A stretch of 64,000 bases of DNA from Candidatus Oxydemutatoraceae bacterium (lineage in GTDB: Bacteria > Pseudomonadota > Gammaproteobacteria > Poriferisulfidales > Oxydemutatoraceae): assembly GCA_965219575.1 (NCBI GenBank), contig OZ244779.1, positions 2,284,769 to 2,348,768 on the forward strand. The letters run 5' to 3'. The notes below the pieces were generated by a model. The model made no database searches, was not told the DNA's origin, and saw only the letters and a list, made by a program, of their open reading frames with translations. Shown piece by piece: positions 1-64,000 of the stretch (position 1 is its first letter; every line of letters starts with the position of its first letter). Both the position numbers and the translations under genes were made by a program.

Positions 1-29
1 GTTGAAAAGCAAGCCCTAGGTTTAACCCG
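1..29. repeat. Exact direct copy of an internal ispB segment (1870..1898), running off the left window edge
   Basis: gttgaaaagcaagccctaggtttaacccg at 1..29 and 1870..1898. Confidence 0.9.
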
Positions 30-40
30 AGAGTATAGAA

Positions 41-1063
41 TTACTTTATATTACTTATCAGTTTTTCCCTGTCTAGTTCATCAATGTTATCAATAATTAT
101 TAAACCTTCGGGAAAATTTTGATTGAAAGTAAAAAGTTCATTTGAACGAGAATTATTCTTTTTAATACATATTTTTTGGGGATAGCGGATGCGTTTACCG
201 GCTAGTAACAATAATTGTATGGCTTCTTCTAATGTTTCGTAGTCGCGTTGGATTTTAACAGGAATAGGTTTAACATAGCCTTCTATTCTTAAAAAGCCAT
301 CGATGCCTTTATTCCGCTGTACCGGTGTAATTTGCAGTCTACTTAAAATCGAGGTAATCGACGGATCCTGATTGATATAAGCATTCTTTCCGTTGTGTAA
401 TAGTTTTGATTCTGTTTTAATGGGCTTCTTCAATCTTTTGTTTGAGAGTTCTATAGCTTGTTTTGATATATCAATACCGATATATTTTCTATTGAGAAAT
501 TGTGCAGCAACAGGAGTTGTTCCACTTCCACAGAATGGATCTAAAACGATATCGCCTTCATCGGTGACAAGTTCAATGATTCTTTCTAAAAGTAGAATAG
601 GTTTTTGAGTTGGATATCCAACTCTTTCTTTTGCTTTTGGATTCAAATATGGAATATCCCAAACATCGGAGAGGGGAACTCCTTTTTTTGCATTTGACCA
701 TCTTCTGTAAAACCAAACAATTTCGCTTTGGAAATTTTCGGCACCGAAAACTTCATCAAGAGCGATTCTTAAATGGTGCGAAGCCGACCGATCACAGTGC
801 AAAAAGATACTTCCGATATCTTTCAACGCTTTTTTGCATATTTTTAATCGTTCCCGAATATAATTTTGATATATGCTTATATCGCCCCAGCTATCGTTAA
901 AAGTGTATTCTTTATTCTGCTTGTTTTTTAATGTTTGTTTTTTTTGCGTGAAAAACGGAGGATCAAGATAGATTAAATCAACAGAGTTCTCTTTTACCTT
1001 TTGCAGTTCGTATTTGCAATCTCCATGTATTAAGCATGGTGGCTTTGCGTATGAAGAAGTCAT
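41..1063 (-). pseudogene. Beta-class N6/N4 DNA methyltransferase (M.XbaI-like), open frame with a probable in-frame internal deletion
   Basis: YLDPPF, YPTQKP and LDPFCGSGT motifs present; EIVWFYRRWSNAKKG joins directly to VPLSDVW, lacking the usual H-x-I-x-F-Y-x-K strand and TRD loop. Confidence 0.65.
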
Positions 1064-1211
1064 TTTTCAGTTTTGTTTTTAACTATATCTTGGAGAATGT
1101 TAAACAGATCAACATCTGTTTCATTTCGACTAAGCGGCTCTTTGTTTTTCTTGTCAGGGTTCTAGAGTACATGTTTGCTAATTCAATAATTTTTTGTTGT
1201 ATTGTAGGCAC
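1060..1211 (-). pseudogene. Collapsed ApaLI/XbaI-family restriction endonuclease remnant
   Basis: GTG-start frame (M)PTIQQKIIELANMYSRTLTRKTKSRLVEMK fused out of frame to TDVDLFNILQDIVKNKTEK*, whose TGA overlaps the MTase ATG; family resemblance is from memory. Confidence 0.5.
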
Positions 1212-1279
1212 GACTATTCTATTAAAGAGTTTGTATAAATCTGAAAGACATAAAATTTCATATTATTTATACTATATGT

Positions 1280-1488
1280 GGGGCTGTTGAAAAAGTGCGG
1301 CATCGTACGAATCCAATCACTTGCGCCATTTGGTTTTGGTTTCCATAAATTGGATGGATGAATGTATAAATCGTGTAGGCACAACACGTTACGGGCGGAC
1401 ATGCTAGTCCGCCCCTACGGGTGGTTTGCAAATATTCACGGCGCAAGCGGTTGCGGTTGCACGCTGACGATACTTTTTCAACAGCTCC
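1280..1488. mobile_element. 209-bp MITE (TIR GGGGCTGTTGAAAAAGT) carrying one GTAG REP hairpin
   Basis: TIRs 1280..1296 and 1472..1488; 4-bp flanking duplication ATGT; near-identical copies at 11901..12108 and 29129..29337. Confidence 0.85.
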
Positions 1489-1540
1489 ATGTGACAATTT
1501 AATAATATTTTGGTAGAAATGGGGAAATGACTCAACAACA

Positions 1541-2506
1541 TTAAATTGTGCGCTTTGTGACAAATCGGCTCAGCATAACGAGTGAGTCTTTATAAGGAGA
1601 TGGGGATATCGATTCTAGGTTTCGGTAGGCTTGTTCGGCATAATGTTGTGCTTGATTTTGGACATATGCGAGTGCGCCGATTGTCTCGAGTAATTCGCGC
1701 ACTTCTGCAACCGCCTCGCCGTTGCACAGGGTTGATTCGAAAAACCTGATTTGAGAGGCATTGCCGTTTTCAAATGCGTATATCAACGGCAGTGTGAGTT
1801 TTCCTTCGGCTAAATCCTGTCCCCAGTTTTTATCGGTATCTTGGTTATAGTCTATGAGATCGTCCACCAGTTGAAAAGCAAGCCCTAGGTTTAACCCGTA
1901 GGAGGTCATTGCTTGTGTAACCTCGGGTTGCGGATCGCTCAGCATAGCACCCGTTCGGCACGCTACTTTGAACAAAGTTGCCGTTTTGCGGGTGATGATA
2001 TCCATGTAGGTCGCCTCGCTGAGATCCCTACGGTTTAAGTTGATGAGTTGTTGCACTTCCCCTTCGGAGATTGTGTTGGTTGCATCCGAGATGTCTTTTG
2101 ATATGGCAGCACGATTGATACCGTATAGAATCTGGAAGGCGCGGGAGTAGAGAAAATCACCGACCAACACGCTTGCACTATTGCCCCACAATGCTTTTAC
2201 GGTTTTTTTACCGCGTCTGAGTGGCGCATCGTCGACTACATCGTCGTGTAATAAGGTTGCGGTATGAATGAACTCGACGACGGTTGCCAATGCGATATGG
2301 TCGTCGTCCTGCGAACGATAACCGCTTGCCAATGCCGACAACAGCACCAGTATCGGGCGTATTCGCTTTCCCCCGGCACCGATGAGATGGTTGCTTAGCT
2401 CAATGATGTACGACAAATCGGAGTCTAGTCGTTTTTCTATGAGTTGCTCTAGTTTGCCTAGTTCATTCGCAATCGGAGCGGTTATTTTCTCGGGTGTTTT
2501 CGTCAT
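1541..2506 (-). CDS. ispB: Octaprenyl/polyprenyl diphosphate synthase
   Basis: GGKRIRP, LLHDDVVD..LRRG and FQLVDDLID motifs. Confidence 0.93.
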   Translation of the reverse strand: MTKTPEKITAPIANELGKLEQLIEKRLDSDLSYIIELSNHLIGAGGKRIRPILVLLSALASGYRSQDDDHIALATVVEFIHTATLLHDDVVDDAPLRRGKKTVKALWGNSASVLVGDFLYSRAFQILYGINRAAISKDISDATNTISEGEVQQLINLNRRDLSEATYMDIITRKTATLFKVACRTGAMLSDPQPEVTQAMTSYGLNLGLAFQLVDDLIDYNQDTDKNWGQDLAEGKLTLPLIYAFENGNASQIRFFESTLCNGEAVAEVRELLETIGALAYVQNQAQHYAEQAYRNLESISPSPYKDSLVMLSRFVTKRTI

Positions 2507-2671
2507 CGGTGTCGGTTTTCAAGTGTATCGGTTTGAATCATGTTTAAGTATGCGGTGATTACTCGGTCAAAATATTATTATAGCCTTATATTTTAGTTTT
2601 GATTTTCGGTGTATAATTCGGTTTACAGTCCGACTGTCATATATAAAATTAATTTTTACGAACAAATAATT

Positions 2672-3403
2672 ATGTCAGATAATAATAAACGCCCGAGTGG
2701 ACGAGCTTGTGACGAGCTGCGCAACATTAGTTTTGAGAGGCACTACACCCGCTACGGTGAGGGTTCGGTGTTGAGTTCTTTCGATGATACCAAAGTGCTA
2801 TGTAATGTGAGCGTCGATGACAAGGTACCTAAGTTTCTGAAAGGCAAAAATCAAGGATGGTTGACGGCGGAGTATAGCATGCTACCGCGGGCGACCGGCG
2901 AGCGCAACACCCGTGAATCCATCAATGGAAAGTTAAAGGGTCGTACTCAGGAAATACAAAGAATGATCGGGCGCTCGCTACGCGCATGTCTGAATATGAA
3001 AGCACTCGGCGACCACACAATTTTGATAGATTGCGATGTCATACAAGCCGATGGCAGCACGCGCACGGCGGCGATCAACGGGGCTTATGTTGCACTATGC
3101 GACGCAATCGCCTATATGTTGAAACATCAAAAAATAACCGAAAACCCTATACATAGTATGGTTGCTGCGGTCTCCGTGGGCATCTATAGAGGTGTGAAGA
3201 TATTAGACCTTGATTACAAAGAGGATGCCAATGCCGAAACCGATATGAATTTGGTGATGAACGAGGCAGGTCATTTCATAGAAATACAAGGCACCGCCGA
3301 GGGACATGCACTGCGCACCGATGAACTGCACGGGCTATTAGCACTAGGTCAATCGGGTATACAAAAGATACTTGAATTACAAAAACACAGCCTTTCGTCA
3401 TAA
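2672..3403 (+). CDS. rph: Ribonuclease PH
   Basis: RPSGR start, [25 protein letters not shown]; ATG at 2672 preferred. Confidence 0.96.
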
Positions 3404-3404
3404 A

Positions 3405-3998
3405 ATGCAAACTCTCGTTTTTGCCAGTGCCAATCCCTCCAAGCTCAGAGAGTTAACGGCTATCTTGGGAGAGCTCGATGTGGCATTGCAATCTCAATCC
3501 CAACTGGGGGTCACGCCCGTAGAAGAGAACGGCATGAGTTTTTTAGAGAATTCTCTAATCAAAGCCCGCCATGCCAGTAAGGCAACCGGTTTACCGGCAT
3601 TGGCAGACGACTCGGGTTTGGTTGTAGATATTCTCGACGGTGCGCCCGGCATCTATTCTGCGCGCTACGCCGGTGTTAATGCAAGCGATGACGACAATCT
3701 TAAACAACTGCTGGCAGCGTTATCCGTACACGAGGGTGAGCAATTTAGCGCGCATTTTCATTGTGTAGCGAGCTATGTATGTAGCCCGCAAGATCCTATT
3801 CCTGTTGTTGCCGAGGCGAAGTGGTGCGGATGTATTATTGCCGAACCTAAGGGGAACAATGGTTTCGGGTATGATCCGGTGTTCTATGTTCCCGAATTAA
3901 ACGGCACGGTTGCAGAGTTGTCGGAAGCGACTAAAAATAGGTTCAGCCACAGAGCAAAGGCATTCAAAAAATTATGCGCCAAACTGCAGCAGTTGTAA
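3405..3998 (+). CDS. rdgB: dITP/XTP pyrophosphatase (Ham1)
   Basis: ALADDSGL, GFGYDPVF, SHR motifs; rph-rdgB-hemW synteny. Confidence 0.95.
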   Translation: MQTLVFASANPSKLRELTAILGELDVALQSQSQLGVTPVEENGMSFLENSLIKARHASKATGLPALADDSGLVVDILDGAPGIYSARYAGVNASDDDNLKQLLAALSVHEGEQFSAHFHCVASYVCSPQDPIPVVAEAKWCGCIIAEPKGNNGFGYDPVFYVPELNGTVAELSEATKNRFSHRAKAFKKLCAKLQQL

Positions 3999-5152
3999 GG
4001 CAAACAACCCACTATCGTTTGCCGCCTTTATCGTTATATATACATCTACCTTGGTGCGTGTCCAAATGTCCTTATTGCGACTTTAATTCCCATACAACAC
4101 CGAAGCCCATTAACCAGAAGGGATATGCCGACGCGCTGATTGCCGACTTGGAATGTGATTTGCCCTATGTGCAGAACCGCCCCTTGCATAGCGTGTTCAT
4201 AGGGGGTGGCACACCGACTCTGTTCGATGCCGACACGATAGCATCGTTGCTTAAGCGTATAAAAGCCCGCATTGATTTCGGGACACAATGTGAAATCACC
4301 ATAGAAGCCAATCCGGAAAGTGCCGACTTGTTAAAGTTAAAGAAGCTACGAGAGGCAGAGGTTAATAGAATCTCAATCGGCGTACAAAGCCTAAATAACC
4401 GCTTGCTTGAACGCATAGGGCGCGCCCATAATGCAGAACGCGCCTTGCAAGCCTTTGAAAACGCTCGTCTGGCAGGGTTTTCAAATATCAACTGCGATCT
4501 GATGTTCGGTTTGCCCGAGCAGACCGAAGACCAAGCGATGTCCGATCTGACACGCGTTATGGAACTTGAACCCGAGCATATTTCGTGGTATCAGATGACT
4601 ATAGAACCGAATACATTCTTTTATACCCATAGACCTCGCCTGCCCGATGACGATACTATTTGGCGGCTGCAGTCGGCAGGAATTCAACGACTTCGGACGC
4701 ACGGTTATAAGCGTTATGAAGTATCGGCGTATAGCCGTTCAAGACCCTGCCAACACAACTTGAATTATTGGCAATTCGGCGATTATTTAGGCATCGGTGC
4801 AGGTGCCCACGGCAAGCTCACACTGGCAACTGAGCATAAAATTGTGCGCACTCGCAAGCACAGACTGCCCGAGCGGTATATAGAAAAAGCTATAGACGGG
4901 CAAAACTGCGTAGAGATTCGCCAACTCAAAGCTTCCGAGACCAGCTTTGAGTTTCTGCTCAACGCATTGAGGCTAACCGACGGCTTCGCTAAAGTGCTAT
5001 TTAGCCGAACCGGACAGCCCAATACCATATTAGAGGCAAAACTCGCACCTTTTATAGATAAACGGTGGATTATATCCGACGAACGATATCTAAAACCAAG
5101 CCCGTACGGCAGCCGATTTTTGAACGAAATCCTAGAGTATTGCTTGCCGTGA
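3974..5152 (+). CDS. hemW: Radical SAM heme chaperone
   Basis: LYIHLPWCVSKCPYCDFNS, HNLNYW, YLGIGAGAHG. Confidence 0.94.
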   Translation: MRQTAAVVRQTTHYRLPPLSLYIHLPWCVSKCPYCDFNSHTTPKPINQKGYADALIADLECDLPYVQNRPLHSVFIGGGTPTLFDADTIASLLKRIKARIDFGTQCEITIEANPESADLLKLKKLREAEVNRISIGVQSLNNRLLERIGRAHNAERALQAFENARLAGFSNINCDLMFGLPEQTEDQAMSDLTRVMELEPEHISWYQMTIEPNTFFYTHRPRLPDDDTIWRLQSAGIQRLRTHGYKRYEVSAYSRSRPCQHNLNYWQFGDYLGIGAGAHGKLTLATEHKIVRTRKHRLPERYIEKAIDGQNCVEIRQLKASETSFEFLLNALRLTDGFAKVLFSRTGQPNTILEAKLAPFIDKRWIISDERYLKPSPYGSRFLNEILEYCLP

Positions 5153-5378
5153 CGATAACGAGGCACAGATTTATACACAGATTACCAAATTCCTTAAGTA
5201 GATTAGGGTATTCCTCAAAATATAAGGCTATATCTAGGGTTGTAGAATTTATCATGGAAAAACAACAACTTAAATGATTTCATAATTAGGAGTAAGTCAT
5301 TACTCAAGCAAAACAACACATTTTATACAGCTACCTGATAAGATTTCCACAGAGTTATCCACAACTTTATTCAAGCCA

Positions 5379-5425
5379 ATTCCCCTCCTCTGGAGGGGTG
5401 GCAGGCGCAGCCTGACGGGGTGGTT
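5379..5425 (-). repeat. R2 double-hairpin repeat, uninterrupted
   Basis: attcccctcc-tct-ggaggggtggcaggc-gca-gcctgacggggtggtt; similar copies at 17202, 47004 and 56071. Confidence 0.85.
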
Positions 5426-5449
5426 CCACGAAAACCGCCCGCTAAGGTT

Positions 5450-5989
5450 CTACTGAAGCGGACCTTCCAGAAAAACCTTGCTACGGACGAAAATAGCCGT
5501 GCCGGGGTAACTTAAAACAGAGTTGCCCAGCTCGGCACCTCCGTTTATATTTCTATCATTCAAAATCCTAATAGAAATTGTTATGGTTTTACGCGTATCA
5601 AAAGAATTACTCAATATTAATTTTAGGGCTAAATCTTGTTTATTAACACCTCCATCTATACAGAGGTCGTGTGCGAGGGGGTTTAGTCCAATCCTTGGGA
5701 AACGACCCGGCGACATTTCAGAATTCATACAGGTTTGGCTGGAAACAGTATAGCGGGTCACAACCGTCGCAGTTGCCTCACTATAACTAACATTCTTAAA
5801 TTGAAATTGAAGGCCTAACACTTCGCTAGTCATAAGTTGGCGGCTTAGATTGAGGTTGAAATCTATTACGCGACCCACTTCGGTTTGAGTGGTAATTGAT
5901 ACCACAACTTGTGCGGAAACCCCGTTTGCCGAGCAAACGAGCAATATGCAAAAACCGGCATGGATTAGATAGCGTCTCAAGTATTTCAT
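5450..5989 (-). CDS. Hypothetical exported protein
   Basis: 179 aa; N-terminal signal-peptide-like segment ending VSA-Q; C-terminus FVRSKVFLEGPLQ. Confidence 0.65.
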   Translation of the reverse strand: MKYLRRYLIHAGFCILLVCSANGVSAQVVVSITTQTEVGRVIDFNLNLSRQLMTSEVLGLQFQFKNVSYSEATATVVTRYTVSSQTCMNSEMSPGRFPRIGLNPLAHDLCIDGGVNKQDLALKLILSNSFDTRKTITISIRILNDRNINGGAELGNSVLSYPGTAIFVRSKVFLEGPLQ

Positions 5990-6052
5990 GACCCCAGAAT
6001 TTTCATATTGCCCGCTATTATATCAGCACGATAGAACCCAATTCAAAAGTGG

Positions 6053-6088
6053 TATTCCCTTCCAAAGGAGGGGAATAGTCCGCCACCC
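6053..6088. repeat. Partial R2 hairpin plus R1 fragment
   Basis: tattcccttcc-aaa-ggaggggaata followed by gtccgccaccc. Confidence 0.6.
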
Positions 6089-6128
6089 AATTATGCGAAC
6101 CACTCGGCGATATCGGATATCAAAAATA

Positions 6129-6161
6129 ATACTTGCGTAAAATACTAAAGTATTATATGAT
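6129..6161 (+). promoter_or_regulatory. Putative iscR promoter with overlapping type-1 IscR operator
   Basis: ATACTTGCGTAAAATACTAAAGTAT imperfect palindrome; TTGCGT-17 bp-TATGAT upstream of iscR. Confidence 0.6.
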
Positions 6162-6193
6162 ATACCCCGTAAAGCCAAGATTGTGGAGGATTT

Positions 6194-6676
6194 ATGCGCT
6201 TAACCAACAAAGGTCGCTATGCAGTGACGGCAATAGCCGATCTCGCTATTCACGGTAGCCGGATGCCGGTATCGTTGGCGGATATTTCAATACGCCAAGA
6301 CATTCCTATATCTTATCTGGGACAATTATTCATGCCGCTGCGCGAGCGCGGTTTGGTGAAAAGCCAGCGCGGTCCTAACGGTGGTTATCGCTTGGCAAAA
6401 GAGAGTTCGGAGATTTCTATTGCCGATGTAATCAATGCGGTCGATGAGAAAATTAATACGGTGCGTTGCGGTGGCCGGACTAATTGTCAGAAGAACCAAC
6501 AATGTCTAACGCACACCTTATGGGAGGAAATGGAAAACCGAATAAAAGATTTGTTTGCGGAGATTTATATCTCCGATATCGTTTCAAACGATAAAGTGAT
6601 GGAGATTTCCGCTAGACAAGATGCCTATCTAGCGAGGCAACAAGAGAATTTCTCGTTCAAAGTAGCGAGAGCATGA
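6194..6676 (+). CDS. iscR: Fe-S cluster assembly regulator (Rrf2)
   Basis: [19 protein letters not shown]-x5-C-x5-C-LTH. Confidence 0.95.
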
Positions 6677-6692
6677 TTACAAGGAGAGTATT

Positions 6693-7916
6693 ATGAAAGA
6701 TGTCAAATTACCTATTTATTTAGATTATAGTTCTACGACACCGGTTGACGAGCGCGTTGCGGAGAAAATGATGCAGTGTCTGACCCCGAGCGGAGCTTTC
6801 GGCAATCCGGCATCGCGTAGCCACACTTTCGGCTGGCAAGCGGAGAAAATGGTGGAACGCGCCCGAGAACAAGTAGCCGAAATGGTTAATGCAGACCCAC
6901 GCGAGATCGTTTGGACTAGTGGTGCGACCGAGTCGGACAACCTTGCCATTAAAGGTGCTGCGCACTTCTATGTCAAAAAGGGAAAACACATCATCACCGT
7001 CAAGACCGAACATAAAGCGGTGCTGGATACCTGCAGACAGCTGGAGAAAGAAGGCTATGAACTGAGCTATCTAGACCCCAAACCCGACGGCTTGCTGGAT
7101 TTAGACGAATTAGCGCATGCCATACGCAACGACACCATATTGATTTCGGTGATGCATGTCAACAACGAAATCGGTGTCATACAGGACATTCAAAAGATCG
7201 GCGAACTGGCGCGTGAAAAAGGCATTATTTTTCATGTGGATGCTGCGCAAAGTCCCGGCAAAGTACCTATAGACTTGCAATCCTTAAAGGTGGACTTGAT
7301 GAGCTTTTCGGCACATAAGATATACGGTCCCAAAGGCATCGGTGCGCTGTATGTGCGGCGTAAGCCTCGAGTGCGGGTAGAGTCGCAAATGCACGGCGGT
7401 GGTCACGAACGCGGCATGCGTTCGGGCACTTTATCCACCCACCAAATAGTCGGCATGGGTGAAGCGTTTGACATCGCCCGGCAGGAGATGGACGACGAAC
7501 GCGACCGCATTCTTTCTTTACGCCAGCGGCTGTGGGACGGCATCAAGACTATGGATGAAGTCTATTGCAACGGCGATATAGAACACCGTGTTGCCGGCAA
7601 CTTGAATGTTAGTTTTAACTTCGTGGAAGGAGAATCATTGATTATGGCACTGAAAAACATTGCCGTATCTAGCGGTTCGGCTTGCACTTCGGCATCTTTA
7701 GAGCCGAGTTATGTGTTGCGTGCGTTAGGGCGCAACGACGAGCTAGCTCATAGCTCGATTCGTTTCACGGTGGGTCGTTATACGACTGCCGATGAGATTG
7801 ACTATACGATAGAACTCATTAGAAATTCTGTCGAAAAGTTACGCGAGCTTTCGCCTTTATGGGAAATGCACCAAGACGGCATAGACCTAGACAAGGTGGA
7901 ATGGGCAGTACATTAA
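6693..7916 (+). CDS. iscS: Cysteine desulfurase
   Basis: [27 protein letters not shown]. Confidence 0.98.
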
Positions 7917-7937
7917 TTAAAGACGTGGAGGATTACA

Positions 7938-8324
7938 ATGTCTTATGGAGAAAAAGTCTTAGACCATTACGAGAACCCTCGCAATGTGGGTAGCTTGGAT
8001 AAAAGCGACCCGCAAGTAGGCACGGGAATGGTCGGTGCGCCGGCTTGTGGCGATGTGATGAAGCTGCAAATCAAAGTCAACGACAAAGGTGTTATACAAG
8101 ATGCCAAGTTCAAGACTTATGGTTGCGGTTCGGCGATTGCATCGTCCAGTTTGCTAACCGAGAAAGTGATAGGCAAGACGCTTGATGAAGCACAGCAAAT
8201 CAAGAATACCGAAATAGTCGAGGAACTATCGCTACCCCCGGTGAAGATACATTGCTCGGTTTTAGCCGAGGATGCGATTAAAGCGGCACTGAACGACTAT
8301 CATAGCAAAAAAGCCAAAGCCTAA
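7938..8324 (+). CDS. iscU: Fe-S scaffold protein
   Basis: GAPACGDVM, LPPVKIHCS. Confidence 0.98.
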   Translation: MSYGEKVLDHYENPRNVGSLDKSDPQVGTGMVGAPACGDVMKLQIKVNDKGVIQDAKFKTYGCGSAIASSSLLTEKVIGKTLDEAQQIKNTEIVEELSLPPVKIHCSVLAEDAIKAALNDYHSKKAKA

Positions 8325-8330
8325 GGCTTG

Positions 8331-8654
8331 ATGTCTATTACGCTGACCACTGCGGCGAAAAGCCACATAGGGCGTTTTTTACAAAAGCGCGGCAAAGGAT
8401 TGGGCGTCCGCTTGGGTGTCAAAACCACCGGCTGTTCGGGTTTGGCTTATGTGATTGAATATGTCGATGAGCTGAGTGTCGACGACACGGTGTTTGAAGA
8501 TAAAGGCATCAAAGTAATCGTTGATGCCAAAAGCCTGGTTTACCTTGACGGTACCGAACTTGATTTCGTCAAAGAAGGATTGAACGAGGGCTTTAAGTTC
8601 ACAAATCCCAATGAGAAAAATCGTTGCGGATGCGGAGAAAGTTTCTCTATTTGA
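8331..8654 (+). CDS. iscA: Fe-S assembly A-type carrier
   Basis: TGCSG and CGCGESF. Confidence 0.97.
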
Positions 8655-8689
8655 GCATCATTGTCTGCACAGTTCACAGTATCGGACCA

Positions 8690-8779
8690 TCCCCCTCCTT
8701 GTAGGGACGGGCGGACATGTTAGTCCGCCCCTACTATGTCCGCCCGTAAGGGTGGCAGGCTCCGCCTGACGGGGTGGTT
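8690..8779. repeat. Three-level nested repeat: R1 inside R1 inside R2
   Basis: ccccctcctt|gtaggg[acgggcggacatgttagtccgcccctac]tatgtccgcccgta|agggtggcaggc...ggggtggtt. Confidence 0.8.
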
Positions 8780-8821
8780 CAAAGCCGCAATCCGCCATGA
8801 ATTTATGCAACCCAACCACCG

Positions 8822-9355
8822 ATGGACTCCGACAGACACCAACAAAATTATTTTGAATTGTTCGGCATAAAACCGACATTTCGTATTGACGAACAAACAA
8901 TAGAAAAAACCTATTTACAGATGCAAGCACTATTCCACCCCGACCGCTTCGCAACGGCAAGCGCACAAGAGCGGCGCATCGCAGCACAAAAATCCGCCTA
9001 TTTGAACGAAGCCCGCGATGTGCTGTTGGATGCTTGCGACCGCGCCGACTATCTATTGAAACTAGAAGGTTGCGCGGTCAACCCGGATGCCTCAATGTCG
9101 GATAACGATTTTTTAATGGAGCAGATGGAATATAGAGAACGTCTGGAGGAAGCGGCAACGCAACAATCGAGCGAACCGGCGGTTGCTTTATGCGCCGAGA
9201 TTGAATGTCAAAGTACCCGAATAGATAAAGATTTTGAACAAGCCTACGACACGGCAATGTTTGATGCCGCACAATCTCTGCTCGCCCGAATGCGATTTAT
9301 GAAAAAACTAAAATCCGAAGCCAAAGCAATCATCGCTTCTAAGGAGAGCCTCTGA
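8822..9355 (+). CDS. hscB: Fe-S co-chaperone (J domain)
   Basis: [22 protein letters not shown]. Confidence 0.95.
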
Positions 9356-11238
9356 TGTCTTTGTTGCAGATTACCGAACCCGGGCAATCGGATGCACAAC
9401 ATAAACAGTCGGTATGTGTTGCCGGTATAGATTTAGGTACTACGAACTCATTGATTGCCGTCGTAGAAGCAGATAAACCTTACGTCTTGACCGATGCGCA
9501 GCAGAGAGCACATCTTCCGTCGGCAGTGCATTACCGTGCCGATGCCCCGCCCCTGGTGGGCTTTGATGCCCTTGCCAAATCCGAACAAGCCCCGCTGGAC
9601 ACCTTGGTCTCTATCAAACGATTGATGGGGCGAGGTGCCGACCAAATCGATGCCATGAAGGAGACTTTCGGTTATCGCTTTATAACCGAAGACTCCAAAG
9701 TGCCGAAGATTAGAACCGCCGCCGGAGACAAGAGTGCCGTAGAAGTCTCTGCCGACATATTAAAGACACTGAGCCTGCGTGCCGAACAAGCCTTGGACAA
9801 ACCTTTAGAAGGCGTGGTGATTACGGTGCCGGCATATTTCGACGATGCGCAAAGACAAGCGACCAAAGATGCCGCAACGTTGGCCGGCTTAAAAGTCTAC
9901 CGACTATTGAACGAACCGACCGCTGCCGCAGTCGCTTACGGCTTGGATCGCATTGCAGAGGAAGAGACGATTTTGGTTTATGACTTAGGCGGTGGAACCT
10001 TTGATTTATCGGTTCTCAAGATGGAACGAGGCATATTAAGAGTATTGGCTACCGGTGGCGACACGCTGTTGGGAGGAGATGACTTTGACCTGCTGATAGC
10101 GCAACACTTCATACAACAATCATCGGTTCCCGTAAAACCGGACTCCGAACCGATGCGTAGCCTACTCAACGAGGCGCGCAGAGCCAAGCACATACTCAGC
10201 GCACAGCGCGAATATAACGGCACCCTAGAAGTTGCCGACTTAGACTCATGGAAAGTTTCTTTAACGCAATCCGAATTAGACAAGCTGATAACGCCGGCGG
10301 TTGATAAAACTTTGTCTATATGCAAGAAAGTATTGGCCGATGCCGGCATCGGCACAAAGCAAATACATAACATCGTTTTGGTGGGGGGGTCTACTCGTAT
10401 TCCATTGGTGCGCCGTCGTATTCAACAAGCGATAGGCATCGAACCTTTGATCGGCATAGACCCCGATCAGGTCGTTGCGTTGGGCGCAGCGATACAAGCC
10501 GAAGTGCTGGCAGGCAATACGCAAACCGACGATCAATTATTATTATTGGATGTGGTGCCGTTGTCTTTAGGCATCGAAACTATGGGTGGGCTTGTAGAAA
10601 GAATCATTCCTAGAAACAGCATGATACCTACCTCCAGAGTGCAGGAATTCACAACCTATAAAGACGGCCAAACCGGTATGGTGATACATGTGGTGCAAGG
10701 TGAACGAGAATTGATTGCCGATTGCCGCTCACTGGCACGCTTTGAATTAAAAGGCATCACACCCAAAGTCGCAGGGGCATCCAAAGTGCGTGTGACTTTT
10801 ACCGTCGATGCAGACGGTCTGCTATCGGTCTCGGCGGTTGATGCCGAGAGCGGCACTCAAGCGAGCGTAGAGGTGAAACCATCCTACGGCTTGTCCGACA
10901 CCGATATAGAACAGATGATTAGAACATCGGTACAACACGCCGCCGAAGATGTTGCCGCACGTATACTTAAGGAAAAACAAGTGGAAAGCAAACGCGTGCT
11001 CGATGCCCTCGCATCGGCACTGGACGAAGACCGCGCACTATTGTCCGACGAGGCAGAAGAACAAAACATACTCAAAGCACGCAATACACTACGGCACGAA
11101 TTGGATCACGGCGATGCCGACCAAATAGACAAAGCACTAAAGGACTTGGAAGCTAGTAGCGAAGCATTTATCGCCCGCCGTATGAATGCCGCCATACTCA
11201 AAACCCTGCAAGGCAAATCGGCAACAGAGTTTAATTGA
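9355..11238 (+). CDS. hscA: Fe-S chaperone (Hsp70)
   Basis: [31 protein letters not shown]. Confidence 0.97.
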
Positions 11239-11261
11239 TGTAAAGAACACAGAGTATCGCA

Positions 11262-11600
11262 ATGCCTAAAATCACTTTTTTACCCCATGAAAAACTATGT
11301 CCCGAAGGCAAAATAGTAGAAGTGGATAGCGGCACCAGCATCTGCGATGCGGCATTGAAAAACGACATAGAACTAGAACACGCCTGCGAGAAATCATGTG
11401 CCTGCACAACCTGCCATGTGTATATACGCGAAGGTTCCGACGCACTCGACGAACCCACCGAAAACGAAGAAGACTACCTTGACAAAGCCTGGGGACTAGA
11501 CCCCGATTCACGGCTTAGCTGCCAAGTTATCGTAAAAGACCAAGACCTAGTCGTCGAAATACCCAAATACACCATCAACCTAGTATCCGAACAGCACTAG
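11262..11600 (+). CDS. fdx: ISC 2Fe-2S ferredoxin
   Basis: EHACEKSCACTTCH, SRLSCQ. Confidence 0.97.
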   Translation: MPKITFLPHEKLCPEGKIVEVDSGTSICDAALKNDIELEHACEKSCACTTCHVYIREGSDALDEPTENEEDYLDKAWGLDPDSRLSCQVIVKDQDLVVEIPKYTINLVSEQH

Positions 11601-11611
11601 CCCGCCAACCC

Positions 11612-12211
11612 AATTCCCCTCCTGTGACGGGGTCGGGTTTCGTCTGACGAAGTAGTCATGCCATTGGGCTGTTGAAAAAGTGCCGTTTTTGCACAACCGC
11701 AGCCGCTTGCGCCGTGAATTCATAATAACCACCAAGTCGTAGGGGCAGTATAAAGCCGCCGATTGAGCCGGTAGGTCAATCGGCAACTCTGATGTCTACC
11801 CTTAAGTACCGTTCTGCACGACACCAACCGCTTGCGCCAACAAATAATGGTTTCCATAATATTAATGGGTGAACGCGTTAATCGTGCAAACATGATACGT
11901 CGGGCTGTTGAAAAAGTGCGGCATCGTACGAATCCAATCACTTGCGCCATTTGGTTTTGGTTTCCATAAATTGGATGGATGAATGTATAAATCGTGTAGG
12001 CACAACGCGTTATGGGCGGACATGTTAGTCCGCCCCTACAGGTGGGTTGGATAATTATGCGACGCAAGCGGTTACGGTTTTGCAGAACAGTATTTTTTCA
12101 ACAGTCCCACGTTTCGGGCAGAACAGGGCCGCCGATTGAGCCAGTAGGTCAATCGGCAATTTAATTTTAGTCCGCCCCTACCACTTTATGAAATACTTTT
12201 TCAGCAGTCCC
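11612..12211. mobile_element. Nested repeat cluster: outer MITE (11665..12211) containing an inner MITE (11901..12108) and two R3 hairpins in REP loops
   Basis: Two left TIRs and two right TIRs; ACGT duplicated around the inner copy; uninterrupted equivalent at 30229..30526. Confidence 0.85.
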
Positions 12212-12234
12212 ACGGCACGTTAGGAAGGAATGAG

Positions 12235-13491
12235 TTAAAAAATGCTTTTGCGTACGATGTTCTCTTCCCGTCCCGGACCGGTTGAAACCATATCAACGGG
12301 AATGCCGATCAGCTGTTCTATACATTCTACATAGTGTCGGACTTGATTGGGGAGATCCCGATAGCGGGTAATACCGCGTATCGTTTCCGTCCAACCTTCC
12401 AATTCTATATAATGCGGTTTGCACTTCGACAGGTCGTTGTTCGCCGGGTCGTAGTTATCACAAATCCGCAATTTTTTCAGACCTGTTAATACATCTATTT
12501 TAGTCAAGCATAAATAATCTACGCCGTTTATTTTAATCGCTCGTTTTAAGGCGACGGCATCGAGCCATCCGCAACGCCGATCCCTGCCGGTAGTCGCTCC
12601 TTTTTCTTTGCCGTGCGTAGATAGATGTACGCCTACCTCGTCATCCAATTCGGTAGGAAAGGGACCGTTGCCGACGCGAGTCGTATAAGCCTTGCTGATA
12701 CCTAGAACATGGTCTATGTCTCGTGCCGCCATGCCTGCGCTACAACTTGCGTTGGCGGCAATGGTATTGGAAGAGGTCACATAAGGATAAGTACCATGGT
12801 CTATATCGAGCAATGTTCCCTGCGCACCTTCAAATAATACATTCGCCTCTCGTCCAATTAGACGGTGCAGATGATCGGAGATCGAGACCGTCCACGATAG
12901 AAATTTATCTTTATGCTCGTGTATAAAATCGAGTTCCTCTGCACAATCCGCAGTCGGCGATTGATAATAGTGCTTCAATACGAAATTGTGATATTCAAAT
13001 AATTCCTCGGTTTGCTTCAAAAAAGCGTCCCAATCTCGGAGATCTCCCAATCGCACCGCGCGTCTTGCCGCCCGATCCTCGTAAGCCGGACCTATGCCCT
13101 TGGCGGTAGTGCCGATGGCAGCTTTTCCGCGTCGTCGCTCACGCGCTGCATCGAGCAAACGATGACACTCCAACACCAGCGGGCAGGCATCGGAAACATG
13201 AAGACGCGAGCCAACCGCTATGCCGATAGTGCTTAACTCCTGTATCTCCTCGAGCAAGGCTCGTAGAGACACGACCACACCACTGCAAATAAAACATTCT
13301 ATATTTTCGTGCAATGCACCCGACGGTAACAAATGTAGTATATGTGGTTTACCGTCGACATAAATCGTATGCCCGGCATTATGTCCGCCTTGAAAACGAA
13401 CGACGGCATCGGAATGTTCGGTGAGGTGGTCTACTATTTTACCTTTGCCCTCATCTCCCCATTGCAGGCCGACGACTACGACACAGGTCAT
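12235..13491 (-). CDS. purA: Adenylosuccinate synthetase
   Basis: QWGDEGKGK, RFQGGHNAGHT, TTGRDRRCGWLD. Confidence 0.98.
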   Translation of the reverse strand: MTCVVVVGLQWGDEGKGKIVDHLTEHSDAVVRFQGGHNAGHTIYVDGKPHILHLLPSGALHENIECFICSGVVVSLRALLEEIQELSTIGIAVGSRLHVSDACPLVLECHRLLDAARERRRGKAAIGTTAKGIGPAYEDRAARRAVRLGDLRDWDAFLKQTEELFEYHNFVLKHYYQSPTADCAEELDFIHEHKDKFLSWTVSISDHLHRLIGREANVLFEGAQGTLLDIDHGTYPYVTSSNTIAANASCSAGMAARDIDHVLGISKAYTTRVGNGPFPTELDDEVGVHLSTHGKEKGATTGRDRRCGWLDAVALKRAIKINGVDYLCLTKIDVLTGLKKLRICDNYDPANNDLSKCKPHYIELEGWTETIRGITRYRDLPNQVRHYVECIEQLIGIPVDMVSTGPGREENIVRKSIF

Positions 13492-14678
13492 TTAATAATC
13501 TCTATCGTCCATTGTCTGTCTACTTTGACAAAACGAGCATCGCAGCCGTAGTCTTCGGGCTGTTCGTCCCCTAGTTGGGCGACGACTCTATCACCGTCCA
13601 CGCGTGCAGCTTCTACCATCTCTTGCAATGCCTCATCTTGCTCTTGCGGCGCAAATATAAGTTTTTTGTTCGGCAATGCACCCGATTCACAATCTTGATT
13701 GATATCCAAAAACAATTTCATATCGCCGCTAAAACCGACAGCGGGGCGTGCGCAACCGAAAGGTTCACCTACGCCGTCATAGCAGCCTCCTCTTGCAACT
13801 TCCTGCCTAATATCCAGAACAAAAGCCGAGAAAACAATGCCTGCCTCATAGTGATACGAAGGTAGTTCGGATAGATCGAACAGTATTTTGTCGGCGTACT
13901 CCGACGACCTGTCGGCAACGACTTGCAGTTCATCGAGCAGTGCCGTCATACTATCCGATATAGCACTATAACAGCGACGCGCGTCTTTTAGTACGCTTAT
14001 GTCCCCTTGAAAATCACTCAGATCGGTGAACCACGCTATTTGTAGCTCAGGAATGCCCGCAGCCTTTAGGTAGGTGTAAATTTCGTGTTTGGCTTTGGAG
14101 TGCAACAGAGGAATCAAATCGGCATTTTGTGCCGGCTGTAATTTTGCCGCTTTGACCAATTCCAGATAAATACCTACATGCCCAAAAGATAGAAGGTGCT
14201 GTGTCGCACCTGCCAACTTCAGTGTCTTCAACATCAGCCGTATTATTTCAAGCGTACTCTCGATGCCGCCGTGTCCGTAGACCTCGGCACCGAACTGTAT
14301 CGGGGATCGCGAAGCCCCGACACTCTCGGGTTTAGTTTTTAGTACCGTGTCGCAATAGCACAAACGGTTGATTTTATTCCTGCTCAGAGCATGTACATCT
14401 ATGCGGGCAATTTGAGGTGTCATGTCGGCACGCACGCCTAAGGTTTTACCGCTCAACTGATCGGTCAACTTAAAAGTCTGCAATAAAAGCTCGTCTTCCT
14501 CGGGTGCAACCAAAGATTCTAAAAACTCAACGAGCGGAGGATTAACTAATTCATAACCCCAACCGTCGAATAGGTCTATGATCCGCCGACGCATCGCCTC
14601 CAGTCGTCTCGCTTCGGCAGGCAATATGTCGTCTATATTCTCGGGCAAAATCCACTTTTGGTTCACGGCTATGCCCAA
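13488..14678 (-). CDS. hisZ: ATP phosphoribosyltransferase regulatory subunit
   Basis: HisRS-like RADMTPQIARID; located upstream of purA. Confidence 0.93.
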   Translation of the reverse strand: MGIAVNQKWILPENIDDILPAEARRLEAMRRRIIDLFDGWGYELVNPPLVEFLESLVAPEEDELLLQTFKLTDQLSGKTLGVRADMTPQIARIDVHALSRNKINRLCYCDTVLKTKPESVGASRSPIQFGAEVYGHGGIESTLEIIRLMLKTLKLAGATQHLLSFGHVGIYLELVKAAKLQPAQNADLIPLLHSKAKHEIYTYLKAAGIPELQIAWFTDLSDFQGDISVLKDARRCYSAISDSMTALLDELQVVADRSSEYADKILFDLSELPSYHYEAGIVFSAFVLDIRQEVARGGCYDGVGEPFGCARPAVGFSGDMKLFLDINQDCESGALPNKKLIFAPQEQDEALQEMVEAARVDGDRVVAQLGDEQPEDYGCDARFVKVDRQWTIEIIK

Positions 14679-14866
14679 CTTCTAGCAACATATACGATTA
14701 GCAATCCGATTATCATAAGGATCAGGCTTCCCAACCTAAGACGATAATCGCTAAATTCGCTTATTCCAATCAGTACTTGCTTCCATTTTGCAGGTTTGAG
14801 AAACGGGACGATGCCTTCAAAAACGAGCATCAGTCCGAATGCAGTAACAAGATCGGTCCAGTCCAT
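14669..14866 (-). CDS. DUF2065 (YjeT-like) small membrane protein
   Basis: GLMLVFEGIVPF..P..W; conserved position after hflC. Confidence 0.88.
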   Translation of the reverse strand: MDWTDLVTAFGLMLVFEGIVPFLKPAKWKQVLIGISEFSDYRLRLGSLILMIIGLLIVYVARSWA

Positions 14867-14950
14867 CGTTAATTTTTATATACACCGTATTTACACAAAT
14901 GTATATCCCTGTGCAGGAATATACACCGTGCATCACCGTGCATTGTTTTC

Positions 14951-15811
14951 CTATTCTCTACTTTTCTGATTAAAGTAATCGAAGAAATCGGATTCCGGTT
15001 CCAATATTAGGGTGTCGGATCCTCCGAATGCATCTTCGTATGCTCTTATGCTGCGCGTGAACGAGTAAAATTCGGGATCCTTATTGTAGGCATCGGCATA
15101 TATCTTCGCCGACTCTGCATCCCCTTCGCCACGGATTTTTTCCGATTCGCGGTACGCTTCGGCAAGGATTGCAATACGCTCGCGATCGGCTTCGGCTCGG
15201 ATACGCTCCGCCTGTTCCATGCCGCGAGCCCTGAAGTCTCTTGCCACACGACTACGCTCGGCACGCATTCTTTCATAAACGGCATTGCTTACATCGTCGG
15301 GTAAATCTATACGGCTGATACGCACATCGACAATCTCTATACCGAGTTCTTTAGCCGTCTCGTTCGATTTAACCCTCAATATATCCATAATCTGGCTACG
15401 CTCTCCGGAAACCGCTTCCTGTATCGTCCGCTTGCCGAACTCGTTGCGCAGTTGATCCTTCATAATTTGTGATAAACGACTTAACGCGTTGCGCTCGTCG
15501 CCTCGCGTGGAACGATAATACTGTCCGACATCTAAAATGCGCCACTTTACGAAGAAGTCTACGGTCACATTTTTCTTTTCCACCGTCAAGAAACTTTCGG
15601 GTTGTGCATCGAGCGTGAGGATACGTGCATCAAAAAATCTTGCGTTGTTGATCAACGGGAACTTGAAGTGCAATCCCGGTGGAATATCTTCTTTAATAAT
15701 CTCACCCAATCTAAATAACAAGGCTTTCTCGCGTTGATCTACTACATAGGTTGCGGTATAACCGATAAGCAGCACGAATACTATAATGAAGGGTAAAAAT
15801 CTTTTCATCAT
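14951..15811 (-). CDS. hflC: FtsH modulator HflC
   Basis: SPFH domain, YERMRAER, DPEFYSFTRS. Confidence 0.96.
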   Translation of the reverse strand: MMKRFLPFIIVFVLLIGYTATYVVDQREKALLFRLGEIIKEDIPPGLHFKFPLINNARFFDARILTLDAQPESFLTVEKKNVTVDFFVKWRILDVGQYYRSTRGDERNALSRLSQIMKDQLRNEFGKRTIQEAVSGERSQIMDILRVKSNETAKELGIEIVDVRISRIDLPDDVSNAVYERMRAERSRVARDFRARGMEQAERIRAEADRERIAILAEAYRESEKIRGEGDAESAKIYADAYNKDPEFYSFTRSIRAYEDAFGGSDTLILEPESDFFDYFNQKSRE

Positions 15812-17025
15812 CTACTATTCCCTCTTATCCGTTCTACACCCGAGCGAATTCTATCGCTCATACTTCTGGTGTTGTCGTCACCTGAAACGGCAGAATTAGG
15901 TGCCGAACTTTGGCTCCCGGAATCTCTATTCCTCGCATCTTGCATCATTCTGTCCAACGGCAAATAAAATACACTGTTGCCTTGGTCAACGTTGATCATG
16001 ACTTTATTGGATCTCGACAACACCGACTGTATTGCTTGCAGATAAAGACGTTCGCGCGTCACTTCGGGTGCCTTACGATATTCCTCGAATAGCTTGTTAA
16101 AGCGGTCGGCTTCACCTATGGAGTTCTCGATGACTCTTTCTCTGTAGGCATTGGCCTCCGCCATCATACGCGCCGCTTCACCGCGTGCTTGCGGAATTAT
16201 GCCATTGGAATAGGCTTCCGCCTCGTTGATAAATCGGATCTCGTCCTCGCGTGCCTTGATTGCATCGGCAAAAGAACCTTGCACCGCAGCGGGCGGTTGC
16301 GATTGCTGTAAATTGACATTGAGAACGATTAAACCCGAGGCATAGTCGTCCAGTATAGCCTGCATCAAAACCTTCGTTTTGGCGGCGATATCGGCACGCC
16401 CTTCACCGAGAATAAAATCCATACTATTCTTACCGATTACTTCGCGCAACGCACTCTCCATTACTTGAAAAAGTGTTCCCCGAGATTGATCCGCTCTATC
16501 GTTGTCTATATCGGGCAAGCGTACATTAAAAAGGTAATCGGCAGCATCTTTAACACGGTATTGCACAGCCAGCTCTACTTCAACGATGTTTTCGTCTTGG
16601 GTTAGCATGGAAACCTTGTTTTGTGCCGACCGAACTTTGCCCACATCGACCTTCTCAACCGTTTCAATCGGATACGGAATATGCCAATGCGGACCCGGCA
16701 AAGTCATATCGTGATATTCACCGAAGCGCAAAATAACGCCCCGCTGACCTTCGCTAACGATATAAATACCGGAAAGTATCCAAACAGTGAAAACTATACC
16801 GAGTATTAACGAGAGATTAAACGAGTTGGACTTGCCGAACCCGGAACCGAAATTCGGTCTTTTCCTTTGCGGAGGCTCATTCGATGACGAACCGGATTTT
16901 TGGGACTTGTCTTTCTTAAAACCAAACAGAACACCTAACAAATCCATTAAGTCGGGTGGTTCTCCGGACGAACCACCTCTTTTATCGGATCTATTCGTCC
17001 TGTCTTTATCTTCACTCCAAGGCAT
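15808..17025 (-). CDS. hflK: FtsH modulator HflK
   Basis: MPW..PPDL, MLTQDENIV, APEVTRERLY. Confidence 0.96.
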   Translation of the reverse strand: MPWSEDKDRTNRSDKRGGSSGEPPDLMDLLGVLFGFKKDKSQKSGSSSNEPPQRKRPNFGSGFGKSNSFNLSLILGIVFTVWILSGIYIVSEGQRGVILRFGEYHDMTLPGPHWHIPYPIETVEKVDVGKVRSAQNKVSMLTQDENIVEVELAVQYRVKDAADYLFNVRLPDIDNDRADQSRGTLFQVMESALREVIGKNSMDFILGEGRADIAAKTKVLMQAILDDYASGLIVLNVNLQQSQPPAAVQGSFADAIKAREDEIRFINEAEAYSNGIIPQARGEAARMMAEANAYRERVIENSIGEADRFNKLFEEYRKAPEVTRERLYLQAIQSVLSRSNKVMINVDQGNSVFYLPLDRMMQDARNRDSGSQSSAPNSAVSGDDNTRSMSDRIRSGVERIRGNSR

Positions 17026-17160
17026 GTTTTACAGTTAAATTAAAATTGTTTATTCGGGGTTGCTTCGCAAAGCTGTCAAATTAATAAAAGGTGATTATAT
17101 CATCCCTACCATAATAATGAAAGAACCCATATTTTCCTTGTAAACACAAAATAGTAATGT

Positions 17161-17416
17161 GGGGCTGTTGAAAAAGTATCCACGAACCTGAGGGGCGGTA
17201 CATTCCCCTCCTTCGGAGGGGTGGCAGGCGAAGCCTGACGGGGTGGTTTTGTCGTGTCTGTACTATGTTTATACATTCATCCATCCAATTTATGGAAACC
17301 ATTATTTGTTGGCGCAGGGCGGTTGGTGTTGTGCGATGTCCGCACATTTTCAACAGCCCCGAGGTTCTGCACAACATGATGCCGATTGACTTACCGGCTC
17401 AACAGGCGGTTCTATT
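17161..17416. mobile_element. MITE (17161..17360) with R2 inserted in its REP, followed by an R3 hairpin
   Basis: ggggctgttgaaaaagt ... cattttcaacagcccc; R2 at 17202..17248; R3 reverse copy at 17381..17409. Confidence 0.8.
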
Positions 17417-17667
17417 TTCAACGACTCCATTTCATGCTCCATTGAGGAATTAGAGTAACTGCTTGCATTTATACAGAGATTCTGCATAATTCAAAATCAT
17501 GATAAATTTTGATGTACTAAAATCAGTGACTTTGAAACACTGATACGCTTAATGAATCTTGGGAAAAGATAATACGAATTTCGTTAATTTCGCTACAAGA
17601 GAGATACACAACCTTTTACTAGAACTAATCTATGGCAAGCTACATGTTGGAGATAAGATAAGAAAAT

Positions 17668-18900
17668 ATGAGCCAAGAAATTAAGAAAATCCGTATTAAA
17701 GATTTAGTTCTTTGGACTGAGAATCCAAGAGACCCTATGGATAGTAATGCTACAGATCAAGATATAGGCAACCAATCGATTAGCAAAGACGGACGCAGTA
17801 AATGGAGCCTGAAAAAGTTATTTGACACGATGGGATATCGCTTTGATCAAAGTGAAATTCCCACAGTTGCTTACATTAACGGTAAACCTGTTGTATTTGA
17901 CGGTAATAGACGGGTTCTTATCGGAAAAATTATTCACGGATATGTAAATATAAACAGTTCTATTGATTTTTCCGGGTTTGAATTTCCCGAGAAAATTCCA
18001 TGTAATGTTTGTGATGAAAAAACTGCTTTGCAGCATGTTGATAGAAAACATGCCGAAAGCGGCTCATGGCGGCCTCTGGAGAGAGATATTTTCAAGCATA
18101 AGCATATGGGGGAGGACAAGTCCGTTTTTCTTGTTTTTGAAGAATCAACAAATTTAATCTCTAATAATAAACTGATGAATCAAAGGTTTGTTAAAGAGGA
18201 AATTCTGACTCCGGCAATACTAGATACAATAGGTTTTTCGTTAGATGATGGCACACTCAAGACGAGACACTCTGATAACGATACAAATACTCTATTAGAA
18301 AAAATTATTTCTCTGATAAATGAAAAAGAAATATCAACTCGAAAGAACAGAGGTGAACTGATAAGCCTGCTAAAACGTGACCCACGCATTAAGACTATCC
18401 TAGAAAACAATGAAAATCAGTATTTTAAGAATTTTTCTCTTGAGCAATTCGCCGTTAAGGATGACCAGAAATCCTCTAGGAAAACACCCGTACGAAAGAA
18501 AAAAGAACATCAATTGTTTGGTGAAACTCTCGTACTGAAATCCGGTACTGTAAACAATCTTTATTCTGACTTACGCAAGCTATATGATCGAAAAAAAAGA
18601 ATAATTTATTCTGAAGACTTTCCGATGCTTATTCGCATCGGCTTAAGATTGCTTGCTGAAATAGCAATGCAAGATAAAAATAAAAAATTAAAGGCAATTC
18701 CAGATTATTTCGATGAAGCTAAAAGTAAACTGAATAAGGATGAAAAAACTACACTTTCTGCTCAAAATGTAAATAAAGATAAAATTTTAGAACTTCTAAA
18801 TGTAGGGGCACATTCATATACTATTTCTAACAACTTAGAACAAACAGTAGCCCTATCTTTGATTATAGGAAAAATTTTAGAAATAACTCATGGCAAATAA
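17668..18900 (+). CDS. Protein with ParB/Srx-like N-terminal domain and unknown C-terminal helical domain
   Basis: LWTENPR and VFDGNRR motifs; AT-rich; overlaps the downstream MTase. Confidence 0.75.
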   Translation: MSQEIKKIRIKDLVLWTENPRDPMDSNATDQDIGNQSISKDGRSKWSLKKLFDTMGYRFDQSEIPTVAYINGKPVVFDGNRRVLIGKIIHGYVNINSSIDFSGFEFPEKIPCNVCDEKTALQHVDRKHAESGSWRPLERDIFKHKHMGEDKSVFLVFEESTNLISNNKLMNQRFVKEEILTPAILDTIGFSLDDGTLKTRHSDNDTNTLLEKIISLINEKEISTRKNRGELISLLKRDPRIKTILENNENQYFKNFSLEQFAVKDDQKSSRKTPVRKKKEHQLFGETLVLKSGTVNNLYSDLRKLYDRKKRIIYSEDFPMLIRIGLRLLAEIAMQDKNKKLKAIPDYFDEAKSKLNKDEKTTLSAQNVNKDKILELLNVGAHSYTISNNLEQTVALSLIIGKILEITHGK

Positions 18901-19753
18901 CTTTTATTCACCGCTTAGGTATCCGGGAGGGAAAACCAAAATAGCCCCAATTATTAAAAAGATATTTGATGAAAATAACATAGTAGGCTGTCATTATGTT
19001 GAACCTTATGCCGGTGGAGCCGGAGTGGCACTTTCATTATTATTAGAAGAGTTTGTCTCAACCGTCCAAATAAACGATTATGATCGCTCTATCTATGCTT
19101 TTTGGTATACCGTAGTTAATCAAAGTGAAGATTTTTGTAAGCAAATAGAGCGCATTCCAATTACGATTAAAGAGTGGTTAAAGCAAAAAAAAATACAAAA
19201 AAATAAAACCGACGTTGATTTATTTGATCTAGGCTTTTCAACTTTTTTCCTTAATCGTACCAATATTTCCGGTGTTATCAAAGGCGGGGTGATTGGGGGA
19301 ATAGAGCAACAGGGAGAATACAAAATAAATGCTCGTTTTAACAAAGAAAAACTCATCGAAAGAATAAGGAGAATAAGTAAATATGCAAATAGAATTGAGG
19401 TCACCAATGAAAATGCATTAAATATTTTTTCTCTTGATCTTAGCGGTGATTTTGTTTTTATTGATCCCCCTTATGTCAATAAAGCTAAAGACTTATACCT
19501 TAACTTTTATTCAAAAGAGGATCATATAACAGTTTCAGATGCAATACTCAAAAATAAATCAGACTTTAACTGGCTATTAACTTATGACCAAAATAACTTG
19601 ATTAAAAAATTATATGCATCCTGCAAACATAAATTCTCTTATGAACTAAGCTACGGAGCATCTAATCGTAAAAGTCGGGAATATCTTTTTTTTAGCAATA
19701 AGCTGAAAACACATGCCCTGAAGGATTGCTTAAAGACAGTAAAAATACCTTAG
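18890..19753 (+). CDS. D12-class DNA adenine methyltransferase
   Basis: SPLRYPGGK, EPYAGGAG, FIDPPY. Confidence 0.92.
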   Translation: MANNFYSPLRYPGGKTKIAPIIKKIFDENNIVGCHYVEPYAGGAGVALSLLLEEFVSTVQINDYDRSIYAFWYTVVNQSEDFCKQIERIPITIKEWLKQKKIQKNKTDVDLFDLGFSTFFLNRTNISGVIKGGVIGGIEQQGEYKINARFNKEKLIERIRRISKYANRIEVTNENALNIFSLDLSGDFVFIDPPYVNKAKDLYLNFYSKEDHITVSDAILKNKSDFNWLLTYDQNNLIKKLYASCKHKFSYELSYGASNRKSREYLFFSNKLKTHALKDCLKTVKIP

Positions 19754-19958
19754 AACTGACGTTCCCCTATTTTTCGGGTCACCTGCAAAGTTAGTTTTCA
19801 TGCTCTATTGCGGGATCAAGAATTCTGTCAATAAATCAACTAAGCTATTGCTCTCTTTAGGTGCTTCTTGCCGGCAGTACGCCACATTTGAATATGAACT
19901 TAAACTCATTTTAGTTTTTAGAGTAAAGTCACCAATATATTTATTAGGAGATTAGTAT

Positions 19959-21221
19959 TCATCCTACTCTCGATCGTAATCGGCGTACATCGGTTTGCTC
20001 TAGACTCAGTTCCAATAACCACCCTTGCCCGGGTATATAACGATCGTTAACCACCCTTTTATTGTCGTACAAAGATGCGCGTATGGCACCGGCAGCGGGT
20101 GGCAAACACAGCCTATATATCGTTTTCTTTGCGGCGATTTCGGATTGCAACGCATGACGTAAAAGATCTATTCCCGTACCTTTTAGCGCGCTGATATAGA
20201 CGGTCCTAGCAAAGGCACCCCCGTTGAAATCTATCGCTGCCTTTGCGTCGTTTAAGCGATCTATTTTGTTCATTATTCTGATGCGCTTAATATCGCCGGC
20301 TCCGATTTTATCCAGAACTTGCTCTACGCAACGACGTTTCTCCAGCCGTTGCGGGTCGGAAGCATCTTCCACACACAAAATTAAATCGGCATCGCGAACT
20401 TCAACCAAAGTTGCATTAAATGCGTCTATCAATTCATGGGGCAGGTTTCGTATAAAGCCTACGGTGTCGGAGACCAACACCGTGCAATCCTCCAATTCCA
20501 AACGCCGAGTGACAAGGTCTAAGGTCGCAAAGAGCATGTCGGCGGAATCCACATCGGCCGAAGTCAGGGCATTGAACAAAGTAGATTTGCCGGTATTGGT
20601 ATAGCCGACTAAGGCTATAAGCGGTAAAGCATTTTTTCGGCGATTGCGCCGGCGTTGCTCGTGTTGATGTCTGATACTTTTGAGTTCTTTTTTAATCGTT
20701 GCAACGCGCCGTTTTAATAGGCGGCGGTCGGTCTCCAGCTGTTTCTCACCGGGACCGCGCAACCCGATACCTCCCTTCTGACGCTCCAAGTGTGTCCAAC
20801 CACGTACTAAATGTGTGGCAAGGTATTCCAACTGTGCCAACTCAACCTGCAATTTGCCCTCGTACGACTGCGCTCTTTGCGCAAATATGTCAAGTATCAA
20901 CCCCGTATAAGTGATAACTCGGGTGCAGGTGTGTTGCTCTAGATTTCGTATCTGACCGGGGCTTAAATCTCGATCTATTATGGTCAAACTTATATTATGT
21001 GTTTGCGCTTGCTCACGAATTTCGGAAGCCTTGCCCGAACCGATTAGATATTTAGGGTCCGGACGATGCCGACGAACCTTCAATACGAACTCTGCATGAA
21101 TTCCGGCAGAGGCAACAAGCTCACAAAACTCTTCCAAGTGCCGATTATCTTTGCGCTCTCTTCCGAAACTAGTACTAAGCAATATCGCCGACTCGGATAT
21201 AAATTGATGTGCTTCTCTCAT
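19959..21221 (-). CDS. hflX: Ribosome-splitting GTPase HflX
   Basis: GPGEKQLETDRR, GYTNTGKST, DTVGF, NKID. Confidence 0.97.
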   Translation of the reverse strand: MREAHQFISESAILLSTSFGRERKDNRHLEEFCELVASAGIHAEFVLKVRRHRPDPKYLIGSGKASEIREQAQTHNISLTIIDRDLSPGQIRNLEQHTCTRVITYTGLILDIFAQRAQSYEGKLQVELAQLEYLATHLVRGWTHLERQKGGIGLRGPGEKQLETDRRLLKRRVATIKKELKSIRHQHEQRRRNRRKNALPLIALVGYTNTGKSTLFNALTSADVDSADMLFATLDLVTRRLELEDCTVLVSDTVGFIRNLPHELIDAFNATLVEVRDADLILCVEDASDPQRLEKRRCVEQVLDKIGAGDIKRIRIMNKIDRLNDAKAAIDFNGGAFARTVYISALKGTGIDLLRHALQSEIAAKKTIYRLCLPPAAGAIRASLYDNKRVVNDRYIPGQGWLLELSLEQTDVRRLRSRVG

Positions 21222-21262
21222 ACTAGATAAATATTAGCCAGAATTTATTCATTATACAAGAT

Positions 21263-21305
21263 GTTCCACTCCTCCGGAGAGGCGGCAAGTTTCGCCTGAC
21301 GGGGT
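21263..21305 (-). repeat. Degenerate R2 repeat
   Basis: ttccactcctccggagaggcggcaagtttcgcctgacggggt. Confidence 0.6.
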
Positions 21306-21367
21306 GATCTCCCCTACTTCAGAAAGCCGAAAGCAGATTTTTTTGTTATACTTCCCTAAAAATCATA

Positions 21368-24300
21368 TTGGAGAGAAAAGAATTGCCTATAAGCGAAGGA
21401 CAAATTGAAGACGACTTCATAAAGAAGTTACAAGAACTTAAATACACCTATCGTGATGACATTCATGATAAAGCTACGCTTGAGCAAAACTTTCGCCAAA
21501 AGTTTGAAGCCCTCAATCGCGTTACTCTGACGGATACCGAATTCGCCCGTCTGCTCGGCGACATCGTAAGCAACGATGTATTCAAGGCCGCCAAAACCCT
21601 GCGCGAATATCACCACTTTGAACGAGAAGACGGCACGCCACTCCAATATACCCTAGTGAACACCAAAGACTGGTGTAAAAACGAATTTGAAGTCATCAAC
21701 CAAGTACGCATCAATACCAAGTATAGCCATCACCGTTATGATGTCGTTATACTCATAAACGGCATTCCCGTCGTTCAATTTGAATTAAAAAGACACGATA
21801 TCGTCCCTCTCAAAGCCATGGAACAGATTGTCAAATACAAAAACGACCCCGATAACGGCTACACCAACAGCCTGCTATGTTTTATGCAGCTGTTTATCGT
21901 CAGCAACGGATATAAAACCTACTACTTCCCTAATAATAACAATAAGTATTTTGAATTTAATGCCGACGAACGCTTTCTGCCCATATACCAAATGGCAGAC
22001 CGAGACAACAAAAAAATCAGCGGATTGGATGACTTTGCCGATAGCTTTTTAAGCAAATGCAAACTCGGTCAAATGATCAGTCGCTATATAGTGCTGGTGG
22101 AAATGGAAGAAAAACTGATCATTATGCGTCCTTATCAGATCTATGCGGTGGAAGCCATCGTCGACTGCATTAACGAAAACCGAGGCAACGGCTATATTTG
22201 GCATACAACCGGCAGTGGCAAAACCCTGACCTCGTTCAAGGCATCGACTCTATTAAAAGACAATCCCGATATTGAAAAATGCTTTTTTGTCGTAGACCGC
22301 AAAGATCTTGACTATCAGACCAGAGCGGAATTCAACACATTCCAAAAAAAGTGTGTCGAGGAAAACACCAACACCGAAACTTTGGTGCGCCGCATGCTAT
22401 CGGAGGATATCGCCGACAAAATTATCGTCACCACCATTCAAAAACTGGCACTGGCACTGGACGATAGCAGTCAAAAGGCTCGCCGGCATAAACAAAAAGG
22501 CAGACAAACCTACAAAGAACGTTTGAAACCACTGAGCGACAAGCGCGTCGTATTTATCTTTGACGAATGTCACCGCTCGCAGTTTGGCGAAAACCACAGA
22601 GCCATTAAATCCTTCTTTCCTCAAGCTCAACTATTCGGCTTTACCGGCACACCGATTTTTGAGGAAAATGCCGCGAAAACAAGAATCGAAGAGACGGTAT
22701 CTAGCTATGTTACAACCGAGAGTGTTTTCCAGAAAGAGCTACATGCCTACACCATCACCAATGCCATTGACGACAAAAATGTACTCAAGTTTCATGTTGA
22801 CTACTTCGGTCAAAACAACGACAAAGACACCGACGATACAAGCAAAACGCTGGCGCCGGTTAAACCTACACCCGAGGCGGTCGTCGAAGAAATACTGCGA
22901 AAGCACGATAATGCCACCAACCATCGCCGCTTTAATGCACTGCTGGCTACCGGGTCAATCAACCATGCTATTGACTATTACGAACAATTCAAACGGATAC
23001 AAAAACAAAAGCAAGCCGAAGACGATGACTTTATGCCGCTCAATATCGCCTGTGTATTCACACCACCGATACAAGCCTTAGACAAAGACAATAACAACCT
23101 GCACGACATCAAACAGCTACAAGACGAACTGGAACAGGAAAAAGAGGACAACAAAGTGGAACCGGAAAAGAAAAAGGCTGCACTCAAAACCATCATTGCC
23201 GACTACAACAAGCAATACGGCACCAACTGTAGCATTAACGAATATGACCGCTACTACCAAAATATACAGCAGCGTATTAAAGATCAGCAATACAAAAATT
23301 CCGATCACCCGCATAAAAACAAAATTGACATTACGATCGTAGTGGACATGCTACTCACCGGTTTTGACTCCAAATACCTTAACACCTTGTATGTGGACAA
23401 AAACCTCAAATACCACGGATTGATTCAGGCGTTTTCGCGCACCAACCGAATACTCAACGGCACCAAACCGCACGGCAACATTCTTGATTTTCGCGGACAA
23501 AGTAAGGAAGTAGATGACGCGATTATCCTGTTTTCAGGAAAAGAAGCGTATGCCAATAAAAAAATCTGGCTGGTTGCCCCCGCCTCCGAAGTAATTGAAG
23601 AATACGAAACCGCAGTGCAACAACTGCAAACTTTTATGGAAAAAGAAAAACTGCAATTCCATCCCTCGGAAATAGCCAACCTCAACGGCGATATTGCCAA
23701 AACTAGCTTCATAACCCAATTCAGAGAAGTGCAGAAACTAAAAACACAGCTGGATCAATACACCGATGTAGATGACGACAACAAACAAAAAATAGAACAA
23801 CTCTTATCGGATGACCACCTGCAAGGCTATAGAAGTGCCTATCTAGAAATTGCACGAGAATTAAAAGAAGGGCGAGAGACCGGCAGCAATGACGAAAAAG
23901 CCGAACAACCGGATTTCCAACTGGTGCTGTTTTCTTCGGTTCTGATCGACTACGACTACATCATCAAGCTAATCTCCGAAATCACGCAATCCGGCACTCC
24001 ACAAAAAATGAACCGTGGAAAGCTCATTGAACTTATTCGGAGCGTTGCCAACCTAGAAGAAGACAGAGAGGATATTATCGACTATATCAACAGCCTAGAA
24101 ACCGGCGTGGTGATGGATGAACAAGCCGTTCGCGACGGCTATCAAAAATTTAAGGAACAAAAATCACAACGGATACTAACAAACATGGCACAAAAACACG
24201 GCTTGCAAACCGATACCCTGCAAAACTTTGTCGACAACATCCTGAATCGCAGGATTTTTGACGGCGAACACCTGAGCGACTTAATCGCACCGCTGGAACC

Positions 24301-24412
24301 GGACTGGAAAGCCAGAGTGGAAAAAGAAACCAACCTGATGAAGGACTTAGGACCCTACTTAAGGAAACTGGCTCGCGGGCGAGATATTTCGGGGCTATCG
24401 GCGTATGAGTGA
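21368..24412 (+). CDS. hsdR: Type I restriction enzyme R subunit
   Basis: D..ILINGIP..QFELK nuclease motif, HTTGSGKT, DECHR, QAFSRTNR. Confidence 0.96.
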   Translation: MERKELPISEGQIEDDFIKKLQELKYTYRDDIHDKATLEQNFRQKFEALNRVTLTDTEFARLLGDIVSNDVFKAAKTLREYHHFEREDGTPLQYTLVNTKDWCKNEFEVINQVRINTKYSHHRYDVVILINGIPVVQFELKRHDIVPLKAMEQIVKYKNDPDNGYTNSLLCFMQLFIVSNGYKTYYFPNNNNKYFEFNADERFLPIYQMADRDNKKISGLDDFADSFLSKCKLGQMISRYIVLVEMEEKLIIMRPYQIYAVEAIVDCINENRGNGYIWHTTGSGKTLTSFKASTLLKDNPDIEKCFFVVDRKDLDYQTRAEFNTFQKKCVEENTNTETLVRRMLSEDIADKIIVTTIQKLALALDDSSQKARRHKQKGRQTYKERLKPLSDKRVVFIFDECHRSQFGENHRAIKSFFPQAQLFGFTGTPIFEENAAKTRIEETVSSYVTTESVFQKELHAYTITNAIDDKNVLKFHVDYFGQNNDKDTDDTSKTLAPVKPTPEAVVEEILRKHDNATNHRRFNALLATGSINHAIDYYEQFKRIQKQKQAEDDDFMPLNIACVFTPPIQALDKDNNNLHDIKQLQDELEQEKEDNKVEPEKKKAALKTIIADYNKQYGTNCSINEYDRYYQNIQQRIKDQQYKNSDHPHKNKIDITIVVDMLLTGFDSKYLNTLYVDKNLKYHGLIQAFSRTNRILNGTKPHGNILDFRGQSKEVDDAIILFSGKEAYANKKIWLVAPASEVIEEYETAVQQLQTFMEKEKLQFHPSEIANLNGDIAKTSFITQFREVQKLKTQLDQYTDVDDDNKQKIEQLLSDDHLQGYRSAYLEIARELKEGRETGSNDEKAEQPDFQLVLFSSVLIDYDYIIKLISEITQSGTPQKMNRGKLIELIRSVANLEEDREDIIDYINSLETGVVMDEQAVRDGYQKFKEQKSQRILTNMAQKHGLQTDTLQNFVDNILNRRIFDGEHLSDLIAPLEPDWKARVEKETNLMKDLGPYLRKLARGRDISGLSAYE

Positions 24413-24413
24413 G
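24380..24413 (+). repeat. 34-bp direct repeat of the hsdR-stop/hsdS-start junction; second copy at 25742..25775
   Basis: cgagatatttcggg(g/a)ctatcggc(g/t)tatgagtgag, 32/34 identical. Confidence 0.85.
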
Positions 24414-24445
24414 CATTGTAAGCCTTAGCAGGCAAGGAAAATTAG

Positions 24446-24895
24446 ATGATACTTTTGACTCAACACGAAGCAGATAGCCTGCTAAAAATGGAAAAACACT
24501 ATTTTAATTCAGAAAAACGATTTGATTTTCCGGACTTGGGAGGTGCATTGCATATCCCATTATATTCACAAGACAGAAGAGAAGAATTTACTCTTGATAT
24601 TAGACGCGGCCGGATTTCACTTGAGAAAAACACCTTCCAAACTAGAGCACGAAAAGCTATCGTTCTGGCACGCTTGGATTTGGGGGCACATCCTCATCAA
24701 AACCCTGAACCTGATGGTAGATGGTTTGAATGTCCTCACCTCCATTTGTATAGGGAAGGCTTCGGTGATAAGTATGCGTATCCATTATCGAAAGAATTCG
24801 CAGGAATTAGCGATCCTTTCGGATTGCTAGATGTTTTTATGGATTATTGCGTTATCATTAGAAAACCTACTATTAATAGAGGACTATTCACATGA
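24446..24895 (+). CDS. DUF6978-like hypothetical protein
   Basis: LARLD..HQNP..CPHLHLYREGFGDKYA; translationally coupled to the next gene. Confidence 0.7.
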   Translation: MILLTQHEADSLLKMEKHYFNSEKRFDFPDLGGALHIPLYSQDRREEFTLDIRRGRISLEKNTFQTRARKAIVLARLDLGAHPHQNPEPDGRWFECPHLHLYREGFGDKYAYPLSKEFAGISDPFGLLDVFMDYCVIIRKPTINRGLFT

Positions 24896-25659
24896 TGATA
24901 GACGACATTCAATCACTGCTAGACGATTATATTCGTTGGCTCAAAGATAAAACGGTTCTGAATCAAATAGACAAGCACTGGGTTCAGGTAACCACACCAC
25001 ATCTGGATCGTCACAATGACTGTTTGCAGTTTTATGTCCGTCAAAAAAATGGCGGCTACCTACTTACAGATGACGGTTATATCATTAACGACTTAATCAG
25101 TTCCGGTTGTCCCCTGAACGGTGAAAAAAAGCAGGAATTGCTAAAAACTACTTTGAACGGATTCGGCGTGCAACGAGAAGGCGAACAGTTGTCACTGAAA
25201 GCTACGCCGGAAAATTTCTCCCGGCAAAAACATAATTTTGTTCAAGCCATGCTGGCGGTCAATGATTTGTTCTACTTGGCTTCGCCTTATGTAAGAAGTC
25301 TATTTTACGAAGATGTTACACAATGGCTTGACTCGGCAGATATTCGTTTTACTTCGAAGGTTAAATTTACCGGAAAAAGCGGATACGACCATCAATTTGA
25401 TTTTATTATTCCCAAATCTCGCCAATACCCCGAGCGGATTATTCAGACAATTAATAACCCTAAAAAAGACAACACAAAAGCACTGCTTTTCAAATGGCAT
25501 GATACACGCGAGAACAGAACCCCGGATACACAACTCTATGCCTTCTTAAACGACTCAGAGGGATCTGTTGCTGAATCTGCATCCGCTTTGCAAATCTATG
25601 ACATAAAACCTGTCCCATGGTCTGATCGTGAAAATGTAAAAAAAGAATTGGTTGCATGA
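24892..25659 (+). CDS. DUF1828/DUF1829 domain protein
   Basis: TTPHLDRHND, LTDDGY, FTGKSGYDHQFDFIIP. Confidence 0.8.
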   Translation: MMIDDIQSLLDDYIRWLKDKTVLNQIDKHWVQVTTPHLDRHNDCLQFYVRQKNGGYLLTDDGYIINDLISSGCPLNGEKKQELLKTTLNGFGVQREGEQLSLKATPENFSRQKHNFVQAMLAVNDLFYLASPYVRSLFYEDVTQWLDSADIRFTSKVKFTGKSGYDHQFDFIIPKSRQYPERIIQTINNPKKDNTKALLFKWHDTRENRTPDTQLYAFLNDSEGSVAESASALQIYDIKPVPWSDRENVKKELVA

Positions 25660-25766
25660 TTGCGGCAGCGAGCAACCGAGCAACTTAATGACACCAATAA
25701 AATTGGATAGGGAAAACAGAATAGAAAAGTAAACTGGCGGACGAGATATTTCGGGACTATCGGCTT

Positions 25767-26960
25767 ATGAGTGAGAAAAAGCAGAAAGGGCTAGTGCCAA
25801 GACTACACTTCCCTGAGTTTCGGGATAGAGGAGAGTGGGAACTTAAAAGGTTAGGTGTCTGCCTCAAGTACCTACAGCCTACGGAGTATTTGGTGCAAAG
25901 TACTACGTATGACGACAAATTTCAAATTCCTGTCCTGACGGCTGGCAAAACCTTCATTTTAGGGTACACAAACGAAACTAAAGGAGTATTTGATAAAGAA
26001 CGTCTTCCAGTAATCATCTTTGATGATTTCACAACAGCTTCTAAATTCGTTGATTTTCCGTTTAAGGCAAAGTCTTCGGCTATGAAGATTTTGCTTGCTC
26101 AAGATAACAATATTAATATCAAATTTATTTATGAGGCAATGCAACGCATTAGGTATGAAGTTGGTGTTCACAAGAGACACTGGATTTCTATATTTTCTAA
26201 TTTTTACACTCCGATACCAAAATTAAAAGAGCAGCAAAAAATTGCCGACTGCTTGTCATCCATTGACGAGAGCATCTCCACACAAACCGAAAAGCTCAAT
26301 GCCCTGAAGAACCATAAAAAAGCCCTGATGCAACAACTATTCCCTGCCGAAGGCGAAACCACCCCCAAACTACGCTTCCCCGAGTTTCGGGATGGGGAAG
26401 AGTGGGATTGGGGAGAAGTAGGTAATATCTATGATGTTACTAGAGGTTATGTACTTTCTATGAGCATAATCAACGAAAAATATTCTGAAGAGACTCCTTA
26501 TCCTGTATATTCTTCACAAACAAAAAATAATGGATTAGCAGGTTATTACAATGAATATCTATATGAAGACGCAATTACTTGGACGACAGATGGAGCTAAC
26601 GCAGGCGATGTGAATTATAGAAATGGTAAATTTTACTGTACAAACGTATGTGGAGTTTTACTGAATAACAAAGGGTTCGCAAATCTATGCATGGCAGAAC
26701 TGTTAAATACAGTGACAAGAAAACATGTTTCCTATGTTGGCAACCCGAAGCTCATGAACGGGGTCATGAGTAAAATTTCAATTCCATTTCCTAAATTAGA
26801 AGAACAGCAAAAAATCGCCGACTGTTTATCATTCATTGACGAATTGATAGCCACACAAACCGAAAAAATAGACATGCTCCGAACTCACAAGAAGGGCTTG
26901 ATGCAACAACTATTCCCCTTATCTGGAGAGGTTTCAGACTTTGACCTACGGAATAGTTAA
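25767..26960 (+). CDS. hsdS: Type I RM specificity subunit
   Basis: Two PRL(H/R)FPEF...EQQKIADCLS...KK.LMQQLFP repeats around two AT-rich TRDs. Confidence 0.96.
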   Translation: MSEKKQKGLVPRLHFPEFRDRGEWELKRLGVCLKYLQPTEYLVQSTTYDDKFQIPVLTAGKTFILGYTNETKGVFDKERLPVIIFDDFTTASKFVDFPFKAKSSAMKILLAQDNNINIKFIYEAMQRIRYEVGVHKRHWISIFSNFYTPIPKLKEQQKIADCLSSIDESISTQTEKLNALKNHKKALMQQLFPAEGETTPKLRFPEFRDGEEWDWGEVGNIYDVTRGYVLSMSIINEKYSEETPYPVYSSQTKNNGLAGYYNEYLYEDAITWTTDGANAGDVNYRNGKFYCTNVCGVLLNNKGFANLCMAELLNTVTRKHVSYVGNPKLMNGVMSKISIPFPKLEEQQKIADCLSFIDELIATQTEKIDMLRTHKKGLMQQLFPLSGEVSDFDLRNS

Positions 26961-26990
26961 GTTTATGCTTTACAGAAAAGGGATTTAATT

Positions 26991-27290
26991 ATGGATAAAC
27001 AGCTACAAGCCTTGCAACAAAATCTGGAAACTGTAGTGCAACGCACTGATACTGAAGGCATTGAATTCTGGTTTGCACGCGATCTACAGAAACCTCTAGG
27101 CTATATCCGATGGGAGAACTTCCAAACCGTCATCAAGCGCGCCATAGCGTCCTGCCAAACCAGTGGTTATGAGGTTTCCGACCATTTTCGTGGCATCACG
27201 AAAATGGTCAAACTAGGCAGTGATGACAAATGTAAAAAAGCTGGCGAAACAAACCAAACCACTACCGCTCGGACAAGGTGATGAAACTAA
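26991..27290 (+). pseudogene. DinD-like (BRO-N related) gene with internal deletion
   Basis: EFWFARDLQ.PLGY.RWENF...DHFRGITKMV.LGS, then frame switch; a C-terminal-like VKKLAKQTKPLP lies in another frame. Confidence 0.65.
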
Positions 27291-27305
27291 TCAAGAGAAA
27301 CCGAC

Positions 27306-28916
27306 ATGACCCAAGAGCAACTTAATCAACTCGGCAAAACTTTGTGGGATATTGCCGACCAGTTACGCGGTGCCATGGATGCCGACGACTTTCGCGATTA
27401 TATGCTGTCGTTTCTGTTTTTGCGTTATTTATCCGACAACTACGAAGCTGCCGCAAAAAAGGAGCTTGGGAAGGATTATCCTAAACCGGCGGAGGGAGAC
27501 AAACGATCGCCGTTGGCAATCTTATATGCCGAAACGCCCGACGATGCCGCTAAACTTCAAGAACAGATGCGCCGCAAGATGCATTATGTAATTGAACCCG
27601 AATATCTGTGGAGCAGGATTACCGAAATGGCACGCCTGCAGGATAATGAATTATTAATAACCCTTGAAAATGGTTTCAAGTATATTGAGAACCATAGTTT
27701 TGCAAGCAACCTTCAGGGCTTGTTTTCGGAGATTAATCTACATTCGGAAAAGCTCGGTAAGACTGCAACCGAACGCAATAAAAAACTCTGTACAATCATC
27801 CAGAAAATTGCCGAAGGTATGGCAGAGTTTTCGGCGACTACCGATATTCTCGGCGATGCCTATGAATATCTGATCGGTCAATTTGCCGCCGGGTCGGGTA
27901 GAAAAGCCGGTGAGTTTTATACACCACAAGAAATTTCAACTATCCTATCTCGTATCGTTGCACTTGACCCGCAGAAACCGGAAAACGGAGTCAAAGAAAG
28001 GCTGGGAAATGTGCTGGACTTTGCATGTGGTTCGGGTTCCTTGCTACTCAATGTGCGTCAGCGGTTGGGTGCACACGGTGTCGGTAGGATATACGGTCAA
28101 GAAAAAAACATTACCACCTATAACCTTGCCCGTATGAACATGTTGCTACACGGAGTAAAAGATACCGAGTTTGAGATTCATCACGGTGACTCACTACTCA
28201 ATGATTGGGATATATTGCGCGAAATGAATCCAGCTAAAAAACGGAAGTTTAGTGCTGTTGTTGCCAATCCACCGTTCAGCTACCGCTGGGAACCCGATGA
28301 CGCACTGCGTAAAGACTTTCGCTTCAAAAACCACGGGGTCGCGCCTAAATCGGCAGCGGATTTTGCTTTTTTACTGCACGGCTTGCACTTTCTACACGAT
28401 GAAGGTGTGATGGTGATTATTCTGCCCCACGGCGTACTGTTTCGCGGCAATGTGGAAGCACGTATTCGTACCAAACTCTTAAAAGACAATCACATTGATA
28501 CGGTAATCGGCTTGCCGGCAAACCTGTTTTTCTCTACCGGCATCCCGGTTTGTATCCTAGTGCTGAAAAAATGTAAAAAAGACGACGATGTATTATTCAT
28601 CAATGCGAGTGAACATTATGAAAAGGTCAAACGACAGAACAAATTATTGGATGAGCATATCAATAAAATTGTAGACACCTACCAATTTCGCAAAGAAGAA
28701 CCGGGCTATTCGCGCCGAGTCTCTGCGGAGGAAATCGAGCAGAGCGATTTTAATTTGAACATCTCACGCTATGTGAGCGTTGCCGAACCGGAGCCGGAAA
28801 TAGATTTAGAGGAAACCCATAAGGATTTGGTTGAATTGGAAAAAAGAACCGTGAAAGCGACCAAAACCCATAACCAATTTTTGAAGGAATTAGGATTGCC
28901 TTTGTTGCCCGATTGA
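27306..28916 (+). CDS. hsdM: Type I RM methyltransferase subunit
   Basis: GEFYTP, DFACGSG, VANPPF, PHGVLFRG. Confidence 0.97.
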   Translation: MTQEQLNQLGKTLWDIADQLRGAMDADDFRDYMLSFLFLRYLSDNYEAAAKKELGKDYPKPAEGDKRSPLAILYAETPDDAAKLQEQMRRKMHYVIEPEYLWSRITEMARLQDNELLITLENGFKYIENHSFASNLQGLFSEINLHSEKLGKTATERNKKLCTIIQKIAEGMAEFSATTDILGDAYEYLIGQFAAGSGRKAGEFYTPQEISTILSRIVALDPQKPENGVKERLGNVLDFACGSGSLLLNVRQRLGAHGVGRIYGQEKNITTYNLARMNMLLHGVKDTEFEIHHGDSLLNDWDILREMNPAKKRKFSAVVANPPFSYRWEPDDALRKDFRFKNHGVAPKSAADFAFLLHGLHFLHDEGVMVIILPHGVLFRGNVEARIRTKLLKDNHIDTVIGLPANLFFSTGIPVCILVLKKCKKDDDVLFINASEHYEKVKRQNKLLDEHINKIVDTYQFRKEEPGYSRRVSAEEIEQSDFNLNISRYVSVAEPEPEIDLEETHKDLVELEKRTVKATKTHNQFLKELGLPLLPD

Positions 28917-28965
28917 CGGGGGATTGCTGTAATCGGGTGGCGCAAGCGGTTGAATTCATGCAGAC

Positions 28966-29400
28966 ACTTCTACAACCACCCCGTCAGGCTGAATAGAGCC
29001 GCCGATTGAACCAGCAGGTCAATCGGCGTGACTTTGTTCAGAACCTCAACATGACTGCTAAACGCATGCATTGCAAAATGCATAGGCCACCCCTCCACAG
29101 GAGGGGAATTAACTTGTGCAGACCCGCTGGGACTGTTGAAAAAGTGCGGCATCGTACGAATCCAATCACTTGCGCCATTTGGTTTTGGTTTCCATAAATT
29201 GGATGGATGAATGTATAAATGGTGTAGGAACAACGCGTTACGGGCGGACATGTTAGTCCGCCCCTACGGGTGGTTTGCAAATATTCACAGCGCAAGCGGT
29301 TACGATTGCGCCGTGACGATACTTTTTCAACAGCCCGACTTCTACAACCACCCTGTCAGGCTAAATAGAACCGCCGATTGAACCGGTAGGTCAAGTGGCG
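28966..29400. mobile_element. Repeat cluster: R3 inside R2, a 209-bp MITE (29129..29337) and a duplicated R2/R3 head
   Basis: acttctacaaccaccc(c/t)gtcaggct(g/a)aataga..gccgattgaacc at 28966 and 29338; MITE near-identical to 1280..1488. Confidence 0.82.
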
Positions 29401-29529
29401 GTCCTGTTTTTGATACCGTTCGTCGGAAATGCAAAACAGCACCACATCGCCTATTTTATGATCCGACCATGATTAGACGGCTTGCTATGCTGCAAGCTCT
29501 TTCTTATAATTCAACTGAAGAGGTTAAAA

Positions 29530-30147
29530 ATGGAAAATATAGAAAATGTAGATAACTTAACCATTGAAACTATTTACAAAATGGTGCTTGAAATGAAGTC
29601 AAAGCTGGACTTTCTAGAATCGGAAACGCATGCCCCACAATCGGACAAGGCAGGTTTGTACATGGAAAGTATAGACCTAAGATTAAGCAATGTTAATTCC
29701 GACATCGTAAACATGAAAGCTGATACAGAAAGCATAAAGCTAAGATTAAGCAATGTTGAAACCGATATAGGAAGCATGAAACTGAGACTAAGCAATGTTG
29801 AAGCCGACATCGTGGACATGAAAACCGAGATGGCAGATATGAAAACCGATATAACAGTCATGAAAGCTGATATAGAAGATATAAAATTAAGGTTAAGCAA
29901 GGTTGAAGCCGATATCGTAGACATGAAAACTGAGATGGCGGTTATGAAAACCGACATCGCGAATATAAAAGCTGATATTGTAGACATGAAAGCCGACATC
30001 GCAGAAATGAGAAGGGATATTGCGAAAAATGCAGCGGAACAATCTAAATTGAGAGATGATATCTATAAATGGGGTCTAGTGTTGGCTGCTAGCATCGTTG
30101 TTTCGGTAAGTTCTATTGTCAGTATGGTCGTAATTTTTGTGAACTAA
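29530..30147 (+). CDS. Heptad-repeat coiled-coil protein with C-terminal membrane anchor (DUF1640/Bdr-like)
   Basis: Repeated LRLSNVEADIVDMK and ADI..MK 7-aa units; hydrophobic C-terminus; GAAGAGG upstream of ATG 29530. Confidence 0.8.
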   Translation: MENIENVDNLTIETIYKMVLEMKSKLDFLESETHAPQSDKAGLYMESIDLRLSNVNSDIVNMKADTESIKLRLSNVETDIGSMKLRLSNVEADIVDMKTEMADMKTDITVMKADIEDIKLRLSKVEADIVDMKTEMAVMKTDIANIKADIVDMKADIAEMRRDIAKNAAEQSKLRDDIYKWGLVLAASIVVSVSSIVSMVVIFVN

Positions 30148-30228
30148 TGCCTGGAGCCTGAGAATGGGGGCTGTTGGGAGAATAGTCTCTACCTCTACAG
30201 GAGAGGAATTAACCAGTACAGATACGAC

Positions 30229-30526
30229 GAGGCTGTTGAAAAAATACTGTTCCGCAAAATTGCAACCGCTTGCACCATTGAATTTACGATAACCACCGAG
30301 TCGTAGGGGCAGACCTGTGTGTCTGCCCTTAAGTATCACTCTGCACGACACCAACCGCTTGCGCCAACAAATAATGGTTTCCATAATACTAATGGGTGAA
30401 CGCGTTAATCGTGCAAACATGATACGTTTCGGGCGGACATGCAAGTCCGCCCCTACGGCGGTTTGCAAATGTTCATGGCGCACAGCGATTGGGTTTGAGC
30501 AATGCCCATACTTTTTCAACAGCCCC
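30229..30526. mobile_element. ~298-bp MITE carrying an inverted pair of GTAG REPs (REPIN-like)
   Basis: gaggctgttgaaaaaa ... ctttttcaacagcccc; REPs at 30303..30328 and 30431..30456. Confidence 0.82.
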
Positions 30527-30559
30527 CTTCCACGACGAACCTGCCACAGGAGGGAAAGC

Positions 30560-31528
30560 CTACGATAAGGGCCAGAGGCTTCGGATTGCGGCGATGCCTT
30601 GTGCGCCGTGCATCCGGCAGTCGGCTAAATCGGCAGTTTCGAGTCCGCCGATTGCATAGACCGGTATCGTTATGTCTTTTACGAGTGTCCCGAAGGTCTC
30701 CCAACCTAAAGGCGGTTCTCCGGGATGGCTGGGTGTCGTTTTAAGCGGTCCGAGTAAAGCAAAGTCGGCTTCTAATCGGAAAGCCTGTTCAAGTTCTGCA
30801 CGATTGTGGCACGAGACGGCAAGCAGTTTGTCCTCAGGCAACGGGCGAGTGCGATATTTCGCGGCGTATTCGGCACTGAGTTGTACACCGGCAACATTCA
30901 AGATATCTACCTGGGCGGGGTGATTATGTATCAATAATTTATTGCACCATGCCGAGGACTGCGATAACAGCTTGCGCGCATACTCTATATAAGTGCGGCT
31001 ATCGAGTTCGGTGGCACGAAAGACGGCAAGCGATATACCCGATTGAAATGCCGCATTCAAACCTCGTTTTAGTATGCTCAAGTCAAGCGATGCAGGAGTT
31101 ATTAAATAGCGATCGGGCAGCGATAACGCTTTGATAATTACGCCGTTCGCCGGCGGAAAATCACCGGCTTTGAGTTCCGATACGGCTCGCCATTCCAACG
31201 ACCGGTAAAAATGAGAACCCGGCACACCCCGACAATTTTTTATCTTGTACACACTAAACAAATATCGTTGTGCGTCATAACACCATTCAAACTCAATGAG
31301 CGGTTCGGCATCGGTTTCTTTTATTACCAGCCTGAGTTCTTCTTTTAATTCTCGCGCTACGGCGCGTCTCGGTGTCTCGTTTGATTTGACCTTGCCGCCG
31401 GGAAATTCCCAACAGCCTCCTAGATGCAGTCCATTCTCTCGCCAACCGACGAGTACCCGGTTATCTCGTAAAACAACGCCCAGAGCGACTGAAATTGTCG
31501 GGGTTGTTTTAAGTGCGGTATGCGGCAT
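30560..31528 (-). CDS. mutT: Nudix (MutT) hydrolase fused to a thiamine-phosphate-synthase-like domain
   Basis: WEFPGGKV..E.P..A..RELKEE Nudix box; SCHN, TPSHPG, PVYAIGG; secA-argJ-mutT synteny. Confidence 0.88.
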   Translation of the reverse strand: MPHTALKTTPTISVALGVVLRDNRVLVGWRENGLHLGGCWEFPGGKVKSNETPRRAVARELKEELRLVIKETDAEPLIEFEWCYDAQRYLFSVYKIKNCRGVPGSHFYRSLEWRAVSELKAGDFPPANGVIIKALSLPDRYLITPASLDLSILKRGLNAAFQSGISLAVFRATELDSRTYIEYARKLLSQSSAWCNKLLIHNHPAQVDILNVAGVQLSAEYAAKYRTRPLPEDKLLAVSCHNRAELEQAFRLEADFALLGPLKTTPSHPGEPPLGWETFGTLVKDITIPVYAIGGLETADLADCRMHGAQGIAAIRSLWPLS

Positions 31529-32714
31529 TAATTCTCACATAGTCTTCGGTCAAATCCGATGTCCATATTGTTGCGCTTTCGGTGCCTCTATCAAGTGATA
31601 CGCTCAAACGGACTTCGGGCTTCTCCATAATAGCCTTTGCAATCGCTTCATCGTAATTCGGATCTATAGCACCGCGATGGAACAAACGATGATCACCCAT
31701 AAAGCAGCTCACCTTGTTTATATCCAGTGCCTCCAAGCCGCTGCGCCCTACCGCAAGAATAATCCTCCCCCAATTCGGATCGGCGGCAGCAAAAGCTGTT
31801 TTAACCAGTGGCGAGTGTGCAATCGTATAAGCGACTTGCCGCGCCTCTTCGTGAGATTGTGCTTGCTCCACATGTATTTCTATAAAATGACTTGCGCCTT
31901 CTGCGTCACGAACGATCATTTTTGCTAATTCTTGCAGGACCGCTTTCAATGTCTCGGAGAAAGCATCTTTTTCGGATACGGCTAGCGACTCCCAATCGAT
32001 GCCGCTCGCACCGGTCGCAAGCAACGCACACGAGTCATTGGTTGAGGTGTCTCCGTCAACCGTGATGCAATTAAGCGAAACTGCCAACGCATCGTGCAAT
32101 AACCGTTTCAGTGTTTTCGGGTCTGCCTTTAGATCGGTTGCAACATAAGCCAACATAGTTGCCATATCGGGACAGATCATACCCGAGCCTTTGGCAATAC
32201 CGGTGATAGAAACCGTTTCCGCACCGAGTAGTACTTCCGCGCTGAACCATTTGGCAACGGTGTCGGTGGTCATAATTGCCTGCGCAGCCGCTTCCCAATT
32301 ATCGGGTGAGAGTTTGGCAAGCAAATCGGGAACGGCAGAGACGATTTTAGATGCCGGCAACCGTTCTACCATGACGCCCGTAGAAAAAGGTAGGACTTGC
32401 TCAATATCAACGCCGCTTAAATCGGCAACACTTCGGCAACAGGCTTCGGCATCGTCCATACCTATCCGACCCATACCGGCATTGGCATTACCGGCATTGA
32501 TAAGCAAGTAACGAGGTTGTGCTACATCGAGATATGCCTCGCTCAATATCACCGGGGCAGCCTTAAATGCATTACGCGTAAAACACACTGCGGTGTCGGT
32601 TGTTTCCGACAGTTCCATCAAAACCAAATCGTCGCGTCCCGAATACCGTATTCCGGCGGCAACCGAAGCGATGCGTATGCCCTCAATGGGAACCGGTTTT
32701 TCTATCTTTTTCAT
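31509..32714 (-). CDS. argJ: Bifunctional ornithine acetyltransferase
   Basis: GIAKGSGMICPDMATML, DGDTSTND, DPNWGRI. Confidence 0.97.
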   Translation of the reverse strand: MKKIEKPVPIEGIRIASVAAGIRYSGRDDLVLMELSETTDTAVCFTRNAFKAAPVILSEAYLDVAQPRYLLINAGNANAGMGRIGMDDAEACCRSVADLSGVDIEQVLPFSTGVMVERLPASKIVSAVPDLLAKLSPDNWEAAAQAIMTTDTVAKWFSAEVLLGAETVSITGIAKGSGMICPDMATMLAYVATDLKADPKTLKRLLHDALAVSLNCITVDGDTSTNDSCALLATGASGIDWESLAVSEKDAFSETLKAVLQELAKMIVRDAEGASHFIEIHVEQAQSHEEARQVAYTIAHSPLVKTAFAAADPNWGRIILAVGRSGLEALDINKVSCFMGDHRLFHRGAIDPNYDEAIAKAIMEKPEVRLSVSLDRGTESATIWTSDLTEDYVRINAAYRT

Positions 32715-35469
32715 AACAACAATGTTTATATTTTTTGCCCGAACCGCAGTAGCACGGGTCGTTTCGCCCCAACTTTTTATGAGTGCGACGAATCGTCCGA
32801 GGTTTTAGCGATTGCATGTTTCGCAGAGTCTGCTGTGCATCTTCCGGCGGTGTGGGGACGACACCGCCGGCTACACCGGGCATTAGTGTAGCAGCATTTG
32901 CATCGGGTTGCATCATGGTCGGCGGCAAATCGCTCCCCGATTGTCGGTGCTGATAATTTATCGCATCCTCGTTAAGCGGTTGCGCCGGTCTTAACTCCGG
33001 TGCTTTGTTCAATCTCATCAGACTCGACGCAAGTTTGTGGCGGATGGTATTCAACATCAGTTGGAACATCGCAAACGCTTCTCGTTTATATTCTTGTTTA
33101 GGGTTTTTTTGCGCAAAACTGCGCAAGCCGATGCCTTGACGCAGATGATCCATATTAGCCAGGTGTTCTTTCCAGTAATTATCCAAAACACGCATCATCA
33201 AAATCACTTCTATTTTGTATAGCATTTCCGCACCGAAAACAGTCTCTTTTTCTTTATAGGTTTTGAGCATGGTATCGCATACTTTTTCACGTACCGCAGT
33301 CGTTGAGATATCGGACTCGGAAGATGCCGAGGCTTCGAATTTCAACTCCAAGCCGAACTCTTCGGACAGATTTTTTTCGAGTGCTTTGATATCCCATTGT
33401 TCCTCCAGCTGTCCTTCGGGAACATACTCGTCAACTACGGCTTCGCCGACCTCGCTCAATATATCCAGAATCTGTTCGTGCACTTGCTCGGTTTCCATCA
33501 GCTCGTTCCTCTGCTTATAAATCACCTGCCGCTGCTCGTTTGCGACATTGTCGTATTCGAGCAAGTTTTTTCTAATATCGAAGTTATGCGACTCAACTTT
33601 GCGTTGCGCATTTTCTATCGCTCTGTTCATCCACGGATGTTCTATCGCTTCGCCTGCCTGCATTCCCAATTTTTCTATCAACGACTGCACTTTGTCACCG
33701 GCAAAAATACGCAAGAGGCTATCGTCCAAAGATAGATAAAAGCGGCTCGAACCGGGATCGCCTTGCCGCCCCGAGCGACCTCGCAGCTGGTTGTCTACCC
33801 GTCTGGACTCATGCCTTTCGGTGCCGATGACCCGCAAGCCGCCCGCTTCTATTACCTGTCGGTGGCGTTGTTGCCAATCCTCGCGCATCGCGTCGTGTTT
33901 GCTTTCGTCGGCTTTCTCCAGTTCGGTATCGAGCGAACCACCCAGCACGATGTCGGTACCACGACCTGCCATATTCGTTGCAATAGTCACGGCACCGGGA
34001 CGACCCGCTTGGGCGATGATTTTAGATTCGGCTTCGTGATGCTTGGCGTTGAGGACTTGGTGCTTGATTTTTGCTTTGCTCAGCGTCTTTGAAAGATACT
34101 CGGAGACCGCAATCGAAGCGGTTCCGATCAATGTCGGTTGCCCGACTTCAAAACTCGTTCTTACATCTTCGAGTATGGCTTCGAATTTCTCCTGCTCGGA
34201 CATATAAACCGCATCGGGTTCATCTTCACGAACCATCGGTACATGGGTCGGGATAACGACGACTTCCAAACCGTAGATATCCTGAAATTCGGAGGCTTCG
34301 GTATCGGCGGTGCCGGTCATGCCGCTTAATTTTGCGTACAAGCGAAAATAGTTTTGGAAAGTGATAGATGCAAGCGTTTGATTTTCGTTTTCCACACGCA
34401 CACCTTCTTTTGCCTCCACCGCTTGGTGCAAACCGTCGGACCAACGCCGGCCGGTCATGACTCGTCCGGTAAACTCGTCGACGATTAAGACTTTGCCGTT
34501 GCGCACTAAGTAATCCACATTTTTCTTAAACAAGCCGTGCGCCCTGAGCGAGGCACTTACATGGTGTAATAAATTGACATTATTGAGGTCGTAAAGACTC
34601 TCGTTTTCTTTTAGCAACCCCTCCCCAAGCAACGCTCCTTCGATACGCTGATGTCCCGCTTCGGTCAATAACGCGGCACGCGATTTCTCGTCTATCGTAT
34701 AGTCGTCCGTCTCGCTATCGTCGGTGCACGGTTTAAGACGGCTCACCAACTTATCTATCTTATAATAAATATCGGAACTTCCCTCGGTAGGACCGGAGAT
34801 GATCAACGGCGTGCGTGCCTCGTCGATCAAAATAGAATCGACCTCGTCTACGATTGCAAAATAATGTCCCCGCTGTACCCTTTGCGAAGCCTCGTAGACC
34901 ATGTTGTCTCGTAGATAATCAAAACCGAACTCGTTATTGGTGCCATAAGTAATATCGGCTTTATAAGCGGCAATCCGCTCTTCGGGTTTCTGTCCGGCAA
35001 CGACAACCCCGACGCTCAGACCCAATTTTCTATAAATGGCACCCATCCATTCGGAGTCTCTACGCGCCAAGTAATCGTTGACTGTCACGATATGCACGCT
35101 TTGCCCGGTCAGTGCATTCAAATACGCCGCCAAGGGCGCAACGAAAGTTTTGCCTTCGCCGGTGCGCATCTCGGCAATTTTACCGTCGTGCAGAACCATA
35201 CCACCGATTAACTGCACATCGAAGTGCCGCATATTCAGTTCGCGCGACGCCGCCTCTTTAACCGTGGCAAAAGCCTCCGGCAATAAGCTGTTTAGGCTTT
35301 GTCCTTGTGCTAGACGCGCTTTGAATTGATCTTTTTTAGAGAGTAGTTCGGCATCGCTTATACCTTTGTATTGATCTTCCAGAGCGTTGATAGCCTGAAC
35401 GACCTTTCGGTATTTTTTTAGTAGCCGCTCGTTCTTGGACGAAACGAGTTTGTTAATAAGTTTGAGCAT
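32683..35469 (-). CDS. secA: Preprotein translocase ATPase
   Basis: MRTGEGKT, DEVDSILIDEARTPLIISG, C-terminal SEC-C motif. Confidence 0.99.
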   Translation of the reverse strand: MLKLINKLVSSKNERLLKKYRKVVQAINALEDQYKGISDAELLSKKDQFKARLAQGQSLNSLLPEAFATVKEAASRELNMRHFDVQLIGGMVLHDGKIAEMRTGEGKTFVAPLAAYLNALTGQSVHIVTVNDYLARRDSEWMGAIYRKLGLSVGVVVAGQKPEERIAAYKADITYGTNNEFGFDYLRDNMVYEASQRVQRGHYFAIVDEVDSILIDEARTPLIISGPTEGSSDIYYKIDKLVSRLKPCTDDSETDDYTIDEKSRAALLTEAGHQRIEGALLGEGLLKENESLYDLNNVNLLHHVSASLRAHGLFKKNVDYLVRNGKVLIVDEFTGRVMTGRRWSDGLHQAVEAKEGVRVENENQTLASITFQNYFRLYAKLSGMTGTADTEASEFQDIYGLEVVVIPTHVPMVREDEPDAVYMSEQEKFEAILEDVRTSFEVGQPTLIGTASIAVSEYLSKTLSKAKIKHQVLNAKHHEAESKIIAQAGRPGAVTIATNMAGRGTDIVLGGSLDTELEKADESKHDAMREDWQQRHRQVIEAGGLRVIGTERHESRRVDNQLRGRSGRQGDPGSSRFYLSLDDSLLRIFAGDKVQSLIEKLGMQAGEAIEHPWMNRAIENAQRKVESHNFDIRKNLLEYDNVANEQRQVIYKQRNELMETEQVHEQILDILSEVGEAVVDEYVPEGQLEEQWDIKALEKNLSEEFGLELKFEASASSESDISTTAVREKVCDTMLKTYKEKETVFGAEMLYKIEVILMMRVLDNYWKEHLANMDHLRQGIGLRSFAQKNPKQEYKREAFAMFQLMLNTIRHKLASSLMRLNKAPELRPAQPLNEDAINYQHRQSGSDLPPTMMQPDANAATLMPGVAGGVVPTPPEDAQQTLRNMQSLKPRTIRRTHKKLGRNDPCYCGSGKKYKHCCYEKDRKTGSH

Positions 35470-35565
35470 AAAGGAAACCTATTTCATTTATTTTTGATAC
35501 CTTGAACGATATTACGCATAATAAACATTCTACAGTAAATTTAATGGTTGACTTATGGTGGAACA

Positions 35566-35856
35566 ATGAAAAAACTCGGAGATTTAATCAGTCCTAACTT
35601 GATACGAAAAGCACGGCTACTCGAGATTATGAGCGAGAGCGCGCGTACTCGATTACCCGGAGAAATAGCACCGCATTGCTGGGTCGGCGGATTTGAGAAA
35701 GACCATATCGTTTTGGTTACCGACTATCCTCATTATGCTACTTATATACGTTGTCATCAGCGCGAGATATTAAAACAACTCAAAGGGGAATTTCGGACTC
35801 ATTTACCCGAGAGCGTTAGAAAAGTCCGTATCAGAGTTTCAAGGATATTATCGTAA
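35566..35856 (+). CDS. DUF721/DciA-family protein
   Basis: Small basic ORF on the opposite strand between lpxC and secA, the conserved position for this family. Confidence 0.7.
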   Translation: MKKLGDLISPNLIRKARLLEIMSESARTRLPGEIAPHCWVGGFEKDHIVLVTDYPHYATYIRCHQREILKQLKGEFRTHLPESVRKVRIRVSRILS

Positions 35857-35902
35857 ATTGAACGCCCTTTGAATGACCGGTGTCTAAACGACTATCACGC
35901 CG

Positions 35903-36820
35903 TCAGGTATAGTCTTCGGCTAAAGGATAAATGATGGGCAAGACGGCGGTGTCGGAATCCTCTAATAGATTCTCTTCCCACGCCTCGACATCTTCGAGCA
36001 GCTTGATGAGTAAGCGGTTATTCAGTTCGTGTCCGGATTTATGACATTCGCAACAGCCCACCAAGCCGTGTCCGAGTAAATACAAATCTCCGACGACATC
36101 GAGCACCTTATGCTTGACACATTCGTCTTCCGAACGCAGACCGTCTTCGTTCATGACACGGTGTTCGTCGATCACGATAGCATTTTCCAAACTCCCCCCC
36201 AGCACCAGTCCACGCTCGCGCAACTTCTCGTAATCTTTGAGGAAACCGAAGGTTCTGGCACGGCTCACACTGGCTACAAAAGAGGTTGTATTGAAGTCTA
36301 TTTCAACCCGTTGCTGGCGATCCTCGAACACCGGATGGTCAAAATCAATCGTGAAAGCAACCTTGAATCCGTCATAAGGCTTCAGGCAAATCCACTTGTC
36401 GCCATCTTCTATTTTGATTTCCTTTTTGATGCGTATAGATTTCTTGGGTGAATTTTGCTCGGCTATGCCGCCCGATTGCAACAAGAATACGAAAGAGCAC
36501 GCACTACCATCCATAATCGGCACTTCGGGTGCATCTACATCTATATATAAATTATCAATGCCCAAGCCGGCAATCGCAGCGAGTAAATGTTCAACCGTAG
36601 AAATATGTACGCCGTCGATGCCTAAGGTCGTCGATAGTCGTGTGTCCGTTACATAGCGCGCCTGAGCGGGTATTTCCACCGGCTTTTTTAGGTCTACGCG
36701 ACGAAATACGATACCTGTGTTAGCCGCTGCCGACCGCAACGATAATTTTATTTTCTTGCCGGTGTGCAACCCAATGCCCACCGCTTCAATTGAATTTTTT
36801 AGCGTTCTTTGTTTAATCAA
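35903..36820 (-). CDS. lpxC: UDP-3-O-acyl-GlcNAc deacetylase
   Basis: QRTLK, TVEHLL, EVPIMDGS, HKVLD. Confidence 0.98.
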   Translation of the reverse strand: MIKQRTLKNSIEAVGIGLHTGKKIKLSLRSAAANTGIVFRRVDLKKPVEIPAQARYVTDTRLSTTLGIDGVHISTVEHLLAAIAGLGIDNLYIDVDAPEVPIMDGSACSFVFLLQSGGIAEQNSPKKSIRIKKEIKIEDGDKWICLKPYDGFKVAFTIDFDHPVFEDRQQRVEIDFNTTSFVASVSRARTFGFLKDYEKLRERGLVLGGSLENAIVIDEHRVMNEDGLRSEDECVKHKVLDVVGDLYLLGHGLVGCCECHKSGHELNNRLLIKLLEDVEAWEENLLEDSDTAVLPIIYPLAEDYT

Positions 36821-36953
36821 AAGAGGTTCCTTTTTATTGTAGCTATCCGATAATTATCCATTACTTAAATTAGAATGGTTATAAATGATACCATAAATTA
36901 TTGCCAAAACAAAGAAAAAAATCGGTGCCTCAAGTTCTCACTCCGATAATTTC

Positions 36954-37709
36954 TTATACCTTCGCTCCTAAAACAATACCTTTTTGGCGTAAGTCATGGA
37001 ATATTTGGGGGGCACTTTCTAAAGCTAAGCCTATATTATCGGGGCAATGTTGTTTTGCGACAGCGATAACGGCATCTCGCCCGCTACTGTCGGTGTGTTC
37101 GGACAAATAATCCAATAAAAGCACCGTTATGGCATTTAACAGCATATAGCGAACTTTATAGTTCGAGTCTCGGCAAACCGCTAGCCGGTATATTTCGGAA
37201 CCATGCTCGGCAGGTCTATAGTCGGGGCTGATACGATGTACCGGCCATCGATAATCGTACCATCGAGCCAATGCCGATAATATCGGTCGTCCTTCGATTA
37301 AATCGCCGTTTGAGTCTACCGTAGACATGTCGGTGCTATCTTCGGCAAATGTCACTACGATTTCCACATGTTCATAATGTGCTAATTCATACAAATACGG
37401 AGGGTCGCATCGGCGCAGCGTATGCTCATTTTCTAAATAAAGAAGAAACTCTTTCGCGATATCCATGAAATAAGGTGAATGACACCGATGATGTGCATAA
37501 AAAATACGCACCAATGTATCCCAATCGTCCTCCTTATAAAGGCTTTTCAATACCGGAAAACCGCGAGAGATAAAACCCGATATATTTCTGAAAAACAGCT
37601 GTCTGTAGATGTCCAGACGACGGTCTTCCACCCCTTCGGGAGGCGGGTGGTGTTCGGGGTCTCGTAAATGATCTGCCAGTTGACGCTGCACTTGTTTGAA
37701 GTCAATCAT
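36954..37709 (-). CDS. DUF2063 (HvfC/BufC-like) MNIO partner protein
   Basis: HLRDP...RRLDIYRQLFFRN, ELAHYE; downstream of DUF692. Confidence 0.85.
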   Translation of the reverse strand: MIDFKQVQRQLADHLRDPEHHPPPEGVEDRRLDIYRQLFFRNISGFISRGFPVLKSLYKEDDWDTLVRIFYAHHRCHSPYFMDIAKEFLLYLENEHTLRRCDPPYLYELAHYEHVEIVVTFAEDSTDMSTVDSNGDLIEGRPILSALARWYDYRWPVHRISPDYRPAEHGSEIYRLAVCRDSNYKVRYMLLNAITVLLLDYLSEHTDSSGRDAVIAVAKQHCPDNIGLALESAPQIFHDLRQKGIVLGAKV

Positions 37710-37720
37710 TGTTAGTCTTA

Positions 37721-38090
37721 AACCACCCCGTCAGGCTACGCCTGCCACCCTAAGGGCGGACATGCCGTAGGGCGGACTTATATGTCTGCCCTTAACTAAC
37801 GTCCGGCACAAACCCAACCGCTTGCGCCACCAAATGATAGTTTCCATAATATTAATGGGTGAACGCGTCAATCGTGCAAACATGATATATTTCGGGCAGA
37901 CATGCCGTAGGGGCGGACTTATATGTCCGCCTGCCCCTACACATGTCGTCTACATTGTGGTTTTGCACGACTGTAACCGCTTGCGCCGTATGGTTTTGGT
38001 TTCCATAAATTGGATGAATGAATGTATAAATCGTGCAAGCGTAACGCGTGACGGGCGGACATGCAAGTCCGCCCCTACAAAGAGGGGAAT
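37721..38090. repeat. R2 whose second hairpin is split by a ~330-bp array of R1 REPs and spacers
   Basis: aaccaccccgtcaggctacgcctgccaccct ... aaagaggggaat brackets several gggcggac/gtccgccc units and both conserved spacer types. Confidence 0.82.
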
Positions 38091-38914
38091 GGCCCACCGC
38101 TTTGTATCGTGCGAATATGTGCCACTTCCGAGAGCAGGCTATCAAATTCGGGAAAGTTGAAATCACGCTCGAGTAAGGTAGGGATAACACCGAACAGCTT
38201 ATAAGTCTCACCCAATAGACTCCAAACATTCTCTATCACATCGGCACCGTGCGTATCGACGATCAGATCGGAAGCTTCGTTGTAATGCCCGGCGATGTGG
38301 CAGTAGGCAATACGCTCGGCAGGCAGTTCCTGCAGATATTGCTTGGGGTCGAATTCGAAATTGACCGAATTGACATACACATTGTTGACATCCAACAATA
38401 ACCGGCAATCGGATTTCTCCAATACCCGATTTATAAAATCGGTCTCGCTCATCATCTTGGCAGGTGCTATATAGGCGGAAACATTTTCTACTGCGATGCG
38501 TTGCCCGAGAAAATCCTGAACCTCGCAGATACGGTCGGCAACATAATCGGCTGCCTCGGGAGTAAACGGAATGGGCATCAAGTCATAGAGATGACCTTCG
38601 TCGGAACAATAACTCAAATGTTCGCTATAACAACATACCGAGTATCGCTCTAAGAAGTCCTTGACTTGCTTGAGAAACTTTTTGTCGAGCGGGTCGGGGC
38701 TACCTAGAGATAACGATAAGCCATGACAAACTAAAGGATACCGCTCGGCTATATACTCGAATTTCTCTTTGATTCGCCCGCCTATGCCGATCCAGTTTTC
38801 CGGCGCAGTCTCAAGAAAATCGATTGCCCCGGCATCGCTATTGTTGATTTCCTTAATGAGACTTCTACGCAGTCCCAATCCGGCACCGGAAACCGAACAC
38901 GAAGCGGCTGCCAT
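38075..38914 (-). CDS. DUF692 multinuclear non-heme iron oxidase (HvfB/BufB-like)
   Basis: GLGLRR, APENW, HGLSLSLG, SEHLSYC, LLDVNNVYVN, HIAGH, DTHG, LLERD. Confidence 0.93.
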   Translation of the reverse strand: MAAASCSVSGAGLGLRRSLIKEINNSDAGAIDFLETAPENWIGIGGRIKEKFEYIAERYPLVCHGLSLSLGSPDPLDKKFLKQVKDFLERYSVCCYSEHLSYCSDEGHLYDLMPIPFTPEAADYVADRICEVQDFLGQRIAVENVSAYIAPAKMMSETDFINRVLEKSDCRLLLDVNNVYVNSVNFEFDPKQYLQELPAERIAYCHIAGHYNEASDLIVDTHGADVIENVWSLLGETYKLFGVIPTLLERDFNFPEFDSLLSEVAHIRTIQSGGPFPSL

Positions 38915-38917
38915 CTC

Positions 38918-39364
38918 TTATTTACGCATACGCGCAATAATATGATCTATGCTCAGCTTTCCCGGACCACTGAAAAATAAAACCAGCAATATAATCAAAT
39001 AGATTAGCGGCAACTTATAACCGTTATCGCAAACGTTATAACCATTGCCCGCGTGCACACTGTACCAAGCGACTATATCCAGTATGATTAAAGTGAAAAC
39101 CCAAAAACGCGTAGCCAGACCGATGGCTATAGCTATCGCGCCCAAGACTTCCGACCATGTTGCCAGAAACCAGCTGATACTGGTAGGTATCACGTTAAAC
39201 GGAAACGGAAAATCATCGACGATGTTGTCAAACCAATTAGTTCCACCCAGTTTCTTTTGTCCTGCTCCCCAAAACTCCCAAGCAATAAATAAGCGCAGAA
39301 GCAACATTGAGAGAAAATCACCGATAGTGGAAAGTTTTGCATATAAATTATCTATAGCATTCAT
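38918..39364 (-). CDS. DoxX-family membrane protein (HvfX-like)
   Basis: LRLFIAWEFW..G.KK..G.NWF..FPFPF, GPGKLSID. Confidence 0.88.
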   Translation of the reverse strand: MNAIDNLYAKLSTIGDFLSMLLLRLFIAWEFWGAGQKKLGGTNWFDNIVDDFPFPFNVIPTSISWFLATWSEVLGAIAIAIGLATRFWVFTLIILDIVAWYSVHAGNGYNVCDNGYKLPLIYLIILLVLFFSGPGKLSIDHIIARMRK

Positions 39365-39455
39365 GTATCTATTCCTTAGGTTGTAAAAATTATGATTTTA
39401 TTATCTCACATTTTAAGCGTATCTCGGTTTCTTATAAAGTATATAGTATAAAATA

Positions 39456-40250
39456 ATGGTGATTAACTCCATAGTATTGAGGAAAATGTTGCTAGCCGAA
39501 GCGTATCACCGACTTGAAAACCGCTATATTTTGTATGATTACCGGTTTCCTATAACTGCCGAGTGGTTTGACCGTGACCAATTATCACGGATAGCCGAAC
39601 TCTGCGGTGAGAGCGAAGGCGGTCGCACCAAATCAATTTTTTTTAAGATCGACGGACGAGAATACATGCTCAAACATTATCACCGAGGCGGAATAGCGAC
39701 GCGCTGGCTCAAAGATCATTATTTATATAGAGGGCATCGTAAAGTCCGTGTGTTTAGAGAATGGCGGTTAATGCACCAGATGCAACGATGGCATTTACCG
39801 GTGCCTACACCGTGTGCGGCATCTTACACCTCTAAACTGATGCTTTACACCGCAGATATGATTTTCGGTAGTTGCAGACCGGCTAAACCGATATCGTCTT
39901 TGTTATGCAAACAAAATATCCAAGAAGCGCACTGGCGGTTAATCGGTAAAACGATACGACGCTTTCACAATAAAAATGTTTTCCACGCCGACTTGAATGC
40001 TCACAACATTTTGTTGTTGCCCGAAAAAGACCAAGTTTTTTTGGTAGACTTCGATCGTAGCTTTATATGTAAAAAAAGAAATGCATGGCAACAAGCCAAC
40101 CTCAACCGCCTGAAACATTCATTAAAAAAGCTACATAAAAAGCATCGCGGTATTTTCCACTATAACAAGGATAATTTTTCGGCTTTGGTCGAGGGCTATC
40201 ACGAAAACGCTTATTCTCCCGTATTCCCTCGCATCAACGGCGGAGGTTGA
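39456..40250 (+). CDS. kdkA: Kdo kinase
   Basis: LKHYHRGG, HADLNAHNIL, DFDR, NLNRL; adjacent to waaA; start may be 39486. Confidence 0.92.
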   Translation: MVINSIVLRKMLLAEAYHRLENRYILYDYRFPITAEWFDRDQLSRIAELCGESEGGRTKSIFFKIDGREYMLKHYHRGGIATRWLKDHYLYRGHRKVRVFREWRLMHQMQRWHLPVPTPCAASYTSKLMLYTADMIFGSCRPAKPISSLLCKQNIQEAHWRLIGKTIRRFHNKNVFHADLNAHNILLLPEKDQVFLVDFDRSFICKKRNAWQQANLNRLKHSLKKLHKKHRGIFHYNKDNFSALVEGYHENAYSPVFPRINGGG

Positions 40251-41473
40251 AAATCCAGCGATTCTAGTGCTGCAATATAACGCTGGGCAATATCCGTATA
40301 TCGGCTTAAATAATTTTTCGCCGCTACGGCATTGTTCTTGTAGTAATCGGGTTGTTTGACGACATTTTCAAAAATATCCGCTAAGGCTCGTACATCGTCT
40401 ACGATGATAAGCCCCCCCGTCTCGTTTAGTGCTTGCGCTTCTTCGACTATGTTATCCAGATAAAAACCGGTAACTTGAGGTGTGCCGAGTATCGCAGCTT
40501 CCAATATGTTGTGTCCGCCTTTATTAACCAACGACCCCCCTAAGAAAACCAAACGCGCGTGTTTAATCAGTTGCGGCAGTTGTCCTATGCGGTTGTATAA
40601 GATGATATCGCAGTCGCCGACCGCCCCGGCAGAATGATAATAATCGGCACGAATACGGTTGCCTTGCAAAGCATTTAATATTTTCTCCGCCCTTCGCGGA
40701 TGACGCGGCGCAATCACCAGCACGCAGTCCCTTTTCTCTATTCGCTGCCATACTGCGGCGATTTGTAGTTCTTCGTCGTCGTGCGTAGAGGCGGCAAGGA
40801 TATAAGGTCTGTTAATCAAATCCGGTAATTGTTCGTCAAAACTCGCCGCATATTTGAGGTTGCCCACGGTTTTAATTTTCCACGGCGGTGCGCCCGCTCG
40901 TATATAAGTTTCTCTATCGCGTTCGGATTTCGCATAGATCGCTTTTAAGGGCATCATGCTTTGCTCGTAATAGCGACGTACCCACACATTTGCATTCGCA
41001 GTACGCTCGGACAAGCGCGCATTGATAATCACGGTCGGAATACGAAGTTCGGCACAACGATGGAACAGGTTAAACCAGACTTCGGTCTCCATAATGAGTG
41101 CCGCTCGCGGCCGAAGTGTCTTCAAAAAATGTTTTACCGGGAAGATGTAATCCAAAGGCAGGTAGCAATGCTGCATTCGATGCCGGGCTTCGGACTCGAA
41201 TACTCGGGCGGAACTAATCGTAGTCGTCGTGACGAGTAGGCGATCTTCGGGATATTCGGCGAGCCACTGCTCGAGCAGAAGCAGTGCGGTGTTAAGCTCT
41301 CCGACCGAGGCGCAATGTACCCATAACGGTCGCTCGCGCAAAGCCGGTAGACACATGCCGAAACGTTGCAATATATAACGAAAGCTACGGTATCTAATCC
41401 CTACGATAACCGTATAAAGCAATAGTAGCGGAAAGATTGCCCACAATAAAAGCCGATAGGCTACGGCAATCAT
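40211..41473 (-). CDS. waaA: Kdo transferase
   Basis: WVHCASVGE, INARLS, ASTH, APRHPRR, GGHNILE. Confidence 0.95.
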   Translation of the reverse strand: MIAVAYRLLLWAIFPLLLLYTVIVGIRYRSFRYILQRFGMCLPALRERPLWVHCASVGELNTALLLLEQWLAEYPEDRLLVTTTTISSARVFESEARHRMQHCYLPLDYIFPVKHFLKTLRPRAALIMETEVWFNLFHRCAELRIPTVIINARLSERTANANVWVRRYYEQSMMPLKAIYAKSERDRETYIRAGAPPWKIKTVGNLKYAASFDEQLPDLINRPYILAASTHDDEELQIAAVWQRIEKRDCVLVIAPRHPRRAEKILNALQGNRIRADYYHSAGAVGDCDIILYNRIGQLPQLIKHARLVFLGGSLVNKGGHNILEAAILGTPQVTGFYLDNIVEEAQALNETGGLIIVDDVRALADIFENVVKQPDYYKNNAVAAKNYLSRYTDIAQRYIAALESLDFQPPPLMRGNTGE

Positions 41474-41500
41474 TCGGCTATGGTTTATTGCTTGCCGGCT

Positions 41501-42907
41501 TTAGCGCAACCATCGGTCGATTTGTTGTATATCCTCTGCGGACAGTACGCCTGCTACCTTTTTTAGACCAATCGTATCGATGATGTAGCGATGACGCGCC
41601 ATCATATAGTCGCGTTTCGCCGCAAATAAATCTTCTACCGCAAGTAGCACATCTACCGAAGAACGCGTGCCTACGCTAAATCCGATTTCATTCGCCTCGT
41701 AAGCACTTTGTGCCGAGTCGACAGCACGCCTCAACGCCTGGGTCCGGCTGATACTCGCCAGCACATTCAAATACGACTCTTGTGCTTGTTGTTTGATAGT
41801 GCGATGTGTCTCTTCCGTTTGCTTTTGGCTTTCTAACGCAAACTGCGAGGCTTGTTTCACCCTATAGTGGGTCTCACCGCCTGCAAACAGCGGGATTTGC
41901 AGTTCCAGTCCTAACTCGGTGCCCCGTGCCGTTCTTTCACTCGGTGCATTACTTCCCATAATTTCATTTTCGTTGCGACGAGCATACGCGCCCAATGTCG
42001 GAAAGTGGTCGGCACGCTGTCGCCTCACCTCGTCCTTGGCAATATTGGTGGTCAGCTTTTGGGCAAGTAGCTCCGGATTTTGCTCGCTTGAGGTCTTGAC
42101 CCAGGTGTCCATATTCTGCGGACTAGGATAAACGATCGGTGCGTCTTCGGATAAGACTCTCAGTGCAGAGATATTCTCGTCGACGATGATTTGCAATTTG
42201 GATAGATTTACCGATAATTCGGTCTCGTCGGATATTTCGTCGGCAATCGTGAGATCGAAGGAGGCTTCGGCCTCTTTGACATCGGTGATTGTCGCAAGCC
42301 CGACCTCGAAGCGGGCGCGCGCCTGCTCTAGTTGCCGTTCTACCGCTTCTTTCTGCGCACGTGTGAATTCCAGCTGGGTCTGCGAGTCCAATACCATAAA
42401 ATACGCTGCCGCAACACGCTCCAATAAATCGTGTTCTGCCAATCGCAATTCAAGCTCTGCGCGCTGCGCCCTAGAACGGGATTGGGCTAGTTCTACATAG
42501 TGCTTTTTGTTGAATATTGACTGTTCGAGCGACAGTGTCATGTTTCGCCTTTGATAACTATAATTAGCTTCCTCCATAGGATTTCCCGGGCTACGCTCGT
42601 CAAAACCACGAACCTTTTCATCGTTGATTTTCGTACGATTTGTCCGCAACGAAATTTGTGGTAATAACCGAGCACGGCTGATCGACGGCTCTAGAATATT
42701 CGCCTCATAATTAGCCAGACTTGCCTGATAACGCATGTCGTTTTTTGTTGCCATTCGATACAGTTCCGAGAGGCCGCGTTTTTCCGAGGCACGCACGTTT
42801 TCGAATTGAACAGTGTCTTGCGCATTGGCAACGGCGGTTAAAAATAAAATTGCAAAGAGTAAGCCGATTAAATATGCGAACGTTAAATTGTCGTTGTCTT
42901 CGTACAT
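41501..42907 (-). CDS. tolC: TolC-family outer membrane channel
   Basis: ARFEVGL, PLFAGG, VGTRSSVDVL; upstream of waaA. Confidence 0.92.
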   Translation of the reverse strand: MYEDNDNLTFAYLIGLLFAILFLTAVANAQDTVQFENVRASEKRGLSELYRMATKNDMRYQASLANYEANILEPSISRARLLPQISLRTNRTKINDEKVRGFDERSPGNPMEEANYSYQRRNMTLSLEQSIFNKKHYVELAQSRSRAQRAELELRLAEHDLLERVAAAYFMVLDSQTQLEFTRAQKEAVERQLEQARARFEVGLATITDVKEAEASFDLTIADEISDETELSVNLSKLQIIVDENISALRVLSEDAPIVYPSPQNMDTWVKTSSEQNPELLAQKLTTNIAKDEVRRQRADHFPTLGAYARRNENEIMGSNAPSERTARGTELGLELQIPLFAGGETHYRVKQASQFALESQKQTEETHRTIKQQAQESYLNVLASISRTQALRRAVDSAQSAYEANEIGFSVGTRSSVDVLLAVEDLFAAKRDYMMARHRYIIDTIGLKKVAGVLSAEDIQQIDRWLR

Positions 42908-42936
42908 CTGCTCCGTTCTATTTATAAGTTAATCTC

Positions 42937-43260
42937 TTATTCGTAAGTCGGCATGCTAGGGTCTATATCTTTAGCCCACGCATCGATGCCACCTTTGAGG
43001 TTGATTACTTTTTTGAATCCATGTTTCTCCATATACAATCCTGCCGCACGACTACGTATGCCGTGATGACAAATGACGACTATTTCGGCATCTCGATTTA
43101 ATTTACCTATCTGCTCCGGCAGCTCCGACATCGGTATCAACTCGGAATCGGGCAAATGCACGATATCGTATTCCCACTGCTCGCGTACATCTATCAATAC
43201 GGGCGGTTTATTTGCTTCGCCGATATAAGTTTTCAGTTCTTTAGGATATAGTTCGTTCAT
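42937..43260 (-). CDS. Rhodanese-like sulfurtransferase
   Basis: IDVREQWE, CHHGIRS, NLKGGIDAW. Confidence 0.92.
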   Translation of the reverse strand: MNELYPKELKTYIGEANKPPVLIDVREQWEYDIVHLPDSELIPMSELPEQIGKLNRDAEIVVICHHGIRSRAAGLYMEKHGFKKVINLKGGIDAWAKDIDPSMPTYE

Positions 43261-43332
43261 AAATTAAAAAGTATATTTTAACCATAAATTAATAAATCGA
43301 TACGATGTTTATTCAACCGCAGTGTAAGCCAC

Positions 43333-43454
43333 AAATAGAACCGCCGAGTGAAACCGCCGAGTGAACCGGTAGGTCAATCGGCGTCACGCTCTACAAAATA
43401 TAAACATGGGGCTGATGAAAAAGTATCCACGAACCGTAGGGGCGGACTAGCATG
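43333..43454. repeat. R3 hairpin with a 13-bp stutter, MITE left end (43408) and left half of the REP hit by IS110
   Basis: aaccgccgagtga x2; ggggctgatgaaaaagt; gtaggggcggactagcaTG. Confidence 0.8.
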
Positions 43455-43524
43455 ATGCCTTATTAAAAATCAAGTCATTTTATTCATTTTTTATCTCCGT
43501 TTTATATTTTTCCTGAGTATCGAT

Positions 43525-44526
43525 TTAGGACGCAGATGCGCAACAATAATTCGGGTCAAACGGCTTCCTGTATCTGAGTATCCCGTAAATAATACGTGCC
43601 AGCTTATGGGCGCAAGCAACAATAATCTGCTTTTTAGTTAACTCCGGACGCCGCCGACTTAATTGGTCGGCAAAGGCACGGATGATTGGGTTATGAACCC
43701 GTGCCGAGAGTGCCGCCATAAACAGCAGGGTGCGCAGTTCGGCATCGCCCATTTTAGAGATATGCGCCTTCGCCTCGTAGTTGCCGGACTGCCGGTGCCT
43801 TGGGTTGAGACCGACATAGACTGCGAATTGCTCTGCGTTATCAAATGTCTTATCATTGAAAACAGCACACAGGGCAATCGCTGTCTGAGTGCCGATGCCG
43901 GTAATGGAACACAGCAACTGCTCAAGCTCTGCGAGTTGCTCGTCTTGAGCGATAATTTGCTCCATTTCGGCATCCTGCTTAGCAATCTGTTTGTCAAAGT
44001 ATCTCAGGTTCTCAGCTGCTCGTTTTTTTTGCCTTGCATCGCATAAGGTTTTCATACAATTACTTAACCCGGTATGATCTTTGACTAATTGCCTGCGCAC
44101 TTTTCGTGCATCTCTCAAGGCGAGTGCAGTCGGCGACGGCATTTGCCAATCTTTACCGTCAACAGCGAATGCGAACAGTGCGATGAGCCGCGCATCATCG
44201 CGATCGGTTTTATTGTGCATACCAAGCGATTGGCGGAAGCTGGCAACCTGCGCCGGTTTGACAATCCTAATCGGATGTTGCGCCAGATAGCCGGCTTTGC
44301 ACAGGGCGAACTCAAAACCGCCGGTGGCTTCAACACAGATGCGACAGTGCGGTGCGCAGTGTTTGCTAGCCCAAGCTAACAGCTGCTTAATGCCTTTAGC
44401 ATCATTGCTAAATTGTGCCTCGGCAAAACTATTATCGGTGAATAATAGAGCGGCCTCTAAAGTGTCTTTAGAGACATCCACGCCGATTATGGCAGGGTGT
44501 TTGTTTTCCATAATAATATCCTCCAT
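43525..44526 (-). CDS. IS110 DEDD recombinase/transposase
   Basis: IIGVDVSK, CVEATG, KTDRDDA (DEDD); GIG..TA; RQSG serine motif; CAHKLARI. Confidence 0.96.
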   Translation of the reverse strand: MEDIIMENKHPAIIGVDVSKDTLEAALLFTDNSFAEAQFSNDAKGIKQLLAWASKHCAPHCRICVEATGGFEFALCKAGYLAQHPIRIVKPAQVASFRQSLGMHNKTDRDDARLIALFAFAVDGKDWQMPSPTALALRDARKVRRQLVKDHTGLSNCMKTLCDARQKKRAAENLRYFDKQIAKQDAEMEQIIAQDEQLAELEQLLCSITGIGTQTAIALCAVFNDKTFDNAEQFAVYVGLNPRHRQSGNYEAKAHISKMGDAELRTLLFMAALSARVHNPIIRAFADQLSRRRPELTKKQIIVACAHKLARIIYGILRYRKPFDPNYCCASAS

Positions 44527-44569
44527 TATGGTTGTTCAGTGAATAAAATACTCGGTAGCCAGTTCAGGA

Positions 44570-44765
44570 AAGTATGACTACGCCGCCCACACAGGTAAAT
44601 ACGAGATCTAAAGTCTCAAGCTGCCTTCCGAGCTCTATAGTCATAGCGCCGGAGGAGTGCTTTTCATGCTAACAGGCTTTAATGCCTCGTCCGTCCTGCG
44701 GCGTGTCTCCTCCGACTTCCTAGGTACTGCAACTACCTAAGCATTTATCTTATATAAATAAGCTA
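44570..44765 (-). ncRNA. Predicted IS110 bridge RNA
   Basis: 5' hairpin 44721..44739; target loop closed by ggaggag/ctcctcc with guides at 44688..44696 and 44665..44671; donor loop closed by tatgacta/tagtcata with guides at 44619..44627 and 44592..44597; RNA ends approximate. Confidence 0.85.
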
Positions 44766-44781
44766 GGGTTTAATATACCTG

Positions 44782-44870
44782 TCCGCCCGTAGCGCGTTGG
44801 TCGGCACGATTTATACATTCATTCATCCAATTTATGGAAACCAAAACCATACGGCGCAAGCGGTTGGGTT
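44782..44870. repeat. Right half of the interrupted REP and MITE spacer; no right TIR visible
   Basis: tccgcccgt...tttatacattcattcatccaatttatggaaacc...ggcgcaagcggtt. Confidence 0.8.
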
Positions 44871-44925
44871 TGCCCTCATAGATTGAAATGTTTAAGCCTA
44901 TATCTTGCACATAAACCGGCATTAG

Positions 44926-46797
<1,872 letters not shown>

Positions 46798-46800
46798 AAT

Positions 46801-47042
46801 CGCCGATTGGGCCGGTAGGTCAATCGGCATGACAGTGTATAGAATAGTGCAGATACGACGGGACTGTTGAAAAAGTATTTCATACAATGTAGGGGCGGGC
46901 GGACATGTAAGTCCGCCCCTACGGCTTGGTGGTTATTATAAATTCACGGCGCAAGCGGTTGGTGTTGTGCGATGTCCGCACTTTTTCAACAGCCCTACGC
47001 CACAACCACCCCGTCAGGCTTCGCTCTCCACAGGAGGGGAAT
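46801..47042. repeat. R3 hairpin, short MITE (46860..46996) with REP, and shortened R2
   Basis: gccgattgg..tcaatcggc; gggactgttgaaaaagt ... ctttttcaacagccc; aaccaccccgtcaggct...aggaggggaat. Confidence 0.8.
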
Positions 47043-47046
47043 GTAT

Positions 47047-48951
47047 ATGAAACTAATTTATAAAACCATACTGCTTGCCGTTTCGGTATTCATGATACCG
47101 GTGGCAGCCGATGAAATACCGACCGAGGTGATGGTTGTCACCGCGAAAAGATTGCCTACCGACACCGACCGCCTGAGCGGTAGCGTGAGTGTGATTACTG
47201 CCGAACAGATAGAACGCCGACAATATCAAGTACTCGGCGATGCCCTGCGCGATATTCCCGGTTTATCGGCACCTCCGTTGGGCGGTGTGGGCGCGCAAAC
47301 TTCGGTCTTTATACGCGGTACCGAATCCGACCATGTTCTAATCCTGATAGACGGTGTAGAAGTCACCGACCCTGCGGCAGGCAATCGCTACGAGTTCTCG
47401 CAGCTTTCGCTGAACGGCGTGGCACGCATAGAAGTACTACGCGGTAATTACAGTGCCGAATACGGTTCCGAAGCACTCGGCGGCATCATCAATATCATCA
47501 CCCGAACACCGACGCAGAACGACATCTACGCTCAAGTCGAAGCAGGTTCTTTTGATAGACATTCTGCAACGATCGATATAGATGCGGTTTATAAATCATT
47601 GGATTTTTCATTGAGCGGCAGATATTTCGAGACCGACGGGGAAAGTTTTCTGGCCGACCGCCTACGACTGCGCGATGTCTGTGCAATTCAAGACGAAGAG
47701 CGCGACGGCTATAGAAACAGCAATGTCAAAATCAACGCAGGCTTATTGCTAATCCCCGAAACCGATACCAAGCTGACGATAAAATCGGAATATAGTCAAG
47801 CCGACTTGGAATATGACCGTGACTTTGTGGACCCTGACTTTCCTTTCTGCGAAGATCCAAAAACCGAACAATCGTCCTATACGAAACGGACGACATTCGC
47901 GCTTTCGGGAAATTATTTTGACGGGATATGGAGTCCGACATGGCGCATGGATTATTATCAACGCGATAGCCGCGACACGGCAAGCCCCCAAAATAAAGGC
48001 GAGCGTTTCAAACTTAACTGGCACAATGTGTGGCAACCGCGCCCGAACTTGGATATGGCATTCGGCGTAGAAACCGAACTGGAACAAGCGCACACCGACG
48101 AAGACTTTGACGCAAGCGCACGCACCAACGCATTCTATACCGAACTGCGCTACACGCCGACACCCGATTGGCATTTGAATGTGGGCTGGCGCAACGACGA
48201 CTCCGACGACTTCGCTAGCGAGCGTAGCTATCAATTAGGCACGGTACTACATGCAAACCTGAATACACGACTACACCTCAATTACGCGACCGCCTTTAGA
48301 TCACCTTCGTTGATAGATCGTTTTGGAGGTTACTCGGGTTTTTCGGCAAACCCGAACTTAAAACCCGAAACCAGCCGCAGCTGGGAAGCGGGTATAGAAC
48401 AAAACTGGCTACGATGGCGATATGGTTTCACTTATTTCAACACCGAAATCAATGATTTAATCGATCTTCATATCAGGACTGTTTTTGACCCGGATCGCAG
48501 ATTTATATTCATACCCATTAATATAAATCAAGCACATATAGACGGATTAGAGAGCTTTATCGCGTTTCGAGCGGACGAAACGCTTGCCGCGCGGCTGGAT
48601 TACACCCAAACCAGTGCCTACGATCAATCTAATCGAAGACTACTTAGAAGACCGTTGCGCCAAGCTGTTTTATCTGTAGACTACGACCCCGACGAGGGCA
48701 TGCTGTCGGGTTGGTCTTTCGATATGACCTTGAACTACAGGGGACCGCAACGCGATGGGGAAAGAATAAATTTCCCAAATACTATAAACAAAGGCGGTTA
48801 TACCCTCGCCAACTTGAATCTAAACTATACGATCAACGATCGCCTGAAACTCTACGGCGGCATCAACAACCTATTCGATAAATCGCACGAACCTGCAGAC
48901 GGCTACCGAGGCACCGGCATTAACGCACATATCGGGTTATCACTAAGATAA
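47047..48951 (+). CDS. TonB-dependent receptor, BtuB-like
   Basis: Signal peptide MKLIYK..., TonB box EVMVVTAKR, plug FIRGTESDHVLILIDGV and RIEVLRG...GGIINIIT. Confidence 0.88.
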   Translation: MKLIYKTILLAVSVFMIPVAADEIPTEVMVVTAKRLPTDTDRLSGSVSVITAEQIERRQYQVLGDALRDIPGLSAPPLGGVGAQTSVFIRGTESDHVLILIDGVEVTDPAAGNRYEFSQLSLNGVARIEVLRGNYSAEYGSEALGGIINIITRTPTQNDIYAQVEAGSFDRHSATIDIDAVYKSLDFSLSGRYFETDGESFLADRLRLRDVCAIQDEERDGYRNSNVKINAGLLLIPETDTKLTIKSEYSQADLEYDRDFVDPDFPFCEDPKTEQSSYTKRTTFALSGNYFDGIWSPTWRMDYYQRDSRDTASPQNKGERFKLNWHNVWQPRPNLDMAFGVETELEQAHTDEDFDASARTNAFYTELRYTPTPDWHLNVGWRNDDSDDFASERSYQLGTVLHANLNTRLHLNYATAFRSPSLIDRFGGYSGFSANPNLKPETSRSWEAGIEQNWLRWRYGFTYFNTEINDLIDLHIRTVFDPDRRFIFIPININQAHIDGLESFIAFRADETLAARLDYTQTSAYDQSNRRLLRRPLRQAVLSVDYDPDEGMLSGWSFDMTLNYRGPQRDGERINFPNTINKGGYTLANLNLNYTINDRLKLYGGINNLFDKSHEPADGYRGTGINAHIGLSLR

Positions 48952-49052
48952 CGACGCAAACCACCGTTAGGAGCAAGCGACAATCTACTATGTTATAATC
49001 AGCATCATAGCTTAAATGATATAAATACCTTGATTAACATTTTATAAACGAT

Positions 49053-49538
49053 ATGAAAGACAGTGAATTTATAAATTATTTTATGGTTGTGTTAGGTGTG
49101 CTGATTGCGATTACCGTAATCCTACTGGTGCTGGCTAACAACTTAGCCGCTCGCCAAGAAATAATGGATGTTGCAATGCTCAAGAGTACTAAAGAGCGCA
49201 TCGCACCTATAGGCCAAGTCAATATAGGAAATGTTCCCGCACCGAAGGCATCCGCGACCGATGCCGGAGGCGAAGCCACGGCGGTTGCTTTTAGTCCCGA
49301 AGGCGTTTATCAATCGGTATGTCATACCTGCCACGGCACGGGTGTGCTGGAGTCGCCGCGTATAGACGACACTGCCGAATGGAAGAAGCGCTTAGCGGAA
49401 GGCTTGGACACCGTCTACCAGAAAGCGATACAAGGGGTCGGCAACATGCCGGCTAAAGGTGGACGCACCGATCTCTCGGATCAAAACTTCAAAAAAATTG
49501 TAGATTACATGCTAAAGCAATCCGGTGCCTCTTCCTAA
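49053..49538 (+). CDS. Cytochrome c5 family protein
   Basis: N-terminal TM, RIAPIGQV, CHTCH, MPAKGG. Confidence 0.92.
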   Translation: MKDSEFINYFMVVLGVLIAITVILLVLANNLAARQEIMDVAMLKSTKERIAPIGQVNIGNVPAPKASATDAGGEATAVAFSPEGVYQSVCHTCHGTGVLESPRIDDTAEWKKRLAEGLDTVYQKAIQGVGNMPAKGGRTDLSDQNFKKIVDYMLKQSGASS

Positions 49539-49618
49539 ACATTGAAAAGCAAGGAAATATAAACAGAGATATCACAACCATAAATATCAATAAGAAAGAA
49601 CAAAAGAAGGTCGGGTAG

Positions 49619-50782
49619 ATGCTAAGCGATAAGTATAGAAACCTTCAATTAAAGATTAATTTCGAATCGTTTCTGAGTAAACATCTTGACAGTGGCATCG
49701 ACACATTAAACTCCGTTTTCCGACCGGATGATTTTTTTGTTTCTCGAAACAACGAAGGGCTGGATATTTGGCTACGAGAAATTAATTTATCCTCTCTAGA
49801 ATGTCTTTTGACATCTCAAAAATCGGAACAAACAAAAGAGCTATTCAAATTAATTTATGATGAAATATCAAAAATTCGAAGTTATGGAATCAAAGGAAAC
49901 AAAAGATTATATGTTGGTTACAATAAGGAACGTAAGGTCTTTCAAAGAAAAAACAAAGAGATCCGCAGAGGGAAGCATTATTATGCAAACGACAATACAT
50001 TTGAAATACACTCAAATCAACTTCCGACCGAATACGAGAATCAAATCATTTGTGGGGATAGCCATGAAATCCTCAAAAAACTGCCCGACAGTTGTATTGA
50101 CTTAGTATTTACCTCACCGCCCTATAATTTTGGATTAGACTACGAAACTTCGGATGATGCGATCGACTGGGATGGGTATTTTAATAAACTATTTGTAATC
50201 CTCGACGAATGCATACGAGTATTGAAATACGGCGGCAGATTAGTTATAAATGTGCAACCGTTATTCTCCGATTACATACCGAGCCATCACATAATCTCAA
50301 CCCATTTGATGAATCGGAAAATGATTTGGAAAGGTGAGATTTTATGGGAAAAAAACAATTACAACTGCAAATATACCGCATGGGGTAGTTGGAAGAGCCC
50401 TTCAAGTCCGTATCTGAAATACACCTGGGAGTTCGTCGAAGTATTCTGCAAAGGAAGTCTGAAAAAAACCGGCAAGTCCTCCGATGCCGATATAGACACG
50501 GATTCATTCAAGGAATGGGTTGTCGCAAAATGGTCCATCGCGCCTGAGCGTAATATGAGGAAATTTCAACATCCTGCTATGTATCCGGTTGAACTTGCAA
50601 GAAGAGTGATTCTGCTTTTTAGTTTTCGAAACGATATTGTTTTAGATCCATTCAATGGTGCCGGAACGACCTGTGTGGCAGCAAATGCCCACAACAGAAC
50701 CTATTTAGGCATTGATGTATCCCAAAAATACTGCGACATGTCAAAATCTCGATTATCAAGGCAAAATCCGCTGTTAATTTAA
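49619..50782 (+). CDS. Beta-class amino-methyltransferase (probably N4-cytosine) with N-terminal extension
   Basis: FTSPPY, HPAMYP, LDPFNGAGTT. Confidence 0.9.
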   Translation: MLSDKYRNLQLKINFESFLSKHLDSGIDTLNSVFRPDDFFVSRNNEGLDIWLREINLSSLECLLTSQKSEQTKELFKLIYDEISKIRSYGIKGNKRLYVGYNKERKVFQRKNKEIRRGKHYYANDNTFEIHSNQLPTEYENQIICGDSHEILKKLPDSCIDLVFTSPPYNFGLDYETSDDAIDWDGYFNKLFVILDECIRVLKYGGRLVINVQPLFSDYIPSHHIISTHLMNRKMIWKGEILWEKNNYNCKYTAWGSWKSPSSPYLKYTWEFVEVFCKGSLKKTGKSSDADIDTDSFKEWVVAKWSIAPERNMRKFQHPAMYPVELARRVILLFSFRNDIVLDPFNGAGTTCVAANAHNRTYLGIDVSQKYCDMSKSRLSRQNPLLI

Positions 50783-50793
50783 TTGACATATTA

Positions 50794-51546
50794 ATGTCGA
50801 AAAAAACATCTCTCATAGAATCTGATCCAATTCCAAGTCGTCTTCAAATTATTCAGAAATACAACTCGTTTATCGAGACAATCGATGAGAGAGCGTCTTC
50901 TGATAATCAATCAAGAGCATATGGAGGTTTGATTCGTTCAGAGAAAGGAAAACTTTTGGAATACATTGTTAGACAGCTTATTAGAATCGCATGGCATGAA
51001 CTTGACCAAGAAAAAAATAGACTGTCAATTCATAAAGTGAAGACATACAAAATGCGAGTGAAGCCTGAATATGTTCAACAACTAGAAGATCTGGAAGTTA
51101 AGAATTATATTCTCAGCAATATAAAGGAGTACTCCTACCGTGCGCATGTAGATGTCCATGTATTTGTCGACGACAAATTCATTTTAGGAATTGAATGCAA
51201 GTCTTACACTGAAAATGCTATGCTTAAGCGAATATTGGTAGATTTCATGCTATTAAAGCAAATTCATCCTAATCTTAACTGCTGCCTAATTCAACTGGAA
51301 AGTCAGCTGGGAGGCGATTACTCGAGTCCCAAGTCATTGGTTCAATACGGAAGTCCTACCACACATACATTAATGTCATTTTTTGAAAATGTCCACCTCC
51401 ACATCATTACGATCCTTGAAGGAGAAAGAAACATCAATAAACCAATTCATAAAAAGGAATATATAAAAAGGCTTGATAACGATCTTCTCAATCAAGCAAT
51501 CGAAAAACTAAAACAGCTGTTAAAAGATAATATTAGAGACCAGTAA
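50794..51546 (+). CDS. Type II restriction endonuclease, DdeI-like
   Basis: RAYGG..R..KGK, VD.HVF....F.LGIECK.YTENAMLKRILVDF, QLESQLGGDYS; recalled similarity to R.DdeI. Confidence 0.8.
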   Translation: MSKKTSLIESDPIPSRLQIIQKYNSFIETIDERASSDNQSRAYGGLIRSEKGKLLEYIVRQLIRIAWHELDQEKNRLSIHKVKTYKMRVKPEYVQQLEDLEVKNYILSNIKEYSYRAHVDVHVFVDDKFILGIECKSYTENAMLKRILVDFMLLKQIHPNLNCCLIQLESQLGGDYSSPKSLVQYGSPTTHTLMSFFENVHLHIITILEGERNINKPIHKKEYIKRLDNDLLNQAIEKLKQLLKDNIRDQ

Positions 51547-51651
51547 CCAGTTTGCCAAAATCTGCTTTGCCGACTTCATTAAAACTGTTGCAGGTTTATT
51601 TAAGCGAAGTGCCGTATCAATCTTTTTTATAATTCCCCCAAAAATACACGC

Positions 51652-53175
51652 TTATACACGCAATAATTTATCCAGAGTTCTGTACGCAATCGCCTCCAGC
51701 AAGTGGGGTTCTTCTATTGCTTCGCTAGTCGTTAGATCGGCAATCGTTCTGGCGACCCTCAGAATCCGGTAATACGCGCGGGCCGATAATTCCATTTTAT
51801 CTATAAAACGCGTCAATAATTTTTGTTCCGCTTGCTTGAGCTTGCAGAAATGGTCTATCTCTTTACCTTCCAATAGCGCATTGTTCTTGCCTTGCCTCTG
51901 TAATTGCCTTTGCCAAGCCGATAATACACGCGCCTGTATCACCGCACTGGTTTCACCGCGTGATGTGATCCGATTCAGCTTGCTCCATTGGATACGCGGC
52001 ACGCGTATATGTAAATCTATACGATCCAACATAGGAGACGAAAGTCTACGATAATAATGTATGAGCCGCTGCTCGCTACAGTTGCAGCGACCGTATTCAT
52101 CTACATCGGAGCCGTCGGGGCAAGGGTTCATTGCTGCGATGAGTTGAAAACGAGCGGGATATGTTACGCTTAAAGATGCACGGGCCAGGTTGATTGTACC
52201 GGTCTCTATAGGTTCGCGTAAGCCGTCTATGGCTTGACGACTGAACTCGGTCAACTCGTCCAAAAAAAGAACTCCGTTGTGTGCTTTGGATATTTCGCCC
52301 GGTTTGGGATGCGTGCCGCCACCGAGCAAAGCAGCTGCCGACGCGCTGTGATGCGGCGAGCGAAACGGTCGGAGATAAAAATTATTCGGTGTTAATGCCT
52401 CTGCCCCCAACGACATAATGGATGCGGTTTCTATTGCTTCATTTTTGTTCATCAACGGCAAAATAGTCGGGAAACGTTGCGCCAACATCGTCTTGCCACT
52501 ACCGGGAGACCCCATCATCAAGCAGTGATGACGACCGCTCGCAGCAATTTCCAATGCCCGTACGGCGTGACCTTGTGCGCGCACTTCGGACATATCACCG
52601 ACATCAACTATCGTTGTGGCTTCCTTCAAAGGCGATACCGGTTTCGGTTCATTGAGTTCGCTCAACCAGCGATACACTTCGATTAAATGCTCGGCACAAT
52701 AGATTTGAGCCTGCGGCTGCGCGGATAAAATCAAGCCTGCTTCTCTTTCATTGGCATGAGAGATAACCAATCGTCGCTTTGCTTTGATGGCAGCGAGGAT
52801 GATCGGAATAACACCTTTTACCGATAGCAGTTCACCGCTTAAACTGAGTTCGGATAAAAACTCGTAGCCGACTAGTTTCTCATGCGCTAACTGACCGCTC
52901 GCAGCCAATATGCCCAGCGCGATAGGCAGATCGAAACGCCCACCCTCTTTGGGTAAATCGGCCGGAGACAAATTAACCGTGACCCGTTGCTGAGGAAATT
53001 TGAATTGATTATGCGACAGTGCGGCACGAACCCGATACTGGCTTTCTTTAACCACCGTTTCGGGTAAGCCTACGATATGCATGCGCGGAAGTCCCGAAGC
53101 GATGAATACTTCTACCTTCACCGCGATCGCTTCAATTCCGCTACAGGTTCTGCTATGTACGATTGCAAGGCGCAT
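51652..53175 (-). CDS. comM: YifB/ComM Mg-chelatase-like AAA+ ATPase
   Basis: IVGLPE, NLSPADLPKEGGRFDLPIA, GSPGSGKT, PFRSPHH; ATG at 53175 preferred. Confidence 0.94.
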   Translation of the reverse strand: MRLAIVHSRTCSGIEAIAVKVEVFIASGLPRMHIVGLPETVVKESQYRVRAALSHNQFKFPQQRVTVNLSPADLPKEGGRFDLPIALGILAASGQLAHEKLVGYEFLSELSLSGELLSVKGVIPIILAAIKAKRRLVISHANEREAGLILSAQPQAQIYCAEHLIEVYRWLSELNEPKPVSPLKEATTIVDVGDMSEVRAQGHAVRALEIAASGRHHCLMMGSPGSGKTMLAQRFPTILPLMNKNEAIETASIMSLGAEALTPNNFYLRPFRSPHHSASAAALLGGGTHPKPGEISKAHNGVLFLDELTEFSRQAIDGLREPIETGTINLARASLSVTYPARFQLIAAMNPCPDGSDVDEYGRCNCSEQRLIHYYRRLSSPMLDRIDLHIRVPRIQWSKLNRITSRGETSAVIQARVLSAWQRQLQRQGKNNALLEGKEIDHFCKLKQAEQKLLTRFIDKMELSARAYYRILRVARTIADLTTSEAIEEPHLLEAIAYRTLDKLLRV

Positions 53176-53312
53176 CAAATTATTCTCCATCAATGCACTA
53201 GAATAATTTGAAGTCACGGCAATGGCCGTTATTTCCGATAAAATCGCCCGATTAACCGACGAACGACAAAACAACGATGTAAATTATAAAATTTAGGGGC
53301 ACCCATCATAAT

Positions 53313-53392
53313 TGCCGATTGACCTACTGGCTCAATCGGCGGCTCTATATTGCCGATTGACCCGTCGGGCGGACATGCCAGTCCACCCCTAC
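53313..53392. repeat. R3 hairpin, partial R3 and R1 REP
   Basis: tgccgattgacctactggctcaatcggc; tgccgattgaccc; gggcggacatgccagtccacccctac. Confidence 0.8.
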
Positions 53393-53442
53393 GTAGGTAA
53401 ACATAAATTGGGTTGGTAAATATTATATGATGCTTGACGACA

Positions 53443-53676
53443 CTACCGTTCGGCTTCGGCAATCCGTTTTTCTAAGTCTTCAACTTGTTTGAGTAAGCGA
53501 TGCAGCAACGCAACTTGCGCGTCGTATTCTTCACGACTGACTAGATTCATCTTTTTGATCAGTGCTTCCAACCCCAGCCGTATGCCCTGCTCTACTTCTT
53601 TGCGTGCATCGCCGACGAAAGGTGGCAAACCTTTTATAATCTCCTGCACCAGTTGATTGATCTCTTCCTTTTTCAT
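53443..53676 (-). CDS. ubiK: Ubiquinone biosynthesis accessory factor (BMFP/YqiC)
   Basis: KMNLVSREEYDAQ..LL; upstream of comM. Confidence 0.88.
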   Translation of the reverse strand: MKKEEINQLVQEIIKGLPPFVGDARKEVEQGIRLGLEALIKKMNLVSREEYDAQVALLHRLLKQVEDLEKRIAEAER

Positions 53677-53721
53677 GGATTATCGTGGTTATTTATTTTG
53701 CGTATAGCTTGCCGGGTCTAA

Positions 53722-54813
53722 TCAATGCCGAGTGCTCGAAAAATCAATCATTCTTTGGGTTGAGCGCAACGCTTTGCGACGTATTGTCTCGGGAACTTTG
53801 ACCTCATTATCAAGTTTATCCAGGGTTTGTTCTAGATTATCCAATCCGTTCATCGCCATCCACGGACAGTGTGCGCAGCTTTTGCAGGTTGCGCCTTCCC
53901 CTGCGGTTGGGGCTTCGATAAATTCTTTATTTTTCGCAAGTTGTCTCATCTTATAGAAAATGCGGTTGTCGGTTGCAACGATAAAACGCTTATTCGGCAA
54001 TTCCACGGCAGCCTTGATCAACGCACTGGTAGAACCGACCGCATCGGCTATGTCGATCACCGCCTCGGGAGATTCCGGATGCACAAGTACCGCAGCGTCG
54101 GGATAACGCGCTTTTAACTCTAATACACCGCTATACTTAAACTCCTCATGCACCACGCAGCTACCTTGCCACAACAACATGTCGGCACCGCTTACCTTTT
54201 CGATATAACGACCTAAATACCTATCGGGTGCCCAAATAATTTTCTCGTCCCGATCCATTAAATGAGAGATAATCTGCACTGCGTTGCTGGAGGTGACCAC
54301 CCAATCGGCAAGTGCCTTGACCTCGGCGCTCGTGTTCGCATAAACAACGACTACCCGCTCCGGATGTTGCTTACAAAACGACGCGAATTGATCGGCAGGG
54401 CAACTCAAATCCAACGAACAAGTGGCTTCAAGCGTAGGCATCAACACTCGTTTTTCGGGGTTGAGAATCTTTGCGGTTTCACCCATGAAACGGACACCCG
54501 CAACAACCAAGGTTTGGGATTCGGTATTTTGACCGAATTTTGCCATCTCCAAAGAATCTCCGACAAAACCACCCGTTTTCTCGGCCAATTCCTGTATGTC
54601 TTCGTGTACGTAATAATGGGCAATCAAAGTCGCATTTAGCTTGCGAAGTTTCTCGGCGATATATACGAGTCTCAATTCCCGTTCGCGACCGTGATATTCG
54701 GGTACGAGCGTACATACATCGGCGGTTATCGGGGCTTTAACCGCAACCGCTTCGGGCATATACCGTATTGTTTGTGATTCAGCAGAAATCATAATTTCGT
54801 ATTTCCATGGCAA
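53722..54813 (-). CDS. nadA: Quinolinate synthase
   Basis: [29 protein letters not shown]; start uncertain. Confidence 0.96.
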
Positions 54814-54871
54814 TTAGTTATCGGGGGATCGTTGTACATAATAACATATCATGGTGCAGAGATACACAGAA

Positions 54872-55384
54872 CTAACCGGCACGACCGGTTGTGCGCAAAG
54901 GAATAGCTCTTTGAGTTACGGTCTGCTCTTTGCCCGATAATGCCTGCCATTCGAGTTTTATCAAAAAATACCGTCCCGAACGATTGATAGTCAATTTTCC
55001 TTGAGGAAACAGCGGCTTTGTGATACCGAACCGCCGACACTGTGCGGATTTTATTGCCGTCTTGCAGCCCCATAAAGCCAACTGAAAGCCGGCGAACTCC
55101 CGAGGGTTGCATGTCTTCGAGAAACAGTCAGAAGCACCGACACCGGAATTACCGCTACTTAGATAGTATTCGGCGTGCGGACTGGCGTATAGCACTGCGG
55201 AAATTTCGTCCAACAACAGGCGCGCTTGTAATAAGCGTATCAGTTCTCTCTCGGTGGACAAATTTTTCTGTTGTAACTGCGCAAATCCCAATAATGCGAT
55301 AACCGAGATCGCCAAGGCAAGCAAAAGTTCTATCAAGCTAAACCCCGAGCATGCGAACCGACGATGAGAACGAGAGTATCGCAT
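54872..55384 (-). CDS. PilV-like type IV minor pilin
   Basis: Prepilin motif G-FSLIELL. Confidence 0.8.
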   Translation of the reverse strand: MRYSRSHRRFACSGFSLIELLLALAISVIALLGFAQLQQKNLSTERELIRLLQARLLLDEISAVLYASPHAEYYLSSGNSGVGASDCFSKTCNPREFAGFQLALWGCKTAIKSAQCRRFGITKPLFPQGKLTINRSGRYFLIKLEWQALSGKEQTVTQRAIPLRTTGRAG

Positions 55385-55387
55385 CGT

Positions 55388-55942
55388 TCAAGACGAGCAG
55401 TCGCCGACATCGGGCGGCAGACCATCGTTTTGATATTGCACCAAACGCACTCTGCCGCTTTGACTGATGACAAGCTCCGAAATCGCTTGCGTTGACGACC
55501 CCGAACAAAGGATAAAACGTCCGTTGTAATTCGCTTTGCCGAAACGATTATAAGTAATGAACCGTGAAAAAGTTTTCGAGCGTATGACAATGTCTCGGGT
55601 GTCGCCTTGTTGCACCATCAGGAGACGCTCATTGCGATCCAATTTTCCATTGACAGAATCGGGATGCTCGATAAAAACAAGCCAGCCTTTTTCGTAAGAT
55701 ATCCCCGAACAACGCGCACCATCCTCACTACTGCAAATCGTAGTCGCACTGCCGCTGACCGTCGCATAGCTACGCGCAAACTCTAAGGCTTCCCAAAACC
55801 GATGCGTATAATGCATGAATCTATTCTGCTTAACCCAGTAAGCAGGCAATGCTAAAACCGAGACCAACAACAAACCGCTAATCGCCAGTGTAAGCAACAA
55901 CTCGATCAATGTGAAACCCGCAGTCGTATTTTTCCTATCCAT
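55388..55942 (-). CDS. FimT/GspH-like minor pilin
   Basis: G-FTLIELL, ARSYA, GWLVF, SQSGRVR. Confidence 0.87.
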   Translation of the reverse strand: MDRKNTTAGFTLIELLLTLAISGLLLVSVLALPAYWVKQNRFMHYTHRFWEALEFARSYATVSGSATTICSSEDGARCSGISYEKGWLVFIEHPDSVNGKLDRNERLLMVQQGDTRDIVIRSKTFSRFITYNRFGKANYNGRFILCSGSSTQAISELVISQSGRVRLVQYQNDGLPPDVGDCSS

Positions 55943-56045
55943 GTTGCCATATTAGACAACGCGGATAGACAAAAAAAATTTATCCGACCAACAAGCCTAA
56001 ATAAGCGATAAACAAGATTGGAAGCAAATTGCTAGGAATACTATC

Positions 56046-56229
56046 ACTGTACTTGTGCAGAATGCGCGGCAACCACCCCGTCAGGCTAACGCCTGCCACC
56101 CCTCCACAGGAGGGGAATGTACCGATACTGTACCTTGTGCAGAATGCGCGGCAACCACCCCGTCAGGCTAACGCCTGCCGCCATAAGGGCAGACATGCCA
56201 GTCCGCCCCTACAAGGAGGGGAATGTACC
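56046..56229 (+). repeat. Tandem pair of ~80-bp R2-containing units; the second carries a REP insertion
   Basis: actgtac(c)ttgtgcagaatgcgcggcaaccaccccgtcaggctaacgcctgcc...ggaggggaatgtacc x2. Confidence 0.88.
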
Positions 56230-56234
56230 ATTAG

Positions 56235-57275
56235 TTATTTAACTTCAATTTTTCCCGAGTCTAGATTACTCAAGATGCCGATGGGGGCTGCTCGTTCAAA
56301 ACCTTTTGCAAAGAATAAGTTCATTACTTTCGGTATAGCCGCCGGTGCGCAAGCAATGAGTAGACCGCCGTTGGTTTGAGGATCGCTTAGCAGGGTTTTG
56401 ATTTTTTTTGCTTTAGCCGATAAATCTACATCACGACGGCAATGTTCCCAGTTACGAGTGCCTGCTCCGGTGCTAACACCGTTCGCTGCCAAATCTACGG
56501 CTTGTTCAATCAACGGGATATTATTGATAATGATTGAGGCTCGCAGTTTTGACGCTCGGCACATCTCCAGTAAATGGCATAATAATCCGAACCCGGTGAC
56601 ATCGGTCATCGCATGCACCGACCTTAGCTTTGCGAGTTCGACACCTACATCGTTCAGTTGGCTTGCATGCTTTATCAAGGTTTTGTAGCCTGCTTGATCG
56701 AGTTTGTTTTGTTTATAAGCAGCTGCCAATACGCCGATGCCCAGCGGCTTGCTCAATAGCAAGACGTCGCCGGATCGTGCCGTGTTGTTCCGCTTAATAT
56801 GACTAGAATGCACCAAACCACAAACCGAGAGACCGTAGAAAGGTTCCCGACAGTCTATAGAGTGTCCGCCGGCCACCGCAACACCGGCATGATTACAGCT
56901 TGCACTACCACCCTCTAATATTTGTGCTATCACCTCCGTTGCCACTTTATCGGTCGGCATACCGAGTATGTTTAATGCCAAAAACGGTTTTCCACCCATC
57001 GCATAAACATCGGACAATGCATTGGCAGCGGCAATGCAACCGAAATCAAAAGGATTGTCTACCAGAGGTGCAAAGAAATCGGTTGTCGCAATCAATGCTT
57101 GTTTGGAATTAAGTTCATAGAGGGCTGCGTCGTCGAGAGTATTGCGACCCGAAATGAGTTGCGAGTCGGATAAGGCAGGGATATTTTCCAGCAATTTCCC
57201 GAGTATATCCGGGGAAATTTTGCATCCACATCCGCCGCCGTGAGATAATGCGGTTAATTTGAAGTTTTGAGTCAT
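56235..57275 (-). CDS. selD: Selenophosphate synthetase (Cys form)
   Basis: HGGGCGCKI, TTDFF, DVTGFGL, DPQTNGGLL. Confidence 0.97.
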   Translation of the reverse strand: MTQNFKLTALSHGGGCGCKISPDILGKLLENIPALSDSQLISGRNTLDDAALYELNSKQALIATTDFFAPLVDNPFDFGCIAAANALSDVYAMGGKPFLALNILGMPTDKVATEVIAQILEGGSASCNHAGVAVAGGHSIDCREPFYGLSVCGLVHSSHIKRNNTARSGDVLLLSKPLGIGVLAAAYKQNKLDQAGYKTLIKHASQLNDVGVELAKLRSVHAMTDVTGFGLLCHLLEMCRASKLRASIIINNIPLIEQAVDLAANGVSTGAGTRNWEHCRRDVDLSAKAKKIKTLLSDPQTNGGLLIACAPAAIPKVMNLFFAKGFERAAPIGILSNLDSGKIEVK

Positions 57276-58326
57276 GTTTAAGCTAGCAGAAAATTGGACC
57301 TTAGATCATCTTGTGCGTTTTGACGACATCTTAGATGTGCGCTCACCTGCAGAGTACGAACTCGACCATATGCCTCAAGCACTTAATTTTCCGGTGCTGG
57401 ACGATGAAGAACGTTCACGCATAGGCACATTATATAAAAAAGTCTCCGGTTTTGAGGCTAAAAAGCGAGGTGCCGCTTTGGTGGCATCGCATATCGCATC
57501 GCACATAGAAAAGCATCTTGCCGACAAAGCCGAGAGCTGGCAACCTTTAGTGTATTGTTGGCGCGGTGGCACCCGTAGCGCAGCGATGGTTCAAGTCCTA
57601 AACGACATAGGCTGGCAAGCGCAACAGCTACCCGGTGGCTACAAAGCGTATCGGCGTAGGGTGATAGAAACATCCGCCGAACTTGCTCCTCGATTACGCT
57701 TTATAGTATTATGCGGAAAAACGGGTGTCGGCAAAACACGATTGCTAGAGGCTTTGCGTAAGCATGGAAAACAAGTACTGGACTTGGAAAAAATCGCAAA
57801 CCACAAAGGTTCGGTACTCGGTGAACCAACGGAGGGAGAACAACCCTCGCAGAAAGGTTTTGAAAGCACGTTGTGTCATACGATAAGGGCCTTAGACCTT
57901 GAGCAAGCCGTTTATGTGGAAGCAGAGAGTCCTAAGATTGGGCGCATCCAAATTCCGACGGTTCTACTCGATGCGATGCACTGCGGCCGATGTCTACATA
58001 TAGAAGCGACACGCTCTGCACGGGTGGCTTTTCTATGCGAGGAGTACCAGCATTTTCTGCAAGATCCGGAATTATTCGAATCGGCAATATCACGATTGAC
58101 GGTTCATGTGGGCAAGAAAAAAATAGCGCATTGGTTGTCCTTACATAAAGCAAAAAAAATGACAGCATTAGTAGAAGACTTGCTGGTCTCGCATTACGAC
58201 CCTTTTTATACACGTTCTACGAATAAACATTTTAAGCATTATCAGAATACCGGTACTACGATACAGCTCAACGACATAGACGAAGAGAACCTCAACAAAG
58301 CTGTTACCGATATTGAACAAATATAG
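57274..58326 (+). CDS. mnmH: tRNA 2-selenouridine synthase
   Basis: Rhodanese DVRSPAEY and YCWRGG.RS; P-loop GKTGVGKT; QPSQK.FE. Confidence 0.95.
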   Translation: MFKLAENWTLDHLVRFDDILDVRSPAEYELDHMPQALNFPVLDDEERSRIGTLYKKVSGFEAKKRGAALVASHIASHIEKHLADKAESWQPLVYCWRGGTRSAAMVQVLNDIGWQAQQLPGGYKAYRRRVIETSAELAPRLRFIVLCGKTGVGKTRLLEALRKHGKQVLDLEKIANHKGSVLGEPTEGEQPSQKGFESTLCHTIRALDLEQAVYVEAESPKIGRIQIPTVLLDAMHCGRCLHIEATRSARVAFLCEEYQHFLQDPELFESAISRLTVHVGKKKIAHWLSLHKAKKMTALVEDLLVSHYDPFYTRSTNKHFKHYQNTGTTIQLNDIDEENLNKAVTDIEQI

Positions 58327-58397
58327 GTTGCAGATATAGTAAAATAATTTTAACTATTTAATATATCTTTAATTCCTAAAATTAAAAAATATAAGTA

Positions 58398-59315
58398 ATG
58401 TCTTATCCTCCTATTTATATCATCAACTTGAAGCGTACTCCGGAAAGGAAATTATCTATGCAAAGACGGCTTGATGCCTTTAATCTAAACTATAAATTTG
58501 TAGAGGCGATTGATAGATACGATTTAAGGTCTAAAGAGGATCGCTCAATCACTGCCTATCAACTGGGCATTGACACAAACAATATGGAAACCTTATACGA
58601 TTATTGTAACGATTTCGGTGCTTTAGCTTGTTTGTTAAGCCATGTTAAAGTCTATAATTTAATCATAGAAAATAATATTCCATGTACTTGTGTGTTAGAA
58701 GATGATGCTTATCTATTACCTGCCTTTCCCAAGATATTAATAGCCGCGCAGCAGATATCCTGGGAGGTTTTAATGCTTTCTAGTCAATCAGTTTATGCTC
58801 GGAAAATATTATTGTCTCCCCCTTGCGGTTTCCCTAAATTAATATGCTATAAAAAATATTATCCTGCATTAAATCTCTTTACTGCTCCTATCATAGCCTT
58901 AAAATTCATAAAGTTTCTTATATTGAAATTTATACTGCGACATAAGAATAGACTCTCAAAGCATAAATACATTAAAAAAAGAACTCTCTCAGAATCTCTA
59001 CTGTGGTATGTGGCATGTGAAATAGGTGCGATACCTAATCAAGATAGACATTCATGGCATAAAGTCGCTCCTAATCACTACATTACTACACCGTCGTTAC
59101 AACCAGATGTAACTTCAGGCATGGCTTATATGCTGACTCGATCGGCAGCAATTAAATGGAAACAGGCAATACTTTCTGATAGAACGCACGCTATAACGCA
59201 TGCTATAGATCTTGTGCCTTATCAGTTGTACAGAAAAAAAACCTTAAACCTTTATATTGTTACTCCACCCTGTGTTAAGGCTATATATCAGTATTTAGTA
59301 AATAGCAGTAATTGA
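58398..59315 (+). CDS. Glycosyltransferase family 25 (LPS/LOS), copy A
   Basis: IYIINL.R..ER, AC.LSH, VLEDDA; AT-rich. Confidence 0.88.
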   Translation: MSYPPIYIINLKRTPERKLSMQRRLDAFNLNYKFVEAIDRYDLRSKEDRSITAYQLGIDTNNMETLYDYCNDFGALACLLSHVKVYNLIIENNIPCTCVLEDDAYLLPAFPKILIAAQQISWEVLMLSSQSVYARKILLSPPCGFPKLICYKKYYPALNLFTAPIIALKFIKFLILKFILRHKNRLSKHKYIKKRTLSESLLWYVACEIGAIPNQDRHSWHKVAPNHYITTPSLQPDVTSGMAYMLTRSAAIKWKQAILSDRTHAITHAIDLVPYQLYRKKTLNLYIVTPPCVKAIYQYLVNSSN

Positions 59316-59661
59316 GGCTGTCGGACTGGATTTTGGTCCTCTTCTAAAAAGTAGACAAAACTAAGCTTCTATGTTTTTTCAGGCATAAACCGCCGTCGCT
59401 AAACACAAAAACTTTCCTCTGCCATTCCTTAAGATATATTAAACAACTTTTGACCTTCCCCAAAAAAACACAGCGCATTGGGTTATCAAGCCCCAAGTGT
59501 ATTTGCGGAGGCTATAGCATGAAAACTAACTTTGTAGATGGTAATAAAAATAGGAATTATATACTTAAATACATAACTGATTAATGAAAGCTATATAACT
59601 CAAGGGTTATTTAAGGTTTTATTTATTTTAATTTTGTGACACAATGATACATAAATAACCT

Positions 59662-60621
59662 ATGGAGATAAACATGAAAAGACGAGCTAAAACAATCGGC
59701 ATACTAGAGTTGCAAAAGATGTTTTCCACTGAATACAAAGCGAGTAAATGGTTTGAAGCTGTGCGTTGGAACGGCACCCCAGTATGTCCTAAATGCAATG
59801 CAGAGGATAACATAGTTAAGCGCAGAGATAAGCAACACCAGCACGCTTATTGCTGTAATTCGTGTAGTCCACAATACACATTTACGGTCAAAACTGGGAC
59901 GCTAATGCATGCTTCAAAATTGCCTTTAGCAAAATGGGCGATTGTTTGTTATTTAATTCTAACGGCGCGTAAAGGTGTATCGTCTTTACAGCTATCAAAG
60001 GAATTAAGCATTACTCAAAAGTCGGCTTGGTTTATGCTACAGCGTGTCCGTGAGGCATGCCAGCAAGGTGCTTTTAAGCTATCGGGTTCAGTGGAAATAG
60101 ACGAAACCTATATTGGTGGTAAGGAAAGGAACAAGCACGAGAACAAGCAGTTGAAATCTGGCCGAGGTGTCGTTGGGAAATCTATCATACTCGGCATGCG
60201 CGAGAGATGCGGTAGAACTAAAGCGATGCCAGTTGCAAACACCAAGCAACCTACACTACACAGAGCAATAACTAGCAATGTAGAAATCGGTAGCCAATTA
60301 TATACTGATGAACATTCAGGTTATTTGAGTGTCAGTGGTATGCTCTACAAACATGATACAGTCAATCATTTGGCGAAGGAATATGTCAATGGCATGACAC
60401 ATACCAACGGCATAGAAAGCGTATGGGCTTTGCTTAAGCGCGGATTAAGCGGAACTTATCATCATGTCAGCATAAAGCATTTGCCGAGATATGTAGATGA
60501 GTTTTCTTTTAGATTGAACAAAGGAAACTGTCAAGTAGATACCCTAGAGCGCATGGCAGCACTAGCTAAAGGCTTTTTGGGTAAGCGATTAAGTTATAAA
60601 GAACTCACCGACAGTAATTAA
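59662..60621 (+). CDS. IS1595 transposase
   Basis: Zn ribbon CPKC..CNSC, EIDETY, TDE, HTNGIESVW. Confidence 0.95.
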   Translation: MEINMKRRAKTIGILELQKMFSTEYKASKWFEAVRWNGTPVCPKCNAEDNIVKRRDKQHQHAYCCNSCSPQYTFTVKTGTLMHASKLPLAKWAIVCYLILTARKGVSSLQLSKELSITQKSAWFMLQRVREACQQGAFKLSGSVEIDETYIGGKERNKHENKQLKSGRGVVGKSIILGMRERCGRTKAMPVANTKQPTLHRAITSNVEIGSQLYTDEHSGYLSVSGMLYKHDTVNHLAKEYVNGMTHTNGIESVWALLKRGLSGTYHHVSIKHLPRYVDEFSFRLNKGNCQVDTLERMAALAKGFLGKRLSYKELTDSN

Positions 60622-60714
60622 AGTGGATAGCTTGGAGCGGTTTCATAACACAGCTGCAATCGCCAACAAGTATGTTGCCAGCGTTGTCAAGTGAAGTAAG
60701 CGAAAGTTTAAGAA

Positions 60715-60873
60715 ATGAACCCTAAAGATCATAAACCAATAAACGAAAGGGATTTTAAGGAAGCTATAAAAGAGGTGTTGCTAAAGCCTACCCCTAATCG
60801 CACAAAGTATCAGAACAAAAACCCCACAAATAAGGAGCTAAATACTCGCTTTAAGCTAGAAAAGCGAGAGTGA
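60715..60873 (+). CDS. 52-aa basic passenger ORF inside IS1595
   Basis: MNPKDHKPINERDFKEAIKEVLL...RFKLEKRE*, ending just before the right TIR. Confidence 0.5.
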   Translation: MNPKDHKPINERDFKEAIKEVLLKPTPNRTKYQNKNPTNKELNTRFKLEKRE

Positions 60874-60920
60874 TTTATGTATTTAAGTATATAATTCCCA
60901 TAAAAATGGGGTAACGTCAC

Positions 60921-61718
60921 GAGCGAGATGATATGCGTTTTGTGGAGGATAATTGGGAGTCACCGACATTGGGGGCTTGGGGTCTGGGTTGGGAGGTATG
61001 GCTCAACGGCATGGAGATCGGTCAATTCACTTATTTCCAACAAATGGGCGGGGTAGAATGTGCGCCGGTTGCGGGCGAGATTACATACGGCATCGAGCGT
61101 CTTGCGATGAGCTTGCAACAAATAGATAATACTTTCGATTTGCTGTGGGCAAACTACGATCACGCAAAGCTATATTATCGTGATTTATTTTATCAAAACG
61201 AAAAGCAACAATCGGTTTACAATTTCGACAAGGCAAATGTGTCACAGTTGAAGCGACAATTTGACGAAAAAGAGCAAGAGTGCATGCAGTTGATAGAAAA
61301 GGCGTTGGTGTTGCCCGCTTACGAGCAAGCCGTTATGGCCTCTCATTTTTTCGACCTACTCGATGCGATGCACTGCGGCCGATGTCTACATATGGAAGCG
61401 ACACGCTCTGCACGGGTGGCTTTTCTATGCGAGGAATATCGGCATTTTCTGCAAAACTCGGAATTATTCGAATCGGCAATATCACGATTGACGGTTCATG
61501 TGGGCAAGAAAAAAATAGCGCATTGGTTGTCCTTACATAAAGCAAAAAAAATGACGGCATTAGTAGAAGACTTGCTGGTCTCGCATTACGACCCCTTTTA
61601 TACACGTTCTACGAATAAACATTTTAAGCATTATCAGAATACCGGTACTACGATACAGCTCAACGGCATAGACGAAGAGAACCTCAACAAAGCTATTGCC
61701 GATATTAAGGAAATGTAG
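60921..61718 (+). pseudogene. In-frame glyQ'::'mnmH chimera at a duplication junction
   Basis: 60921..61366 matches glyQ 63246..63691; 61356..61718 matches mnmH 57964..58326; shared microhomology ctactcga(t/c)gc. Confidence 0.92.
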
Positions 61719-61790
61719 ATTGTAAATATGAAAAAATGTTTCAGGATGTTTATAATGTATCCTTAATTACTAAAACTTAAAGAGAACCAA

Positions 61791-62702
61791 GTGGCGTCTT
61801 ATCCTCCTATTTATATCATCAGCTTGAAGCGTACTCCGGAAAGGAAGTTATCTATACAAAGACAGCTTGACGGCTTAAATCTAAACTATGAATTTGTAGA
61901 GGCGATTGATCAATACGATTTAAGTTGTAAGGCGGAGCGTACCATCATTGCCGATCAACTGGGTATCAACACAATCAAGATGAAATCCATGTATGATCGT
62001 CATAGTGACCATCTCGGAACCTTAGCCTGTTCGTTAAGCCATATTAAAGTCTATAATTTAATCATAGAAAATAATATCTCATATGCTTGTGTGTTAGAAG
62101 ATGATGCCTATCTATTGCCTGCTTTTTCTAAGATATTAATAGCTGCGCCGGAAATATCTTGGGAGGTTTTAATGCTTTCTAATCAATCAATTTATGTTCA
62201 TAAAATATTATGGACTTCCTACCGTGGTTTACTTAAATTAATACGCTATAAAAAATATTATCCTGAATTAATTCTCTCTATTGTTCCTATCATAGCCTTA
62301 AAACTCATGAAGCTTTTTATATTGAATTTTATACTGCGGCACAGGAGTAGATTCTCGAAACATAAATCCTTTAAAAAAAGACATTACTCGACATCTCTAG
62401 TATGGTATGTGGCATGTGAAATAGGGGCGTTACCTAATCAAGATAGACGTTCATGGCATAAAGTTGCTCCTAATCACTACATCACTACACCGACGCTAAA
62501 AAAAAATGCAACGTCGGGCATGGCTTATATGCTGACCCGATCGGCAGCAATTAAATGGAAACAGGAAATACTTTCTGATGAAACGCATGTTACAGATCTT
62601 GTGCCTCATCGGTTGTACAGAAAAAAAACCTTAAACCTGCATATTGTTACTCCACCCTGTGTTAAGGCTACATATCAGTTTTTATTAAATACCACTAATT
62701 GA
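61791..62702 (+). CDS. Glycosyltransferase family 25, copy B
   Basis: Colinear paralog of 58398..59315 with the same motifs; GTG start. Confidence 0.88.
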   Translation: MASYPPIYIISLKRTPERKLSIQRQLDGLNLNYEFVEAIDQYDLSCKAERTIIADQLGINTIKMKSMYDRHSDHLGTLACSLSHIKVYNLIIENNISYACVLEDDAYLLPAFSKILIAAPEISWEVLMLSNQSIYVHKILWTSYRGLLKLIRYKKYYPELILSIVPIIALKLMKLFILNFILRHRSRFSKHKSFKKRHYSTSLVWYVACEIGALPNQDRRSWHKVAPNHYITTPTLKKNATSGMAYMLTRSAAIKWKQEILSDETHVTDLVPHRLYRKKTLNLHIVTPPCVKATYQFLLNTTN

Positions 62703-62921
62703 GATTGTCGGACCGGAATTTGGTCTTCTTCTAAAAAGTAGACAAAACTACGTTTCTATGTTTTTTCCGGCATAAACCACCGTCGCTAAACACAAAGACT
62801 TTTCTCTGCCATTCCTCAGGATATATTAAACAACTTTTGACCTTCCCTCAAAAACATAACTTATGCCGAACCATAAATTCATTTGATAGAATAGACACCT
62901 TAATTATTCAAATTTAAGTTT

Positions 62922-63803
62922 ATGACACCTAAAACAGATACGATTCAGGGCATGCTGCTATGCTTGCAGCATTATTGGGCGGAGCAGGGTTGTGCGTTAC
63001 TACAGCCCTGCGATCTGCCCATGGGAGCGGGCACATTCCATCCGGCAACTTTTCTGCGGGTGTTGGGCACCGAATCTTGGCGGTGTGCCTATGTGCAACC
63101 GTGCCGACGTCCTGCAGACGGTCGTTACGGCGACAACCCTAATCGCTTGCAACATTATTATCAGTTTCAAGTGGTTCTAAAACCTTCACCGCACGCTATA
63201 CAGCAGTTGTATCTAGACTCTCTAAACGCACTGGGCATTGAAGTCGAGCGAGACGATGTGCGTTTTGTGGAGGATAATTGGGAGTCACCGACATTGGGGG
63301 CTTGGGGTCTGGGTTGGGAAGTTTGGCTCAATGGGATGGAGATCGGTCAATTCACTTACTTCCAACAAATGGGTGGGATAGAATGTGCGCCGGTTGCGGG
63401 CGAGATTACATACGGCATAGAGCGTCTTGCGATGAGCTTGCAACAAATAGATAATACTTTCGATTTGCTGTGGGCAAACTCCGATCACGCAAAGCTATAT
63501 TATCGTGATTTATTTTATCAAAACGAAAAGCAACAATCGGTTTACAATTTCGACGAGGCAAATGTATCTCAATTGAGGCATCAATTTGACGAAAGAGAGC
63601 AAGAGTGTTTACAGTTGATAGAAAAGGCGTTGGTGTTGCCCGCTTACGAGCAAGCCGTTATGGCCTCTCATTTTTTCAACCTACTCGACGCACGAGGGGC
63701 AATTTCGGTAACCGAAAGGCAACGTTATGTATTGAGAATCTGTAAGCTCACACATCAAATCGCTAAGCACATCGGCGACAACGAATCCCGGAATAAACGA
63801 TAA
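62922..63803 (+). CDS. glyQ: Glycyl-tRNA synthetase alpha subunit
   Basis: [46 protein letters not shown]. Confidence 0.98.
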
Positions 63804-63843
63804 ACCGCTTAGCCGATATATAGCATTAAAGTCATTCGAGAAA

Positions 63844-64000
63844 ATGCAAAGACAGAATTTGCTCATAGAAATAGGCACCGAAGAACTGCCGCCCGACGGA
63901 TTATTCGAATTGGGCGAGGCTTTTGCGCAAACCCTTAAAAGGCTATGCGGTGATGCCGGTTTTGACAGCGAGCAGGCACATTCTTTTGCAACACCCCGCC
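63844..64000 (+). CDS. glyS: Glycyl-tRNA synthetase beta subunit, 5' part (truncated by window)
   Basis: MQRQNLLIEIGTEELPP...FATPR. Confidence 0.93.
   Translation, partial: MQRQNLLIEIGTEELPPDGLFELGEAFAQTLKRLCGDAGFDSEQAHSFATPR

Follow-up and report, generated by a model that had tools for sequence, protein, structure and literature searches.

A CA-core IS110-group insertion sequence with a putative bridge RNA directed at a REP-like hairpin

Among the closest described systems is IS621, whose bridge RNA has been characterized in two reports (Durrant et al., 2024, PMC11208160; Hiraizumi et al., 2024, PMC11208158). Elements of the IS110 group are distinguished by a non-coding end upstream of the recombinase gene (LE) that is longer than the downstream one (RE), and by the lack of terminal inverted repeats (PMC11208160). 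Both IS621 and ISEc21 are reported to require their RNA (PMC11208160, PMC11187229), position 7 of the IS621 left donor is reported to tolerate mismatches (PMC11208160), and handshake guides are defined as bases for which, at positions 6-7, the non-cognate DNA offers a pair and the cognate DNA does not (PMC11208158). Furthermore, natural reprogramming has been reported among seekRNA relatives (Siddiquee et al., 2024, PMC11187229), and the target stem-loop of ISPpu10 is reported to add specificity (10.64898/2026.03.19.712850). The literature thus already covers bridge RNAs and their handshake guides, the targeting of REPs, natural retargeting and the junction promoter.

CT is the only natural core mentioned in the accessible text of PMC11208160, PMC11208158, PMC13626964, 10.1101/2025.05.14.653916, PMC13604230, PMC11187229 and 10.64898/2026.08.14.744561, and the engineered cores mentioned across these papers are AT, GT and TT, or GT. 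The core tests described for IS621 changed only the first base, to AT, GT or TT (PMC11208160). In the accessible text of 10.1101/2025.10.25.684509 the words 'core' and 'dinucleotide' do not occur. Our search, which did not extend to supplementary boundary tables, found no paper describing a natural CA core with an IS110 bridge RNA. CA-core elements may well appear in the boundary tables published by Durrant et al., and we do not claim that a CA core is new to the field.

The window analysed here is a single stretch of 64,000 nt. It contains, in the thiC/rhodanese spacer, an IS110-group insertion sequence of 1327 bp on the minus strand (window positions 43453-44781; all coordinates are read on the minus strand), which very probably moves by bridge-RNA-guided recombination at a CA core. 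Its parts are as follows.

44782-44788, minus strand: left target (LT) GGGCGGA, which covers all but the last base of the left stem (8 nt) in a REP-like hairpin
44780-44781, minus strand: left copy of the CA core, the crossover dinucleotide
44512-44779, minus strand: left non-coding end (LE), 268 nt, encoding the putative bridge RNA; stems invariant, loop segments variable
44772-44777, minus strand: -10 box TATATT, 2 nt past the core, predicted to form a promoter with the -35 box of the RE in the circle only
43525-44511, minus strand: recombinase gene encoding 328 amino acids and ending in a stop codon; Pfam domains DEDD_Tnp_IS110 (E = 3.4e-21) and Transposase_20 (E = 1.8e-22)
43468-43473, minus strand: -35 box TTGATT, ending 13 nt ahead of the core
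43455-43524, minus strand: right non-coding end (RE), 70 nt, terminating in the left donor AAGGCAT
43453-43454, minus strand: right copy of the CA core
43436-43452, minus strand: right target TGCTA, right REP stem GTCCGCCC and CTAC

The left junction reads GGGCGGA (44788-44782), CA (44781-44780) and then GGTAT, and the right junction reads AAGGCAT (43461-43455), CA (43454-43453), TGCTA (43452-43448) and GTCCGCCC (43447-43440). Because CA alone is common to both junctions, the 2-bp core is unambiguous. The last base of the left hairpin stem is the C of this core, and its A together with the right target TGCTA makes up the complete 6-nt loop, so that the 14 nt of the target comprise the hairpin's complete left stem and its loop. 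With an LE of 268 nt and an RE of 70 nt, the element has the layout of the IS110 group. An earlier reading of the DNA, made without database searches (the sequence-only reading), had recognized the same element base for base, and its wider interval (43436-44790) takes in 9 and 17 nt of REP flank. By eye, an ATA...TAT pair also surrounds the donor.

The recombinase scores well above the cut-offs of both of its Pfam families (PF01548, 76.1 bits against 29; PF02371, 79.9 bits against 21.3). Its true start is probably the ATG at 44511 (MENK...), giving 328 amino acids, since relatives begin there and a stop lies just upstream. It aligns over its full length with the IS621 structure 8wt6 (E = 3.2e-44, residues 8-321), to which it is approximately 33% identical by tblastn, and likewise with the solved ISCro4 recombinase (E = 4e-41). 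Residues D12, E61, D103, D106 and S242 are invariant in 6 orthologues and align with D11, E60, D102, D105 and S241 of IS621; the 8wt6 chain has two extra N-terminal residues, as judged from the native IS621 start. Outside its own cluster, no protein shares more than 37% identity with this isolated lineage.

Folding of the LE as a single sequence and as a consensus of 14 sequences gives the same arrangement, in which two 5′ hairpins precede a target loop and a donor loop and each guide pair flanks a small apical hairpin within an internal loop. The predicted features of the RNA are listed below.

44749-44762, minus strand: 5′ hairpin 1 of the consensus fold, 5 bp, all A-U save a closing C-G
44719-44741, minus strand: 5′ hairpin 2 of the consensus fold, 8 bp
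44648-44716, minus strand: target-binding stem-loop, with a basal stem of 10 bp, then an internal loop capped by the apical hairpin AGGC..GCCU
44688-44696, minus strand: left target guide (LTG) GGACGGACG, in the same sense as LT plus core, which would pair with the bottom strand
44665-44671, minus strand: right target guide (RTG) UAGCAUG, complementary to core plus right target, CATGCTA (7/7)
44663-44664, minus strand: target-loop handshake bases AA, the first of which (44664) could pair with donor T7 and not with target A7
44573-44645, minus strand: donor-binding stem-loop, with two stems (9 bp and 5 bp), an internal loop and a hairpin at the apex
44620-44627, minus strand: left donor guide (LDG) AAGGCAGC, matching left donor plus C (7/8)
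44592-44597, minus strand: right donor guide (RDG) UACCUG, complementary to CAGGTA, the left tip of the element (6/6)
44590-44591, minus strand: donor-loop handshake bases UG, of which U (44591) could pair with target A7 and not with donor T7

All four guides named in the sequence-only reading are borne out, as are its two guide-bearing internal loops, while the one 5′ hairpin it described is in fact two. Against LT plus core, the LTG GGACGGACG forms 7 Watson-Crick pairs of 9, with a G.T wobble at position 9 and one A.C mismatch. The single LDG mismatch of the window copy falls at position 7, and in the relatives L039, L041 and L047 this guide is AAGGCATC and matches at 8/8. The handshake pairing predicted for the bases after the right guides holds at position 7 for both loops of the window copy, and the second handshake bases (A and G, position 6) pair with neither DNA. 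The relative L044 is an exception, in which the first donor-loop handshake base is a G that is unpaired with target position 7 and could wobble with its own donor.

The fold claimed for the LE was thus recovered, at a stability modestly better than that of shuffled sequences (z = -1.9). Covariation within the stems is minimal because the clade is shallow: only 1 of 52 pairs is fully compensatory, an A-U to G-C change in 5′ hairpin 2 of L044. Fourteen distinct left ends share invariant stems, and the columns that differ between them are concentrated in the guide segments. A scan of 43300-44950 against Rfam, at E values up to 1, matched no family.

When the two ends are joined in silico, each of the 33 elements shows a predicted junction promoter, consisting of TTGATT or TTGACT, a 17-nt spacer and TATATT. 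This promoter has 9-10 of 12 consensus matches in every case, compared with at best 7 of 12 in the integrated context. Read by eye, an E. coli copy of IS621 has the same 13+2+2 spacing.

These features suggest the following mechanism. The DEDD/Ser recombinase would excise the element as a circle in which the right end is joined to the left end, bringing the -35 box of the RE to 17 nt from the -10 box of the LE. From this junction promoter, a bridge RNA of approximately 190 nt, with predicted ends near 44765 and 44573, would be transcribed from the left end, along with the recombinase gene behind it. The donor loop would then hold the circle junction AAGGCAT-CA-GGTA while the target loop holds the REP-like hairpin GGGCGGA-CA-TGCTA; in both loops, bottom-strand pairing to the left of the core would fall to the 5′ guide, and the 3′ guide would bind the top strand, beginning at the core and extending to the right. 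Strand exchange would occur at the CA core, and the single base after each right guide, able to pair only with the incoming strand, would favour insertion. That the RNA is made, that the circle forms and that the window copy is active at present are predictions from sequence.

The copies of the element bear on this model. We examined 36 loci (7 in the same genome and 29 from relatives), 33 of which carry a complete element; the full element was not found by its end motifs at L064-L066. The complete copies come from four genomes of one genus (Ca. Porisulfidus MAGs) and are therefore few, closely related and not independent. All 33 have CA at both ends and 31 lie between a REP left stem and its loop; the other two, L050 and L060, have a partial left end that likewise stops at an internal CA. 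The core is accordingly CA and not CT, as had been proposed. Furthermore, all seven full copies in the same genome occupy the same CA of the same hairpin, with an identical LT flank, which was the outcome expected if the other genomic copies shared the position in the REP-like hairpin.

The element was probably active recently, since near-identical copies of the window subtype with open frames exist (two 99-100% and one 98% identical to the window copy) and empty sites are left. The sequence-only reading had called it complete and likely active; it is intact and looks recently mobile from these copies, and its activity is inferred and not observed. It is improbable, in our judgement, that the family is guided by bridge RNA while the window copy and its near-identical sisters are immobile, being recent fossils or having spread through recombination between repeat units. 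In favour of immobility, contigs from 4 runs contained no locus-specific excision product and no circle joint (left tip back to right tip), although contigs drop rare forms and stretches lacking coverage are uninformative. The 24 sequencing runs listed for the sequence are all available as contigs, and no RNA run is among them. The mismatches in the LTG and at position 7 of the LDG point the same way, yet the latter is at a position reported to be tolerant in IS621 (PMC11208160). All seven copies in the genome are also on one genome strand, which transposition alone does not explain. In contrast, the open frames, the intact catalytic residues and the close identity of the sister copies speak against fossils, and flanks that are unrelated between copies past approximately 100 nt indicate separate insertions.

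Replication-strand bias was considered as the cause of the shared strand and was rejected, as the copies span 1.45 Mb of the 2.37-Mb genome. Empty hairpins occur on both strands (for example, ATGCTA loops, 16 on the plus and 18 on the minus strand). One joint in the contigs, skipping 1327 nt (43452 to 44780, side of 21 nt, 2 shared letters), was likewise rejected as an excision product because its sides are purely REP sequence; it most likely derives from an empty hairpin elsewhere.

REP elements are associated with a RAYT (Y1 transposase) gene. The hairpin targeted here resembles them in being a short, imperfect palindrome that occurs hundreds of times (approximately 300 in 2.37 Mb, with 204 exact-stem copies), and no PF01797 match indicative of a Y1/RAYT gene was found in the same genome, which is 98.9% complete. 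The hairpin forms the centre of a composite intergenic repeat of approximately 150-200 nt. A consensus of 38 copies with the ATGCTA loop shows approximately 100 conserved nt on the left and 80 nt on the right, together with a 13-bp inverted repeat. The earlier suggestion that the target may be carried on a MITE is not shown by these observations. Within the genome, 34 exact target 22-mers remain empty, and perfect sites still unoccupied number 34 for one guide type and 40 for the other.

Variation among relatives ties the guides to the DNA that they are predicted to read. The RTG forms 7 Watson-Crick pairs with core plus right target in 26 of the 33 elements, 6 plus one G.U/T pair in 3, and has one mismatch in 4. 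Four RTG types occur: UAGCAUG with the loop CATGCTA, UUGCAUG with CATGCAA, UAACAUG with CATGTTA, and UGGUAUG with CATATCA or CATGCCA. Each of these sits in its matching loop, yet other loop variants are abundant in the same genome. The LTG has three variants that track stem variants of the host hairpins, shifting from GGACGGAC to a GAGGGC type in genomes with the REP stem GGGAGGGC. The RDG follows the element tip, CAGGTA or CAGATA, at 6/6 in 27 of 33 elements and 5/6 in the remaining 6; subfamilies with the tip CAGATA have UAUCUG (6/6) or CAUCUG (5/6).

Genome G004 has 95 GGGCGGAC-type and 131 GGGAGGGC-type hairpins. Sixteen of its 17 elements are in the GGGAGGG/GAGAGGG type that resembles their LTG and one is nested in another copy, with none (0/17) in GGGCGGAC-type hairpins. 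The LTG of this subfamily, the most prolific with 17 copies, nevertheless matches at only 5 Watson-Crick pairs plus 1 wobble of 9. Copy c5 in turn is a chimera of a c1-type RNA module (200/200 nt identical) and a c6-type body (94-100% identity per 100 nt), and it occupies a CATGCTA site, which fits its RNA and not its recombinase type. By these comparisons, natural reprogramming of the putative guides is visible among the relatives.

We regard it as very unlikely that the protein itself reads the REP hairpin and that the left end is a mere 5′ leader, resembling the target through a captured REP or gene conversion. The order of LTG and RTG does read like one REP strand with a hairpin inserted between, and the target stem-loop of ISPpu10 is a reported additional determinant (10.64898/2026.03.19.712850). 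However, the donor loop matches and covaries with the element's own tips, which are not REP sequence (CAGGTA/UACCUG and CAGATA/UAUCUG), and the guides are at loop positions homologous to those of the guides in CT-core elements. The faithful pairing of four RTG variants with their loops, when others were available in the same genome, and the RNA requirement reported for IS621 and ISEc21 (PMC11208160, PMC11187229) also argue against protein recognition. Lastly, there is next to no likelihood that the left end is an ordinary IS110 untranslated region whose guide matches arose by chance: when it was shuffled 50,000 times by mononucleotide, single guides recurred at low to moderate rates (LTG at least 7/9 in 26%, RTG 7/7 in 1.8%, LDG at least 7/8 in 9.5% and RDG 6/6 in 5.0%), but all four in the correct order never did (0/50,000), and compensatory changes at several guide positions across subfamilies effectively refute this explanation.

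In most variants the left guides leave the second core base unpaired, with a wobble or mismatch at position 9, and the left donor guide still ends in C-U, as it does in CT-core elements; the right guides read the core and the left guides mostly ignore its second base. One tentative possibility is that the core moved from CT to CA by changes in only the guide ends that read the top strand, from AG to UG, and that the target loop reads either duplex DNA or an extruded strand. If such a shift took place, bottom-strand pairing at the second core base would be dispensable in this lineage and the recombinase would cleave after A; natural recombination at CA would also widen the sites open to bridge editing. 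As the 14-nt target is one stem plus loop, the target loop could read both strands of a duplex or a single extruded strand. Because the REP is palindromic, the resemblance of the LTG to the left stem is compatible both with pairing to the bottom strand and with pairing to the right stem on the top strand. If an extruded strand were read, with the RTG on the loop and the LTG on the right stem, REPs would be located in a structure-sensitive manner.

The family amounts to a natural experiment on bridge-RNA programming, in which one scaffold in one genus carries four RTGs and three LTGs that follow local REP variants, and in one chimera the RNA module and the recombinase come from different subfamilies. 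A natural CA-core recombinase would be a candidate where CT-core systems have poor access to sites. The guides would also explain which of hundreds of REP hairpins can be hit in the host, whose genus name points to an uncultured, sponge-associated sulfur bacterium. Anatomy, complementarity between guides and DNA, covariation, the layout of the junction promoter, and homology of the protein, with apparent homology of the RNA, to CT-core IS110 elements together argue that the element genuinely belongs, as a new member, among the bridge-RNA IS110 elements and that its core is CA. The initial proposal of an IS110-group element with an IS621-style bridge RNA aimed at its genome's own REP-like hairpin is supported.

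The resemblance to IS621 is extensive. Both recombinases have the same two domains, with D-E-D-D and Ser residues aligned over the full length, and both elements have a long left end and a short right end. In each RNA a 5′ stem-loop region is followed by the target loop and then the donor loop, with 5′ guides of 8-9 nt in top-strand sense, complementary 3′ guides, both overlapping the core, and handshake bases directly 3′ of the right guides. The 3′ guides are 6-7 nt here and 4-7 nt in the IS621 report (PMC11208160). The -35 box ends 13 nt before the core, the -10 box starts 2 nt after it, and the target is a REP element in both cases. In contrast, IS621 has a CT core and right guides ending in AG, compared with CA and UG here, where the left guides mostly do without pairing to the second core base. 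The donor halves also differ (AAGGCAT/GGTAT here and ACAGTAT/TGTAT in IS621), as do the natural RTG (7 nt here and 4 nt in IS621) and the target, here 14 nt that span a hairpin's whole left stem and its loop; the RNA mechanism of the present element is predicted from sequence.

A covariance model of the clade's two loops matches the left ends of IS110 elements of Legionella adelaidensis over the full model (E = 1.4e-6), and that of a Ca. Paracaedimonas element (one copy) at E = 0.0014; with the IS621 left end it gives a non-significant E = 0.27 in a mis-registered alignment, which was taken as evidence in neither direction. The Legionella elements (L082, L083), which are on plasmids, share approximately 33% protein identity with ours and have a similar basal stem (GGAGGAGA...) and apical hairpin (AGGC..GCCU). 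What sets them apart is a CT core, donor halves like those of IS621, and AG at the aligned positions where both right guides read the core, compared with UG in this clade. Their left target, read by eye, is the 3′ arm of a hairpin, compared with the 5′ arm here. In existing annotation they are merely an 'IS110 family transposase'. Among IS110-family loci of related genomes, the G030 and G022 pairs were set aside as evidence on the core, because their subterminal inverted repeats make them IS1111-like and thus uninformative for the IS110 group, and no alignment was obtained for the pairs L033/L017 and L018/L032.

A further parallel is offered by the seekRNA elements, which include ISEc21 (IS110 type) and members of the IS1111 family: their RNA, from a non-coding region, is reported to have short matches to both target strands (PMC11187229). 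They belong to another subfamily, and the parallel is drawn from their published description. The Pseudomonas putida elements ISPpu10 and ISPpu9 are also IS110-family members reported to insert into REPs at a fixed dinucleotide (10.64898/2026.03.19.712850; PMC12288879). ISPpu10 is described as having a CT core and a stem-loop formed by a 5′ extension that pairs with LT, and ISPpu9 as recombining at AG. In the present element, by contrast, the CA core is at the border of stem and loop, and the loop itself is the right target.

The element on the minus strand at 43453-44781 (1327 bp) is very probably, judging by its sequence and that of its relatives, a bridge-RNA IS110 element programmed against the REP-like hairpin of its host and having CA as its core, the dinucleotide at which strands cross over. 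An ORF scan finds a minus-strand open frame at 43525-44526, whose product has both Pfam domains of IS110-family recombinases. Because the recombinases of relatives begin at an internal MENK... methionine with a stop codon closely upstream, the gene most likely spans 43525-44511 (328 aa). Residues 8-321 of the recombinase align with the solved IS621 recombinase of E. coli (E = 3.2e-44), and alignment with the solved ISCro4 recombinase gives E = 3.8e-41. Residues D12, E61, D103, D106 and S242, which do not change among six orthologues, lie opposite IS621 D11, E60, D102, D105 and S241 (numbered on the understanding, from the native start in the E. coli copy, that the PDB chain has two additional N-terminal residues). 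A search of 5.8 billion proteins returned a tight cluster (P0001-P0019, 49-98% identity), every member of which is MAG-derived and outside which identity falls to 37% or less; tblastn places IS621-family proteins at about 33% identity.

The window's own genome (G000), a single contig of 2.37 Mb that is 98.9% complete, carries seven full copies, namely the window copy, three of its subtype (98-100% identity) and three at 80-82%. All seven have the left junction GGGCGGA-CA and the right junction CA-TGC(T/A)A-GTCCGCCC. Since CA is the sole sequence common to both junctions, removal of the element gives back a hairpin (8-bp stem, 6-nt loop), wherein the left target and core C form the left stem, and core A and the right target form the entire loop. 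Scanning public genomes with the six-orthologue alignment gave 30 loci; three MAGs labelled Ca. Porisulfidus (G001, G003 and G004) account for 29. Together with the G000 copies these 29 make a set of 36 loci, in which completeness was judged by end motifs; 33 hold a complete element, and the full element was not found by these motifs at L064-L066. The sequence-only reading had proposed a CA core and a REP hairpin as the target; its observations are confirmed and its interpretation is largely right. CA is present at both ends of all 33 complete elements, and the copies share the REP position, at the stem/loop border of a hairpin, in 7/7 cases in G000 and 31/33 across the four genomes, which are of one genus and hence non-independent.

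Several copies are unusual in structure. Loci L050 (G004) and L060 (G001) contain the first 53 and 77 nt of a left end, respectively, then a complete element and a normal right REP half. Both partial left ends stop at an internal CA, both aberrant junctions are at CA, and the two loci look like recombination of the donor junction with a poor pseudo-target inside another copy. Copy c5 of G000 (C1:1384818-1386170, L005) is a chimera: over its first 200 nt, which comprise the left tip and the entire RNA module, it does not differ from the window's subfamily, and beyond them it matches the c6/c7 subfamily at 94-100% identity per 100 nt. Its insertion site agrees with its RNA module. In G003, protein matches at C1:298055-300202 and 764087-766234 fall into two parts (residues 1-236 and 234-333) separated by about 1.1 kb, as would be expected had another insertion interrupted these copies. 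All seven G000 elements share one genome strand over a span of 1.45 Mb, although empty hairpins are found in either orientation.

Approximately 300 such hairpins are present in G000, including 34 exact empty 22-mer targets with the ATGCTA loop and 40 of the ATGCAA-loop version. Counted by loop, there are 59 ATGTTA, 52 ACACAG, 46 ATGCAA, 38 ATGCTA, 37 ATGCCA, 33 ATATAA and 17 ATACAA hairpins, plus rarer types. Hairpins of the GGGCGGAC type number 204 in G000, 24 in G003, 23 in G001 and 95 in G004, and those of the GGGAGGGC type number 0, 0, 156 and 131 in the same order. The consensus of the 38 ATGCTA-loop hairpins reaches about 100 nt leftwards and about 80 nt rightwards and contains a 13-bp inverted repeat, so that the hairpin lies in the middle of a larger modular repeat, a candidate at most for the MITE that the sequence-only reading proposed. 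The CTAC adjoining the stem resembles the GTAG motif of classical REPs; G000 (98.9% complete) yielded no Y1/RAYT gene. The window holds 12 further REP-like hairpins, all unoccupied (e.g. at 1394, 8710, 12015, 29243, 30432, 38054 and 46898). The hairpin at 1394 has the exact ATGCTA loop targeted by the window's element, and those at 30432 and 38054 have the ATGCAA loop targeted by the second subfamily. Long tandem arrays of the GGGCGGAC hairpin (loop ATATGA, spacing about 134-214 nt) occupy G004:C2:362579-380423, with no element in any hairpin.

The left end (44779-44512), which would encode the bridge RNA, folds as a pair of 5′ hairpins followed by two long stem-loops, both of which have a small apical hairpin above an internal loop. 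Among 14 distinct left ends the stems are unchanged, stem covariation being nearly absent because the clade is shallow, and the variable columns are grouped in four short segments. These coincide with the four guides named from sequence alone:

44696-44688, minus strand, left target guide
44671-44665, minus strand, right target guide
44627-44620, minus strand, left donor guide
44597-44592, minus strand, right donor guide

All four guides in the right order were obtained in 0 of 50,000 shuffles. The left target guide alone is weak (26% of shuffles reach its match), and because the target is palindromic it could equally pair with the top-strand right stem.

Guides vary with the sites that their elements occupy. 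The right target guide forms seven Watson-Crick pairs with the core and right target in 26 of the 33 elements, six plus a wobble in three, and has one mismatch in four. UAGCAUG accompanies CATGCTA sites in four G000 copies and L044, and a CATGTTA site, with one G.T pair, in a fifth G000 copy (c4). UUGCAUG is found at CATGCAA sites (c6, c7, L039 and L041), UAACAUG at CATGTTA sites (17 elements of G001 and G004), and UGGUAUG at CATATCA or CATGCCA sites, with one wobble. Elements in hairpins with a GGGCGGAC stem have GGACGGAC(G/A) as their left target guide, and in G001 and G004, with a GGGAGGGC stem, the guide is CGAGGGCU or GAGAGGAUU. An internal control is provided by G004, in which both hairpin types are abundant: 16 of 17 elements lie in the type that their guide resembles and none in the other. 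On the donor side, UAUCUG or CAUCUG replaces UACCUG as the right guide when the tip is CAGATA. The left donor guide is AAGGCAGC (7/8) in most elements and AAGGCAUC (8/8) in three; its mismatch falls at donor position 7, which in IS621 is reported to tolerate mismatches (PMC11208160). Across the clade, the left guides leave the second core base mostly unpaired: the combination there is a G.T wobble, U.T or the like, and only the L039 type forms a true pair.

Handshake guides have been described as the two bases 3′ of each right guide, which pair with non-cognate positions 6-7 after strand exchange (PMC11208158). The A at 44664 pairs with donor T7 and is unpaired with target A7, and the U at 44591 pairs with target A7 and is unpaired with donor T7. 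The handshake pairing proposed earlier stands at position 7 in both loops; the second of the two bases in each loop pairs with neither DNA.

When a script joined the right end of every element to its left end in silico, TTGATT or TTGACT, a 17-nt spacer and TATATT were formed in 33/33 cases (9-10 of 12 consensus matches), the right end supplying the predicted -35 and the left end the -10. For the window copy as integrated, the best promoter score at the left junction is 7/12. The E. coli IS621 copy has, by eye, the same layout (-35 ending 13 nt before the core, -10 beginning 2 nt after), and a published model holds that excision reconstitutes a promoter (PMC11208160).

The window element lies in a spacer (43261-44931) between a rhodanese-like gene (42937-43260, minus) and a thiC-like gene (44932-46797, plus), both named from their translations, and is about 150 nt from the start of the latter. 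Because element and rhodanese-like gene are co-oriented, transcription may run on into that gene. Outside the window, about 4 kb ahead of its first base, lies a solo fragment of the bridge-RNA scaffold (G000:C1:2280555-2280725, L069:1501-1671). It lacks a donor loop and retains 5′ hairpin 2 and a target-loop stem whose apical hairpin is unchanged; the loop bases differ, and there is one additional hairpin on the 3′ side. A TATAAT box precedes the fragment, and a SIMPL/DUF541-like gene lies about 200 nt downstream. A syntenic copy in G003 is 85% identical with one compensatory stem change. R1, a covariance model built from 11 distinct left ends of the clade, matches the fragment with E = 8e-8 in G000 and 0.0098 in G003. 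The fragment may be a fossil left end that now serves as a promoter or leader.

Bridge RNAs, REP targeting, junction promoters and handshake guides are already published (PMC11208160, PMC11208158), as are natural retargeting (PMC11187229) and target stem-loops (10.64898/2026.03.19.712850). The cores given in the published accounts consulted are CT for IS621, ISCro4/IS622 and ISPpu10, and AG for ISPpu9, the engineered cores being AT, GT and TT (PMC11208160). A literature search found no paper joining 'CA core' with IS110 and bridge RNA, and CA-core elements may already stand in published boundary tables. The points of interest are the CA core and its asymmetric reading.

The E. coli IS621 copy reads ATCAGGC-CT-TGTAT on the left and ACAGTAT-CT-ACG on the right, with CT in place of this clade's CA. 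Two plasmid copies in Legionella adelaidensis, about 33% identical in protein to this recombinase, have the CT core and the same donor halves as IS621. All 149 positions of R1 align to the Legionella left end (28.9 bits, E = 1.4e-6), and R1 matches that of Ca. Paracaedimonas with E = 0.0014; it did not find the IS621 left end (E = 0.27, alignment mis-registered). In the Ca. Paracaedimonas plasmid locus (L084, one copy, true end tentative), ACAGTAT downstream of the ORF is followed by CA, not CT, and ACAGUAUCU is present in the donor loop. At their core-reading ends, both right guides have AG in Legionella and UG in this clade, the change expected for a CT versus a CA core. The left donor guide has C-U as its last two bases in both, and in consequence the left guides here mostly leave the second core base unpaired.
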